DNA of 61,875 bases, filler included, from Choristocarpus tenellus KU-1152 (lineage: Eukaryota; Protista; Phaeophyceae): NCBI GenBank assembly GCA_964200185.2. It is 11 parts of 11 records of this genome, joined end to end, with 100 filler letters (N's around TTAATTAATTAA, not from the genome) between each part and the next. Parts side by side here need not be neighbours in the genome. Positions count along the whole stretch, not along the records: positions 39,454 to 44,975 come from CAXNAD020010536.1; 10 more parts are not named here. One strand, given 5' to 3'. The translations under genes and the position numbers were made by a program. Below the pieces are notes generated by a model. It had not been told where the DNA came from and ran no database searches. It worked only from the letters and a program-made list of their open reading frames with translations. Below are positions 1 through 61,875 of the stretch, piece after piece. How positions within the stretch are numbered: the stretch's first letter is position 1; each line of letters opens with the position of its first letter.

Positions 1-20
1 CCCCCCAGATACTTTGACCC
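1..20. mobile_element. MITE terminus (CCCCCCAGATACTTTGACCC) at contig edge
   Basis: Same terminus or a close variant at 35275-35295, 37880-37902, 39460-39483, 57197-57219 and 61837-61858; shares the AAAGTATCT core with the complete MITEs at 47279 and 47682. Confidence 0.75.
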
Positions 21-121
21 TGTTGGGACTATTGGGCCGCCAGTCACTTCCCCTCCTGTGTAAGATCAATGTGTATGGCCTTTCACTGATGTCACTTTTA
101 AACCTCTTGTTCATGACACAG

Positions 122-3100
122 GGGGCATTCATGAGAGCCAAGTTCCTACTGCGCTTCCTGGGGGAGCTGGTGACTTGTGGGCTTGTGCAGGCCCAGGAAT
201 ATGGAGATATGTTGGCCACCCTATGTTCTGGCTATGTCAATTGCAACGATGGTACTGTAAAACAGCCCTGCAAGGATATGCTAGTACACATGCTTTTATC
301 CTGTATACTTTGTACAGGTTCAACACTTGTGAAAGTGAGTATATACTATACTGGTTTGATAGTGATAGTGTGATTGGCAGACTTGGGGGCTGCTTTGAAT
401 ATGCCATACCATTGATTTTGTGCATGGTTTCCCTTAAACACATTTTAGAGCTTTTTTATTGAAGTGATATTGCTGCAATTCTGTCCTAACTTCCAATCTA
501 TGTTCGGTCCCTCACTGTCTTCAATGATATGTTTGCTCGCAGGGGTGGACAGGTGGATTCAGTGACCTGCTGGATGGTATTCGGAGCTTCATGGGGCAGC
601 GCCCAGCTTCATTCAACTGCTCAGGGATGAGGGCGATATTCCACTCCCCAGATGAGGACAGTCTAGAGGATGATGACAAGGCAAGTGTGTCATTAATATT
701 CTATGTAGTTGTAATCATGTGCACACGCACACACACACACGCTGATATTTTTGTGATATTCCTATACCAGTATCTTTGTGATTCAATTTTTCATGTTATC
801 TTTGGAGATTTTTTCAACTTCAGTCATGAGCATGGATTCTTCTTTCATTATAATTGTCTGAACCAGGGTGATGCAGATGAAGATAGGGATGCAGGCCATG
901 CTGGGTCTGGGCGTGGGGAACAGGAAATCGAGCCTGTTGTGGATAGCCTTTCCCTGCTGTGGGATGTTGTGAGCTCCTTGCATGATAGTAATTGGCCTGA
1001 TGAGGAATTGCCCAAGGCCGTACCCAAATTATGCAAGAAAGACTTGATTCATCAGAAGTTGATAAACATTGAGAGCATATCATTGCCTGAAGAAGTGGTA
1101 ACACCAGAGACCATCCCAGAAGAAGTGAGGGGGATGGGACCATTTGAAATGGCCAACTGCACACACCTTGGGGACCAGAACCTCATTGTTAGGTGTGTAA
1201 AAGATATTTCGTGTGTGTGAAGCAACTACTGGTCATGTTGGTGAAAAAAAATCATATTGATTCATGGCATATTAGGGCTACTTGTCGCCTTGATACCCTC
1301 TCTTGAATGTGCTTGTTTCTCTCTTACACAAGTAGTCCTGCTCTGCGCGTGGATTGGAACTACTGCTTAAGCATCATGGGAGAATGGACTTTGTATGATA
1401 CAGAGGGGGGGAAGGGCCCAGCATCGTGCTGTCCCGACTTGCTGCCCAAGAAGGAGGTTTGATTGCGGTGGAGTGCATGAAATGTTCAGTCCTCTCTTGA
1501 TAGACAGTGTCTCTTACATGTTTGATAACCTTGATATTCTCCTGGACCTCATTGGGGATTACATGTGTACTTGGTGTTACAAACATAGCGTTACATCTGT
1601 AGTAATGTAACCCCCCCCCCTACCGTATGACTCTGCACAACTCCTCCTTTTCAGCAGACCTTCAATTGAAATGAGTGCCTGGCCATCTCCCCTGTCACAC
1701 TAATACCCATGAACTTCTTGATTTCTATTGTTGATGATTTACCAGATGGTGGTACTCCGGGAGTTTTGCAAGGATACAATTGTGTTTTTTCAACCAACAT
1801 GTCAGCAGGATGGAACAAAGGTTGGTCCTACAATGGTTGAGTTTGTGTTCAATTTGGACTGCATGGTATAAGAGATAAAATAAGGAGGTTGCATCTGTGT
1901 AGTTGATTATGTTGTATCAGCACAGGTCTTGTCCTATTCAAGGTTTCCTGGTTCAGATTTTTGAAAATATTTTTGCATTTGCATCCCTACAACATGTTCA
2001 TCCAACATGTTCACTCAACATGTTCATCCAACATGTCCAGTTGAAGCATTATAGTCCACCTTACCACCTTACCACCTTATTAATAGTTCAAAAAATAACA
2101 GAATGAGCACCTCTTGGTGTTGTTCATTGCATCTAGGTAAAGGTAGCTATTGACTTGGGGGGATCAGTTCAAAAATTTGCATTTCTGTTCTGTCAAGATG
2201 TGTTCAATGATTTAAATATGCTATATCCTTTGTTGTGTTATCCTGTTGATTGAAAGTGTATTATCCTATTGATTGAGAGTGTATTATCCTTATTTCCTAC
2301 ATATTTTTGAATTAAAAAAACATCCATATGATGCATACATTGAAAAAAGGACTCTTGCTTTCAGAAAATGTATGGTATGCCTTGTGTTGATCTGAACTGC
2401 TCTGTGAGTTGATTAAGAGGGTGTTGAATGATACTTCAATAGGTGGGTAAATGGGCACTGCTTGTGGAGCAGCTCATGGGCATTGGTGACCTAGCTCCAG
2501 AGGGATGTCAGGTAGCATACTTGGTGATGGAGACACTGTTTGTTGTCCTCTTGCAGGTGAGCAATACTATGTATTGATATAGTACAAGTTTTCATTGTAT
2601 GTATGTACAATGAGAATTAACCAAAGACTAGAACCTTCAATCTTGTCTATCATGTACATCATTGTATGTATGTACAATGAGAATTAATCAAAGACAAGAA
2701 CCTTCAATCTTGTCTATCATGTATATCATTGTATGTATGTATATCATTGTATGTATGTACATCATTGTATGTATGTACAATGGTGATTTGATTCCCACAT
2801 AATACATCTCATAATGCTTTCACAATAAATGTACCTCAGGTATCAACACCAAGGCACCTCAGAATGGTTTGTCAACGAGCTATTCTTGAACTTTGCCGTG
2901 CTGTACCGAAAGAGGTTAGAAACTGGATTGCTGCTTGCTGCCATGCCATGCAGCATCGATCTTGGTGTATTTTATCACTGGAAACATTAGTGCATCTGCG
3001 CAAATGTTGGATATGTAATGTGTAATGCGCAATGCTTATTTTCTTGTGTTTATGTAGGGTGACAACTATTATACAATATTAGTATACTGCTATTAATACA

Positions 3101-4158
3101 ATTGTACCTGATTGAATTATATTCACCAGCTGCTGTATACATTTTACTTGATTGAATTATATTGATATGTTGCTGTATATATTTTATCTGATTGAATTAT
3201 ATTGACTTGTTGCTGTATACCTTGTACTTGATTGAATTATATTGATATGTTGCTGTATATATTTTATCTGATTGAATTATATTGATATGTTGATGCATAC
3301 ATTGTACTTGATTGAATTATATTGATATGTTGATGTATACATTGTACTTGATTGAATTATATTGATATGTTGATGCATACATTGTACTTGATTGAATTAT
3401 ATTGACTTGTTGATGTATACATCACAGGTGAGCAAAGAGAAATATTGATCAGACCAGATATGAGTAACTGAGTTGATGAACCTGATGTTGAAACTGACAC
3501 TGAAACTGTCATTGACATTGTTAAATTTAGAGGAAGAGTGAAGAGGATACATTAGGAAATTACATATCAAGGAACAGGGTGAAGGAGATGTGGAAGTAGT
3601 GTTAAGTTAAAGAAATGAGATATGTTGGCAGGGTTGCAAGCTTTGAGTCTGGAGGTATGCTCGGTCAAGTTAATTTTTTTATTTTTTAGCTAAGTGTTGA
3701 GACTGATCATGTTAACCTGTTGCCTAGTTCAAACTGCATTTATATGTCCACTCCCTGTTGGCCTTGCTGCTTTCCAGGCACCCGCTGCTCTTTCCTACTG
3801 CACAGGGCAGCTCTTCCAGGACCTTGAACGGATGGACACTGTGGTGGCATCCCGCTTTGGACAATGGTGCAAGTTTTGCTTAGTATTTCTACAAAATGTC
3901 ATTGTTAAGAAAAAAACCCTCACCTTATTTGTCTGTATGCACCACATGCCATTAATATGCTGTTAATAGCATCTTTGCTCATCACTCATAATCCTTGCAC
4001 CTCTATCCCAGGTTTGCAGACCACTTGAAAAATACAGAGTACAAGTGGCCCTTCTGGAAGCACTGGCTGAATGTAGTTGAGTTAGGATCAGATCATCCAC
4101 AGAGGTCTTTTGTCTCCAATGTTTTAGCAGCCATTGTCAAGCTCAGCTACATGGACAG
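122..4158 (+). CDS. NCBP1: Nuclear cap-binding protein subunit 1 (CBP80), partial, spliced
   Basis: Exons 122-334, 543-680, 867-1192, 2443-2556, 2840-2914, 3778-3866, 4012-4158; at least one exon between 1193 and 2442 unresolved. Peptides AKFLLRFLGELVTCGLV, DSLSLLWDVVSSL, YLVMETLF, AILELCR, LFQDLERMDTVVASRFGQWFADHLKNTEYKWPFW and HPQRSFVSNVLAAIVKLSYMDR follow the order of CBP80 motifs (RFLSDLVN, LDCLWAQI, LIELCK, RFINWFSHHLSNFQFRW, RLSYHQR). Confidence 0.9.
1400..1562 (+). pseudogene. Possible PIF/Harbinger transposase N-terminal remnant in NCBP1 intron
   Basis: Frameshifted EGPSIVLSRLAA / RRRFDCGGVHEMFSPL..SVSYMFDNLDILLD resembles the 'EgL.ilL.RLa.p.R..d...mFg' HTH segment of Harbinger transposases; short and degenerate. 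Confidence 0.3.
2595..2782. repeat. Intronic ~65-bp duplication plus short (catcattgtatgtatgta) tandem units
   Basis: attgtatgtatgtacaatgagaattaa...aaccttcaatcttgtctatcatgta occurs twice, followed by repeated short units. Confidence 0.9.
3100..3422. repeat. 40-bp minisatellite, ~8 copies, intronic
   Basis: attgaattat recurs at 3111, 3151, 3191, 3231, 3271, 3311, 3351 and 3391. Confidence 0.97.
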
Positions 4159-4701
4159 GTGAACCTCATTGAATAAGATTCATGCCATAACCCAATTTAG
4201 TTGGGCAGGATTAACTACGTAGTCGTAGATAGGGCCCCTTATGTCATGTACTGAGGTAATAAGTTTATTTGTTGTCTCCCTGTCCTATAGGTGTAGCAAT
4301 ACTCAACCCGAACTCTAACTCTAACTAATTTTTCATGCTAGCAGTGCTAGCACTAAACGTTGTAGGCCACAATTTCTCAAATTGTCTTGATTAGGTGGGA
4401 ATGGTACACTCACATCTGTGTTGGAGTGCGTTGAAACAATTTATTGTTGCTCTGATCTCTTTGGATTAAAATCTCTATCGGCCCCCCTGTCCCCCTTATA
4501 TTATACCCAAGCTGGGGGTAAGAATAACCACTTATCAAATGCACTTAAAAGTATCATGTGACCTAGATGGTACTGCTTTGGTTGAGGACCATCATAAACA
4601 ATATATTTTAACACTTGGGATGCCCAGCTTTGGGTTCAGTGAAATTGAGTAGTGACAGGATGCCAAGAACTGTGGCTTGTTGCTTTCCACACCCCTAATA
4701 T

Positions 4702-4872
4702 GGCTCAACGTATCTTGGGGGGGATGGCGGCTGTCCATTGGGGGTCCATTTTTCCATGTAGTGATTTTTGGGGTATTTGATTGCATGCATTGGATGGATA
4801 AAGTTCACTGCTTCTGGGCAGAGCCTGAATTGGCACCCTAGTGTAGACCCCCCCCCCCCCCCCCCCCCCCCC
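4702..4872 (+). mobile_element. MITE family C copy (GGCTCAA.GTATCT...GTGTAGAC-polyC), truncated near contig end
   Basis: Aligns along its length with the reverse complement of 26024-26195; the opposite terminus is seen at 20081-20114. Confidence 0.8.
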
Positions 4873-4922
4873 ACTCATTTACCGAACGTGTTTGTTGTCG
4901 GGGGACGGTGTGTTGGAAAAAC

Positions 4923-5022
4923 NNNNNNNNNNNNNNNNNNNNNNNNNNNNNNNNNNNNNNNNNNNNTTAATTAATTAANNNNNNNNNNNNNNNNNNNNNN
5001 NNNNNNNNNNNNNNNNNNNNNN
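4923..5022. other. Artificial contig linker (N44-TTAATTAATTAA-N44); first of 10
   Basis: Same 100-bp spacer with stops in all six frames at 4923, 11636, 20115, 25924, 29292, 35175, 39354, 44976, 48291 and 57220. Confidence 0.99.
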
Positions 5023-5252
5023 CCCACACACAACACCCCCCCCCCCCCCCCCCCCGCCCCCAAAAATATATATATATATATACAATTTCCCCCCCCCCCC
5101 CCCCCCCAACCCCACCCCACCCCACCCCACCCCACCCCACCCCACCCAAAGTCACACACAGACACAAGCAAGACGAGTCGGTAACACTGCCAAAGGACCA
5201 CACGCACATATATTTGCATCGTCTGTAAAGGGCAGGCACGGAAGAGACTTAC

Positions 5253-6793
5253 CTTGACGACCAGTAGACTGACACTGAACACGATATCATCATCCAACTT
5301 GTCATTCTTCCCTGTAAGGGTGCGGCGGTGGCGGGTAGCCCTGATGGCCTTGCCTACACGCAGGTACCTGTGAATGATGTATGAGCAATAGGGCCCATGG
5401 CACGTTGCATTTGTGTGTGTGTGTGTGTGTGTGTGGAAGGGGGTTGTACTTTGCGAATTTCCAATGTGTTGTGTCCTGTTGGCTTGCGTGTCTTCCCACT
5501 GTTGCTGGAGAGCTCTACATACCATCTCAACAACATGCACTTGTTTTGAAGTTTGTCAAATGAGACACCACACTATATGTACTTTTAGAAACTCAATAGT
5601 AGGCGTGACCTAGAGGATAGAGAGTACTTTCTTCACGTAAGCAAAGGCATGAAAAATCACAGGGATGGAGGCATACACGGATGTTGTGTGAGGAGTGGGG
5701 GAACAGGGAAGGGGTCAAGGAATTTTGGAACTTTCACCTGATGAATGATAGCGAGTATATCCACCTCCTAAATGCCCCAAATACAGGGAAGATAGACAGC
5801 AGATCAACAAACCCTTCCCAGCTTATTATGTACGCCATGGCCACCTTCGTTTGGTTGCATGGTTGGGTAGTCACAAGTTGGAGAGAGAGGAGAGAAGGTC
5901 GATTTCATTCATTTCACCATTGTGTTGCCAAAGAAGCACTTTGAAACATCATTCTTCAGCCTTGTAGGGGAGAGGGGTGAGTAGGTCATGTTGAACAAGT
6001 TCAGCGAGCAAGCTTTGTGTACCTGTATCCATAGTTTAGCAACCGTGCGCTGGAGTCTCCAAATCAACAACGATACCCCACATTCTAGTAAGTTATGGTG
6101 TAAGGTGGTCGAGTCCACTAAAATCGTCACATACACAACTCTTGTAACTTCACAAGTGCGCCTGCGACAACTGCACCAAATCCGTTCCCTCGTAGTTCAG
6201 TTAAAGTTGGATGGGGGATACCAACTCAGTGATACCACCATTTTGTTCACACTTCCGAAAGGTTGCTGGAATGACGTGTACACAGAAGTGCTACGTGTAC
6301 GGATTCACCCAATTCTGCACACAACCACAGACTAAGGTGAAAGAATAGGAAAACTACAAGTCTCAACTATTCTTAAATCGGCAAATGTTCCCAACGGTAC
6401 AGAACTTCGCACTTCAACTCCCACTACAAGGAACAAGGTATCAGACATTCAGGATCAACATGGCCATGTATCCAAACTCTATGAATAGAGTTGTATTTCA
6501 CAAGAAGCTAATGTTTCATAGATTTGTGGAGGGGTACATGGATTCCTTCACAATAAGACCCCAAAAAATTCTCCGGGGCTATCTAAGAAGGCAGATCATG
6601 AGAGTGCTACTGCTATTGGGGGGTGCGGTTATTCTCACAGGGGCGGCAACAACAGAGAGCACGTAGTCCAAGAAAAATGCAACAGCAAGGACGATCTCAA
6701 TCGCCTGAACCCAAGGCTCGCTGTCGAAGTAGGTTCCGACGATATAAAACAGGCAGGCGAACCCTGTAATGCTGGCAGAAAGAAGTAGCCCCC
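5253..6793 (-). CDS. Voltage-gated/BK-type potassium channel, S1-S4 region, partial, spliced
   Basis: Phase-consistent exons 6793-6639, 5844-5765, 5367-5253 give ..FACLFYIVGTYFDSEPWVQAIEIVLAVAFFLDYVLSVVAAP-VAMAYIISWEGFVDLLSIFPVFGAFRR-YLRVGKAIRATRH.. (S2 E/D residues, S3 'VD....P', basic S4). Probable upstream exon near 7370-7420; the pore region is beyond the contig end. Confidence 0.75.
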
Positions 6794-8234
6794 CTACGAA
6801 CAAAGCAAGAGAGATCGTGCGAATTGGTTGGGGATGGCAGGGGAATGTTCCGGTTAACATAGGAGGAACCTCTAGTGATCATACCCTTTGATGTTTGACT
6901 CATTCGAACATTATTCAATCTACAAAGTTGATATTCATTACTACGCCTTCTCACACTATTCCAATATGGGGTGCCAATCAGGTTGAGTGAGTACACTAGG
7001 AGAGAATTATCGTTTGACGGCCAGGTCATGTACAGAAATTAGGCCAGCATGTATCGTGAACAGTCAAATGAAATGAGGAACATGACAGCAACTCGTCGAC
7101 TGTGTTTTCCTTCTCTATAATTGTCACATTGAAAAGAACACCATCAAACCCCTCCTCACATCCGTTTCTGAAGTACCAGCCCACAACACGGTCTACGATT
7201 GATTTTGTGCCAGTCAAAGTTGCTGTGACAGTCCCATCGGATCGTTGGTTGTGTTGTCTCCAAAGCTGTCTCTCAAGACGTTCGCTAACATTCTGGCCAA
7301 CGAAGATATACCAAAGCGAAAACAGGGTGGGAAGATGTGAGTAGTGAAGGAGAATGAAACGTTTCCTACCACGAATGTTCCATACCACTTCATCTCGCGC
7401 CAAAAGAGGTGTCAGGAATTGTATAAGGCAGAGTAACTCTATTCTATTAGTTCAGGCAATCTATGATGTGGCCTAGGATCACAGGCAACAAACAACATGA
7501 CTAGCCACCAAATGTTGAGGAACCAACAAACAAGCATAGGAGTACCCCAATACAGCCAAATCTCAACTAACAAAGACTGAGCAATGACGCAAAATACATC
7601 ATCCAAAATGAGAACCATGGAATATATACCTTGCGAGGTGGGGTCCTAGGACCTGTCATCATCGTGGGATACGGTCTAGTGCGAAATGCGCTGGTAGAGC
7701 GTTGAGAATAGCTTCTTGTTGACGTCCAAGATCTCTAGACCATTCAGAAGTTTGTTTAGAGTTTAGAGGTAGGTAACCATCTCGTGGCTATCTCGGTCAT
7801 TCTCCCATCCTACCATACACCTGTATAAATGGGGTCCATATCCATTCCTCACAGAACTTTGAGAATAATCCGCTCGAAAAGCTCACAAAGAAAACAGAAT
7901 AATACAAATGTTTTTTCATTGGTTTCTATTGATGATTGACATTTACGATATAAAATGGTAAGTGGTTTCCACGCAATGTCTTATAGTATTCTTATGTTTA
8001 GGACATTTTATATACACATATGTATANNNNNNNNNNATATGTATATAGTTTTCATTGGTTTCCCCCTGACACATCTGCAAAATGTCAGAGGGAATAATAA
8101 TAAAAAATAAAATGGTAAAGACCAAAGTAATAAAATACAGAATACAAATAAGATACGTTTGATTCGTCATACGGTATATAATTACGGAAATTACCATTGA
8201 CAGTATATACAATTTTTCTCCTGTTCAAACTAAA

Positions 8235-9035
8235 CACCTGCACTCAACATCAAAGCAACCTCAACAGCTCGCGGTTGAAAGTTTTGGGCGCGTTGACGAG
8301 CAAACGGAATGCTTCCTGAATGAGCTGGCTACTTACATGGTAGGGGGGAGAGAGGAATGGGAGGATATAGCAGGAAAGGAGTACTTAAATCCTGGCTACG
8401 TCAAATTATCTCGGTAACTACGCAAGTGGCACTGTCTAGTCTAGACATGTCATGCGTTTCAAGCTCAAATCACCAGGGAGATGGGCACGAAAGGGTTTAT
8501 AGGATTCTTGGGATGCTTCCCTAGCTCCTCCCCCCAGGGTTCAAGTATAGGTGGATTGGAGACACAGGAAGGCAGAGGTACAACATAGATAGTGGTGAAG
8601 TAACAAGTAGATTAGTGTCTTTCACATTTATGACATTTTATTTCCTTAGGGTTTAGACTGGCATGTATACAGTTTTCATTGTTTTCCCCCCTGGAATATC
8701 TGGAAAATATACAGGGCATTATAATATCTGTGGTTTCTTGATTTCTAAGTTGGCTCTATGAAGACGTGTTTTATGGTGGAGACATCAAGGAGATGGAAAC
8801 AAGCGCCTGTCAGATTCTTAGGATGTTTCTTAGGTTCTCAGTTTGTGGTGTAGACAGCATAGTAGGTTGGAGATATAGGAGGGAAGTGGAGTAGGATAGG
8901 TAGCAGTAGTCAAACAGTAAATTGATTATAGAAGCATCCTTCACGTTCATGACAAATATTACTTTTTTTAAGGGTTCTTATGATATTGATGGGGCTTTTC
9001 CCCTGACACATCTGGAAAATGTTACAAGACGTAAG
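8235..9035 (+). mobile_element. Two tandem 5'-truncated 3' ends of a CRE-like (RLE) non-LTR retrotransposon
   Basis: 8271 onward reads AVESFGRVDEQTECFLNELA..RKGVLKSWLRQIISVTTQVALS, the RLE C-terminal 'vEsfGr' motif, followed by a 3'UTR (gattcttgggatgcttccctagct...ttcacatttatgac...tttcccc..ggaaaat..ggcat(aat)n). A second copy follows at ~8730-9035 and a tail-only copy lies at ~8042-8110. Confidence 0.75.
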
Positions 9036-9488
9036 TGTGGAGGAAGCCAGGAATTTCGGGAATATGGTTAGATAACGAGATAACCACATAAATTTACTAA
9101 CGTTGGCATCAAGGTTGTGAAAATGGTTCCACTTCAAACGAAAATATATCAAACACACTTTATGCTGATTTTCACATATTATTATTCTCTCATCATGTCA
9201 CAACAGTAATAAAATATTTATTATTATATTATGCCTTATAACGTTTTGTCTATGCGTCAAAAAAAAAGTTAACCAATATTTATCAATAGTAGTAGAGTAA
9301 GAGAGATTATCTCATCATCATAATATCCCAAAAGAGAATAATATTGTTTCAAGGAAAATATCTTTGACAAAATGTAGACCACTTACTACCGACCGCATAT
9401 GAGCAACTACCGACCGCCAGACTACAACCTCAAAATTTGTTGTAATGGATGTAATATACTCCATCAAACACTACTTGTTTGATTGAGG

Positions 9489-11250
9489 ATGAAGGTACCG
9501 CTGAGCCTCTCCTCGGCTGTATCTCGTGGAGTATTGTGCATCTCCTCAGGAAGAATTGTTTCTCGATCTACGTGTTCCCGCTACCTCGGCACCGTCGAGT
9601 GCTCCAAATTTCGAAGTCATTGTACCATGGAAATCGACGTTGCCCATGTAAGGTCTGACATGTTAGACCTCACTACTGTGCAATTCAACAACGCTGGAGA
9701 CTCACCAATGCCCAGGCCAGTGCTTGAGCGGGTCAATGCGCACCTTGATTTGGAAGCGCGAGTCGGAGGCTACGAAGCAGCAGCGAGGGTTGAGAATGAG
9801 CTCCAGGAGGTGTATGTCTCTGCTGCAGACATCATCAACGCAGATTCTCAAGACATTGCCCTGCAGGTGAGAATTTGTAGAAAGATGCTCGCTGGCCCAT
9901 GCGTCAGGGTGTATAGTTTCTTGTGTGTGCCTTTTTGATGGGTAAGTGAGGACAACTGGCTCTCTGCAAGACAAAGTCGTGTCCAGTTTGGCCAGCTGTT
10001 CAACACTGGCACCGAGATTCCCCAGGGATTTACCCGCTCTTCACTGCATACGTTTACCAGCTATACGCCACCCAATTCCCTCGATATACACAGGAGAGTG
10101 CGAGTATGGCCTGGGCCAAGGCTTTTTACGCCGTCGCGAAGGGGTTGCGGCCTGGAGATCGCATCCTTACTGGTATGGCGGAGTATGCAGCTAATTACGT
10201 GGCAATGCTCCAGGTACACCGTTGTGGGTGCAGCTTTCCTTCTTACGCAAGTTACTCTCTCTAGTGCCTACATCCCCTCGTTGCTAAACAGTTTGAATGG
10301 CAATGTTCACTATGAATCCATCCATCTGCGCCGCCCTTCTTAACTTGTACTCGACGATCTAATGCACAGTTAATTCAAACATACTCGATTGCTCCCCTCG
10401 CTTGCAGCTCAGCCCTATGATGATTAGAAGTATACTACTGTTGTACTAAGCCTCGTGCTACGAACGACAAAGATCTTTTTCAACATACCTTGGGGGGTTG
10501 TGATTATGAATGAAAAGTTGTCACTGGTTTGTAGTCCCAGCACAAAATTACACAAGTACCGCCACTGTCCCACGGCTATCAGTTTAAAACCCCATCCAAC
10601 CCTCCACCTCCTTCCTTGCTCTTGCCATTGTCAATATTTCTGCAGGTTTGTCGGTCCACTGGTGCACGAGTGGAGACAATACCCTCTGACGCCCAGGGGG
10701 AGCTTGACTTGTTAGCGATGGAAGCTATGCTTGGGAAAGGTGGAGTGAAGCTGGTTGCAATAACCCACGTTCCATCTAATGGAGGGGTTGTCAACCCAGC
10801 AAGCGAAGGTGTGCAGCACATGCCCCCTGCAGGACTCCCCTTTTGGATAAAACCAAAGGTATCTGCTAAATCTTGAGTACAACATCGAGCAATTATTATG
10901 TCCTTTCATTGTGGGGATGGATGTTGGCTTGCCCTTTCCTGCCAACTTTGTGAACAGTTCTTTTCAGGAACAAGACAGTAAGCGTCGCATAAGGACATGC
11001 TCATCTCATTTTAGCGTGACACAGCCATAGGTGACTCGCGTGCCTTAACGCAATCTTGTGCTTTCTTCTCTGCTGCCAGTCGGAGATCTGTGCCGAAAAC
11101 ACGGAGATATCCTCTACCTCCTCGACTCTTGCCAATCCATAGGACAGATGGATGTGGACGTGAAACGCATCGGCTGTCACATGCTCTGCGCAACGGGCAG
11201 AAAGTACATCCGTGGGCCGAGAGGGACCGGCTTTCTGTACGTTTCCAAAG
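9489..11250 (+). CDS. Class V PLP-dependent aminotransferase / C-S lyase (bacterial-type, EgtE/cysteine desulfurase-like), partial, spliced
   Basis: Exons 9489-9866, 10094-10213, 10646-10808, 11080-11250 join in phase. Motifs [48 protein letters not shown] and [18 protein letters not shown] (PLP lysine). Ser/Arg-rich N-terminal extension of ~46 aa. Confidence 0.93.
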
Positions 11251-11735
11251 GTGAACAGCACCGAGTTTATAATCTCTGCACACAAGTGAACACTTGATCG
11301 TCAAAAGCTTACTCTTGGCGCGAAAAATGTTCCTCGCTGCAGAAAAGCTGTGGCAGTTTCATGGCCTGTGTAACTGTATATTCGAGGTCACGCGTCCGTG
11401 GCCTCGGACCTAACGGTGGGATGGTCATTTCGTCTTGAGGAACATTCCTTGAAAGGACGTGTCTGTAGGCAGACGGCCATACAGGGGGAAAACGTCCTTG
11501 AAGGGGAGTGCCAAACTTCTCCCTAAAAAAAAGGGGGTGGGGGGGGGGGGGGGGGGGGCCCCGCAGAGGTAAAAAAAAAATTTTTTTTTGTTTTGAAAAG
11601 ATAAAAGATTGAAAAAAAAAAAAAAACAAGAAAACNNNNNNNNNNNNNNNNNNNNNNNNNNNNNNNNNNNNNNNNNNNNTTAATTAATTAANNNNNNNNN
11701 NNNNNNNNNNNNNNNNNNNNNNNNNNNNNNNNNNN

Positions 11736-13456
11736 AAGTCGCTCCCCTTCCTCCATCATCCCCCTCCCCCCCCCCCCTCCCTCCCCCCCCTCTCCCCCCT
11801 CCACATTATCCCCCCCCATCTTCTGGTTCACATATTCCTCCATGAGCTTCTCATGTTGGATTGCATTATCGCCTGAGCTTCCTGCTCCCCAACCTCCCGT
11901 ACCCCCAGACTTGAACTGTGAGTCCATCATCTGGTGCAGGCTAGCAGTGGTCTTTTCTTTTAGACCAAACGATTCCTTTTCCTCTTGCTGTGGTCCATCC
12001 AAACCTGACAGGTTTGTAAAAAAATAAAACAGAACATTCCCATCTAAAAAAAAAATTGCTCAAAGCAGTAGTCACCATAGTTGTAGTTGTATGGTGACAG
12101 TGCAATATTGAATATTCTTCATTACTTTCTTGAACGAAGTTCACATACTACTGTGGATTAGGGTTATGGACATATGGCCGCATTGCTACCAAGTTGGGGC
12201 TATTGGTTGACATAGTCAACAGTGGCAAAAAGGAAAATAATGTTAGGAAGTTACAATTACATGAACTTTCTCAACGTGATTGTGGTGTCTTTACACACTC
12301 GAGCATCTGAGAGAAGCTAAGGATTTCGCGCAACGGTTTTCAACTCCTTCCACCGGTCATCAGTGCTTTCTACAATTTTAGGAAACGAAGTTGGCATGGT
12401 CATTTCCCACTTTACTGACACGGTCGGATGGACGGATGGTTGCGTAGATTCATAAGGAACATCAACATGTACAACTGAAGAGCAAATAAAACCAAACCAG
12501 AGATAGAATCCCAGAGTTTGTGGGTCAAATAAATGATATCGCATGTTTAGTGCTGGGCCATCGCCCAACAGGTTGATTGATCAATGATGGAGGCAGGGTT
12601 GAGGATAACGCTCCCTTCAAACTCACCTCTGCCTCGGATCTGAAGGGCATCCTTCACCTTTCCAGCACCCCCACCCATCAAGGCCGCCGCCGAGCGACCT
12701 CTTGCTCTCCGTCGGGCACGCTGTTCCTCCCTTAGGTCCGCCAAGAGATCCACACGGCTCCCGTCCTCCTCTTCCTCGTCCTCACCCCCACCCTTTCCCT
12801 CTTCAACTGTCTCTGGTCGCCGCTCCTTTGAGTCCCCCTTCCCTTCCCCGTCTTGTCTGGGGTTACCACCTTTTCCCTCTGCCATGGGATCACCCTTGTT
12901 TCCATCACAAGCGTCATGAAGAGACCCTTCTTTGTTGGTTCTTATGTTGGTAGTTGCTTCCGAAGTACCGTTGACTCCAATTCCAACAGGGTTGTCTTGT
13001 GCTGTTGAGGAGGGAATCGAGGAGACAGAATCAACGCAAAGGTCGTGAAGTCGTGAATACGCAAGGAGTATCTTCTACACAAGATCAGTTCTCCCCTCAC
13101 GCTATTGACCACCCCTATTCTCTTATTAGGATCGTGGTGTTGGGAAGAGATACCTCCAGCCTAGACTTTGTCTCAGGCTCACAAGGTTCTTGATGACCTT
13201 TACCAGGACTACCACTCATACTGCAATGGGGAAGAGATGGAATGCATAAGAAATTCAAGCGGGAAGTTAGTCGAACTTGTAGCTCACCGCAAAAGCACCC
13301 TTCCTCTTGAGTCTCACCTACCCTACCCCTCCTCCTGAAGTTCTTGCCCGCCGTAGGACCCTTTTTCTTGAATGATACTACGACATCGATTGCATCGGAG
13401 GAGTTCGATATCCCCTCCGCATGTGATCGAGCTTCTGGTTCCTCAGTAACACCCAT
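11736..13456 (-). CDS. C9orf78: C9orf78/TLS1 (HCA59) family spliceosome-associated protein, partial, spliced
   Basis: Exons 13456-13318, 13001-12627 and ~12005-contig end. FKKKG..GKNFRRR; LLADLREEQRARRRARGRSAAALMGG; QF...QHEKLMEEYVNQKM match the family pattern (LEETREVQNLRKRPNGVSAVALL ... DADMMKYIETEL). Confidence 0.75.
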
Positions 13457-13665
13457 GGGGATTGGGAAAGGAGAGGTTGTACATTCAAGGCTTCTCACAA
13501 TTATTCAATGAAATGATTTGATGATTTGAGTTAATGTGAAAAACAACTGCGCGTGCTTCATTTCGCGCAGTATGATCAGTTGTCAAAATACGGTAAGATG
13601 TTCTATCCCCCACAAATTTCAAATCTAATGTACAAAACCCAGACTGAGGTCATCCTGGACTTCAT
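13457..13665. promoter_or_regulatory. Probable bidirectional promoter
   Basis: Only 209 bp separate the divergent predicted ATGs at 13456 (-) and 13666 (+). Confidence 0.45.
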
Positions 13666-16600
13666 ATGGCATCCACTGACGAGGTGGAACCACAGGAGTT
13701 CCCACCTGCTCCTCATATTGCAGGGATGGATTTCGAAAGCGTTAGTTCAAAAGTGGCCAAAGTCGAGGGGAAGGTGGAAAGGGTGGAGTCTGCGTTAGAC
13801 ACAGGGGGGTCCTACTTGAGGATCTTAGACCCTGAACAGCTACTGGACGAGAAACGGGCCCTGGAAAGACAACTGTGCGATCTTCGTCAGCTTCAACTAC
13901 GGCTTCTACCACCCATTCAGCACGCCGTACTTCGAGGTGAGAACAGAACCCCCTTCCCCCCATTTAATCACCCAACGATCACTTTGACTGGATATTCTTT
14001 GGCCAGTTCACTGGGTCCCACCTTCGTTTCGTGTACTGCCGATATTCATGTTGGCAGTCGTAGCACTTACCGAAGATGGAAAGATGCTACCTTGGTACAC
14101 TGTCCCCCTATGATGGATCGTGAGAGAGCTTTTAGGGGGCAAAGACCCTTGTTCAAGAAAGGTTCTGTATCTTCCCTAGGTGTAGGGAAATAGAGAAATC
14201 GCTGCTTACGCTAGTGTGTTGAGCTTGTTATCTGGGAAAGATTGTGTTGTATTCTCGTCGAGACCCATACAACGGCACGAATAGTGGCATGCCGCCCGTA
14301 CCTCGATAGCCACTGCACAAAACTAAGTACCGAGGAAAAGGACAATGGTCAATAGGATACTTGCTGCAGAGCCACAAGGCAGGGGTCCTGCTTGTCCCCC
14401 TTGCCACCGATTCACTCTGTCAAAAGAAGGACCGATACTTGTCTTGGCCTTGTTTAGCACTGTACCCTTTCACGCCATCTTCCAGGGCCCCACTAAGATC
14501 TGAAGGTCTTAGTATTGTTATCCTGGAAGCAGTGTTTCAGATGCTAGAGGTCATGAAGACTAAGTCTTTCCATTCAACATGTATAAACTAGCTTCTTCTA
14601 CGTGGTACTGTTATCTTTTTTGTGTGGACTCCTGATACCACATGAGGGAGGCTTGAACTCTTTGTACAATGACGAACGAGTCAGTGTGTGTGATACTGAA
14701 TGTCTAGCGAAAGGAATAGTAGTTAAATGTGGCAATAGTAGTGGTAATGGAGATGTCCATAAGGGTTATGCTTATACAGCTTTGACAATCATGTAGCTCC
14801 TCTGCCAGTGATGTTGGTATATGTAGGAAGGGATCGGGTACGCGTCAGAAGCGGAAGTTATGATCTCGTGTGCATCTGTTGCCATACCCTTTTCATAACT
14901 TATTATTGAACATCACCCTCAATCATGGACCACTCTTGAATGCAGGCCTGACAGGTGGGAAATAACGGTTTGGGAATCTTCTGGTTGAACATCTTTTTGA
15001 GTGAGTATGATCGAAATGATAAAATATGCCCCCCTGCCCCCCTCCATAGTATTGTAGTATTTATCTAAAGACAAGAACATAATCAGGGGTGATATATCCT
15101 CCACTGCAGGGCAATCAGCACCATGGCATGTTGCCAGCAGTATGGTGAAAGGATACTGCCTTCTGGTGCCAAGATTTTGCATTTGGGGAGTGAGAAGGGT
15201 ATTGCATCTTGGTTAAATACAGTGTGTGGGTGTTTGAAGTTTAACTCTTTCATAACAACATTTACCCCTTGCTACTCCTGCAACAATGCTATCTAGGACC
15301 AAACCTGGTCCAGTCCCTACCCACTGGAAAGTAAAGCCTTCTATGTTTCCTCAACACCTAGTTGAGATGCCTACTTGATTAATGCAGTGGCACAAGAAAA
15401 ATCCCCTCTCACCCCTGCTTCAATGCCAATATCACATAAAAAATCTTCATAAACAGGCAACATGCATCTTGGGCATGGATCCCAACAGATCCAAGATCAG
15501 TGGGTGCAAAGATCTTATGCCGGATCCTTGCCCAACACAACACAGCAGCCCAAGGTCTTCAATGGTGATGGCCTTCCTGTCACCATGGAACAGAGACCCC
15601 TCATTCACCATTCGCACCACTCTATCTCTGATGTTGGTGCTAGGCTCAAAGAAGATGGAGTTGTCACAGATGACAACAAACAAACTAGTTGGGGCAATCG
15701 TAAAGGTCTTGTGGGGCAGCTCTCTCACCGTTGTCCACCTGAAAATAGCCTTGTATCATACAGTGAAAGGCCAAATGCCATTTCTAAGGTGCACGCCTTC
15801 AGTGTTGGGACAGATGTAGCGCGATCGCCTTCCAATGACGCCTGCTCAGATGTTGGAGTAAGTGGGAGGAGGCCTGTGGGGAACTCAGCTGCTGCTGACG
15901 CTACCTTAGCTGCACATCAGACGCAACAAGAGTTGGTGCAATCACTTTCAGCATCCTTGGTAGAGCGACCGCCAAAGGGTATTCGGCTGAACTACAAGGG
16001 GCCTGTAATCAGGCACATCATCGCATTGGCGGTAAGTGTGTGTTTGTTGGATTGATTGAGAAGCCACCACTTTTGTAGGGTAAAGGTTGTGCCTTTATTG
16101 TACTTACAGGGGAATTGAATGCACCCTGTTGGTTTTGAATGCCACCCATGCATATGTGGGATGTGTAATGTCGGCAGACGTGTATGCTTCGTGGTGTGTG
16201 ATTTGTTAGACTGGCTAGATATACCCATCTGGCTGACAACTATTCAGATGCAGTTCAATTTGTAATTTCTTGCTGTTGTCTGTGTTACTGTGAATTAAGC
16301 ATGTCTCTCTGCAAGTGAGCCCACAACAATATTCAGGTACATTGCAAGGCAAGTTCGTCCCATTAGCTATGAATCAAATCCACGCCATTGTGTTTGCTTT
16401 GATCCTACCTTCCATAGCATATCCCAACCCTTTTTGGATCTTCATGTTGTTTGTACGCTCTTCTAACCCTAACCATTTCAGTGTCTTGTTTCATGGCACC
16501 ATTAAAGATAGAGGTGAAGGTGATAGGGGATAGTGTAGTGAGGACAAACACATGTCTTGTTTGCTCTGATATTTGAGAAGCAATTTAATGGGAGTATAGT

Positions 16601-17737
16601 TTGATTCCAAACATGTCCCCTGTCAATATTGGTGTACCTTAAAAGTGACCACAATCTAACTACACAACACCTAGTGTTGTGCTACCACTTGACACCAAAT
16701 CCATGTGGCTGCTCTTTGCCATTTCACGTCATCAACCTGCAGTGTTTCAGGCACAAAGTTTGGGATATGAAGAGGGGGCTTAAGTGTGAGACGTGGAAAG
16801 CTGTATTGGAGGCGGTCAACAGCATGCCAGAGATGAAAGAGATTGGATGCTGCTCCCTCCAGGCACTAAAGAATTGCTACAGTCATATGAAGGACGAAAT
16901 GAGAGGAATAAACGGGGTTGTGGGATGGCGAACGCGAGCTGACAATACTAAGACCATAGAGGACTGGATGCCGATTATTGTGGACTGTTTACATGCTGAG
17001 GAAAACTTGCTAGCAAAGGAGCAGCAGGTGAGTCATGCACGGCATGAAGATATCGATCTTTCATCTTGGACAATGAAGTGCCAGTGTTTGTCAGTCTCAG
17101 CCAATTGGATGCATCTACTCTTAATTTTTTTTCTTATATATATATATGTATATACTTCCCCTACACCGTTGTTCATGTTGTGATTCAGGCCAAGGGTCCA
17201 AAGATAATGGTCGTTAGGAGTGTGGAGGCATCGCGGAGAGGTTTAGCTGGAGGAGTGAGAGCAGGTCAAGAGGGGATGGTTATAGAGAACACCTGTGATG
17301 CTGAAGCAGAAGAGGTTGGTTTCAGAACAGCAAAATTGGACAGCAGCATGAGAGTGGAAGCTAATGAGGGAGGACATTGTTCCGCAGGGATAGAGGTTAA
17401 AGGGAAGGGGAAAGCAATGGGCAGCAATAGTGGTAGCGGGGGTGAGACAGGGCAACATATAGAACAAGCAGTTGCACCCTTTAGAGGCCTGAGTGAGAAG
17501 CTTTCTGGTGGGGATGACAGTGTCTCAACAGTGGTGCTAGAAGATCAACGTGGGTTGAAGAGAGGTGCCCCTGCTAGTGCTAGTGCTAGTGCTGCTGCTG
17601 CTGCTGGTGAAGCAGCTGTTCGTGCCATCAAACCATTGTATCACACTGGGGGTATCCGGAAGGGAGACCACCGAAAAACGTCATCTGTTGGAAGTCCTGT
17701 CGGGATAGGTATATTGAGCACAGGTCCAAGGACTTGA
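13666..17737 (+). CDS. Uncharacterised protein: N-terminal coiled coil, disordered linker, Myb/SANT(MADF)-like domain
   Basis: Four phase-consistent GT-AG exons 13666-13936, 15457-16031, 16743-17027, 17189-17737. Central RLNYKGPVIRHIIALACFRHKVWDMKRGLKCETWKAVLEAVN..CSLQALKNCYSHMKDE has a trihelix Myb/SANT-like pattern. Confidence 0.65.
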
Positions 17738-19820
17738 TCGTAACTTGTTCAAGCAAGGCAGGAAGATTGATTCACAATGTTTGGATACTGAATGCAACCG
17801 GACATATTGAACTGGGTGTAGGGGCATCAGGAAATGGTATTGTTGGAGTGAGGTGAAATAACAAGAGTATAGGTAGCTATGAGATCTTAGGGTAGGGGAT
17901 AGTTGAGGTTGCAGGGCAAGTGCGTCCTATTGGCTCAGTGTGACACATATATGGTATTTTATTGGTGTAAAATGCTGCCTTTCGAATTATGTCCCGTGCC
18001 TCCTGAATCTTATTGTTACTCTGAAGTATCTATCTTGGTGGGGTTGGTGATTTGTCCCTCAAGGCTAAGAAGCATACCTACTGCCAAAGCTGCTCTTCAC
18101 AGATATAGCATTGCCATTTGCATATGTTAATGGTGCTGGCATTCCCACGTGTTTGGCCGCCCAAGGGTTAGGATACCCGAAATAGTGACATGTTGACTTG
18201 CAGAGGAAGTAGCAACAGGAAGAGTGTACTTGCTAGTAGGGTTCTCGTTATGTAGGAAGAATGTATCTCATGGATATTGAGAGATGTCAACTCTATTATT
18301 TGATTGTGTTTTTTGGTTTGAGAAATGTTAAATTAACTTGGAACCCTTGTTTTTATTGGTTGCGGATTCATAAACATATACTATATACTCTGGAGTAGAA
18401 AGGATATTATTTTGTTTTGGCAAATGGACAAAGATCCATTTGGTAATTACTTGCTCATATGTGTCTTTAGAGGAGGATTTTTTTAATTGTCCCAGTCCCA
18501 CATTTTGTTTTGTCGGCCTCAAGCTGCTGCTAGTGTTTGTAGCCTATACTGTGCACAGGAGTAGTTCTTTGTTGAGATTGCACTACAACTCTGTACAGTT
18601 GGGTCTTCCGTTGTGTATTCTTATTGATTTTTGGGCATCTCCTGTTGCCGGATGTTTGCTTTTGTATGTAAAAGGAGGAGACAGAGAGATGTCATTTGTT
18701 GCTCTTGCTTGTTGCAAGTGTTGAGAGTGTGTTTCATCGCATTCCATCTCCGTCCTCTGTTCCCCCCTATTTTGCAGCAGTGATCTGTCACTTACAGGTT
18801 GTATTTGTAGTGATCTGGGGTGAGCGTTTGTTTTGTCACTCCTTGACGTTGATCTTGAGCGAACAGGATCATATCCTCACTTGGTGCTGTTGAAGGGGTA
18901 AAGCTCATCATCATAATATTCATTACATACAAATCTTCTGTTTCTTTTTGCTTGATGCTACTCCTCTCCTCCCATTTCATAAAGAGGTCACTTGCATTTG
19001 AAAGGGTCATCTAGGTAGACTGCTCTCTGATAAGCGACTGGTGGACTGAACAATATGATGCAAATCCCTCATGATGTGTGATTCTCCAAAATATAAAATA
19101 CTGTCAACAGTTTCTTGCTCAGTCATACCTTATCGTTGCACTGACTAATTCTGAACTTCAACCCTATTTCTTTCCCTGCTCTAGGACAGTCCAGAGACAC
19201 CCTGCATATTAGCTGACACGCACATACAGCAGTGGTATTGAGAGGAAGGGAATATAAAGTTCTTGAATGCCACCTAATGGGAGAAATGTAATGACAGTGT
19301 ATTTCAGGAGAAACAATTTATATATCATTCTGGTAACATACATAATGTATGCTAAGGGTGGTGAGAACCCGGTTTGCATAATAGCCGAACAGTGTCCTAC
19401 CAGCGTACCTCCTGCACACCTTGGCCATGCCTGTGCAACAAAAAGGCTGACGTATCATTCGTGACATCACGCCAGAACCATCACATATACTGGGCATAAA
19501 TGTCGATCTAGTCTCTACATTCATGGAGTTTTTGGCATCATTTATCCATATGAAGACGATGAGATTAAGAGGCTGTGCTTTGATTGTCACACTCTCGAGG
19601 AGGAAAAAAGCCACAAGAAGGGCACCAGTGATGATGAGACTATCTTTGTGTCAAGGACTTCTTAACCTCCAACTGGAAACAACCTTCTTGTCGCCGACTA
19701 GTTACAGGTGTCTGGTATAGGATTGACTTTGGGAGAAATTTCCGCCAACAAGGCTGTTAGGGGCAGTGCCTTGCCTTGCATGACAAGGTGCAAGGGGAGG
19801 TTTAAGGACACATCCGGTGG

Positions 19821-19975
19821 CATAGAAAAAAACAATTATCTTTGGCCCAGAAAGCGATGCGCTGCAACTGCTAGGTGGACACAAGATGAACCAAGTCAGC
19901 ATAGCAGAGCGATATGGTGTTGGTGTGAGGAGAACCGCACACATTGGAGATAGCAAGAAAGAGTCTCGGAAGTAG
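19821..19975 (+). pseudogene. pogo/Tigger (CENP-B-type) transposase N-terminal HTH remnant
   Basis: HRKKQLSLAQK [frameshift] DALQLLGGHKMNQVSIAERYGVGVRRTAHIGDSKKE* fits the HTH_psq/CENP-B_N pattern. Confidence 0.6.
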
Positions 19976-20080
19976 GTTCTTGCAAGTAGAAAGAACAACG
20001 AGAATACAGTTAGGAGACCACGGCACCCAGAGCTAAGCTCTTACAATAGCTATGTGTGTCTTGTAGTACCACTGTCTGTT

Positions 20081-20114
20081 GGCCCAAAGTATCTGAGGGG
20101 GGGGGGGACTACAC
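20081..20114. mobile_element. MITE family C terminus at contig end
   Basis: GGCCCAAAGTATCTGA-polyG-ACTACAC is the reverse complement of the GTGTAGAC-polyC end of the 4702 copy, plus the TIR. Confidence 0.75.
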
Positions 20115-20812
20115 NNNNNNNNNNNNNNNNNNNNNNNNNNNNNNNNNNNNNNNNNNNNTTAATTAATTAANNNNNNNNNNNNNNNNNNNNNNNNNNNNNN
20201 NNNNNNNNNNNNNNGCCCACCTTCCCCACCCAACCAGAACCCCCCCCCCCCCCCAATAAAAAAAATAATATATATTTATACATATATATCAACTCTCTGC
20301 CTCGGCACAAACTCAAGACCCGATGCAATGATCACGATAAGGCGGTGGTGACTCTTGAATCTAAGATTCATAAGAGGAATACATTCCCCGAAAAAGGCAT
20401 CAAAAAAGATTTCCGCTTCCTTGAACAGTTGACTCCCACATCCACAAACACACACTGTTGTGGTCCACTACTGTTCTGGGAGAGGTATAACATGTTTATC
20501 AGCTAGTTTGTGGAACTATTCACAGGTTCATAAAATCGAACGCTGACAGGTGAACAGCTGTATCGGATCACCAATCCCCCTGGCACACAAGAAGATACAA
20601 ATGGAGTATCGACACAGTAGAAGAGTCCAAAAAAGTATTAAGAAGCAAATACAGAAAAGAGAAGAGTCCCCATCACCACCCCTCTCACAGCCTTCGCCCT
20701 CTCTATACAATTGCTGCATTTTTTTTTTAAAAAGACACTCAAGATTTTATCTCGAACCAAATGCAGCGATTAGTACTAACCCCCTCCCCTGCCCCAAAGC
20801 TGAGTGAGTCAC

Positions 20813-20899
20813 CTGTTCCACTGCAGCTTGCCAGTCGATGATGACCACATCATTTCCAACTCCTAGCTTCATTCCGATAATCCCCTCTGCCTCTTCCAT
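20813..20899 (-). CDS. First exon of a probable histidine phosphotransfer (HPt) protein
   Basis: ATG-initiated 87-nt exon MEEAEGIIGMKLGVGNDVVIIDWQAAVEQ ending at a CAG|GTGACT donor. 'IIDW..A.EQ' is the start of stramenopile HPt domains; the phospho-His exon is not on the contig. Confidence 0.5.
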
Positions 20900-23680
20900 T
20901 TTTGAACCCTGTCGAAGAACAAAACATGTGTTTTAATGTTTTAATGTGTTCGCGGGTGTGTGTATCGGCACGAACGGATCGAGTCCGGCAATTAAAATAA
21001 AAAACTTGACTTGTTGGTGGCGTCATTTTTCACCGCAATCAAAAGAAAAAATATGTATGTATATTTCAACTTGAATTTTTTTGTTCTTTAAAAGAGGGAA
21101 ATTATCACACACTATTAACTGACGGAAGTAGTCGAGAGCACTAATATCTACACTTGGTCATTGACTACACCAAAGGAGTACAAAAAAAAAAACATGCTCT
21201 AGGGCTATCGTATTTCCCAAGGGACATCTTGATCCAATCGAACTCAAGTCAAAATTATACTGCATATGATCTGGAACCTGGGCCGGTGGAACTTTCAGTC
21301 AATAGGGAATTTTTGAAAAGCTAAATAAACCGCAATAAGCCAGAGCATTACTGCATGTTGCTTCAAGTCTTCTTGTTCATTGACACGGTCGCATATGCCG
21401 GCGAGCTCCCTGAGCGCCATGCACACTAGCACCAGCAGCAAAATCGCTTAGCAAGTTTTGCAAACTGAGCATAATATTGGGGGGAAGAGTGGTAGTGGGC
21501 TTTTAGGCAACATGTCACCCCAGATAAACCTCACCAATACTTGAGACTTGTACTGAGCCAATGCAGCACTACAGACTCAATACACCAATGTACCTGACTC
21601 GAAGTCCTCCCGGTTTGGCACCCAAGTTAACCTAATCAGCTTGCCTCTTCTTACTCATATCCCACTCAAAAATGGGTTTGAGGCAACATGGATACCATAC
21701 CCAAAACTAAACTATCCACCTGCGGGAGATTAAATTGGTGCTATTGCTCACTTCCAACATCGGTCTTTTCATGCGTCCAATCATTGATGCAGATAATTCA
21801 CAAGCAAACAAATCTCGGTGGCAACTTCATCGCAACACAAGACATTGAGGAACGAAGTGGCTAGAATGCAACAAGAAGTCTACAGTCTCAGGTGTTATCC
21901 ACTGCACAGAAGTATGCTTTGCTTGCTCTGTAGGTGGTAATCCGATCGATGATCAGGGTTCCTTTATGATAGGTCGACCAAACCGCCTCAAGAGACTCTA
22001 CCCCTCCACCTACTCAGGTTTCTCAACAAAACAAAAAACTAGGAAGGAAACGAAATCTAACAGAGGCTGCCATCACTCGTGACTAAGAACAATGTCGTTT
22101 TGAGTGTTCAATTATCACACTCGAATCGAGGGCAAACTGGTTTACAGGTGATCACTCATGTCACAAGTTATCTCTACTAACAGGCTCCACCAAATGTAAA
22201 TACACGGCACTAGTCCACTCGGGCTGACATAAGGAGATACGCCAAAACGTGCTCAAAATTAAAATATCCTGTTCATGCAATTTTTCAGCCAAGAGTGGTT
22301 GTGTAGAATAAAAACTGCGATGATGACGCAAACATGTCCACCACCCAAGGACAGATAGTGGAGAAGACGTAACGTGTCATTCATGTCCACACAGAGATCT
22401 ATGCTACGCACGCATGGGATGATGAAGGGGTTGTGTGTGGACGAGGAACAAACGTTTCTCCAACCTGAACAGCGGATCCCTGCGGTGAGCGCTGGGCGAG
22501 CGATGAATCCTCTTGGGTTGGCGAGGAGTTTGACACGCCTGGAGCAATACCGTTAGCTGGAAGAGATTCCTGTTCCACAGGCGTCTCTCTCTCTTTTCCC
22601 TCGTCAGGTGCGGTGCTATTTACTGGATTGGGTATAGCAGCTGAACGATGATCTTCCTCCCCCACAATCACAGCCTCACGAAACTCAGTCAAGGCAGGAG
22701 GGAGGATAACCCCAGAATTGCCAGATATCTGCATTCGAGATTCCACGTCCCCCCATCAGTCAGTGGCAGGGTGTATACTTGCATCGCTGTTGTGCCAGGT
22801 CAGATCATCAGCACAGCTTGCAGGTCATTGCATGGGCGGATAAATTGTGACTCCACAACTGCTGGCAGTAGCATCGATTGTAGCATGTAAGACTGTACAT
22901 ATTCAAGGGCCGTAGGGACAGTATAGACCAGAGCCCACGACAATCACCAAATATATTCTTAGGGACTGCGGGGACAATATATTTGGATTGAAAAAAGTAC
23001 GGCTGAAGATGTGTATCATATTTCAAAGGTGTAGTTCGATCAAGAGGAACTTAGGGATGGCGCTCATTACTTCGTCACAAGATCTTTCAGAGGGAGACAT
23101 GAGGAAGAAAGCCAACAAGGCAATAAGAGATTGTAACGTGGGGGACGCCCTCACAGCGTCCACTATTTCCTGCTGAGTAATATAAAGCTAAGACCAGCTA
23201 TACATTGATTGTAAAGACATCACTTTACTTGAGAGTTCAGCCTCCTGATTTTTCACCTCTTTCGTTTGGGGGGGTAGGTGGTCAACCTCCCCCTTGGTAC
23301 CTCTGCTCAAACAAGAACCAATGGTGAGAGTACTTTGCAACACCCCCCCTGCCCGGTCCGAGCAGAGAGAGTTTACAGTTAAATCCTACTCTACCTGGGT
23401 TCCAGTCCAGGGTCAATGGGATAATGTTAGATAGGATTTATGTGATCGTTCTAGTTTCTTGGATGACTTCATACGTGAAACCAACCAACATGAGATGAAA
23501 TTGAATTTGATCTTGATTGACATGAATTAATATATATTATAGAAGAATAGTATACGTAGTCGTATGTTGATTGAGAGTACAGAAGATGTGGTTGGTAGAC
23601 GAGACTACAACCACAATCTCTTAACAAAAGAAATGAAATATGTACTTCAGATATTCAACTAGAGGAATCAAAATTATATA

Positions 23681-23855
23681 TTATATTATTATGCCCTCTA
23701 ACATTTTGCAGATAGATGTGTCAGGGGGGAAACCAATGAAAACTATACATATACATGTCATTGGTTTCCCCCTGACATATATACTGACATATATAAATGT
23801 CATTGGTTTCCCCCTGACACATCTGCAAAATGTCAGAGGGCATAATAATAAAAAT
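23681..23855. mobile_element. Head-to-head pair of CRE-like LINE 3' tails (palindrome)
   Basis: Left arm ttattatgccctctaacattttgcagat..gtgtcagggggaaaccaatga is the reverse complement of right arm tcattggtttccccctgacacatctgcaaaatgtcagagggcataataataa. Confidence 0.75.
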
Positions 23856-26023
23856 AGTACTACTAATAGTAGTGGTACTACAGGTTGTTAGTAGTAGGAA
23901 TATCTCATACAAAGTAACCCTAAGTAAAATGAAATCAGAATTTATTTTAGCGTCATAATGGTACTTTTTCTAAGATATATTAATTTTGTTATTCGTGTTT
24001 TCTGACATTTTTGAGATTTTTGAGGGTGAACAACCTATGAAAACTATTCATATTTCAAAAATAACGTAAGATATTCTATTATTAAGGATATGAATATCTA
24101 ATAAATTGAAGGCGTCAGGTAAGATTTGGTGGAACAAGAAGTTGAATGTTTACTATTTAGTAGTATCATGAGGGGTACAATTTTGAAACATGGTTGTGCT
24201 CGAAAAATTAGTACCTTACTGTGTTTATGGCTTATTGGGAATCTTACTGATAGAAGACCATCTTAACACATACGTGTCTATCTCAATATGTCAATGTTTG
24301 AAATTGAAAGAGTAAGTGTGATCCACACATTTACTTACATCTTGCATTATTGATGCAGGTATGATGTGGCGTCCTGGAATGTTAAGTTTGTGAGCAGTTA
24401 ATAAATTGTTGCTCCATAGAACAGTAACAACACACCACACAACGTACCTATCAGTCGAACAACAGTCTGATAACTGCCTACATCGCAGGTCTCGACCATT
24501 AAGTGGCCTGTAGAACTCCATTTTCGCCTTGTGGGCCCATGTGCAGGCCTCATCTAATCCACGCTCTCTATCATTTGCCTCCAAATCAAGAAAACATGGT
24601 AACACTTCAACAAAGGGGGAGGTGGAGGAAGACTCGCCCCTCCCCATCATCACCACCCATTGTTGCAGTCTCATTTTATTATTCACAATCTTATTCCTCT
24701 CCAGTCTTACCAGCAGTGCTTGCGCAACAGGCAACATCAAGTAGCTCATCCCTTACGTCCTGCAAAAATACCTCAACTACATCCTCCTGCCATCTAGTTG
24801 TAGAGTTTCCTGAGCCCAAGTGATGTTGTTGTTGTTGGTTGTAAGCTCATTGGCCTTCATCTGGAGGTTGTCCAGTTCCTCTACCAAGTCAGGCTCATAG
24901 TTTCCCTCATCCTCAATATCTGCACTAGGTGGCTTTTTGGCAAGAAGTTATGGCTTAGACTTGAGACCAAATGGCATGATGATGATGTCTTGAGTCACCA
25001 GCAGACCAGTTCTGCTGGCCTCCTCCACAAAGCCTGTGACCATGCTAGCCACCTGGTCCAAGCAAGAGGAACACAAAAGAGTTCAGCCAGTAATTCGTCG
25101 ATATAACAATGTGTATCTTAACAGAGGGCATAGTAGTAGCAGTTGGACAGCAGGTACATGGCACTAACACATTTGTCATACACACGGTAGTACCACAAGA
25201 TGCGCACTTCTAATACGTTATTAAGGATAACCTCTGGGTGCCTTGGTTTCCTAGACTCTTTCGTCACCCTTTCAACTGGTGAGAGGCTGCTTCTGACTCC
25301 TTCTTGCTTGCTCCAATTCGAGCAATGGTCCTCACGCAAATACTGTATTGCTTCACTATGCCGACTTAGTTCTTTGTTTCCAGTTGGCATGTCCAGCACT
25401 TCACCGTTCTGGACCAAAGATATTTGTTTCTGTTGCTAAGCGTTACAAGATGGGTCCTTATGCTTCCCCTTGAACTTTGCCGTACTGGACAAGGCACTGC
25501 CCCCAACCTTGTTCATGCTGTCCCACAAATCTGACCCTGTGGCAGACAGCTGCAACTTGTCGGCAACAAGATGGTGGTTTTCAGTTGGAGGATATGAAGT
25601 CTTTGACACAATGATGGGCTCACCACCACTGGTGGACCTTATCACTCTTCTCCTCTTTGGGGGCGTGACAACCAAAGCACAATCTCCTCATTTCATCCGT
25701 CCCCATCCAGATCCATGGTGCCACAAATTCCGTGAAGAAGTTAGTGTCCACACCTCCAACTATGTGCCCAGTGATGTGTGGTGGTCCCAGTATGACAGCA
25801 GGAATAATAGGACAGCAGACTTTCGCTGCACACGGTATGGTCCAGGTGTGCGGGATGTACACGGGAGGGGCACTGGTTGGGTGTCTATATGTCCATAAAA
25901 CAAGTTCTTACCTCCCTTAATTGNNNNNNNNNNNNNNNNNNNNNNNNNNNNNNNNNNNNNNNNNNNNTTAATTAATTAANNNNNNNNNNNNNNNNNNNNN
26001 NNNNNNNNNNNNNNNNNNNNNNN

Positions 26024-26195
26024 GAGGGAGGGACGGAGGAGGGGGTCTACACCAGGGTGTCCATTTGGGCCCTGACCAGGAAGAGTGCACTTACATTATC
26101 CATCGGACACATGCAACCAAATCACACAAAAAATGCGAAATGGAAAAATGGACCCCAGATAAACAGCCGCCATCCCCTCCCAGATACTTTGAGCC
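26024..26195 (-). mobile_element. MITE family C copy at contig start
   Basis: Ends CCCAGATACTTTGAGCC; homologous to 4702-4872 in reverse orientation. Confidence 0.8.
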
Positions 26196-29100
26196 AACGA
26201 CCACAATATATGGAGTGAGAGTGACCACTTTTTTCTTCTAGGAAGGTGTGAGAGAGACTTTAAGCTAGTTCAAACTGCACGGAGTAGCATAGGTAGTACT
26301 ACGTCATTCATTTGTCCTCTCCACCTTCACACACCTCATTCCTAAATTCCAAACAAAACTAGAAAGGGGTAGGTCCCAAGTGCTCCTCTTTGTTTCGCTA
26401 CGTACCCCTGTCACGACATTGTGGTGGAATTTGGATTAGATCTCGATACCTCAAACTACACTCGCCCAAATCTTTTATGGCATGTTGAGTTCTACATCGA
26501 AATCGCACTATATGCACTACAAGGGCTGATTTTAATCTGGCACATACTTGATATCATTAGGGTTAGGATCGATCAATCTTCTTCGATATTTGCTACAGTC
26601 ACACTCTCTGGGGTAACGTGATAACCGATCTCTATGTTGTTGGTAAGAACTCACGGGGCATCGCTTGAAGTGCGATAAGTAGGTTGCTTAGTTATCGTCA
26701 GCGAAGAGCGAGGAGTAGCTTGTCGCATTGTTCAGTGCACCACTAAATGGCTACTTGTAACAGACTCTTCCTTCAAACTTCAAGTGAACAATTGTGGAAA
26801 CCGTCATATTGGGTCTCTACATTATGGGGGGCGTTTGACATCACTGTTTCCAAACATAGTTGTAAGTACAAACTTGTCGACCATCTTAAGGAGAATTGCA
26901 GGGTATCAGGAGGGTGATGGCGTCCACTATGGGCTTTGGTGAGCGAGCTAAGAGTTAGTTTATCACACTGTTACCTTGTACACGGTTGAAACCCTTGGCA
27001 TGATACTGATTTAGTCCATTGTTTGAAGGTAACTTTTTCTGCAATAGAGATGCAAGTAGGGGGTGATTCCAGGGTCCGGATGTCCATTCCTCTTGGGGGT
27101 TTTTTCTTTTTGTAGGTCTTCACTTTCCATCTTGCATCTCCTACATTCACAAATGAATCTTCCTCCAAAGATGGTGTAATTCAGTCAGTGCAAATCCTTG
27201 GAATCGATTCGCAGAAAAGCGATGGCATGAACGATTGGATTGCCAACCCACTCGCCCTTACACAAAATTCTCGAATGTCGCATACGGTGGACTAATCCAC
27301 ATTATCGATTTCATCACTACCATCCTCACAGAAGGTACCCCCGTGACGAAGGCGTTGATAATGCTCACCATCGCTCTGTCAACTGCTGTGCATTTGAGAG
27401 ACTCCCACGACAATGTCACTCTCGGTGAGTTAGCCTCAACTGACCTTACTTGTGTTTGTTATCAAATCCTTTGCTCGCTTCAAGGGTGGAAATGCACTAT
27501 TAAAAACAGAAAACCAATGATCACGAGCTAAGAGGATGCGAAAAGTATCTTCACAAGATTTCAAACGCAACTCAGCGTATGACTACCTGAGCAAAACGAC
27601 ACTGCGGACTAACTTTGGAGAGCGATGTGGTATCATTCCCTGCAAAAATCGTTACGATACTTTGCCTAATCCGATAACCAGTGCTATGAAAGGGGTCTGA
27701 CACGCCGTGCAGCCAGACCCAAGTCCTCTGAGGTGACAACTATTTGCAGTTGTTGGAGGTCAGGATTTACTCCATCCTTACGCCACAGATCAGTGGGTTA
27801 GGAACATGAGCAAATGATCTAATCACAAAGCTTCTAAGTCGTGAAAGGTGGCACAGATGATCCGTGGCTACTACTATCTTACCACCGAGTATGTAGAGCT
27901 CGCCTATGGATGTTGGTGAATAGTGCAGAACTCTTGATAGTTGAAGAGCTCCCATGTGGAACATAGTCAAATCGATCAAAAATATGAGCTAGATGCCAAT
28001 CCAGATGTGTAAATAAAAACTACATCATATAAACTAAAATGTGGGAATTGTGGCTGAACGATATGAGTTTAGTTGTTTATTATCTCCAGGATGCGATTCC
28101 AGCTGGGCTACTCGTGATATTTTTTGTGTATCATCAAAACCTCTACTTCTACTGAAAGATTTTGATCTGTGGTCATAGGGAAAACATTTACAGCTGTGAG
28201 TCATGGCATGGATCATCTTTGGTTGGTATGATGATTGGCCTACAGGAGTAATCTCATATTTGAGTAGCCTATCCTTTTAACTATGAAGGGTACACCTCAG
28301 TTACTGCTTGAGAGAGCCTCCAATCCTCCTGTGCAGTTCCAGTCATGTGTTTAAGAATCGACTAGAGATTCAGGGAGAATGATTTCCGTTGACTACGCCT
28401 TTCAAGGTCAACAAGACCTTTGTTCTGCTCGGTGAAATATCACTCCATGCCCAAGCAAGTCCAGTGAACGCAAAACCTTGATAGCAATCGACACAGTTTG
28501 CCTGCAATTGTTAGTGTGGTGTTGGTGACTAGGGCACCGCTACACATGCATGGCATCATGTAGGCATGTATTCGATACTCGCTGCCCATGATCTCTCACT
28601 GGGGGGGACTTATCCAAGGTATTTCACTGCCTGATAGTACTTTTGATGATAGATACTCCATTTTCTAGGAGTTACTGCTTACAACGGTGCAACCACCTGG
28701 GTACCAAATGTAACCGATAAACCTCTGGGCTGATGATTTTGAGGTCAAATCAGGGGATTTCTGCCAACCAGATATTGGTTGCTTCGAAGGATCGGTATGC
28801 CGTTGTAAGTTTTACCACCTACATCAATGTTCACACAATCTTTGACTTCTTTCGCAGTAGCTAGTTGTACCATTCCGCTGATGCTGGAGATTTTATATCT
28901 GTTACCCTGGTAACCACAGCTCTGCACCACGGTGTAGACGGTAGGTACCCCCTGTATTGACATCCGTTTCGGTGATCAGGTCCTCCGTGTTGGAGGAAAG
29001 GTTTGTACTAGTGTAGGGGTGTGAGTTGGCCTTAACTACTGCGGATGAGTTGGATCCATGACCTGTTGCTGAGTATCTCTGGTTGATTGTTATTGGTGTG

Positions 29101-30166
29101 CTGCCATAAAATATTGTGTAGTGTATAATATGCATTCCTGATATCTCATCAAATAGATTCATTAGACACTTACATGTACTTCTAAGTAGGATGTGGCATG
29201 GCAGGGTGTTACCACAACCTTATAGTTGCACTCCCCCCCCCCTACCTCCCGCACTCCTTCTGACAGACCTTTGGTGTGTTCTTGCTAAGGGNNNNNNNNN
29301 NNNNNNNNNNNNNNNNNNNNNNNNNNNNNNNNNNNTTAATTAATTAANNNNNNNNNNNNNNNNNNNNNNNNNNNNNNNNNNNNNNNNNNNNCCCCCCACC
29401 TTGACCCCCGACTGCAGGGACGTTGCCATTCCCAACCTCCGTCCCAGTCCTGCTGCTTTCCTTCTTGAGATAATTTCTTTGCTGTGAGAACTCTGGAGTA
29501 TTAAGCCTGCTCCAAACAATAGGATATAACATGGAAACTCACAGATTTGATGCACACGAAAAAAATTAAGGGGGGAGGGAGGGAAGGCGAGGGGATGTAG
29601 AGACTGCTTTCTTACCTTCCACGAGACAAAGCACAAGCTTTTAATAAAAGAGTCAGATCAGCACGTGTGAGACCACCGTCCCCTTGATACACTATTATGA
29701 TATTTCTGCATTTTGGAATAAAAAAAACTCCTAGAATATACTTCTACCAAGGGGAACACGCTATCCCCCTATAGAAAGCTCCAAGGAAACAGGAAAGCAT
29801 GAGGACTGTGGGTCGTCCTATATACTACAAGCTGTTCGGGGGATCCCCTAGTGGATAAAATGTCATGTACACAGATATATCCTGGTGGGGCTATACACAT
29901 GACATTACTCAGTGCACTACCAAAAAAAATACTTCGCAGGGAATACAGCCTGGCATGCTGTTGATATTTACTCAATCTCTACCATAGAACCATCAAAATA
30001 TCTCAAGGACATCAAGGACAGCGTGAGTCGAAACTGAGGTGGAAGACATGCATTTTCGATTGTCCAGGCATATCATTGACCTCACAAGGGATAAACACCG
30101 ACAAAGTATCATTTCAAGTCCGTCTACAAGGGCATGGGAGCAGGTGCAGAGTCTCAGAGGACTCAC

Positions 30167-33100
30167 CCAATATCGGCTCCCTCCTCCTGCTGAAGGCAAA
30201 AAGCCTCAGCATTGATGGTGCGTATGGTATCAATAAAGAGCTGCTCTTCAGAAAGCTAGGTAAGTACAACAGAAGACACGAGTCGACAAAATATCAAAAA
30301 AAAGCACAATCGGAACAAAGAGAGTTTAAATCGCTTTGCATCCCCAGGTTGCAGGCAACTTCTTTTTTTTTTGTCCAACAAGGCATTGATTGGGCAGCTC
30401 TTAGGGGAGACCGTAAACAACTGCAGAGTAGTGCCAAGTAACGTAGTGGAACGGTCTTGTAGTTCAAGTTATTGACAATATCAAACACCTGCATACTTGT
30501 GTGTGAGATCAAGTCTCGCCTGAGACGAAGTTTTTTTTCCATTTCATGTAAGTTTTGTTTCGGTGGTCCACACGGCTAACTCTACCACCTCGAACACCTC
30601 TGGCACAGACTACTGTACATATTTGTTGAGTGCAAACGAACATAGGGTTAGGGATGCAGCAGGACACAATAAGGAAGAGCGATAGGTTCATCATGGAGCA
30701 ATGTCACAGGGCAAACAAACACCACAAATTAGATCGTGGGAAGAGTGCTGTAGGACGTTGGAGGTTGCACAAGAAAGTACAAAATGACGCCTACCTATCA
30801 CAATCAAACCCCAAAACCCCACAGACACAGCACAATGCAAGCGAGATACTTGAGGGGCATAAACTGCAGCAACCTTCCTAAATGAATCCAAGTCTTCTCT
30901 CACAGAGCAGTACCTGGGGGGTAATCAATGCGGGCTCCCCCAACCCCTCTATATCCTTGAAGAGCTTTTCCATCTCCACCAGCATGTTGATCAGATTAGG
31001 ATACAAAACAAAGGACTCCAGGTTGGCCACATTCTTCATGAAGTGCTCACGGGTCAGGAACCTGTCGCATGTAAAAATATAATAAAAATGCACTAGTAAA
31101 AAAATAATAATTCAAATCCAATTCAAATCAACACAAACGCCATGCATACATACATACATACATACATACATTCATTCATACTGCTGTGGAAGGAAGGCAG
31201 AGTTACTGAATCGAGGTAAAGATCAGGTACTAACATGCAGTACATTTTTTTTCCAATTGTAAGGACAAAAATCCCTTTCTTTTTAATGCACCGAAAGGCC
31301 CTTTATTGCCACGCCAAGGTTAATGTTCAAATGTAACACGACATCATCATACAATGAAATGTGACGTCATCACGCTGCATAGCCCAACATCACCGCACAG
31401 CAGTCAACAAACAACAATAGCAACACGCAAGAAGATGCAACTCCCCTCCTGCGAATAGTATAAACCCCACACCTACATACATACATACATACATACATAC
31501 ATACATACATACATACATAAATACATACATACATACATACATAAATACATACATACGTACATACATACGTACATACATACATAGCACACATAAACAGGTT
31601 CACTGAACAAACCGCAACCCGAACGCATTCACGCACGCTCGACAAACAAACAAACAAACAAACAAAAACTTTTGCACAACAAAACTCAAACGCACGTTCT
31701 CTCACTCACCCTGTGATCTTGTCGTGCTTCTTGAGAATCTTGCTCAACCCGCAGTAGTTCATGATGGCATAGTTCTCCAGCAGAAGCAAGTCCCTGTACA
31801 GCATCACACAAGCCTCCATGGTCCTCCTGTGAGGATTGCCATCAATGATTCTACCTACAATAGTCAGCTGACGCCAAGCCTCCCTCACTCGTTCTCGTCG
31901 CACGATACACTAATTTTTTATTTTTTTATTTTTTGTGCGAGCAGACATCAAAACAGCAAAACATGTTTGGATGCAGCAGCGGCAGCAACAAGGCAAGAAA
32001 TATTATTGGAATAGGACCAACGATAGCCGCATGCATCCTGGGAGGATTGAGATGCTAAGGCTCCGTAACTTGCACACTATATTGTTCAGGACTCTGTTGG
32101 CTCGTTTCGTCTTAGGAGGATCAAGGTCGCAGTCGAGACCTTTGCGGTTGCTCGAGCGTGTGCATGTTACCGTCCGTACGCAATTCGCCTTGAAACTTCC
32201 TCACAGCGATCGGAGCATCAAAATCAATCAATTACAAAAAAAAAAAAAAAAAAAATCAAGCCGATCTTAACTCGTACTGACAGTAATTATCCTTACCATT
32301 CGCAACTGGTAACTACTGTAAGTACTACTGAATTACTACTGCACTGTACCAGCCTATCTTTCAACTGAACTCAAGGAAAACCTTTTCTTGAGAATAGGTG
32401 GGTGTACCATCACGACTGGGACTGGTACAGTAGTTATCCAGTGCTGAGCAGGAAACAGAACAGTTTCTTGACATTCAATATTGAGCGATGACAACAGGTT
32501 GAAGGTTGACAGGCCACACAGAAACATGTAGCACCTTCGGGGTCAAATACTGCAACAAGATTCTAACTTCTTCAGACTCTTTCATGTTATTTCTAGAAAA
32601 GGATGCTGATGTCACTTTGTCAGAACAACTGCACCACCAAAAGCAACCTACAGAGTACTTACTCATTCCGAGCAATCGGGGGTGTAATATAGGGTATCCA
32701 GATACAATGGGATGCTAATTTCTCGACATATCAGAAATGGTCACGATCCCCTTCTGAGGAGATTAGAAGATCAGCTTGTATGGTCATACAAGGTTTATCA
32801 GCGAGGTATACGCAAAGCCCTTCATACCGTCAGTCTTCTTCTCTTAAAGTCATACCCATTGGATGACTAGACTGCAACCCAACTTGGGTTTCAATACTAC
32901 ATTTAGATAACAGATAGCACCGTGCCGGTCCACTGGTCCATTTTTTAGTCGCAGACTTGCTTTGAACTTAAAAATAGTTGTGTCCGTTCATCCCGCTTTG
33001 GGGAAAATAGGTCTTGACCACTTACAATCACTTCCTCCCACTAGAAACGGGACTTAAATCCTTGCATGTTATGCTGACTCGCCACACACTCAAATTTCAA

Positions 33101-34131
33101 AATAGGGATGTCCACACCTACTGTGGTAGATAGCATTTTCCAGTTCGTATAGCAAAGAACTAGGAAAGAAGTTTGTCAGGTCCTTTGGTCGCCCACCTTT
33201 CTCTCACCTGAGCCTCCACACTGGTGAAGAACTTGGAGCACTTCCTCAGCTCACTTTTTAGCACTGTCAATATGCAACACATCGACACCAGAGGGGAAGC
33301 GATTACTTCGATGCATAATGCTCCCTTCCGTTGGCACTCCAATAAAGGATACACAGGCATGACAAAAAAGCACGACATCGATCTAACGACAACTGTCTCA
33401 GCCGTCTAAGTGAACTCTGAGAACTGAAGGCAGACCAAAATAAGCAGACATCTACACTAACAAAGTGAAGACAGCTCTTACGGGAACCATGAGAATACTA
33501 AGCCTAAGATAAACGCTAAGTGGATCGGCTCTCATTGTCTTCCTGTGTATGGACGTTGAGGGGCTATCCATCCACCAACATAGTCAGGTGGTGGTGCTCA
33601 ACGAGGTCACGTAGGCGAAAACAACTGGGTACGGACTGGCGGTCAACCCGATAGACATGATCCTATACTGATCCTTATTTTTCTCATTTTCCATCTCTCC
33701 ATTCATCACCTCTATACTATTCCACCCTCCTTCCCTCCCTCTGACCCCTTCCACAATTGCACCAATCAGGAATCGTAGTAATACTTAACACTTGTAGAAA
33801 GCCACCTCCCCATTTGACTGAGCAATTGCCTCCGGGACAGTCCTGGTGACCACGGTATCGACCCCATTATTCTGGTTTGTGGACTCCAGAGCCTGAGGAG
33901 ACGAAGTTGTTTGGGGGGGGAATGCTAGAAACTCCTGAAATTGAGGCTGGGGACATTGCTCAAGTCCAGCAATGTAGAACCGCAAAAATATTGGGATACT
34001 TGAATTATAAGACTCGTAAATTGGTCCCTCACCTTTATCTTTTTCTTAAGGAACTTGTAGTTTATCCAGAAAGGCGCCCACTCAGGATCAGATAGCTCTA
34101 CCACCCTCGCGAGATTCTTACCAAACTTCAT
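30167..34131 (-). CDS. SPX-domain protein (phosphate / inositol-pyrophosphate sensor), spliced
   Basis: Phase-consistent exons 34131-34033, 33892-33790, 33263-33208, 31909-31710, 31061-30914, 30255-30167. Motifs MKFGK..PEWAPFWINYKFLKKKIK, EVAFYKLLKSELRKCSKFF, LLLLENYAIMNYCGLSKILKKHDKITG. Last exon uncertain (possibly 30033-30012). Confidence 0.95.
31474..31580. repeat. (TACA)n microsatellite in SPX intron
   Basis: Direct inspection; shorter run at ~31145-31180. Confidence 0.95.
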
Positions 34132-34379
34132 ATCCCAAGTCTAAAATCGTCCCCGGCCTCAACCTCTTCGCTCTTTTCACCTCTTGATAACCTCAACCAC
34201 ACCAACAACCTCAACAGCCTCCTTCTGCCAGTCTCCCTTCAACACATAACTCGAAACACAGCGAGTTCACAACAAGATTTCACAATATAAGCGTTCTCCC
34301 CATGTAAGAAGGTTGGTGTAAAGGAGTACCTTAAAGTTGGTTGTAGAGGAGGTTCGAAGTCAGTCAACATTATTGTACT

Positions 34380-34892
34380 CTTTGATATGTTTGAGGAAAA
34401 GCCAACCGAACATCATAAGAACCCCCGAAAAATTTATAGTCATAAATGTGAAGGTCTCTAAAATATACTTACTTTTGACTATCAAGTATATTACACCAAA
34501 CCAGCTATATTACATCACTCCCCTCCTATGCCTCCAACCTAGCTTACCCCTACACCACAAAACGACGAGCTAGGGAAGCATCCCAAGAATCTTACAGGCC
34601 CCCTCCTTGCCATATCAGAAAAAAAAACTAAAAAACAGTTGTGGTAAATGTGAAAGGCGTTCATCTATTTACTATTTTACCAACAACTATGGTACACCAC
34701 TGCCTCCCTGTGGCTCCAACCTATCTAGTCCTGCACCCCAGGTTGAGTAGCTAGGGAAGCATCCCAAGATTCTAAGAAGCCCCTCCTTGCCCATCTCCCT
34801 GGTATCTCCAGCTTGAAAAGTATGACACGTGTAGATAGGGCTACGTGCGTTGTGACACACCTACAAAATGTCAGAGGGCATAAAAATAAAAA
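34380..34892 (-). mobile_element. Cluster of CRE-like LINE 3' ends (two tandem minus copies plus an inverted tail)
   Basis: agctagggaagcatcccaaga at ~34568 and ~34749 is the reverse complement of the 8502-8525 motif; a plus-oriented tail tgacacacctacaaaatgtcagagggcataaaaat lies at 34853-34890. Confidence 0.75.
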
Positions 34893-36047
34893 TATTACCG
34901 AGTTAGTTGGAGAAACTCCAAAGTTTCTATCCTGTTTTTCATCATTGGTCTATTTTTCAAAGAAGAATCTGAAACGGAGGGTCGGTCAGTAGTAGTGGTT
35001 GGTGTTAGAGCTTTTCCTCAACTACCAAACAACGACCAACTTGAGACTTTGGGAAACACAAGGATAGTAAGTATTTTATCATTATGTAGAAGGATAGTAT
35101 TGTGGATCGTGTGATTCTGTGGCGGCGTGGTTCACTCAGGCAAGGGTGGCGAAGAGAATCACCGGGCAAGACGGNNNNNNNNNNNNNNNNNNNNNNNNNN
35201 NNNNNNNNNNNNNNNNNNTTAATTAATTAANNNNNNNNNNNNNNNNNNNNNNNNNNNNNNNNNNNNNNNNNNNNCCCCCCCAGACACTTTGAGGCTCACA
35301 AAGAAGTTGCCGGCTAACTGCGACATATAAACCATTATATCGGTGTACATCTTACTTTTCGAACCACTTCCCATTCCCCCTCTCAATCTTATCAATATTG
35401 ATCTTTGCATCAATTTCACCATTATTTAAAACATTGATCAATATACACCAATAATAGGGGAAATCAATACTACAAAATATTAGTTGCCTATTGCTTGACA
35501 TTGTGGTGACATGGTACTAGTCACCCTCTTCTGACTGTTTGCCAGCTGTAAGGTCATGAGACGTGGACAATGGAGGGTGGGGAAATCAATTCGAAGGGTG
35601 AGATTAACAACGGTGTGGAGCATTCACTCCTCTATGGAAATGAGTGCATTCAACCAAGTATTGGTCATGTCAAGATCATATGACTTAACAAAGAAATGGT
35701 TGTGGCAGGATCACCGCCCTCACTTTTCCTTGACAAAGCAGCCTAATTTTCGAGAAGGATAGTAATTCTAGGTCGTCATTACTTAATGTGAAAAATTGCA
35801 ACACCTCAACTCTCTAATCCAAACATTATTAGTCCACCAATCGCTCAGTATTCCCTAACTAGGAAACACTCTAGAACATAATCTAATAGCTTAGAACCAA
35901 ACGCTAAAACTGGGAGTATAAGCTTATATATAGGACTATCAAGTGCACGACAGTAACAACTTGCTATGTTAGCTATTTCGAAAGAACTTCCAAGTTAAAA
36001 CAAGTACGCACTCCTTGCATCTATTATATGTAACGTTATCTTATCCC

Positions 36048-36165
36048 ACACACTTAAAACACACACACACACACACACATTAGTTGTACACACACATACA
36101 TTAGTTGTACACACACACACATTAGTTGTACACACACACACATTAGTTGTACACACACACACACT
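36048..36165. repeat. CA-rich ~21-bp tandem repeat
   Basis: (cacacacacacattagttgta) x4 within CA runs. Confidence 0.9.
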
Positions 36166-36840
36166 GCATACTCGAATCAATAGCCTTCAACCCCCATATG
36201 TCAACCTACTCCAACTCCTGACGGAAGAGCTTTGAGCTCGCTCCAATTACCAATGCAGAAGCAGGTTTGACATCCCATTTGTAGAGGGGCAACAGGGGCT
36301 ACAGAGCGGCTACAGAGCGGACAGAGTATATGCACGTACTAGAGGTATAGGAGGGAGTTTGCACTCCTGGTGTCATAACCCTGATGTTGGCATGCAGGCT
36401 AAGATATGCATCAAGTGCAAATAACATTATCGTAAAGGGTGCAAGCCAACTGACTGGATCTAGTACCCTAGTGAGTCAAAGCAAACAAGAGGTAACCCAG
36501 AGTCGCTTTCCAAGGGTGCTGGACATGATGTATGTGCAAAATGCAACTTTTTTTTTACAGATGCATGTAGGAAATCTTCCGAATTCTGTTGAAAATTCTT
36601 CAACAATTAAAGAAATTAAATGCTCTCAGGCCGAACTCAGCGCTTCTTCATCCATAAAAATAATAGAAAAAAATATGAATGAATTGCAAAAGACTGAAAA
36701 AAATACACAAAAAAAAAAAAAAAAAACGCCCGAAATCTGGATACCTCTCGTTTACTTTGACTCATGGTGCCAAAAAATAAAATAAAAATAAAAAATATAT
36801 ATATATATATATTCCCAGTTCTGTTGCAAAGTAAAAAGAT

Positions 36841-38221
36841 CTAGGTGTTGGTCGATCTCTCAGTGTCCGTCCAAAAGACATGTCGGGACCGATGAAGATA
36901 TCTTTCTCCTGGATGAAGGAGAACAGTTCGGCACCATTCCTCATGGTTGACGGCATCTGGGAAATGTTGGGTCTCCAGGCAGACAGCATTGTGTCGGGTG
37001 TGAGGAGCATCAGCAGGGTCTGTGGAGATAGTACAGTGTACAAAGGTGCACACAGGTAGGGAGGGTGGTTGAATTTGTAGGTTCAATTTCGGGCGAGTCA
37101 GAGTTTTTTTTTTTTTTTTTTATGTATATATGTACTGATAATTTTTTGATAGGATCTATACATCAAAATCACNNNNNNNNNNGTGGTTGAATTTGTAGGT
37201 TCAATTTCGGGCGAGTCAGAGTTTTTTTTTTTTTCTTCTATGTATGTATGTCCTGATCATTTCTTGAGACGATCTATACATCACAATCCCCCCCCAAAAT
37301 TGAAATTTCTTGGCAAAGAAAAAAAAAGGGGGAGAAAAAAAAAAGAGATATCGGAGAAGTCACGTAACTTTGCGAGCCACTTCTGCCGTCAGAAAAATAA
37401 ATAAATAAATATATATATATATATGACGGGATGGTAATGGAAACGCCTGCAACAATCCCTTTTGTGTGTATTGGCAATGCTGCCGGGATCAAAAACATCA
37501 GAGCAAAAAAAATATTGACCTTGAAGGGGAAACAAGTACGTCTCATTTGCTCCATGCCACAGCATACATCAGCCTATCTATATCTATATCTATATATATA
37601 AATAGCCAGCAGGAGTGACTAGTGTCCCACAAAAAAAAGAAAGAAGTATTCCTTCAAGGTATAGTGGATGAAAAGGAGTGTTTTGGATCTACCTCTCCCC
37701 GCTAACCATACCATTGATGTTTTGGATCTAACACTGTTTTTCACTCCGAAAAAGGACTTCATCCCTCCAGTGTACTTACGCATTTCAAATCCGACACGTG
37801 CAACTAAATCACACCAAAAAAGTGAAAATCGAAAAAAGGGTGAAAAACGGACGCCGCTCCCCCCCCCCCCACCCCCCGCCCCCCCCCCATATACTTTGAC
37901 ACAAATGCTTCAGAATATAATATGCTACTCCCAGTAAAAAAAATCGGCATGAATCTCACCATTCGACACCATTAGTAGTAGTAACGGTCCCTTGACAAAC
38001 GGCCATTGGCCATGCAAAAAAGAGAGGGGCAAAAAAAAAAAAAACTCACCAGGGGACAAGAAGTTTGCAGTATACACCTGCAACGCCGGCTGGGACCCGA
38101 ACAGCTCCATGACCCTGCCACTCTGGGGGTCTGACAAGCGAGCCATGAGAGGGAGCCTGGACCACACCGACGATGATGTACCAGACGACGATGGAAACGC
38201 CTCACTGATCTCATGGAAATC
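36841..38221 (-). CDS. GALM: Aldose 1-epimerase (galactose mutarotase), last two exons
   Basis: Exons 38221-38050 and 37019-36841 join in phase 1: ARLSDPQSGRVMELFGSQPALQVYTANFL..HNAVCLETQHFPDAVNH..VLLHPGERYLHRSRHVF, including the catalytic Glu motif CLETQ. Confidence 0.93.
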
Positions 38222-38898
38222 CTAGTGTGTGCGTGTGCGTGTGTGTGTGCACAGATTTGTTAGTTTTGAAGATTGTGGTTCTAATAGTTTTGAAGGTAGT
38301 GGATGGTAGAAGCAGTACAGTAGCTGAAGCACCAGGATGTCTAGGATCATTACTCCAGGAGGCCTAGGTAGACAAAAGTGGCTTGGTGATGTGTTCTAAT
38401 TCAAATCGATTGGAGATGCTCCGCCGCCGATCGGGGGGCTCACTGACCTGCACCTATGCGAGTTCTCGATAATGAATACCTTAGGTGTAAATTCAATGCA
38501 ATGGATAATGAACACCTTAGGTGTAAAAATTCAATGCAATCGAGGGACGCAGGGAAATATTGATTCTTTCGGGCATGTATATATATGTATATATTTATAT
38601 ATACATATATACATATTTAATTTTTTTTGTTTGGACAAGAAAAGGTATATATAGAATTGATGAAGTGAACGGAACTCTATGACTTTGAAAGAAGTTAAAA
38701 TGGCGGTGTGAACTATCGAGTATACCTTATACCGTCATTGGTATACGCATGTATATTTGAAAGTATTGAAAGTATACCTTATAACGTCATACATATACCG
38801 ATATGCCAATCTCCGATTTGTAAAAAAAAAAAAAAAGTCACACAAAACTGATTTCTTGGCTATATTCACTTCTCTGATTCTAGCGGACCGAAATGCAC

Positions 38899-39225
38899 GT
38901 ACTCCCTCTCTGTCCCATAAAAGAGTCTGTGCCTTTACGCATGTACCTCTTCGGGATGACCTCCGATTTAAAAAAAACAAAAAAAACAAAACAAAACGGA
39001 TTTTTGCGTTGTGGATTCCTCAAAAAAACAACTACACAACGTGAGAGATATATTTGAAGAATATAGGAAGGTAAAGGTCTGGGCCGTGTCGAAACATAGG
39101 CTACTCACTATACTCATCTTACGAATAATTTATTACTATATTATTATACACACTCCCTCTGTCCCATATCAGTATGTGCCCTTAAGCATGGAACTCTTCG
39201 GGACGACCTCCGATTTTTAAAAAAT
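38899..39225 (+). repeat. Two copies of a ~70-bp repeat starting CTCCCTC(TC)TGTCCCATA (Stowaway/mariner-MITE-like end)
   Basis: 38901-38970 and 39152-39218 are homologous; no matching opposite TIR on the contig. Confidence 0.45.
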
Positions 39226-39259
39226 TTTTATTTATTTTTCCGCATAAGAAAATCTTTTT

Positions 39260-39331
<72 letters not shown>

Positions 39332-39974
39332 CCCCCAATTTTTTTCCTTTTTTNNNNNNNNNNNNNNNNNNNNNNNNNNNNNNNNNNNNNNNNNNNNTTA
39401 ATTAATTAANNNNNNNNNNNNNNNNNNNNNNNNNNNNNNNNNNNNNNNNNNNNCCGACCCCCCCCCCCCAGATACTTTGACCCTTCAACCACGGAAATAA
39501 GGGTGAATTACGAAAGATGAAAAAGTGGATTAAATATAAAATGGTTGAAGTCTGGGTACCTTTTTCTTTGGCTCAAAAAGATGCAGGAAAACTGACTGTA
39601 CACGCACCTCCAACAACTGGGAAATCATTCTCCTCTTCTGTCTCCACACGCTTTCTCCTTCGCTGTCTTCTTCTGACTTTTTTCTCTCCTGCTTCAGATC
39701 GCGATCTATATGGTTCTGTGGGTTCGAGTAATGATCTATGTTTTTATTGAAGCTGGAGACAAGTCAGGTAAATAGAAAAGGAGTACGAAGGAGAAAGCTC
39801 CGAGACAGAAGAGTAGAGAAAATCTCACACCACCAATATTGCTGGACGGTCAGAGTTGACAATTACCACAAGACACAAGTTTGATCGCTCTCTGTCAGGG
39901 TACCAAAAAAAAAAATTGTGGGCAGAAGAAACCGATGATGGCACATGTATAAATTATTACCCCTTCCAAGCTAA

Positions 39975-40245
39975 TCAAGTGGGTGACGAGCTAGGGAAGC
40001 ATTACAAGAATCTGACAAGCCCCTTCTTACCCGTCTGTTTGGTGTCTCTAGCTTGGAACTCATGACACCACTCGAGAGAGCCACTTATGTGCTGACGACG
40101 AACACTATTTGTCGTAAGCGGGATTTGACAGTCCTCCACGTCATGTGTAGTCAAAATATATATATATACTCGCTTGCCGAGCTGCCCAAAACGTTCCACC
40201 TCGAAGGGTGTTGAGGTTAAAACTACGAGGATCAACAGAATCTTC
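39975..40245 (-). mobile_element. CRE-like LINE 3' remnant
   Basis: SVDPRSFNLNT / FEVERFGQLGK (frameshifted) followed by the same gatgcttccctagctc-type 3' motif. Confidence 0.65.
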
Positions 40246-41312
40246 TTAGTGGGTGCGTTTTCGCACCTGAGCTGTAGTAGGAGCTACACCATTGCTGGTG
40301 GATGGGTGTGGCAGATAGGAGGCTGTTTGCACTTCTGGAAATGCAATATCCTGAAAGAGGCCTTTGTCTTGGTAAGGACCCAATCCACCAGACATACATT
40401 CAATAGATCTCTTTATACTTAGGCGATAGATTGTTATACTATTGTTGTAATTTAAGATATACAGACTATGCAAAGAAGTATGGTATCAGTAAAATATATT
40501 CCCAAGTCAAGACTGTTTGAAACGAGAACTTTGCTGATTATCAAATGCATTTACTACACAATAATAGGCAAAAATCATTTCATGGCATTATGGGATTTGT
40601 TCTGCGCTCCTGTGAAGGTCACAAGAAGGCCCTTCGCCACTAAGACAAAGGTGATAGCTAACATTTGTGGACCAACGACGACTAGGAGCAAATCTTATGT
40701 CCAGCATTGCTACCAATAGTGTACTGCCCAATAACGGGTTGGGAGGCTTGATGGTTTTAATAAAACGGGTTGTGAATATATGGACCACTCTAGTTTACCA
40801 AATGCATTATGTATCTAAGTTCGAAAAGGTCTAATAGGACCCAAATCCCTATATATACACACACATAGTAATACACGTATAATATTACTTTAATTTTGGG
40901 GGTTAGGGTTAGGGATTGGATTACCGCCATTTATATGTTATTGCGTTGGATATAAAAAAAGGGATATGGCTACTTCCAGATCGCTTGAGTCCTGTTTCAA
41001 GAAGAGATAACAAAGAATTTAGTACTAGACAGGATTAGTGTTCAGCAGCTGTCGCAAAGTCTTCGTTAGAGTGCATACATGCTTCCGTAGACAACTATAA
41101 CGGTATAGCTCTGTTGAAAAAACGTAGGGCTGGTCTTGAGAGAGCAAAGCGAAATTAAAATCAAAGCAACATAATGGTGACTTTGTTTGGGGGGCGCTAT
41201 TATCGCTTGTCTAGAAACTGCGTGTAAAATGCAAACTACAGTTTCTCCCTCCCTGAAGAGGAATCCTTTGCGCGAATTAAAAAATTCCACTTGCCCTTCC
41301 AATAAATAAAAA

Positions 41313-41728
41313 GAGTCAAACCAATTGAGAGGTAGGCAAGGTTGCCAAAATCAAGCACAATTAGAATTGATCAAGTAACTTACTCAGTTCCTAGCAGGTT
41401 AATTGGTTATAACTTAAGAGCGTATATCTATCAGGGAGAAATTAAGTTGTACTATGGAACTCAGTTAGTTTGTGAGATGCCTAAAATAGATAAATCAAAG
41501 ACTTTTTTAGGATGCCTGGAAAGGGCAAGAAGACGCCATTATGTACAATTCCGGTAAGAGCCTTGTTGAATTGTGGTGTTACTTTGTGTGTGGAAAGGGG
41601 GAATCTCAATTTTGTGCACACTATGGTGCACATGAAGCAACGAAATAGTGTATATTGCACATGGTAAGAAATATACCTTAGAATGCAAAAGGGTCCAAAC
41701 CTGCCTGCCTCTAAATTGGCTTGGACTC
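41313..41728 (-). mobile_element. MITE family B copy (GAG...CTC) carrying a ~155-bp insertion
   Basis: TIRs GAGTCAAACCAATTGAGAGGTAGGCAAGGTT / AACCTGCCTGCCTCTAAATTGGCTTGGACTC; flanks AAAA / AAAG (imperfect 4-bp TSD). Interior 41501-41728 aligns with the reverse complement of 53819-54040. Confidence 0.85.
41346..41500 (+). pseudogene. istA: Fragment resembling bacterial IS21-family transposase IstA (C-terminal beta-barrel)
   Basis: Stop-free KSSTIRIDQVTYSVPSRLIGYNLRAYIYQGEIKLYYGTQLVCEMPKI carries the 'STI....YSVPSRLIG..l...iy....i.lyyG' IstA signature; roughly 32% GC by hand count. Confidence 0.8.
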
Positions 41729-43963
41729 AAAGTTTATTCCCACAACATGTGTTAGGTATTTTTCTTTGGGGCACATTTTGACCCTCCTGGCCTAACACCC
41801 ATATTAACAGGGCCAGTCCAGTTTAAATTGACTTTTCCCCCATGGGTGTCAATTATTTAACATGGCCAGGTCGTGGGGAGGCCCAGTACCAATATGTTCT
41901 GACAAGACCCGTCCATAGGTGTTAACTGTTTCAATACGTCGGTCATGGCCTAGGCCCTGGCCATGGTAACGGTACAAACTGACTAAAATCCCTGAAAAAA
42001 TGGCTATTCATGACTGGGTAGCTGGCTACATGTGTCGTTGAAGCGATGTAATCTGCTCAACTACAAGCTGTTTGATATCTTCAGATATCAGGAGGATCAA
42101 CTAAGGGTACCCTGAGGCATCACTTAGGGATACTCGGCTTTGGTTGCTCCCACACAGAGTAGGAGAGTATTTCTTGACGGTATTTGACTTGGCCTGCCCT
42201 TGTTACTCTCAGGAAACTGAATGTTGTTTATTGTCAGCTGGCACTGTTTTTCTCCCTCTATCTGCACTCAATGTTTGCATTGTGATCGTGTTGCTCTTGA
42301 GGCGTGGTTGAGTGTAATTTGTGGTTGTCTCGACGAGAACCAGTTTGCAATCCACTCTCTCCTGCCACTCGAAGCATCAACAAAAAGTGAGGGTAACATT
42401 CAAAAGTCTACGTGGGTCCGTAAGGGTAAGGACTTCCCTTAATCGAGCCTTCCAATAAGTACAAGACATGGTTGGGATGAAACCTGTGGGATATGCACTC
42501 TGTTCAACACAACCAGGAGGACCGAGTTGGGAGTGTGCCCTACACATTTTTTTTTTCTTTGTTCGTATCTGGTCTTCATACGAACATCAAGCATGCTTTC
42601 TTTTACCCCCTCTGGGTGCCCCTTGCAACAGCACCCTCTTGTGTGTCTGGTCCCTGCACCGCATGCCACAAATAGTTTGTCTACTATTTGTCCGTACAGA
42701 ATTAAACGCACTGAGACAAACAAATGGCAACAATCCTGTTGAGCAATAGTAGTATTATTACATACTGCTGTGTCTCACATTTGCCAACCATATTTGACTA
42801 CTGATGAACTTCGGTGACTAAGATGGCGTACTGCAGGCCTCTCTCATAAGTCCAAATATGTATGCAGGTAGCAAAGGGGAGTTGTGCGAGGTAATATAAC
42901 TGTGATTGCCAGAACAAAAAGAACAGCGAGTGTGTTCTGGGGGGAAAGGTTAGTAGAAGAACATGCGTCACCAAGCTGTCACAGTGCTTCAGCACACCAG
43001 GATAAAAGACAGGGAGGGGGAAGGACCGCATGTGGACTGCGCTTGGGGGGAATGAGGATTTTCCCGCCACCTAGTAGCAGTCACAATGATTCAGGAGCAC
43101 TATGAGAAGAGGGGTATAAGGGGGTTGTGCCTGAGTAACAGGGGTGACTTGTGCCACACAGGTGCCTATCCTTACCTGCCATGTAGAAAGAGATGACCTA
43201 CTTCTAAACGTACTTACATGGCTTCGACCTTCAACACGGACTTTGGGTTGGCAATGAAGGCAGGATGAGTTAAGTTTGTCCAACATATAAAATACGTGAT
43301 TGGACCAACCATTCCCTCATTTTTGAATGGCCTCCGAAAATTTATGATAAATATCTACCACCCTCCTTGATGCATCTTCGTTTTGTGCGTGGGTTGGTGT
43401 TTAGGAGTACCTATCGTGAGAAGGTTACTTCTACATTCGGAGGGTCTGTTTTGTGGTGGTGAGGAGTGGGGAAAGAGGATAGATTTTGTGTGGTGTGTAT
43501 GGGAAGACATAGATTTGTTGATCCATAGAACAGGTCAATCGGCCCGATACGATTACAATTCAAAATACAAATTACACAACTCTAAAAAATGTAGAGAAAA
43601 GAATGTGGTTTGATCTGTGATCCGTTGCAACGTTGTAACTGGTGTCACTTTCAAACGTTTTATCCACAAATAACTTAACAATCAACACAACCGCATTTAC
43701 CTCGAAAAAATTCGGAAAAAATCCAGTACAAAGTATAGACCGCTTCATTTCATGAAAAATGAAGTAGTTCGGGATTCTGTTTGAGGTGTAATCATTGATT
43801 GTGTGTGAATATTATACAGGGGTTGGGCGTTGGGTAAATGTCGCCTAATCACCAATAGTTGGTAGGGGATCTGTAACCTGTTTGACGTGGAGGGAGTGAT
43901 ATTGGGGGTGTTTCTCTCGTATCAAAGTTCTTGGGGATTTGTTGAGGGGTAAGTATTTACAGA

Positions 43964-44912
43964 ATGGGGGGTGAGGTGCTGTTTGGGGGTGTAGTTGTTG
44001 CACCCCACTGTGTCAACAATGAAGCGGAGAAGCCTATTAACAACACTCGGCAAGGGAAGACCCCTTTGTTAGCGAGGGCCCGCTTATCCTTTCGTTCGTT
44101 GTTCCCGAGTAAAAGGTATGTCAACAGCGTTGAACTCGAAGCCATGTGCCAGCATTTTCTTACCCGTCTCCACTCCCACTCCACATTTCACGGTGAAATG
44201 TTCCTTCATGGCAGCCGTAGCCACAATTCGAACGGGGACGGTATTCTAGTACCACTTCTCATATGAAGATTAGGTTAATATTTGTTTGCTTCTGTCGTTG
44301 CATACAAGACTTGATGGTAGTGATGTGGTCTCTAATGTGCAGATACCCCAAGAACGCGACGTCCAAAAACCATGGCATTCAAGCTACCCCACCATCCTCT
44401 GAAGCTGGAAACATTGAAGGGAGCGGTGGGTTTGGTGGTGACACGCCGAAGGCAAATGCCACCGAGTCAAAATGTGCATCGTCCTCACCTCCTGATGAAG
44501 GTGATCAGCCAAGACAGCCTCTCAGCAGAACTGGAATAGCAGCAGCTCGGACCGTAGCCAGCGCGAAACACGCCTGTCGACCAAGACTCAGGCCAAAGGT
44601 TAAGGTGAGATAAGTTTTGGTTGTTTCCCAATATTTTATTAGGCGGGCATTAATTTTCTCTCCTCCACAAAGGTAGTCTAGTTCATTCGCTATTGAGTCC
44701 TTTGCCTTTCTTTTTCATTCCTCAAAGATTTGGAAATATGAATACGCTTTACTGGACCCTCTAGTGTGCATTTGATTTCTTTAGGTTCTACGCCATATCT
44801 AATCTCTCCCTGTCCTGTCCCCATTTGTTGATCTGGACAGTCAGCGCAAATGAAGTACATTCTCCTTTTCTCTCTCCAGCAGAAGTTGGGAAAATTTCTT
44901 GACGACCAACAG
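43964..44912 (+). CDS. 5' exons of an unidentified spliced gene
   Basis: An exon ending AAAAG|GTATGT (~44116) joins in phase to 44343-44605 (..RPRLRPKVK|GTGAGA), then a polypyrimidine/CAG acceptor at ~44879 (QKLGKFLDDQQ). No family recognised. Confidence 0.4.
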
Positions 44913-45075
44913 GTAGAACTGCAAGGTGTACCATTGGTCAAAAATATCAATATCCTTCCAATCCCCCCCCCCCCCNNNNNNNNNNNNNNNNNNNNNNNNN
45001 NNNNNNNNNNNNNNNNNNNTTAATTAATTAANNNNNNNNNNNNNNNNNNNNNNNNNNNNNNNNNNNNNNNNNNNN

Positions 45076-46438
45076 GTAAAGGATAGGAGGGCAGGGGATT
45101 TGATGAAAATATTGGGGGTGTTGGGGATAGCAGGGGAATGGTTATTCGCAGCGGAACACGTAGCGGGTAAGCAGAATGACTTAGCAGATGGCATTTCAAG
45201 GTGGAAGAGGGATGAGATTCAACTTAGCCTCCAACGTATTTGCCCACGCATTGACTGGCAGGAGCAGCCCCTGGGTCGGGAAGGGAAGATGGTGTGTTTG
45301 AGTGCCTTGCAGCAGTGTACGCCAGAGGATCGGTTGCACCATCTACTCAGAAGTGCTATGAAGCAGCTGGGGACCAATGGTCTGAGTTCCGCACATATAG
45401 GGGATTGAGTAGGTGGTTAGACCCTGGGAGTAGAGAGAGATAGAGGTTGTAAAGGCCCTAGCGGAGTTCATGTGTTTCTGTTGTGGAAGTAAGGGGAATC
45501 AAGTAAGTACAGTGAAGGGTAAGATAGCAGCAATCCAATACTACCATAAACATTTCCTCAACTTACAGCTTCCCACACAACATTTCATGATCCAATCTGT
45601 ACTCAAAGGAATAGGGAGGAGTCACACAAAGGAGGAAGCGAGCCCAGGAAGAGGAGACCTCTAACGTGGAGAATGATTGTAGAGACAAAGCAATGCACTG
45701 AAATGTTAGGTAGGGAAGGTAAATTGGCAAGGCTAGGTCTGGGTTTCTCGCTCTTCTTTCTAGCTAGAGCCTCAGAATTGTAGGCCTATGACGAAGGGGG
45801 AGGAGTTCATGGGGATTTCGCTGTAAGAAGGAGGGACGTGGTATGGAGGAGGGGAGTTAAAAGATTAAGTTGGGAAGAGAGACACCAGGAAGAAAAACTA
45901 GAGTAATATTCACAGGGTCAAAAGGGGACCAGGGTAGAAAAGGAGCAGTGCTGACAAGATATAAGGTAGGGAAGGAAGGGGGAGAAGAAAGTATGGGAGG
46001 ATGGGAAGTAGTTATGGATATTACGGAATGTTTCCCAGAACCCCCCCGGATGCCCCTCTGATGACATGTAGGCAGGAAGGGGGATAGAGAGTGATTACGA
46101 GGGGCCAAGCAACATGTGTTTTGAGGAGGATAGCCAAAGAACTTAGGTTAAGACCAGAAGAGTATGCCTTGCATTCGGGTAGGATAGGGGGAGCCACGAG
46201 ATTGGCAAGCAAGGGAGTATTAGAATTAGTAATACAGCGGGAAGGAAGATGGAAGTCGAGGGCTTTTATGATATATGTAAGGGCAAACCAGAAGGACCCA
46301 GTGTCAGTGTCAAAGGGCTTGGCAGAGAGTAGGAAGGATTGGGTACAACCAGGTCAGGAGGTAACGGGGATGAGATCAAAGAAATCAACCCCGAAAGGGG
46401 AGGGGAGGTCAGGTTACGGCGGGGTAGATGTCTTCTAG
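45076..46438 (+). mobile_element. DIRS/Ngaro-type tyrosine-recombinase retrotransposon, 3' part, decayed
   Basis: RNase H end AEHVAGKQNDLADGISRW; overlapping YR frame SVAPSTQKCYEA..W..F, FFLARASEL, GSKGDQ, YALHSGRIGGAT, IQREGRWKSRAFMIYVR (catalytic R-K-H-R-W-Y). Several stops and frameshifts. Confidence 0.92.
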
Positions 46439-46759
46439 CTCAAAGGCACGGTTTGAAGTGGATCATGAAGGTGTGTTCTTGGATGATTGTGGAGTGGTGT
46501 TGAGTGGTGTCAGAACTGCTGTGGGGTTGAGGGGAGTGGTAACTTGTGTGGGTTGAAAGGATGTCTGCCAATCAGTGACGAAGGGCATTCGCACTGGTTG
46601 GTCATCAAATGCGGGGATGGCTGGCAATTATTGACGAAGGTCAGTCGCAATGCTTGGCCATCAAATGGGGAATAGAGAATAGAGGAATAGAAAATTAGGA
46701 ATGAGCAAATAATAATAATATCCAGAATTCGTGAGCAAAACAAAACTAATGTATGATGT

Positions 46760-46877
46760 AGGGGGTATCATAATAAGTAAATATAAACAGTCAAGAATAC
46801 CAAAATATATCAAATCTAAAACTTCCAGGTCAAAATGGTGTTTATGAAGCCGCCATCAAGACATAACGCCTATAACA
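46760..46877. repeat. Dispersed ~120-bp repeat, possible LTR edge
   Basis: Homologous to 61433-61547 (aaatcta..acttc.aggtca..atggtgtttatgaa.ccgccatc.agacata..gcct.taaca). In the second copy the minus strand reads GGGGGCA-TGTTACA (PPT-like tract plus TG start). Confidence 0.55.
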
Positions 46878-47278
46878 GGGGTCTGTAATAGCTTTCCTCG
46901 CAATGTGTGAGGGGAGATGTGACATTGGATTGAACAAGCGTTCAGGGAGCACATGGAGGAAGCAGTACATGTAAGGTTGCAGGAAGGATCCCAATAATTG
47001 ATTTGCGGACAGCGGAACTTACAACAACCTGATCAATCGAGTGATGACAGCAAAGGGGCTCACTACTTCCACGTCTGGCTCTTCCTGCTACAGAAGCAGA
47101 CATAGAGTGGATGTTCTCAACTGCTGGAATTATTGTGGCCTCGAAATGGAACAGACTACACGCAAAACATGTGCAGTCCCTTGTCTTCCAATTGCAACAG
47201 CTGGATGACGGTGGATGCACAGCAGACTACCAAGAAAGGCAACAGAAATAAAATAACCTGAAGACTGTAGGAGGAATG

Positions 47279-47538
47279 GAGTGAAAGTATCTTAGAGGGT
47301 ACGAGATTTGCCCTGTTTGTCCATTTGGGGGTTGGCTTCCCATTTTTTTTTTAAATTACATTTTCCTACTCCAAAATGTTTAAGCGTAGATAAAATGTAT
47401 ACGTCATGAAAAGGTGTGTCCGAAACATAGATATTGACACTTCCTAGCTAACACGTCAGCCAAAATTACATCAAAATCACAACATTGGATTTTGACCCGC
47501 AAAAGGACACGGCTCTACCCTCTAAGATACTTTGGCTC
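47279..47538 (+). mobile_element. Complete 260-bp MITE, family A (Sola2-like)
   Basis: TIRs GAGTGAAAGTATCTTAGAGGGTA / TACCCTCTAAGATACTTTGGCTC; perfect 4-bp TSD AATG. Confidence 0.93.
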
Positions 47539-47681
47539 AATGTGTAGCGACAATACGTAACTATTACCTACATATACAGACAAGAGATGTAACAAACGTT
47601 GAATATAAAATATTTCATTCAATGACCTCTTCTTGACAAAGCTTCAAAAATCCCTTGTTCTCTTCACAACATAGATGTAAA

Positions 47682-47941
47682 GAGCCAAAGTATCTTAGAG
47701 GGTAGGGCTGTGTCCATTTGGGGGTCAAAATCCAATGTTACGATTGTGATGTAATTTTGGATATTGTGTTAGTTAGGAGGTGTCAATCTTCTTGTTTCGG
47801 ACACACATTTTCATAACATACACATTTTTCCTATTCCAAAACATTTTGGAGTAGGAAAATGTAATAAGAATACACCATGGGAAGCAAAGCCCCAAATGGA
47901 CAAACAGGGCAAAACTCGTACCCTCTAAGATACTTTCACTC
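47682..47941 (-). mobile_element. Complete 260-bp MITE, family A, inverted
   Basis: Same TIRs in opposite orientation; perfect 4-bp TSD TAAA. Confidence 0.93.
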
Positions 47942-48228
47942 TAAAAGTCTCTCGGACATCATCACATCGAAAAGTGTATCTAGTCGGCCAGAAGAGAGTT
48001 CGCAAATGAAGAGTAAGTACCTCCAGAAAATATTTCGCCTCTGGCAGGGTCCATGACTAGCTAACCAGGCAGAGGACCTTTTTTGGCTCGCCCAATGCGT
48101 GAAGCGCATTGCTTGAATATGATCTAGTACGTAGAAGCCGATTTAGTAATAAATTTTGAATTCACAACGCAAAAGAACATGAACGAAGGATGCAGGAAGA
48201 GAAACTACTCCCTCTTTCCCAAAAGTCT

Positions 48229-48290
48229 GAGAGAAACTATCTTAGAGAGTACGAGTTTTGCCCTGTTTGTCCATTTGGAGCTTGGCTTCC
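48229..48290 (+). mobile_element. MITE family A copy cut by contig end
   Basis: GAGAGAAACTATCTTAGAGAGTACGAGTTTTGCCCTGTTTGTCCATTTGG matches the 47279 left end. Confidence 0.88.
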
Positions 48291-48390
48291 NNNNNNNNNN
48301 NNNNNNNNNNNNNNNNNNNNNNNNNNNNNNNNNNTTAATTAATTAANNNNNNNNNNNNNNNNNNNNNNNNNNNNNNNNNNNNNNNNNNNN

Positions 48391-48570
48391 GTGCATATAA
48401 CACACAGTACGGACATGGTGCATATAACACACAGTACGGACATGGTGCATATAACACACAGTACGGACACGGTGCATATAACACACAGTACGGACATGAC
48501 ACTTATAACACATAGTACGGACATAGTGCATATAACACACAGTACGGACATGGTGCATATAACACACAGT
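48391..48570. repeat. 27-bp minisatellite, ~6.5 copies
   Basis: (gtgcatataacacacagtacggacatg)n at contig start. Confidence 0.97.
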
Positions 48571-48858
48571 GCACCTTACAACACTCTAGTCCAAAACATA
48601 CATTCGACGCGATTAATTCACTATCCTTCAATTGGGCTGGGGGCCATCCCAACCCGTGGTCAAGAGGCTCCGCAAACTGCACTTCTTTATACCAAAACTG
48701 GGGCCAATGTCACTCCCTCCGTCAATGCCTTTGCTCCTCGGGCATCAGGTTCAGCTATTCCAATGCCATCACTCTGCTTCCTCCTCAAATCTGTCACTGA
48801 TTTCACACCCTGCACAGGCGGTACCTACACCCCGAAATATCGTAGACCCTCCAGTCAC

Positions 48859-51179
48859 CTTCCTCTTGGGGCGGTCCCTCCCTTTGGCCAGTGCCGCTTC
48901 CCTCTCCTGGTCCAATTGTTGTCGATACTTCATCATCTTTTTTCGATCTGAGCCAGCAATGTCTAGACGGTCCTCATTGTCCTATCTCGGGAGGGCCAAG
49001 GTGCATGAGTTATGTACAGGCAGTGGCAGCATCAGTACAAACACATCACACAGAAAAAGGATTTGAAAAAAAGTGGTAGGGGGGGGGGACAGATGCATGG
49101 TGAGCAAGAGCCTAACCATGCACAACACCAGCACTGGCAGTGTTGGCCATAGAGACCGTTCCAGGAATGGAACAAAAATCATGATCACAAGAGTGTGCTC
49201 AGAAAACAAGGCCGGGTACAGCTGTAGAAAAGCAGGGTGTGAGGGTTGTGCTGTGCCTCAGGAAAGGCGAGGCTTAAAAGAGACTACAATGAGGAGGATT
49301 TGGTTCTGAACAGCACTGCATAGCATCACACTCATGGTGGTTCCATGGAAGAGAGACATATGGTGGGATGTATTGACTCCCTGTCTGTAGGACAAGCAAA
49401 AGTTAGCAGCAGTTGGATTAAAATCACCTCCAGACTGTTGAGACCACATATAACTCTCTTTTAAGTCATCGTGGTAAGCCATTCTCACTGCACGCACTCT
49501 GTCTTCGACTCTTGGGTCAAACGCATTTGCCGAAACTATTACTCCGCACAAAAAATAACCTAACAACTTCACCTTCTTAGTGTATCAACACATATTCTAA
49601 CTTAAATTTTGACAAAACTCTTGACTACAAAAAAAAGAGAGAAAACAGGGACAGGAGAGCAGGCACATCACAACGCTCTTTAAAAAAAACGATTATTCAC
49701 ACGGCAATATTTAATCAATCAAAGGTAATCACAGTCCCCCCCCCCAGCCCCCAATGCCCTCATGGCATGAACTGACCTTCCGAAACTGCTCCCATGAAAC
49801 TCGGTGGGGATCATTGATCTTGTCCTTTATCGAGCGCTCCTGCTGCCCTGTCTGCATCCGCATAAATGCATCATATGTGGCGCTTGGCGCCTGAGGGCGA
49901 ACACGTAGCAAGAGCAGGTACAGCAGTGTGTGCATGTGTGGGTGGCAAGGGGATGAGGGGAAGCAATGGAGACCAGATTTTTAACTCGTACCTGGGGCTA
50001 AATGTAGGCAACTCAGTGTTCCAGAAGTGTGACATCTGGCTACCTCATGCTGTATGGCATCACAACCCAACCACTCCCATGTCAATGAGCTCACAAGAGC
50101 TAAGTATTTATTTGTCTCTATGTTACTCTCAAACCATATCTTAAAGTATCTGTACTCGCCCCTCCGACTAGGAAATCCTTTCTTCATGCTCATCGCGCTT
50201 ACAGAAACGGGTCACATGACTCTATGTAGGTGCAGTAGAGCGAGCAACCAGGAATTCGAGAAAGAGAGAGCTGCTGGATATAGGGTTATGACAGGTCGCT
50301 AGAGAACAAGAAGGACGGGTGTGCGATACAGCAGTATTTAGGCACGTATGTTCCGTGCAATGAGGTACTCTCCTAAGCGACTGCACAACTAACCTGATCA
50401 GCATCCTTGCTAGCCCCAGACAATGCCTGCGACTGCAGCGACTCCTTGTTCTTCAACTCCCTCTCGAAGCGCTTGTCATCCATATGCCTCTGGGTTTCAA
50501 GGAGGGTGGTTGGTGAGAATGTACCACGGTATTTCAGATTCACGGTAAGGTCAGTCAAGCGCTCGTGAAAGGATATTAATTGGGATTGTGGGCAAGAATA
50601 ACCGTAGGATGTTATAAGATGAGCCCCAGACAGTTCAGGACCCCATCTTTGGGGGGGTGTTATCAAAGATAAACCTGGGATTGGTGTCCTTGGGAATGAT
50701 ACTAGACAATGTTCAGGGTCTGGTCAAGTTAGTGACTGGGTCAACTACCTCATCCGAATGACATCTTCCATCAAGTATCACATATCTAGTGCGGCATACA
50801 AAGGTATAGTTTCCTCGACGATGGAGGCTTTAAAAACATCAATGGCATGACCTTTCGCCGGTGGCAATGAAACAATCTTGGCAAGGGGGCTCGAGTATGA
50901 GCGGTGCACCCTTGGGCCACCAACAGTTGACGACTATTTATAATAGAGTGAAGATTCCAATGGCTGACTACAGATTTTGTAGTATGGGACAGCGGGAGAA
51001 TACCAGGGGTGACTGGGGTTGGGTCAAACTAACCCCTCATCACCAAGTTAAGCACCACTTGCTCCTACCTGGTTGACCTTACTATAGTCGATAAGTGATT
51101 TCCCGCCTGATATTTCTTTCTCGAGCATTCGCAGTTCGCGTTGACGTTCTTTGCGAGACTTCTTCTTGGCGTCTGCCAT
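48859..51179 (-). CDS. FAM133: FAM133-like protein, spliced, 3' end unresolved
   Basis: Phase-0 exons 51179-51069, 50489-50394, 49890-49777, 48981-48859: ..SIKDKINDPHRVSWEQFRK-DNEDRLDIAGSDRKKMMKYRQQLDQEREAAL.., matching FAM133 'I.D.lnrpRptWE....' plus the charged helix. Confidence 0.7.
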
Positions 51180-51541
51180 CTTGTCCTTTGGTGTGTTGTT
51201 GGGACACAACAGTGGATGGGGGTGGAACACCAGTTGCTGATTAACGGAATCCACCCTAACACTTAAAGTCGTCACCAGCCAAAGCCTACACGATACCTCC
51301 TACACTTTCAAAGTCTTGGTCAACCGAGTCATACGCCCCAACTTCGCCCTCTCAGTCAAGTTTTTGGGATTGGGTTGTATCCAGCATCCAGCACTCGCTC
51401 AAAACACAAACATTGGAGTGGGAACCAGGGTTAGGGTTTTGATTGTTCGAAATTTTAATTTTGGTCTCCTATTCCTGTGTTGGAAAAGTACATCTTGTAT
51501 CAGGGACATGAAATCCTTTTTTGGGATCTCGTACACTGATG

Positions 51542-51725
51542 AGGATAATACGCGCGGTCATATACATTTGCGCGCGTCACCTTTTCGAATTGAGACCAGG
51601 GCAAGAAATGTGTTGTGGGTCAGACGCACGACTGGCACGTGATAACCCCAACATGAACGGTGGATTCAAACCAACAAACTGAGACTGTGTTTCTGTTCTG
51701 GGTGGTCACAACCAATCACATTGAA
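51542..51725 (-). mobile_element. Probable tRNA-derived SINE, copy 1
   Basis: About 150 bp shared with 57041-57196. The minus strand has a B-box-like GGTTTGAATCC near the head and a conserved end ..CGCGCGTATTATCC. Confidence 0.6.
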
Positions 51726-53818
51726 GATTGATCCACATGGTATTCTGAGGTTGTCAACATACACCCAGCATGCCTCAGTCTCATCTTTCACTTCCTTTTT
51801 GAACCTCATCATCTCTGGTGGTTCTCATCACCCCCCATCACACAGAACCAGATCCCATGACACTTGAATCAATATGTAACATATATACAAGATTGGTATG
51901 TACCCTTCAACCTGGTATGTATTTATAATATTAACCATATTTGTTCGTTGGACCTTTCATCAAACAAAACAAACGAATGTCAAGAAGAGATCTTTTGTTA
52001 ATTAAGATTATGAAAGATGGAATATCTTGACTCTTCCCTCTTCCAGATGATGTCGAAAATATAGGGTTTCATGTATCTATCCTTATCTCACATATGGTCT
52101 CAATTGTCCACTCTTTTTCTGCATTTTCCTATATTCATGGCAGGTGGTCTTCACTCTCCTCCGAAACCCCTTCTTTGTCCTCAGGCAGTTTCTCAACAAT
52201 GTCCTATTTTTCCTTGCGGCGTATGTTCGCACCATGCCACTGACGACCGTTCCCCATGCAGGTCTGCCCCCTAGTAAAAGCATCTACTGGCCATCCTTGA
52301 TATAAGTATGTCATTCCTGCCCCACCACTGATATCCTGTGGATATTTTCATTGGAAAAGAAGTAGAAGCAACGTATAAGAAGGGCATGACGACTACAACT
52401 ACCAGTAATGCATACAACAATCGCTTTCCTTCACAACAAGTAGTACGTAGAGAAGGCAGTATCATACCTGGAAAACGACAGACACCTTCTAACACAAGAA
52501 CAGTTTTTGTGTTGTGCCTGACAAGAAAAGGCAAAGATGTCATGGAACCTTTCTACAGGAACATTTCAACGTACCCAACAGCTTGCCACGATGGGATCTG
52601 ATGCTCTAATCCTCTAACCTAAATGTTGATGGTGAGGCCCAGAGACGGCACCTTATGAAGGGACAGTGTCTGACAACCAGTGAGATAGGTGGTTATCATA
52701 TTATACTTATGATAAACATGTATTTATTTCGAGCACAGTATACGGCTGAGGACAAATTTGCAAAAGTGGGCATAAGAACCAAACTTGATATCTGAAAAGT
52801 TGTGAGTTTTCAGAAGTCGTAATACAACTGAAAACTAATACACTATACAACCACTCACAATGGGTTCGAGAAAATTGAATTGATGTATGTTAAGTACTCG
52901 AGCAATAATTTGAGTCCATAACGGATGCAACAGTTTATTTCCGAAGCGGCACAACTGGTATGGCCCTATCAGGTTGAGTCATTTGCTTTGAAGCTGGACA
53001 CACTGGGACAGTGGGGAAGGTGAAATGAGGCCCCATCAATTCCTGGGATTTTCCCCTTCTTTCTAGACCGCCTTGTTGGTGCCAGTCTCGTGATAGGCGA
53101 TTAACGTCTACGTCGCTACTTGCGCTTTATGTACGTGGATAGTCGTGAAATGGCAGTTTCAAGTTTCCGTAGTTACAGTTAAATACCTAAAATTTGTTTT
53201 GGATTCTTCAAAGGGACCGACTTAGCAAATCAGAGCCCATCTGGAGCAACCTCATTAGTAAACTTCATAGATCGCTGCAGTTCACAGCAACATAAAAGAG
53301 GAAGAAGAGTGTCCCTTAGATATTTCTTCACTGGGAAAGATGCAGGATTGCTCCCCTTGTTGTACAGGTAGCCTCGTGTGAGGCGCTGACTCTGCCATTT
53401 ATGGAGAAATACAGTAACCACTGCTTCAGAGTGCGAGTGAAGGCATACTGAACATTCACACAATGTGTCTTCAATGCCTTCCGAGTGATTAGTTAATGCA
53501 ATCTAGGATAGATTAGAACATAAGGATTAGAATTGACAAAACTTATACTTCTATAGTGCTGTGAAGTGTATATTTGAAGTATCAGAAAATAATAAAACAA
53601 ATAAAAACGAAAGCAAAATCAATGCAGGGCTTTACACTGGACCACAGGCCCTATTTGCATATGATCGGTGCAATCCTCTTGCCCTCAGTTCTCACTGGTT
53701 CGTCCCTGTTGACAAAATTGAACTGCACGTTTCTGTTTTACGGATGCCATTCCAGTGCTGGAGTTCTGGGTGTAGTGTTCTATTCTAATTGTCCGCAGTG
53801 TACAGCCGTATAGTAGAA

Positions 53819-54077
53819 GAGTCAAACCTATTCGGAGGTAGGCAGGTTTGGATCCTTTTTGTACTCTAAGCCAACTTTCCCACCCCGTGCAATACACTCT
53901 ACCTCATTGCTTTATGTGCACAATATTCACGTATAATTGCTATCCCCCCATTCCACATATTGAATTACACCAAAATTCAGCAAAGGCTCTTCCTGTAATT
54001 GTACAAAATTGCATATTATTACCCTTTCTGGGGATCCTTGAAATGCAACCCTGCCTAGCTCTCAGTTGGTTCGACTC
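53819..54077 (+). mobile_element. Complete 259-bp MITE, family B ('empty' reference copy)
   Basis: TIRs GAGTCAAACCTATTCGGAGGTAGGCAGG / CCTGCCTAGCTCTCAGTTGGTTCGACTC; perfect 4-bp TSD AGAA. Confidence 0.9.
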
Positions 54078-54359
54078 AGAAACTTGAGCCATTTGTCCTT
54101 AAGCATCCAAAACTTCCTCTCAAGTGATATGTCTTACATATCTAGTATGTTGAACTATTGGACTGTATGTTGTTAATATTGTATTTTGCTAGGTCAGAGG
54201 CAAATAACTCGTATCTGAACTGATCTAGTGGAATTCTTATGATCAGAGAACAAGTAAACAAGCAAAGTGAAGGTTCTATAACTGTGGCTAATTGATAGGT
54301 CACCTTCTTCTTGTGCATCTCTCTTCATATATATATATGTATACCTCCTACCAAGTTTC

Positions 54360-55300
54360 GAAGGAGTCGTTAGAACTCAGTTTGCTACAATGGATCTCGG
54401 TGGAGGTGTCTGTGCCATCGTGAGCCTCCAAGATAGACAAACTTGTTGATTTATTTGTAACTTCGTTCTGAGGCCTCAATCTGCATTTCGTTTGCTAACT
54501 CGATGGAGATCTGGAGGGACATAGTCTCCATCTTCTTCTCCAACACTATCAGTCCAAATACTTTGACACTGATATGATCATGACCACTATGTTGACCAAG
54601 CTTTCTTGAGTCTGTAGCGCAATGCCCACATCATTTGTAAAAACATGTACTGTCATCACAGTAGTAACTGTGAAGACATTTTCTTGATCCCTCCCCACTT
54701 CCCCAATACCTAGTATTTTCCACGAACACAGAGTCTCTCAATCACTGTGGTAAGCGTTGCATTAAAATGCGCCTTCTTGAAGGTCAACAAACGTATGTAC
54801 AAGGGCGGGCTCTTCACTTACCCAAGCTCTAGCAAGATACACCACCAAAATCATGTCAATGGTCGATTACTGAGTTTCGAATCCACAACTTCTCCTCAGG
54901 TAGTACACCCTCCTGCTCAACATAGGCTCCCACGTGTCATTCGGAATGTTCGAGGAACACCTTTTTTGTCAGCACGTCACAGATGACATACCCCTGTCGT
55001 TTCCCCATTCAGCATTCTTCCTTCATACTTCCGCCTCTGGGGTACAACCTTAGGCAGTCACTCAGTAAGTACGATGTCCAACAACTGTAGCGAACCTGCA
55101 CAAGGAGGGGGTCTCACTCAGTCCAGCCTGAGGGATTCCCGCTGGAAGGTTATGAGCCCCCATAACCCTCCTGTTTGCCAAAGCACTTATGGCGCTCTTC
55201 AACTTATCTATCGTAGGCTCATCAGCCAGTGACCTCTGTAAGGGATAGTGGTCCGAGGGAGATGGTGACAGTTGGGTTGGGCTCGGCCGATTTGGCGTTC
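54360..55300 (-). mobile_element. Decayed RTE-type LINE reverse transcriptase
   Basis: LADEPTIDKLKSAISALANRRVMGAHNLPA..VVPQ; later VFTNDVGIAL (YADD position)..GLIVLEKKMETM..INKFVYLGG; many lesions. Confidence 0.75.
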
Positions 55301-56127
55301 ATTATAGCCTGAAATGCCTCGTCCATCGCCCAAGAATAGATCCTACTTCTCTCAGCAACTTGCCCATCTCAATCTGGGATGAACAGAGAGTCCCCCCTGT
55401 ATGCCTCCGTCTACATTGAACCTCTCAGGTGTTGTTAGAAAGCAGCCCTATCCCCTCACCGAAAGTGCTCTTCCATCTCCGTGTAGGTAACAAGAAAATG
55501 CTGTACATAAGATAATCTCTTTTGTTTCACAAGTTTATCAGCCATCTTCATCGCAAATTAGGGAGTACCGCTTTGTTGGTCAGCACATACTTCTATCCAG
55601 ATAATTTCCTCCCTTACTTGCAATCTCTCCAGAATACATCCTCAAAGCTCAGTACCGTAACATAATCTTGGAGAAGCAGCCTTCCGTTTGGGAGGCAATG
55701 TTAGTTTTGGTGTGATCTCTGACGTACAGGTGGTGTACATTGTTATTAAAACGATAGTTGATAAATAATTATCTTCTTGTTATTTACTGTCTGGGGAATA
55801 CCCTAACATGTGGTCAGAAGTACCACACACAGCGCTTACTTATCTAACCAACCACCAAGTACTAGCATCTACTACTGACTGACTATTGCACTATGACTAA
55901 TTTTACAGCCTCCATTTCAGCACACCCATCACTCATCGTTCCATTCCCTCGCCCAAATCTCGTACTGCACACCCATTCAAGTTTCCACTCGATCTTGATC
56001 CTATGTTTCTGTGATACAGCCACAAGACAGGATAGTACAGGCGTACGTTGAGTGTGCAATCTATTGTATTTCCCACGCGGGATTAGAAAATCAAAACCAG
56101 ACTTGCGTGAGAAGAAGCCTGATGTGA

Positions 56128-56192
56128 AAGGAGTACGAATCATCGAAATTCACTGAGAGAACAGTCGCCTTAACCACTGGCTACGAGGATGT
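56128..56192 (-). mobile_element. tRNA-like SINE head or tRNA pseudogene
   Basis: Minus strand GTAGCCAGTGGTTAAGGCGACTG (A box of tRNA-Ser/Leu type) ... GATTCGTACTCC (degenerate B box); no proper cloverleaf. Confidence 0.4.
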
Positions 56193-56245
56193 CCGCATGG
56201 ATGCCATGGTGTCAACGACCTCGTCCTTCACTACTTCAAGACTAA

Positions 56246-56458
56246 GAGCCAAACCAATTGAGAGGTAGGTAGGTTTGGAACCTCTTCTATTCAAAGTACT
56301 CTTTCTTACCCTATCGAGTACACCCTAGTTCATTGGTGTATGTCAACAATAGTGTACGCAAAAATTGATATTCCCCCTTTCCACGCATGAAGTGTCACCA
56401 TAATTCATCAAATGCCCTTCCTGGAATTGTGGAAAATGTCATATTTTTACTCTTTCTC
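56246..56458 (+). mobile_element. MITE family B copy lacking its right TIR
   Basis: GAGCCAAACCAATTGAGAGGTAGGTAGGTTTGG start; colinear with the 53819 copy for ~210 bp, then diverges. Confidence 0.8.
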
Positions 56459-56802
56459 GATAATGTCCTTACATTCTGTATTCGATTTGTCCATCAAACA
56501 ATCTCTCCTTCCCAATATTTGGATCTAATTGCGGATCTTTGAAGAGTCGAACCTATATTGATATTTATTCGATTTATCCTATTTGTCTAAGTGGAGAACA
56601 TTTAGGGAGATGCTTATGGGGTATGCACGTGCCCAGGTATATAGAGGCACCCAGTTGTACAAAAAAAATGGAACAAATATAATCTGGAACAATGGTGAAG
56701 GACATTTTCAAGAACATTTATTACATCATTAGTTCAAATTAAACAAAAAACGAGTATGAAGCAATAAACTTCATGGTGGAAGGTGGACAAATACTCTAAC
56801 GA

Positions 56803-56878
56803 TTAGTGTTAGTGTTAGTGTTAGTATTAGTGTTAGTGTTAGTGTTGGTGATAGTGATAGTATTAGGGTTAGGGTTAG
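56803..56878 (+). repeat. (TTAGTG)n grading into TTAGGG; interstitial telomere-like repeat
   Basis: Direct inspection. Confidence 0.7.
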
Positions 56879-57040
56879 AAGAATTAGTATGAATGAGGTT
56901 CTCATATGAAGTTAGGTACGACGTGCGTGACTAGTACACCTACTAATAATTACATAAGAAAGGGAGATAACATAATAATGTATATATAGTTAGGATTGTC
57001 AGGGACAGGTCACCTTCATTGAGTTCTCCAGTATTGGTAA

Positions 57041-57196
57041 GGATAATACGCGCGGTCGTATACATTTGCGCGCGTCACCTTTTGCAATTGAGACCAGGAC
57101 AAGTGATGTGTTGTGGGTCAGAGACGCACGACCGGCACGTGGTAACCCCGGCATGAACAGTGGATTCAAACCAGCAAAGCCGATGTTGTGTTTTCT
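57041..57196 (-). mobile_element. Probable tRNA-derived SINE, copy 2, head interrupted by a MITE terminus at 57197
   Basis: High similarity to 51542-51695. Confidence 0.6.
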
Positions 57197-57789
57197 GGGT
57201 CAAAGTATCTTGGGGGGGGNNNNNNNNNNNNNNNNNNNNNNNNNNNNNNNNNNNNNNNNNNNNTTAATTAATTAANNNNNNNNNNNNNNNNNNNNNNNNN
57301 NNNNNNNNNNNNNNNNNNNCCTCCTCCTGTGGGTCTTCCCGCTCCCCTTCATTACGAAGAACCTGTCGGCTGCTTCCACCTGTTTCACACTACTACAGTA
57401 ATATAGTCATTATTATGCCACCTCAGATTTATTGAACTCCCCCCACACTCACACAAAACAATATTAGTTTGAAGGTGTGGACGAAGGCTGGCGAGCAGCT
57501 AAAACGGGTGAGGGTGTCTGTCTTGTAGGAATTTCTCGACACCTACACAAGGAAGATGGGAAATCTTATTCAGCATCAAAACCAACCTCGTTTCTTTCAA
57601 CACTAAAATGGCTTCTATGTCGAGAGAATTAGATTGTCTCTCAGCACATTCATGACAAGTATAGACGGGTACTGAAGGAGCAAGCATCCCTTATGGAACC
57701 GTGGATGAGATGCTTCAAAGTGACCCTTAGAGTACCAAGCCAGTTGATCTCAGCCCTCATAGTGCTGAACCCTCGACGAAAGACCCATA

Positions 57790-58475
57790 TCCATAACCCT
57801 CGTTACTCCACCAACCATGATTGAGGTGCCAGAAACACTCCCAGGCAATAAGGATGTGGGTCCCGATTTTCTTCCACATAAGATCTTAAGGCTGGGCCTA
57901 CAGGGCATGTGGCTTTCCTCCAGGGATTCCATAAGATTGTGTTGGCTGTGTGGAACCAAGGAGTCGTCTCACTGGTCTCTAAAGAGGCGGTCATCATCGT
58001 GCTCTACAAGAACGTCAGCATTGATTATCACAACTATAGGGGCACCCCATTGGTGGCATATCCTGGCAGAGTCCTCAAATTTGTTGCATGGGGGGTGGGG
58101 GATTGCCAGGAACAGGAGAACATCCTTCTTGATGAACAGTGTGGTTTCCGTCCCCGACGCTCCAGAGCGGACATGATGTACACTGTACGTGCCCTCCAAG
58201 ACCTTGGCGGGGAGAAGCATATATCCCTATTCACGAGTTTGATCAATCTGCATAAAGCATGTATTGGTTTTAACCTCCTATGGGTCGTCCTGTCCAAATT
58301 TGAAATATATCCAAAGATGATCTCTGTTATCCTTCAATTTCATTATATGAGGGCATGTGTTCATTTGCATAGATGAGGATGAGTATACGGACTGGTTCGA
58401 GGTTGAACAGGGTCTTCGGTGAGGGTATGTTCTTGGTCCTATGCCCTTTAACATCTTCTTCACTACATTTCTAAT
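57790..58475 (+). mobile_element. Decayed RTE-type LINE reverse transcriptase
   Basis: GNKDVGPDFLP..FHKIVLAVW..IIVLYK..NYRGTPLV..DEQCGFRPRRS..LFTSLINLHKA..WFEVEQGLR*GYVLGPMPFNIFF (RT domains 0-4), with frameshifts and stops. Confidence 0.92.
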
Positions 58476-61400
58476 ATTGGGATTAAAGAGTTCCAACGAC
58501 CATGTCAGGAAAAGACAACCCATAAACAACTAGATCATTGATCAACGAGTAATAGATCAAATAAAAGAAGATTATCTCGGGTTCGCATTCTAGCAAATTC
58601 CAAAAAGGAATATTAAACAGTTTGAAATTTACTGTGCAACCTACAGCAACCATTTTCGGAGTTCTACAGAAATATTTCATACGAAAACTATTCCGGAATA
58701 AGTGAAATTAAATTCTCTGGAGCAATATTTTTACGTAGATATTTTTGTGGAACCAAAATATGCAGTTCCAGCCTTTTACTCTAAAATATCCTTGACAGAT
58801 CAATTTGTGACTCAACATTTCCAAATAATTTGAAGCCTTGCTTTATCCTTCAATTGACTACAACCACCTTCACAACCATAGTACTCCAACAGTATCACAC
58901 CGAAAGGCGAAGGGGGGGGGCTGTACCTAGGCAGCAGGGGTGAGCAGTGCCAAAGGATCTATCTATATCTGCCTCTACAAAGAAAAGCAGAAGGCCTAAC
59001 AAAATATACATGTGTAACGGTGGGGTCTGTGCATGCGTTGGTGTTACAAAGTGACAAGGGGTTTATTATTATCTGAACTAGTGAAAGTATCAACGGCCAG
59101 GGCCCTGGCATTTACAGTATAGATTGAAATCTTTTCCAGGGTAAACATCATCCTCTCAATAATTATTGGTAAAAAAAAATGAATATGCAAGGGTACAAGA
59201 GCTGGGGGGGATTCTGACGTTACGAAGATGCACTGCTTCGTATCCAGCAACAATAACCACGTTTAAAAAAATGTCCTTGCTAAGCGGAGCATAGTTCCAG
59301 TGGCTTTGACCAGGATTTCGATTTAGTCAGATACATAAAATGACTATGAAAGAAACTCTTCACGGTTTGTGTGGACTTGTACCGTTTGCGGTAAACGCAC
59401 AACGTCATGTCATATTGCTCGCCCAACCCCTAATTTCCAAGTTGGTGGAAAGAATGGATTTCCGAATCAGTTGGCGTCCCCCCTGAAAAGGTCCCTATCT
59501 AAAGCTCTGAGATTTTCGAATCTAACAAGGACAGTTTTTTGGGTGCAAAAGGGGGGAGGTGCAGGTTCGACTTAAGTCGCCTTGGTTTAATGAGGATGCA
59601 AAAGGTGTAAAGTTTATACATGAGGAAGACAAGAGACCCTGGACTGGGACCAGTAGTATAGGATAGATTGGTTCAGCCCAAGGTGTGTGGACTGCTCGGT
59701 GAGGGTGAGGGCGAGGGAGCTATGGGGGGGGGCATGAAAGAGGAACCATATTAGAATATTGTTTTTCCCCCTACCCAGTTGAAGCAAGATTTCATTTTTC
59801 TGTCCTGACCTGTCCAGTGGAAGTTTTGGATGGGGTTATTCCATAGTGTACATGGGATGAATAATGAAAGTGTCGAAAATACTCTGGACAGATATTCTCT
59901 TTCGTTTGGAGGAAAGGTCGTACAACAGAGTTGTATCACGTACATAAAATATATACGTACCTTAGGTTGTCTCATGTTCATTCTGATAGTAAAATAAAAA
60001 GTTGTGTCCATAATTCACTGTTTTTTATCTCCATTCCCTATGTACATAGTTTGCATCGGGGGGTCGATTGTGGTTTAGTGTTTGGCTTCGAACAGAAGGA
60101 AGAAGGGGTTTTGTGCTTGTGGTTTTTGAAGTTTTGTGCTTAGGGTATAGCCGGTTTCGCTGGGTTGTTGGATCTCCGCCGTTATGTGACTAATTTGGTT
60201 ACTGCTTGGAGGAAGGATGGCTCAGTAGCGTCTTCCAGCCATCTCTGTGATTCGCAGTTTTTCTCCTGGCATTTCGAATTGTCCCAGGAGGAGTTCTCTG
60301 CTATATTTTGTCCACCGCTGGTGTGTAGGAGGAGCACGAGATTGGGATGGTAGTATGCAGGGGACGATGTACATGGACAAAAATGTTCTGTCTGGGAAAA
60401 CACGCACAATCTCAACCAACTGTGTTTGTGGCACTGGTGCTATCCTGTCTGTGCAGCGTGGACGAATGAGCTTTGAGTGATACCATGTAAGAGGTGGTGT
60501 CATAGAGTTTTAAGTGCCCCTAAAAGACTGACATTGGTGCATGTGTTTTTAGAATGGAATGCACTTTCGGACAAAAATGTGATCACAGCAAATCTTATTC
60601 TACTGGCACATCTTCCTTATCGGTACTAAGTGAATTTGGGGCTTGGAAATGGTGCATATTGCATAAGGCTCTAAATGACCTCGAAACTCAAAATGGATAA
60701 GATCGAACCCCTTCGTATATGGTTTAGTTCTTTGCGAGTTTTATTTAGTACCCCTGCCAGCATCCAGTCGTGAACGTGATACACACAGGGGTATTGGGAA
60801 TTGTAGAATAAACACATATAAGCGCACCACTAACTCTGTCACCATGAACGGTGGAGATCATATGTCTTAGCCGCCATTTATATCCGTAGATATCATGCAG
60901 ATCCAGGAACCGGATCACAACGACAGGCAGAGTGCCAAGCTTGTACTCATTGGGCGCACTATCAGTGACGAAACGGCATTTGCATGTTGAAGTTTACATT
61001 TACTTGAAGTAAATATGAGTGGACCTCGCAACCCCCCCCTCACTCACTTTTTCTTGTTCACTCTTCTCTGAGTGATCTTCTGTGAAAGGTTGCCCACTCT
61101 ACTGCCTTGGCTCTCTCCATCCCTTCCTCCTGTGGGTCTTAGTGTTACAGCAGAAGAAAACCCAGGCTGTAGTAGGGAGCTACCAAGAATCCTAAGTGCT
61201 GAGGTGAATACTGAGTACCCTCTCTAGCTTGAAGAGACCAGGTAGGACCTCCATGTTACAACATGCTCCAGAAGCTTACCTCCACAGGATGTATAGTTCC
61301 AGTCCACAAGCCTATACATGACGATGACGCACGTACAGGACTCCTGATGCACAAGGCACTTGGATTATTCCCTTCAAAAGTATCATCAATATCATCATAC

Positions 61401-61836
61401 AAAAGGGACTGGTAACGATGTACCACCTAAGTCATGATAATAACTAAATAATAATATATAGTCAAAAAGTACAAATATATAAAATCTAGGACTTCAAGGT
61501 CATGATGGTGTTTATGAAACCGCCATCGAGACATATTGCCTGTAACATGCCCCCCAAGCATGAAGCATAACTGCTTCAATGCGATAAACAGGCGATTGGA
61601 CAAGGAAATATAATGTCATTTCCAGGTCCTAACATATCAGTAGGTAGTGTTAGGGATCCAGCGGAGGAGGAAATCTGGAGAAAAAAAAACTTCCAACGTT
61701 TGCCCTGACGACAGATGTGCTAGTGTGACACTCACGCACCTCACAGCACTCACTCTGCATTTGACTCAACGTTCAAAAGAAAACTTCCTACACCAGAGTC
61801 TCTCACACACATCAAAAGTAGGGTACTGCCTAAAAA

Positions 61837-61875
61837 GTGTCAAAGTATCTGGGGGGGGTGGGTGGTTTGTGAGGG
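61837..61875. mobile_element. MITE terminus at window/contig end
   Basis: GTGTCAAAGTATCTGGGGGGG. Confidence 0.75.

What the first reader, a model, noticed from the sequence alone, without database searches (positions are those of the whole stretch)
41313..41728. Bacterial IS21 transposase fragment captured inside a eukaryotic MITE
Seen: this MITE copy is 416 bp, while its TSD-flanked sister at 53819-54077 is 259 bp. The extra ~155 bp (41346-41500) sits directly inside one TIR, between GGTTGC and the (A)TTT..AGGAT.CC that are contiguous in the empty copy. The insert is stop-free, AT-rich (~32% GC) and has AAATCAA near both ends. Known: its translation carries the YSVPSRLIG signature of the IstA C-terminal domain; IS21 is a prokaryotic family. 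Inference: DNA from an AT-rich, possibly intracellular bacterium entered the host nucleus recently and was packed between mobilisable TIRs, making a Pack-MULE-like vehicle for foreign DNA and a trace of an unrecognised symbiont.
Basis: partly seen in the sequence, partly recalled or inferred. Interest (0 to 1): 0.78.

Follow-up and report, generated by a model that had tools for sequence, protein, structure and literature searches.

The report
Bacterial transposon scrap patches algal chromosome
A 157-base piece of a bacterial jumping gene, identical to copies in environmental bacteria, sits inside one old miniature transposon in what is likely a brown alga's nuclear genome; it was likely pasted in recently during repair of a DNA break, likely from a bacterium living inside the alga's cells, and it shows no sign of having moved or of doing anything.

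Summary
Positions 41346-41502 (157 bp) are codons 318-369 of an IS21 istA gene: 157/157 identical to a contig from an unrelated rhizosphere run, 156/157 to a complete istA-istB element. Removing them leaves 259 bp, exactly the sister MITE's length. Contigs crossing both junctions occur in two runs of the host at about single-copy depth, and no empty allele was seen. They reach 30 nt into the insert, one short of the tool's bridging rule; raw reads were not available. The Pack-MULE reading fails: the target duplication is 4 bp, the cargo is not amplified, and the MITE copy differs from its family majority at 18 of 146 sites while the insert is unmutated, so the insert arrived long after the MITE. 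Best reading: NUMT-like filler captured at a chromosome break. Relatives of this IS lie in protist endosymbionts: a Ca. Megaera plasmid (IS end, 90-93%), a Rickettsiaceae genome (IstA 83%) and a 1.2-Mb genome with ATP/ADP translocases. Further IS sequence is present in both host runs. It is a real, very young, functionless transfer, useful mainly as a pointer to an undescribed symbiont.

The parts
41309..41312 (.). left 4-bp target-site copy AAAA (right copy 41729-41732 reads AAAG, 3 of 4)
   Evidence: sequence; 4-bp length inferred from the sister's perfect AGAA/AGAA
41313..41345 (+). left TIR of the MITE (GAG.. terminus), cut off from the last 2 nt of the 35-nt arm by the insert
41346..41502 (+). 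157-bp fragment of a bacterial IS21 istA gene (nt 950-1106 of 1470; codons 318-369, Mu-transposase C-terminal domain); no IS ends, no istB
   Evidence: PF22483 E 8e-10; 157/157 to the X3 contig, 156/157 to X7 and L002, 155/157 to L001; offsets
41336..41554 (+). 73-codon open frame that contains the insert; in-frame stop at 41333, the only ATG at 41477 (26 codons): not a gene
41503..41728 (+). MITE body and right TIR (41695-41728; 27 of 34 columns match the left TIR, one 1-nt insertion near the tip)
   Evidence: family-wide differences
53819..54077 (-). empty sister MITE, 259 bp, 35-nt TIRs (77% complementary), AGAA target duplication
   Evidence: TIRs pair in the fold, z -2.14, 4 of 200 shuffles as good
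56246..56457 (-). third copy of the family, one TIR only, truncated or interrupted on the side that carries the insert in the loaded copy

Best explanation
A 157-bp internal piece of a bacterial IS21 transposase gene lies, unmutated, at the inner edge of one TIR of an old single MITE copy in what is likely a brown algal nuclear genome; it was likely captured recently as filler when a chromosome break was repaired by end-joining, and likely came from an intracellular bacterium of the Megaira/Rickettsiaceae type. Shown: the identity and limits of the fragment; a net-lossless junction (0 bases lost, or a single C duplicated); no IS ends or IS21-type duplication; junction sequence in two host runs at single-copy depth; an age contrast with the MITE; more of the same IS in both host runs. 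Inferred: end-joining as the mechanism, the intracellular lifestyle and name of the donor, and lack of function. Multi-copy IS DNA is a likely thing to be captured simply because it is over-represented in symbiont DNA (inference).
For: Real junctions: contigs 41311-41375 (depth 28.9 in X1, 5.4 in X2) and 41473-41596 (31.7, 5.5), 0 mismatches, against flank depths 17.6-22.7 and 6.4-7.2; no joint skipping the insert at 99% likeness. Even if the 5 non-crossing words of the left contig carried the depth of the preceding node, crossing words average at least 22 (X1) and 3.1 (X2). Clean insertion: the empty length equals the sister's, 259 bp; donor flanks differ from the window at the first base on both sides. 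Youth: 0/157 changes against X3 (95% upper bound 1.9%) versus 18/146 majority differences in the MITE body (Fisher p 1e-6; with 14 strict sites against 2/157, p 0.001, counted from the 40 of 84 rows shown). Donor type: the right end of the same IS is 90-93% identical at 2 places (190 nt) and 90% at a third (80 nt) on a Ca. Megaera polyxenophila plasmid, 1 of 72,556 plasmid records. An IstA named Rickettsiaceae is 83% identical. The only GTDB genome found with the IS (G001) is 1.2 Mb and has TLC translocases, as do 21 of 31 genomes of its family and 0 of 14 controls. NUMT insertions by NHEJ are often lossless (54% in PMC2567098, abstract).
Against: The junction contigs hold 30, not 31, letters on the insert side, so the tool does not count them as bridging. 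Only contigs were seen, no raw reads (X21 is another organism, 0 reads laid). X1 and X2 come from one study and may be one strain. The host contig (39454-44975) has no recognisable gene (0 of 21 frames hit Pfam), and the species label comes from another contig of the window. Some close IstA/IstB relatives are labelled as free-living taxa (Hydrococcus, Dolichospermum, Methylopumilus MAGs), and G001 is gamma- rather than alphaproteobacterial. The insert-to-junction depth ratio is nearly the same in both runs (2.0 and 2.2), which would also fit a second nuclear copy as the immediate source. Landing within 3 nt of a TIR's inner edge has only about a 5% chance for a random hit in the element.
Confidence: 0.66

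Rival explanations
1. The patch was copied from a larger tract of symbiont DNA already integrated elsewhere in the nucleus (templated filler), so the extra IS sequence in the host runs is nuclear and no living donor need be present.
For: IS sequence continues past both ends of the insert in separate contigs in X1 and X2. The insert-to-junction depth ratio is about 2 in both runs, as a fixed nuclear copy would give. IS elements inside larger transferred symbiont fragments are known (PMC3673617, passage).
Against: The extra depths are not additive (X1: 69 upstream, 101 downstream; X2: 9 and 4, plus a T>C variant at 12.3 that is also the common allele in the unrelated run X4). This looks like a mixed IS population. 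No other long bacterial match was found in 19.7 kb of the window against 31 genomes, or in the host contig against plasmids.
Confidence: 0.13
2. The insertion is real, but the donor was a free-living or surface-attached bacterium rather than an intracellular one.
For: Near-identical IstA/IstB proteins sit in MAGs named Hydrococcus, Dolichospermum and Methylopumilus; exact or near-exact DNA occurs in unrelated environmental runs.
Against: Those labels are on short, IS-sized contigs in metagenome bins, where misbinning is common (inference). The one finished record with this IS end is an algal endosymbiont's plasmid. The best plasmid hits from cultured bacteria are only about 40% identical.
Confidence: 0.09
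3. MITE-driven capture: the element itself broke or was repaired at its TIR, perhaps at a hairpin, took up the fragment, and can carry it to new sites.
For: The insert lies 2 nt from the inner end of the 35-nt TIR arm, near the base of the stem that the TIRs form in the sister's fold. The family is very large (2,319 contig pieces laid in X1). Cargo-bearing non-autonomous DNA transposons exist in Ectocarpus (PMC12477816, passage).
Against: The loaded form is single-copy by depth. The copy is 10-12% diverged from the family majority, with a damaged right TIR and an imperfect TSD, while the cargo is pristine. One case cannot show a site preference.
Confidence: 0.07
4. Artefact: a library or assembly chimera between algal DNA and a contaminating bacterium's IS.
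For: The insert is identical to bacterial DNA, and the same IS is present in both host runs. Identity to a known IS is a recognised warning sign (PMC3673617, Methods).
Against: Both junctions exist as 31-letter words in two samples at about single-copy depth, independent of the window's assembly. No empty allele was seen. There is no shared word at either junction that could mis-join a graph.
Confidence: 0.05

Closest known systems
NUMT/NUPT-type and endosymbiont-derived nuclear insertions (end-joining filler DNA)
   Same: Short internal piece of foreign cytoplasmic DNA, no transposon ends, little or no target loss, near-100% identity to the donor, single copy (PMC2567098 abstract for NUMT junctions; IS inside transferred symbiont fragments, PMC3673617 passage).
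   Different: The donor is a bacterial IS gene rather than organelle DNA, the host is likely a brown alga, and the landing site is a MITE TIR edge.
IS21 family (istA + istB)
   Same: The donor element L002 is a full member: 489-aa IstA, 261-aa IstB, 66-nt TIRs with a doubled 17-nt repeat, TG..CA ends.
   Different: The window holds 157 of about 2,480 nt, from the middle of istA, with no ends, no istB and no 5-bp duplication: derived from IS21, but neither an IS21 element nor an IS21 transposition product.
Pack-MULEs
   Same: A gene fragment between the TIRs of a non-autonomous DNA transposon.
   Different: TIR 33-35 bp and TSD 4 bp, against long TIRs and 7-12-bp TSDs (PMC10741241 passage); cargo bacterial, not host; not amplified; cargo much younger than the carrier.
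IS607 elements in eukaryote genomes (Gilbert and Cordaux 2013, PMC3673617)
   Same: Prokaryotic IS sequence in a eukaryote, including one case in Ectocarpus.
   Different: Those are diverged, often whole ORFs, and all IS607. Their screen kept only hits flanked by eukaryotic proteins, and none was near-identical to a known IS, so a case like this one would have been filtered out.
Sola-superfamily non-autonomous elements (for the MITE)
   Same: 4-bp TSD and short TIR (PMC10741241 passage); Sola-1 and Sola-2 occur in Ectocarpus (PMC12477816 passage); GAG..CTC termini fit Sola (recalled, no call).
   Different: No transposase was found in the window, and the TSD length rests on one perfect and one imperfect copy.

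Membership tests
IS21 (the insert as an element) | IstA homology | tested here: met
   PF22483 E 8e-10; 51/51 aa identical to 3 of 403 fetched proteins, including the full IstA P0256
IS21 (the insert as an element) | istA and istB between TIRs | tested here: not met
   tblastn of IstA and IstB and blastn of L001/L002 against the whole window give only 41346-41502
IS21 (the insert as an element) | about 5-bp direct repeats from transposition (PMC10122671 passage) | tested here: not met
   at most one C duplicated at the junctions
IS21 (the donor element L002) | istA + istB, TIRs with internal repeats, TG..CA ends | tested here: met
Pack-MULE | MULE-type TSD of 7-12 bp and long TIRs | tested here: not met
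   4-bp AGAA TSD and 35-nt TIR in the sister
Pack-MULE | cargo from host genes | tested here: not met
   cargo is bacterial istA
Pack-MULE | cargo moves with the element (several loaded copies) | tested here: not met
   junction depth 28.9/31.7 against flanks 17.6-22.7 (X1) and 5.4/5.5 against 6.4-7.2 (X2); the next shared node (47-49) is accounted for by one other copy at 23. X1's values are 1.3-1.8 times the flanks, so a second copy is unlikely but not excluded; no whole genome was available
NUMT-like filler insertion | internal donor fragment without element ends, near-lossless junction | tested here: met
   nt 950-1106 of istA; empty length equals the sister's
NUMT-like filler insertion | physically joined to nuclear DNA in reads | tested here: inconclusive
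   junction contigs in 2 of 2 host runs at single-copy depth, but 30 rather than 31 letters on the insert side, and no raw reads
NUMT-like filler insertion | donor resides in the host cell | not testable with these tools
   IS flanks are present in both host runs but their genome could not be fetched; relatives lie in Ca. Megaera and Rickettsiaceae
MITE | short, non-coding, TIR-bounded, TSD-flanked, high copy | tested here: met
   259 bp, TIRs, TSD; 2,319 (X1) and 1,562 (X2) pieces laid, summed depth above 31,000 against about 20 (not a copy number)
Sola | 4-bp TSD | tested here: inconclusive
   perfect in 1 copy, 3 of 4 in the other
Sola | partner DDD transposase with the same TIR | not testable with these tools
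   no whole genome held; none among 109 of 187 frames scanned in the window

The most novel reading that the evidence does not exclude
This early-diverging brown alga currently hosts an undescribed Megaira-like intracellular bacterium whose DNA is still being patched into the nucleus. The genome holds many such donor-identical scraps, and they cluster at the inner edges of MITE TIRs because these break as hairpins. High-copy MITEs would then be entry points for symbiont DNA and a measurable first step of bacteria-to-alga gene transfer.
Probability: 0.12. Interest if true: 0.72.

Novelty: new member of a known kind. Interest (0 to 1): 0.4.

Why it matters
About 1% of brown algal genes are attributed to transfer, mostly from bacteria, and that screen excluded singletons to limit recent events (10.1101/2024.02.19.579948, passages). 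How bacterial DNA reaches the algal nucleus is therefore seen only through old, domesticated genes. Here is a zero-divergence event with both junctions readable, which points to end-joining as the route and to an intracellular bacterium as the source. Megaira-group symbionts have been inferred from sequence data in Nemacystus and one Ectocarpus (PMC10132079; 10.64898/2026.03.27.714854, passages), so one more host would extend a known pattern. The fragment itself has no plausible function. Its value is as a cheap lead: the host's reads should contain the donor, which makes the transfer rate and site preference countable.

Tried and rejected
MITE derived from the IS: rejected; the IS ends do not resemble the MITE TIRs, and the only other match is a 13-nt A-rich word at E 0.12. 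Insert part of the family consensus: rejected. Viral vector: a scan of viral contigs found 4 pattern matches, 0 confirmed. NCBIfam: 0 families for the two short peptides. Insert against plasmids by blastn: no match. Host contig against plasmids: no match. The insert and IstA were found in 1 of 31 genomes of G001's family/order, so that lineage is not a regular carrier. GC content could not show whether L001 is misbinned (33.5% against 31.7-38.2% for other G001 loci). 18 runs held a small share (0.07-0.09) of the 1.5-kb stretch; I laid 3 of them (X3, X4, X7) and all 3 matched only the insert; the other 15 are no evidence. X21 (another organism, 2% of reads) gave 0 reads: no test. No whole genome is held, so no census of copies was possible. 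Relatives of the Megaera plasmid's genome could not be searched. Four look-ups of earlier findings returned nothing. No structure prediction was run: the domain is already identified by near-identity to full-length IstA.

Full report
Setting. The window is not one chromosome stretch: it is a chain of small contigs joined by ten N44-spacer-N44 links. The finding lies in the 5.5-kb contig 39454-44975. No whole genome is held. An exon on another contig (9603-9869) is 100% identical over 78% of the query to an NCBI protein labelled Choristocarpus tenellus, a brown alga. The host contig itself has no recognisable gene (0 of 21 frames hit Pfam; 2 of 109 scanned frames of 187 hit anywhere in the window). 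Its nuclear nature rests on shared repeats and on read depth equal to that of other contigs carrying the MITE.

The MITE. 41313-41728 aligns with the inverted copy 53819-54077 at 74.6% over 224 nt, and with a truncated third copy from 56246 at 74.5%. The sister is 259 bp, with 35-nt TIRs and a perfect 4-bp duplication, AGAA. The loaded copy has AAAA/AAAG, and its right TIR matches the left at 27 of 34 columns, with a 1-nt insertion near the tip. The family is large: 2,319 contig pieces of run X1 and 1,562 of X2 lie on the 1.5-kb stretch at 80% likeness, with summed depth above 31,000 on the MITE body against about 20 on the flanks (not a copy number). 70 contigs in X1 and 58 in X2 leave the window at 41345 and continue in the empty form, so the insert is not part of the consensus. 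A 4-bp TSD fits Sola and not MULE (7-12 bp) (PMC10741241, passages); Sola-1 and Sola-2 occur in Ectocarpus (PMC12477816, passages). No partner transposase could be sought.

The insert. It spans 41346-41502, 157 bp. One frame of six is open and matches PF22483 (E 8e-10). The protein search returned 82 hits among 99 candidates, the best five 98-100% identical, many of them 476-489-aa proteins. At the DNA level it is 157/157 identical to a 2,452-bp contig of an unrelated rhizosphere run (X3), 156/157 to X7 and to L002, and 155/157 to L001. L002 is a complete IS21: IstA 489 aa, IstB 261 aa, 66-nt TIRs with a doubled repeat and TG..CA ends. The insert is nt 950-1106 of the 1,470-nt istA. Nothing else of the IS is in the window. 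IS21 transposition moves the ends and leaves 5-bp repeats (PMC10122671, passages), so this is not an IS insertion. The frame is preceded by a stop at 41333 and its only ATG would give 26 codons; no function is expected.

Is it real? At 99% likeness both host runs hold a 65-bp contig over the left junction (41311-41375; depth 28.9 in X1, 5.4 in X2) and a 124-bp contig over the right one (41473-41596; 31.7 and 5.5), with no mismatches and no joint that skips the insert. Flank depths are 17.6-22.7 and 6.4-7.2. This is what a graph of 31-letter words gives where it merges with the donor path (my inference); even under the least favourable split, the crossing words average at least 22 and 3.1. Limits: contigs only, both runs from one study, possibly one strain; the one raw-read run offered is another organism and gave 0 reads.

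Junction and age. Removing the 157 bp leaves 259 bp, the sister's exact length, at 199 of 263 identical columns. Donor and window diverge at the first base outside the insert on both sides. The join is either blunt with no loss, or involves one duplicated C. The MITE copy differs from the depth-weighted majority of its family at 18 of 146 positions (14 by a stricter cut), counted from the 40 of 84 rows shown. The insert differs from its best donor at 0 of 157 (Fisher p 1e-6; 0.001 for 14/146 against 2/157). A family majority is only a proxy for the ancestral state, but the contrast is large: the insert came long after the MITE. Lossless capture of foreign cytoplasmic DNA at breaks is the NUMT pattern (54% of events without deletion, PMC2567098, abstract only).

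Donor. In both host runs separate contigs carry the IS beyond the insert's ends (loose ends and extra depth), and X2 has a T>C variant at 41465 that is the common allele in the unrelated run X4. More of the IS is therefore in the sequenced material, in a bacterium or elsewhere in the nucleus. The insert-to-junction depth ratio is 2.0 in X1 and 2.2 in X2, which I cannot explain away and which keeps the nuclear-tract rival open. Evidence on the lineage: (a) the IS right end is 90-93% identical at two places (190 nt), and 90% at a third (80 nt), on a Ca. Megaera polyxenophila plasmid, the only hit among 72,556 plasmids; (b) an IstA named Rickettsiaceae is 83% identical, another 54%, and proteins at 55-58% lie on 1-2-kb contigs of Scytosiphon and Ectocarpus sp. 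12 assemblies, the latter reported to hold a Megaira-group symbiont (10.64898/2026.03.27.714854, passages); (c) the one GTDB genome found (56 pattern matches, 1 confirmed) is 1.2 Mb and has TLC translocases. Its RpoB scores best on gammaproteobacterial structures (organisms of the PDB entries other than E. coli recalled), and it belongs to a 31-genome order of 0.7-1.9 Mb in which 21 of 31 have TLC. This fits the description of UBA7916/Comchoanobacter relatives (PMC9418006, passages), though no name was given. The IS is in only 1 of those 31, and its neighbour IS21 on L001 is 69% identical to Rickettsia endosymbiont plasmids. Against: relatives also carry Hydrococcus, Dolichospermum and Methylopumilus MAG labels. 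The IS seems to circulate among endosymbionts of protists and algae; the exact donor is unresolved.

Pack-MULE reading. It fails on TSD, TIR length, cargo origin, copy number and age. What remains of it is position: the insert is 2 nt from the inner end of the TIR arm, about a 5% coincidence within the element, and the sister's TIRs do fold back (z -2.14). One case, noticed after the fact, cannot show a preference.

Relation to print. A 2013 screen of about 430 eukaryote genomes with 48 IS queries kept 80 sequences, all IS607; it required eukaryotic proteins in the flanks (PMC3673617: abstract, Methods and passages). Endosymbiont-to-nucleus transfer is known in ochrophytes (PMC6367104, abstract), and Megaira-group bacteria are known from brown algal data (PMC10132079, passages). 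Searches (listings only, plus the passages named) showed no report of an IS21 fragment in a brown algal nucleus or of a symbiont in Choristocarpus. Supplements were not read, and subscription papers are not in the library.

Verdict. This is a real, very young, single-copy and functionless piece of bacterial IS21 DNA in a decayed MITE, most likely end-joining filler from an intracellular bacterium: a new member of a known kind. Interest 0.4.

Noticed in passing
window, ten joins from 4923 to 57319: The window is a chain of small contigs joined by N44, a 12-nt spacer and N44; neighbours across these joins are not linked in the genome.
   Followed up: yes
window 9483-10873: Class V aminotransferase gene in pieces (likely exons), 100% to a protein labelled Choristocarpus tenellus, 57% to a EukProt protein; most of the other 46 hits look bacterial at 37-54%. 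Possible old bacterial transfer shared by brown algae.
   Followed up: partly
runs X1 and X2 on window 41346-41502: Insert depth is 2.0 and 2.2 times junction depth in the two runs, and IS flanking sequence is present in both; living donor versus further nuclear copies is unresolved.
   Followed up: partly
L011 3001-3190; W01 4493-4682, 33663-33852, 47904-47983: Unannotated right-end remnants of this IS21 on a Ca. Megaera polyxenophila plasmid, 90-93% identical.
   Followed up: yes
L001 2536-4648: A second, different IS21 (473-aa IstA, 235-aa IstB-like) head to head with the first; 69% DNA identity to plasmids of a Rickettsia endosymbiont.
   Followed up: partly
window 36473-36763: A 291-bp element with related GAGTC-ended inverted termini but no clear target duplication; perhaps a second family of the same superfamily.
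   Followed up: no
window 45100-46438: Frames that look like RNase H and tyrosine recombinase remnants of a DIRS/Ngaro retrotransposon (motifs recalled; no Pfam hit at the cut-off).
   Followed up: no
window 47279-47941: Long inverted repeat, 260-nt arms, 86% complementary, 143 nt apart: a fold-back element or long-TIR MITE.
   Followed up: no
window 57817-58376: Broken frames resembling a LINE reverse transcriptase (recalled; no Pfam hit).
   Followed up: no
window 41308-41320 and L002 2419-2431: A 13-nt A-rich word shared between the MITE's outer left end plus flank and the IS left-end region, E 0.12; taken as chance.
   Followed up: yes
L005 415-2853 (G001): An 812-aa protein with a split TLC translocase match and long insertions, next to a canonical TLC gene; similar long forms in G005 and G020.
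   Followed up: no
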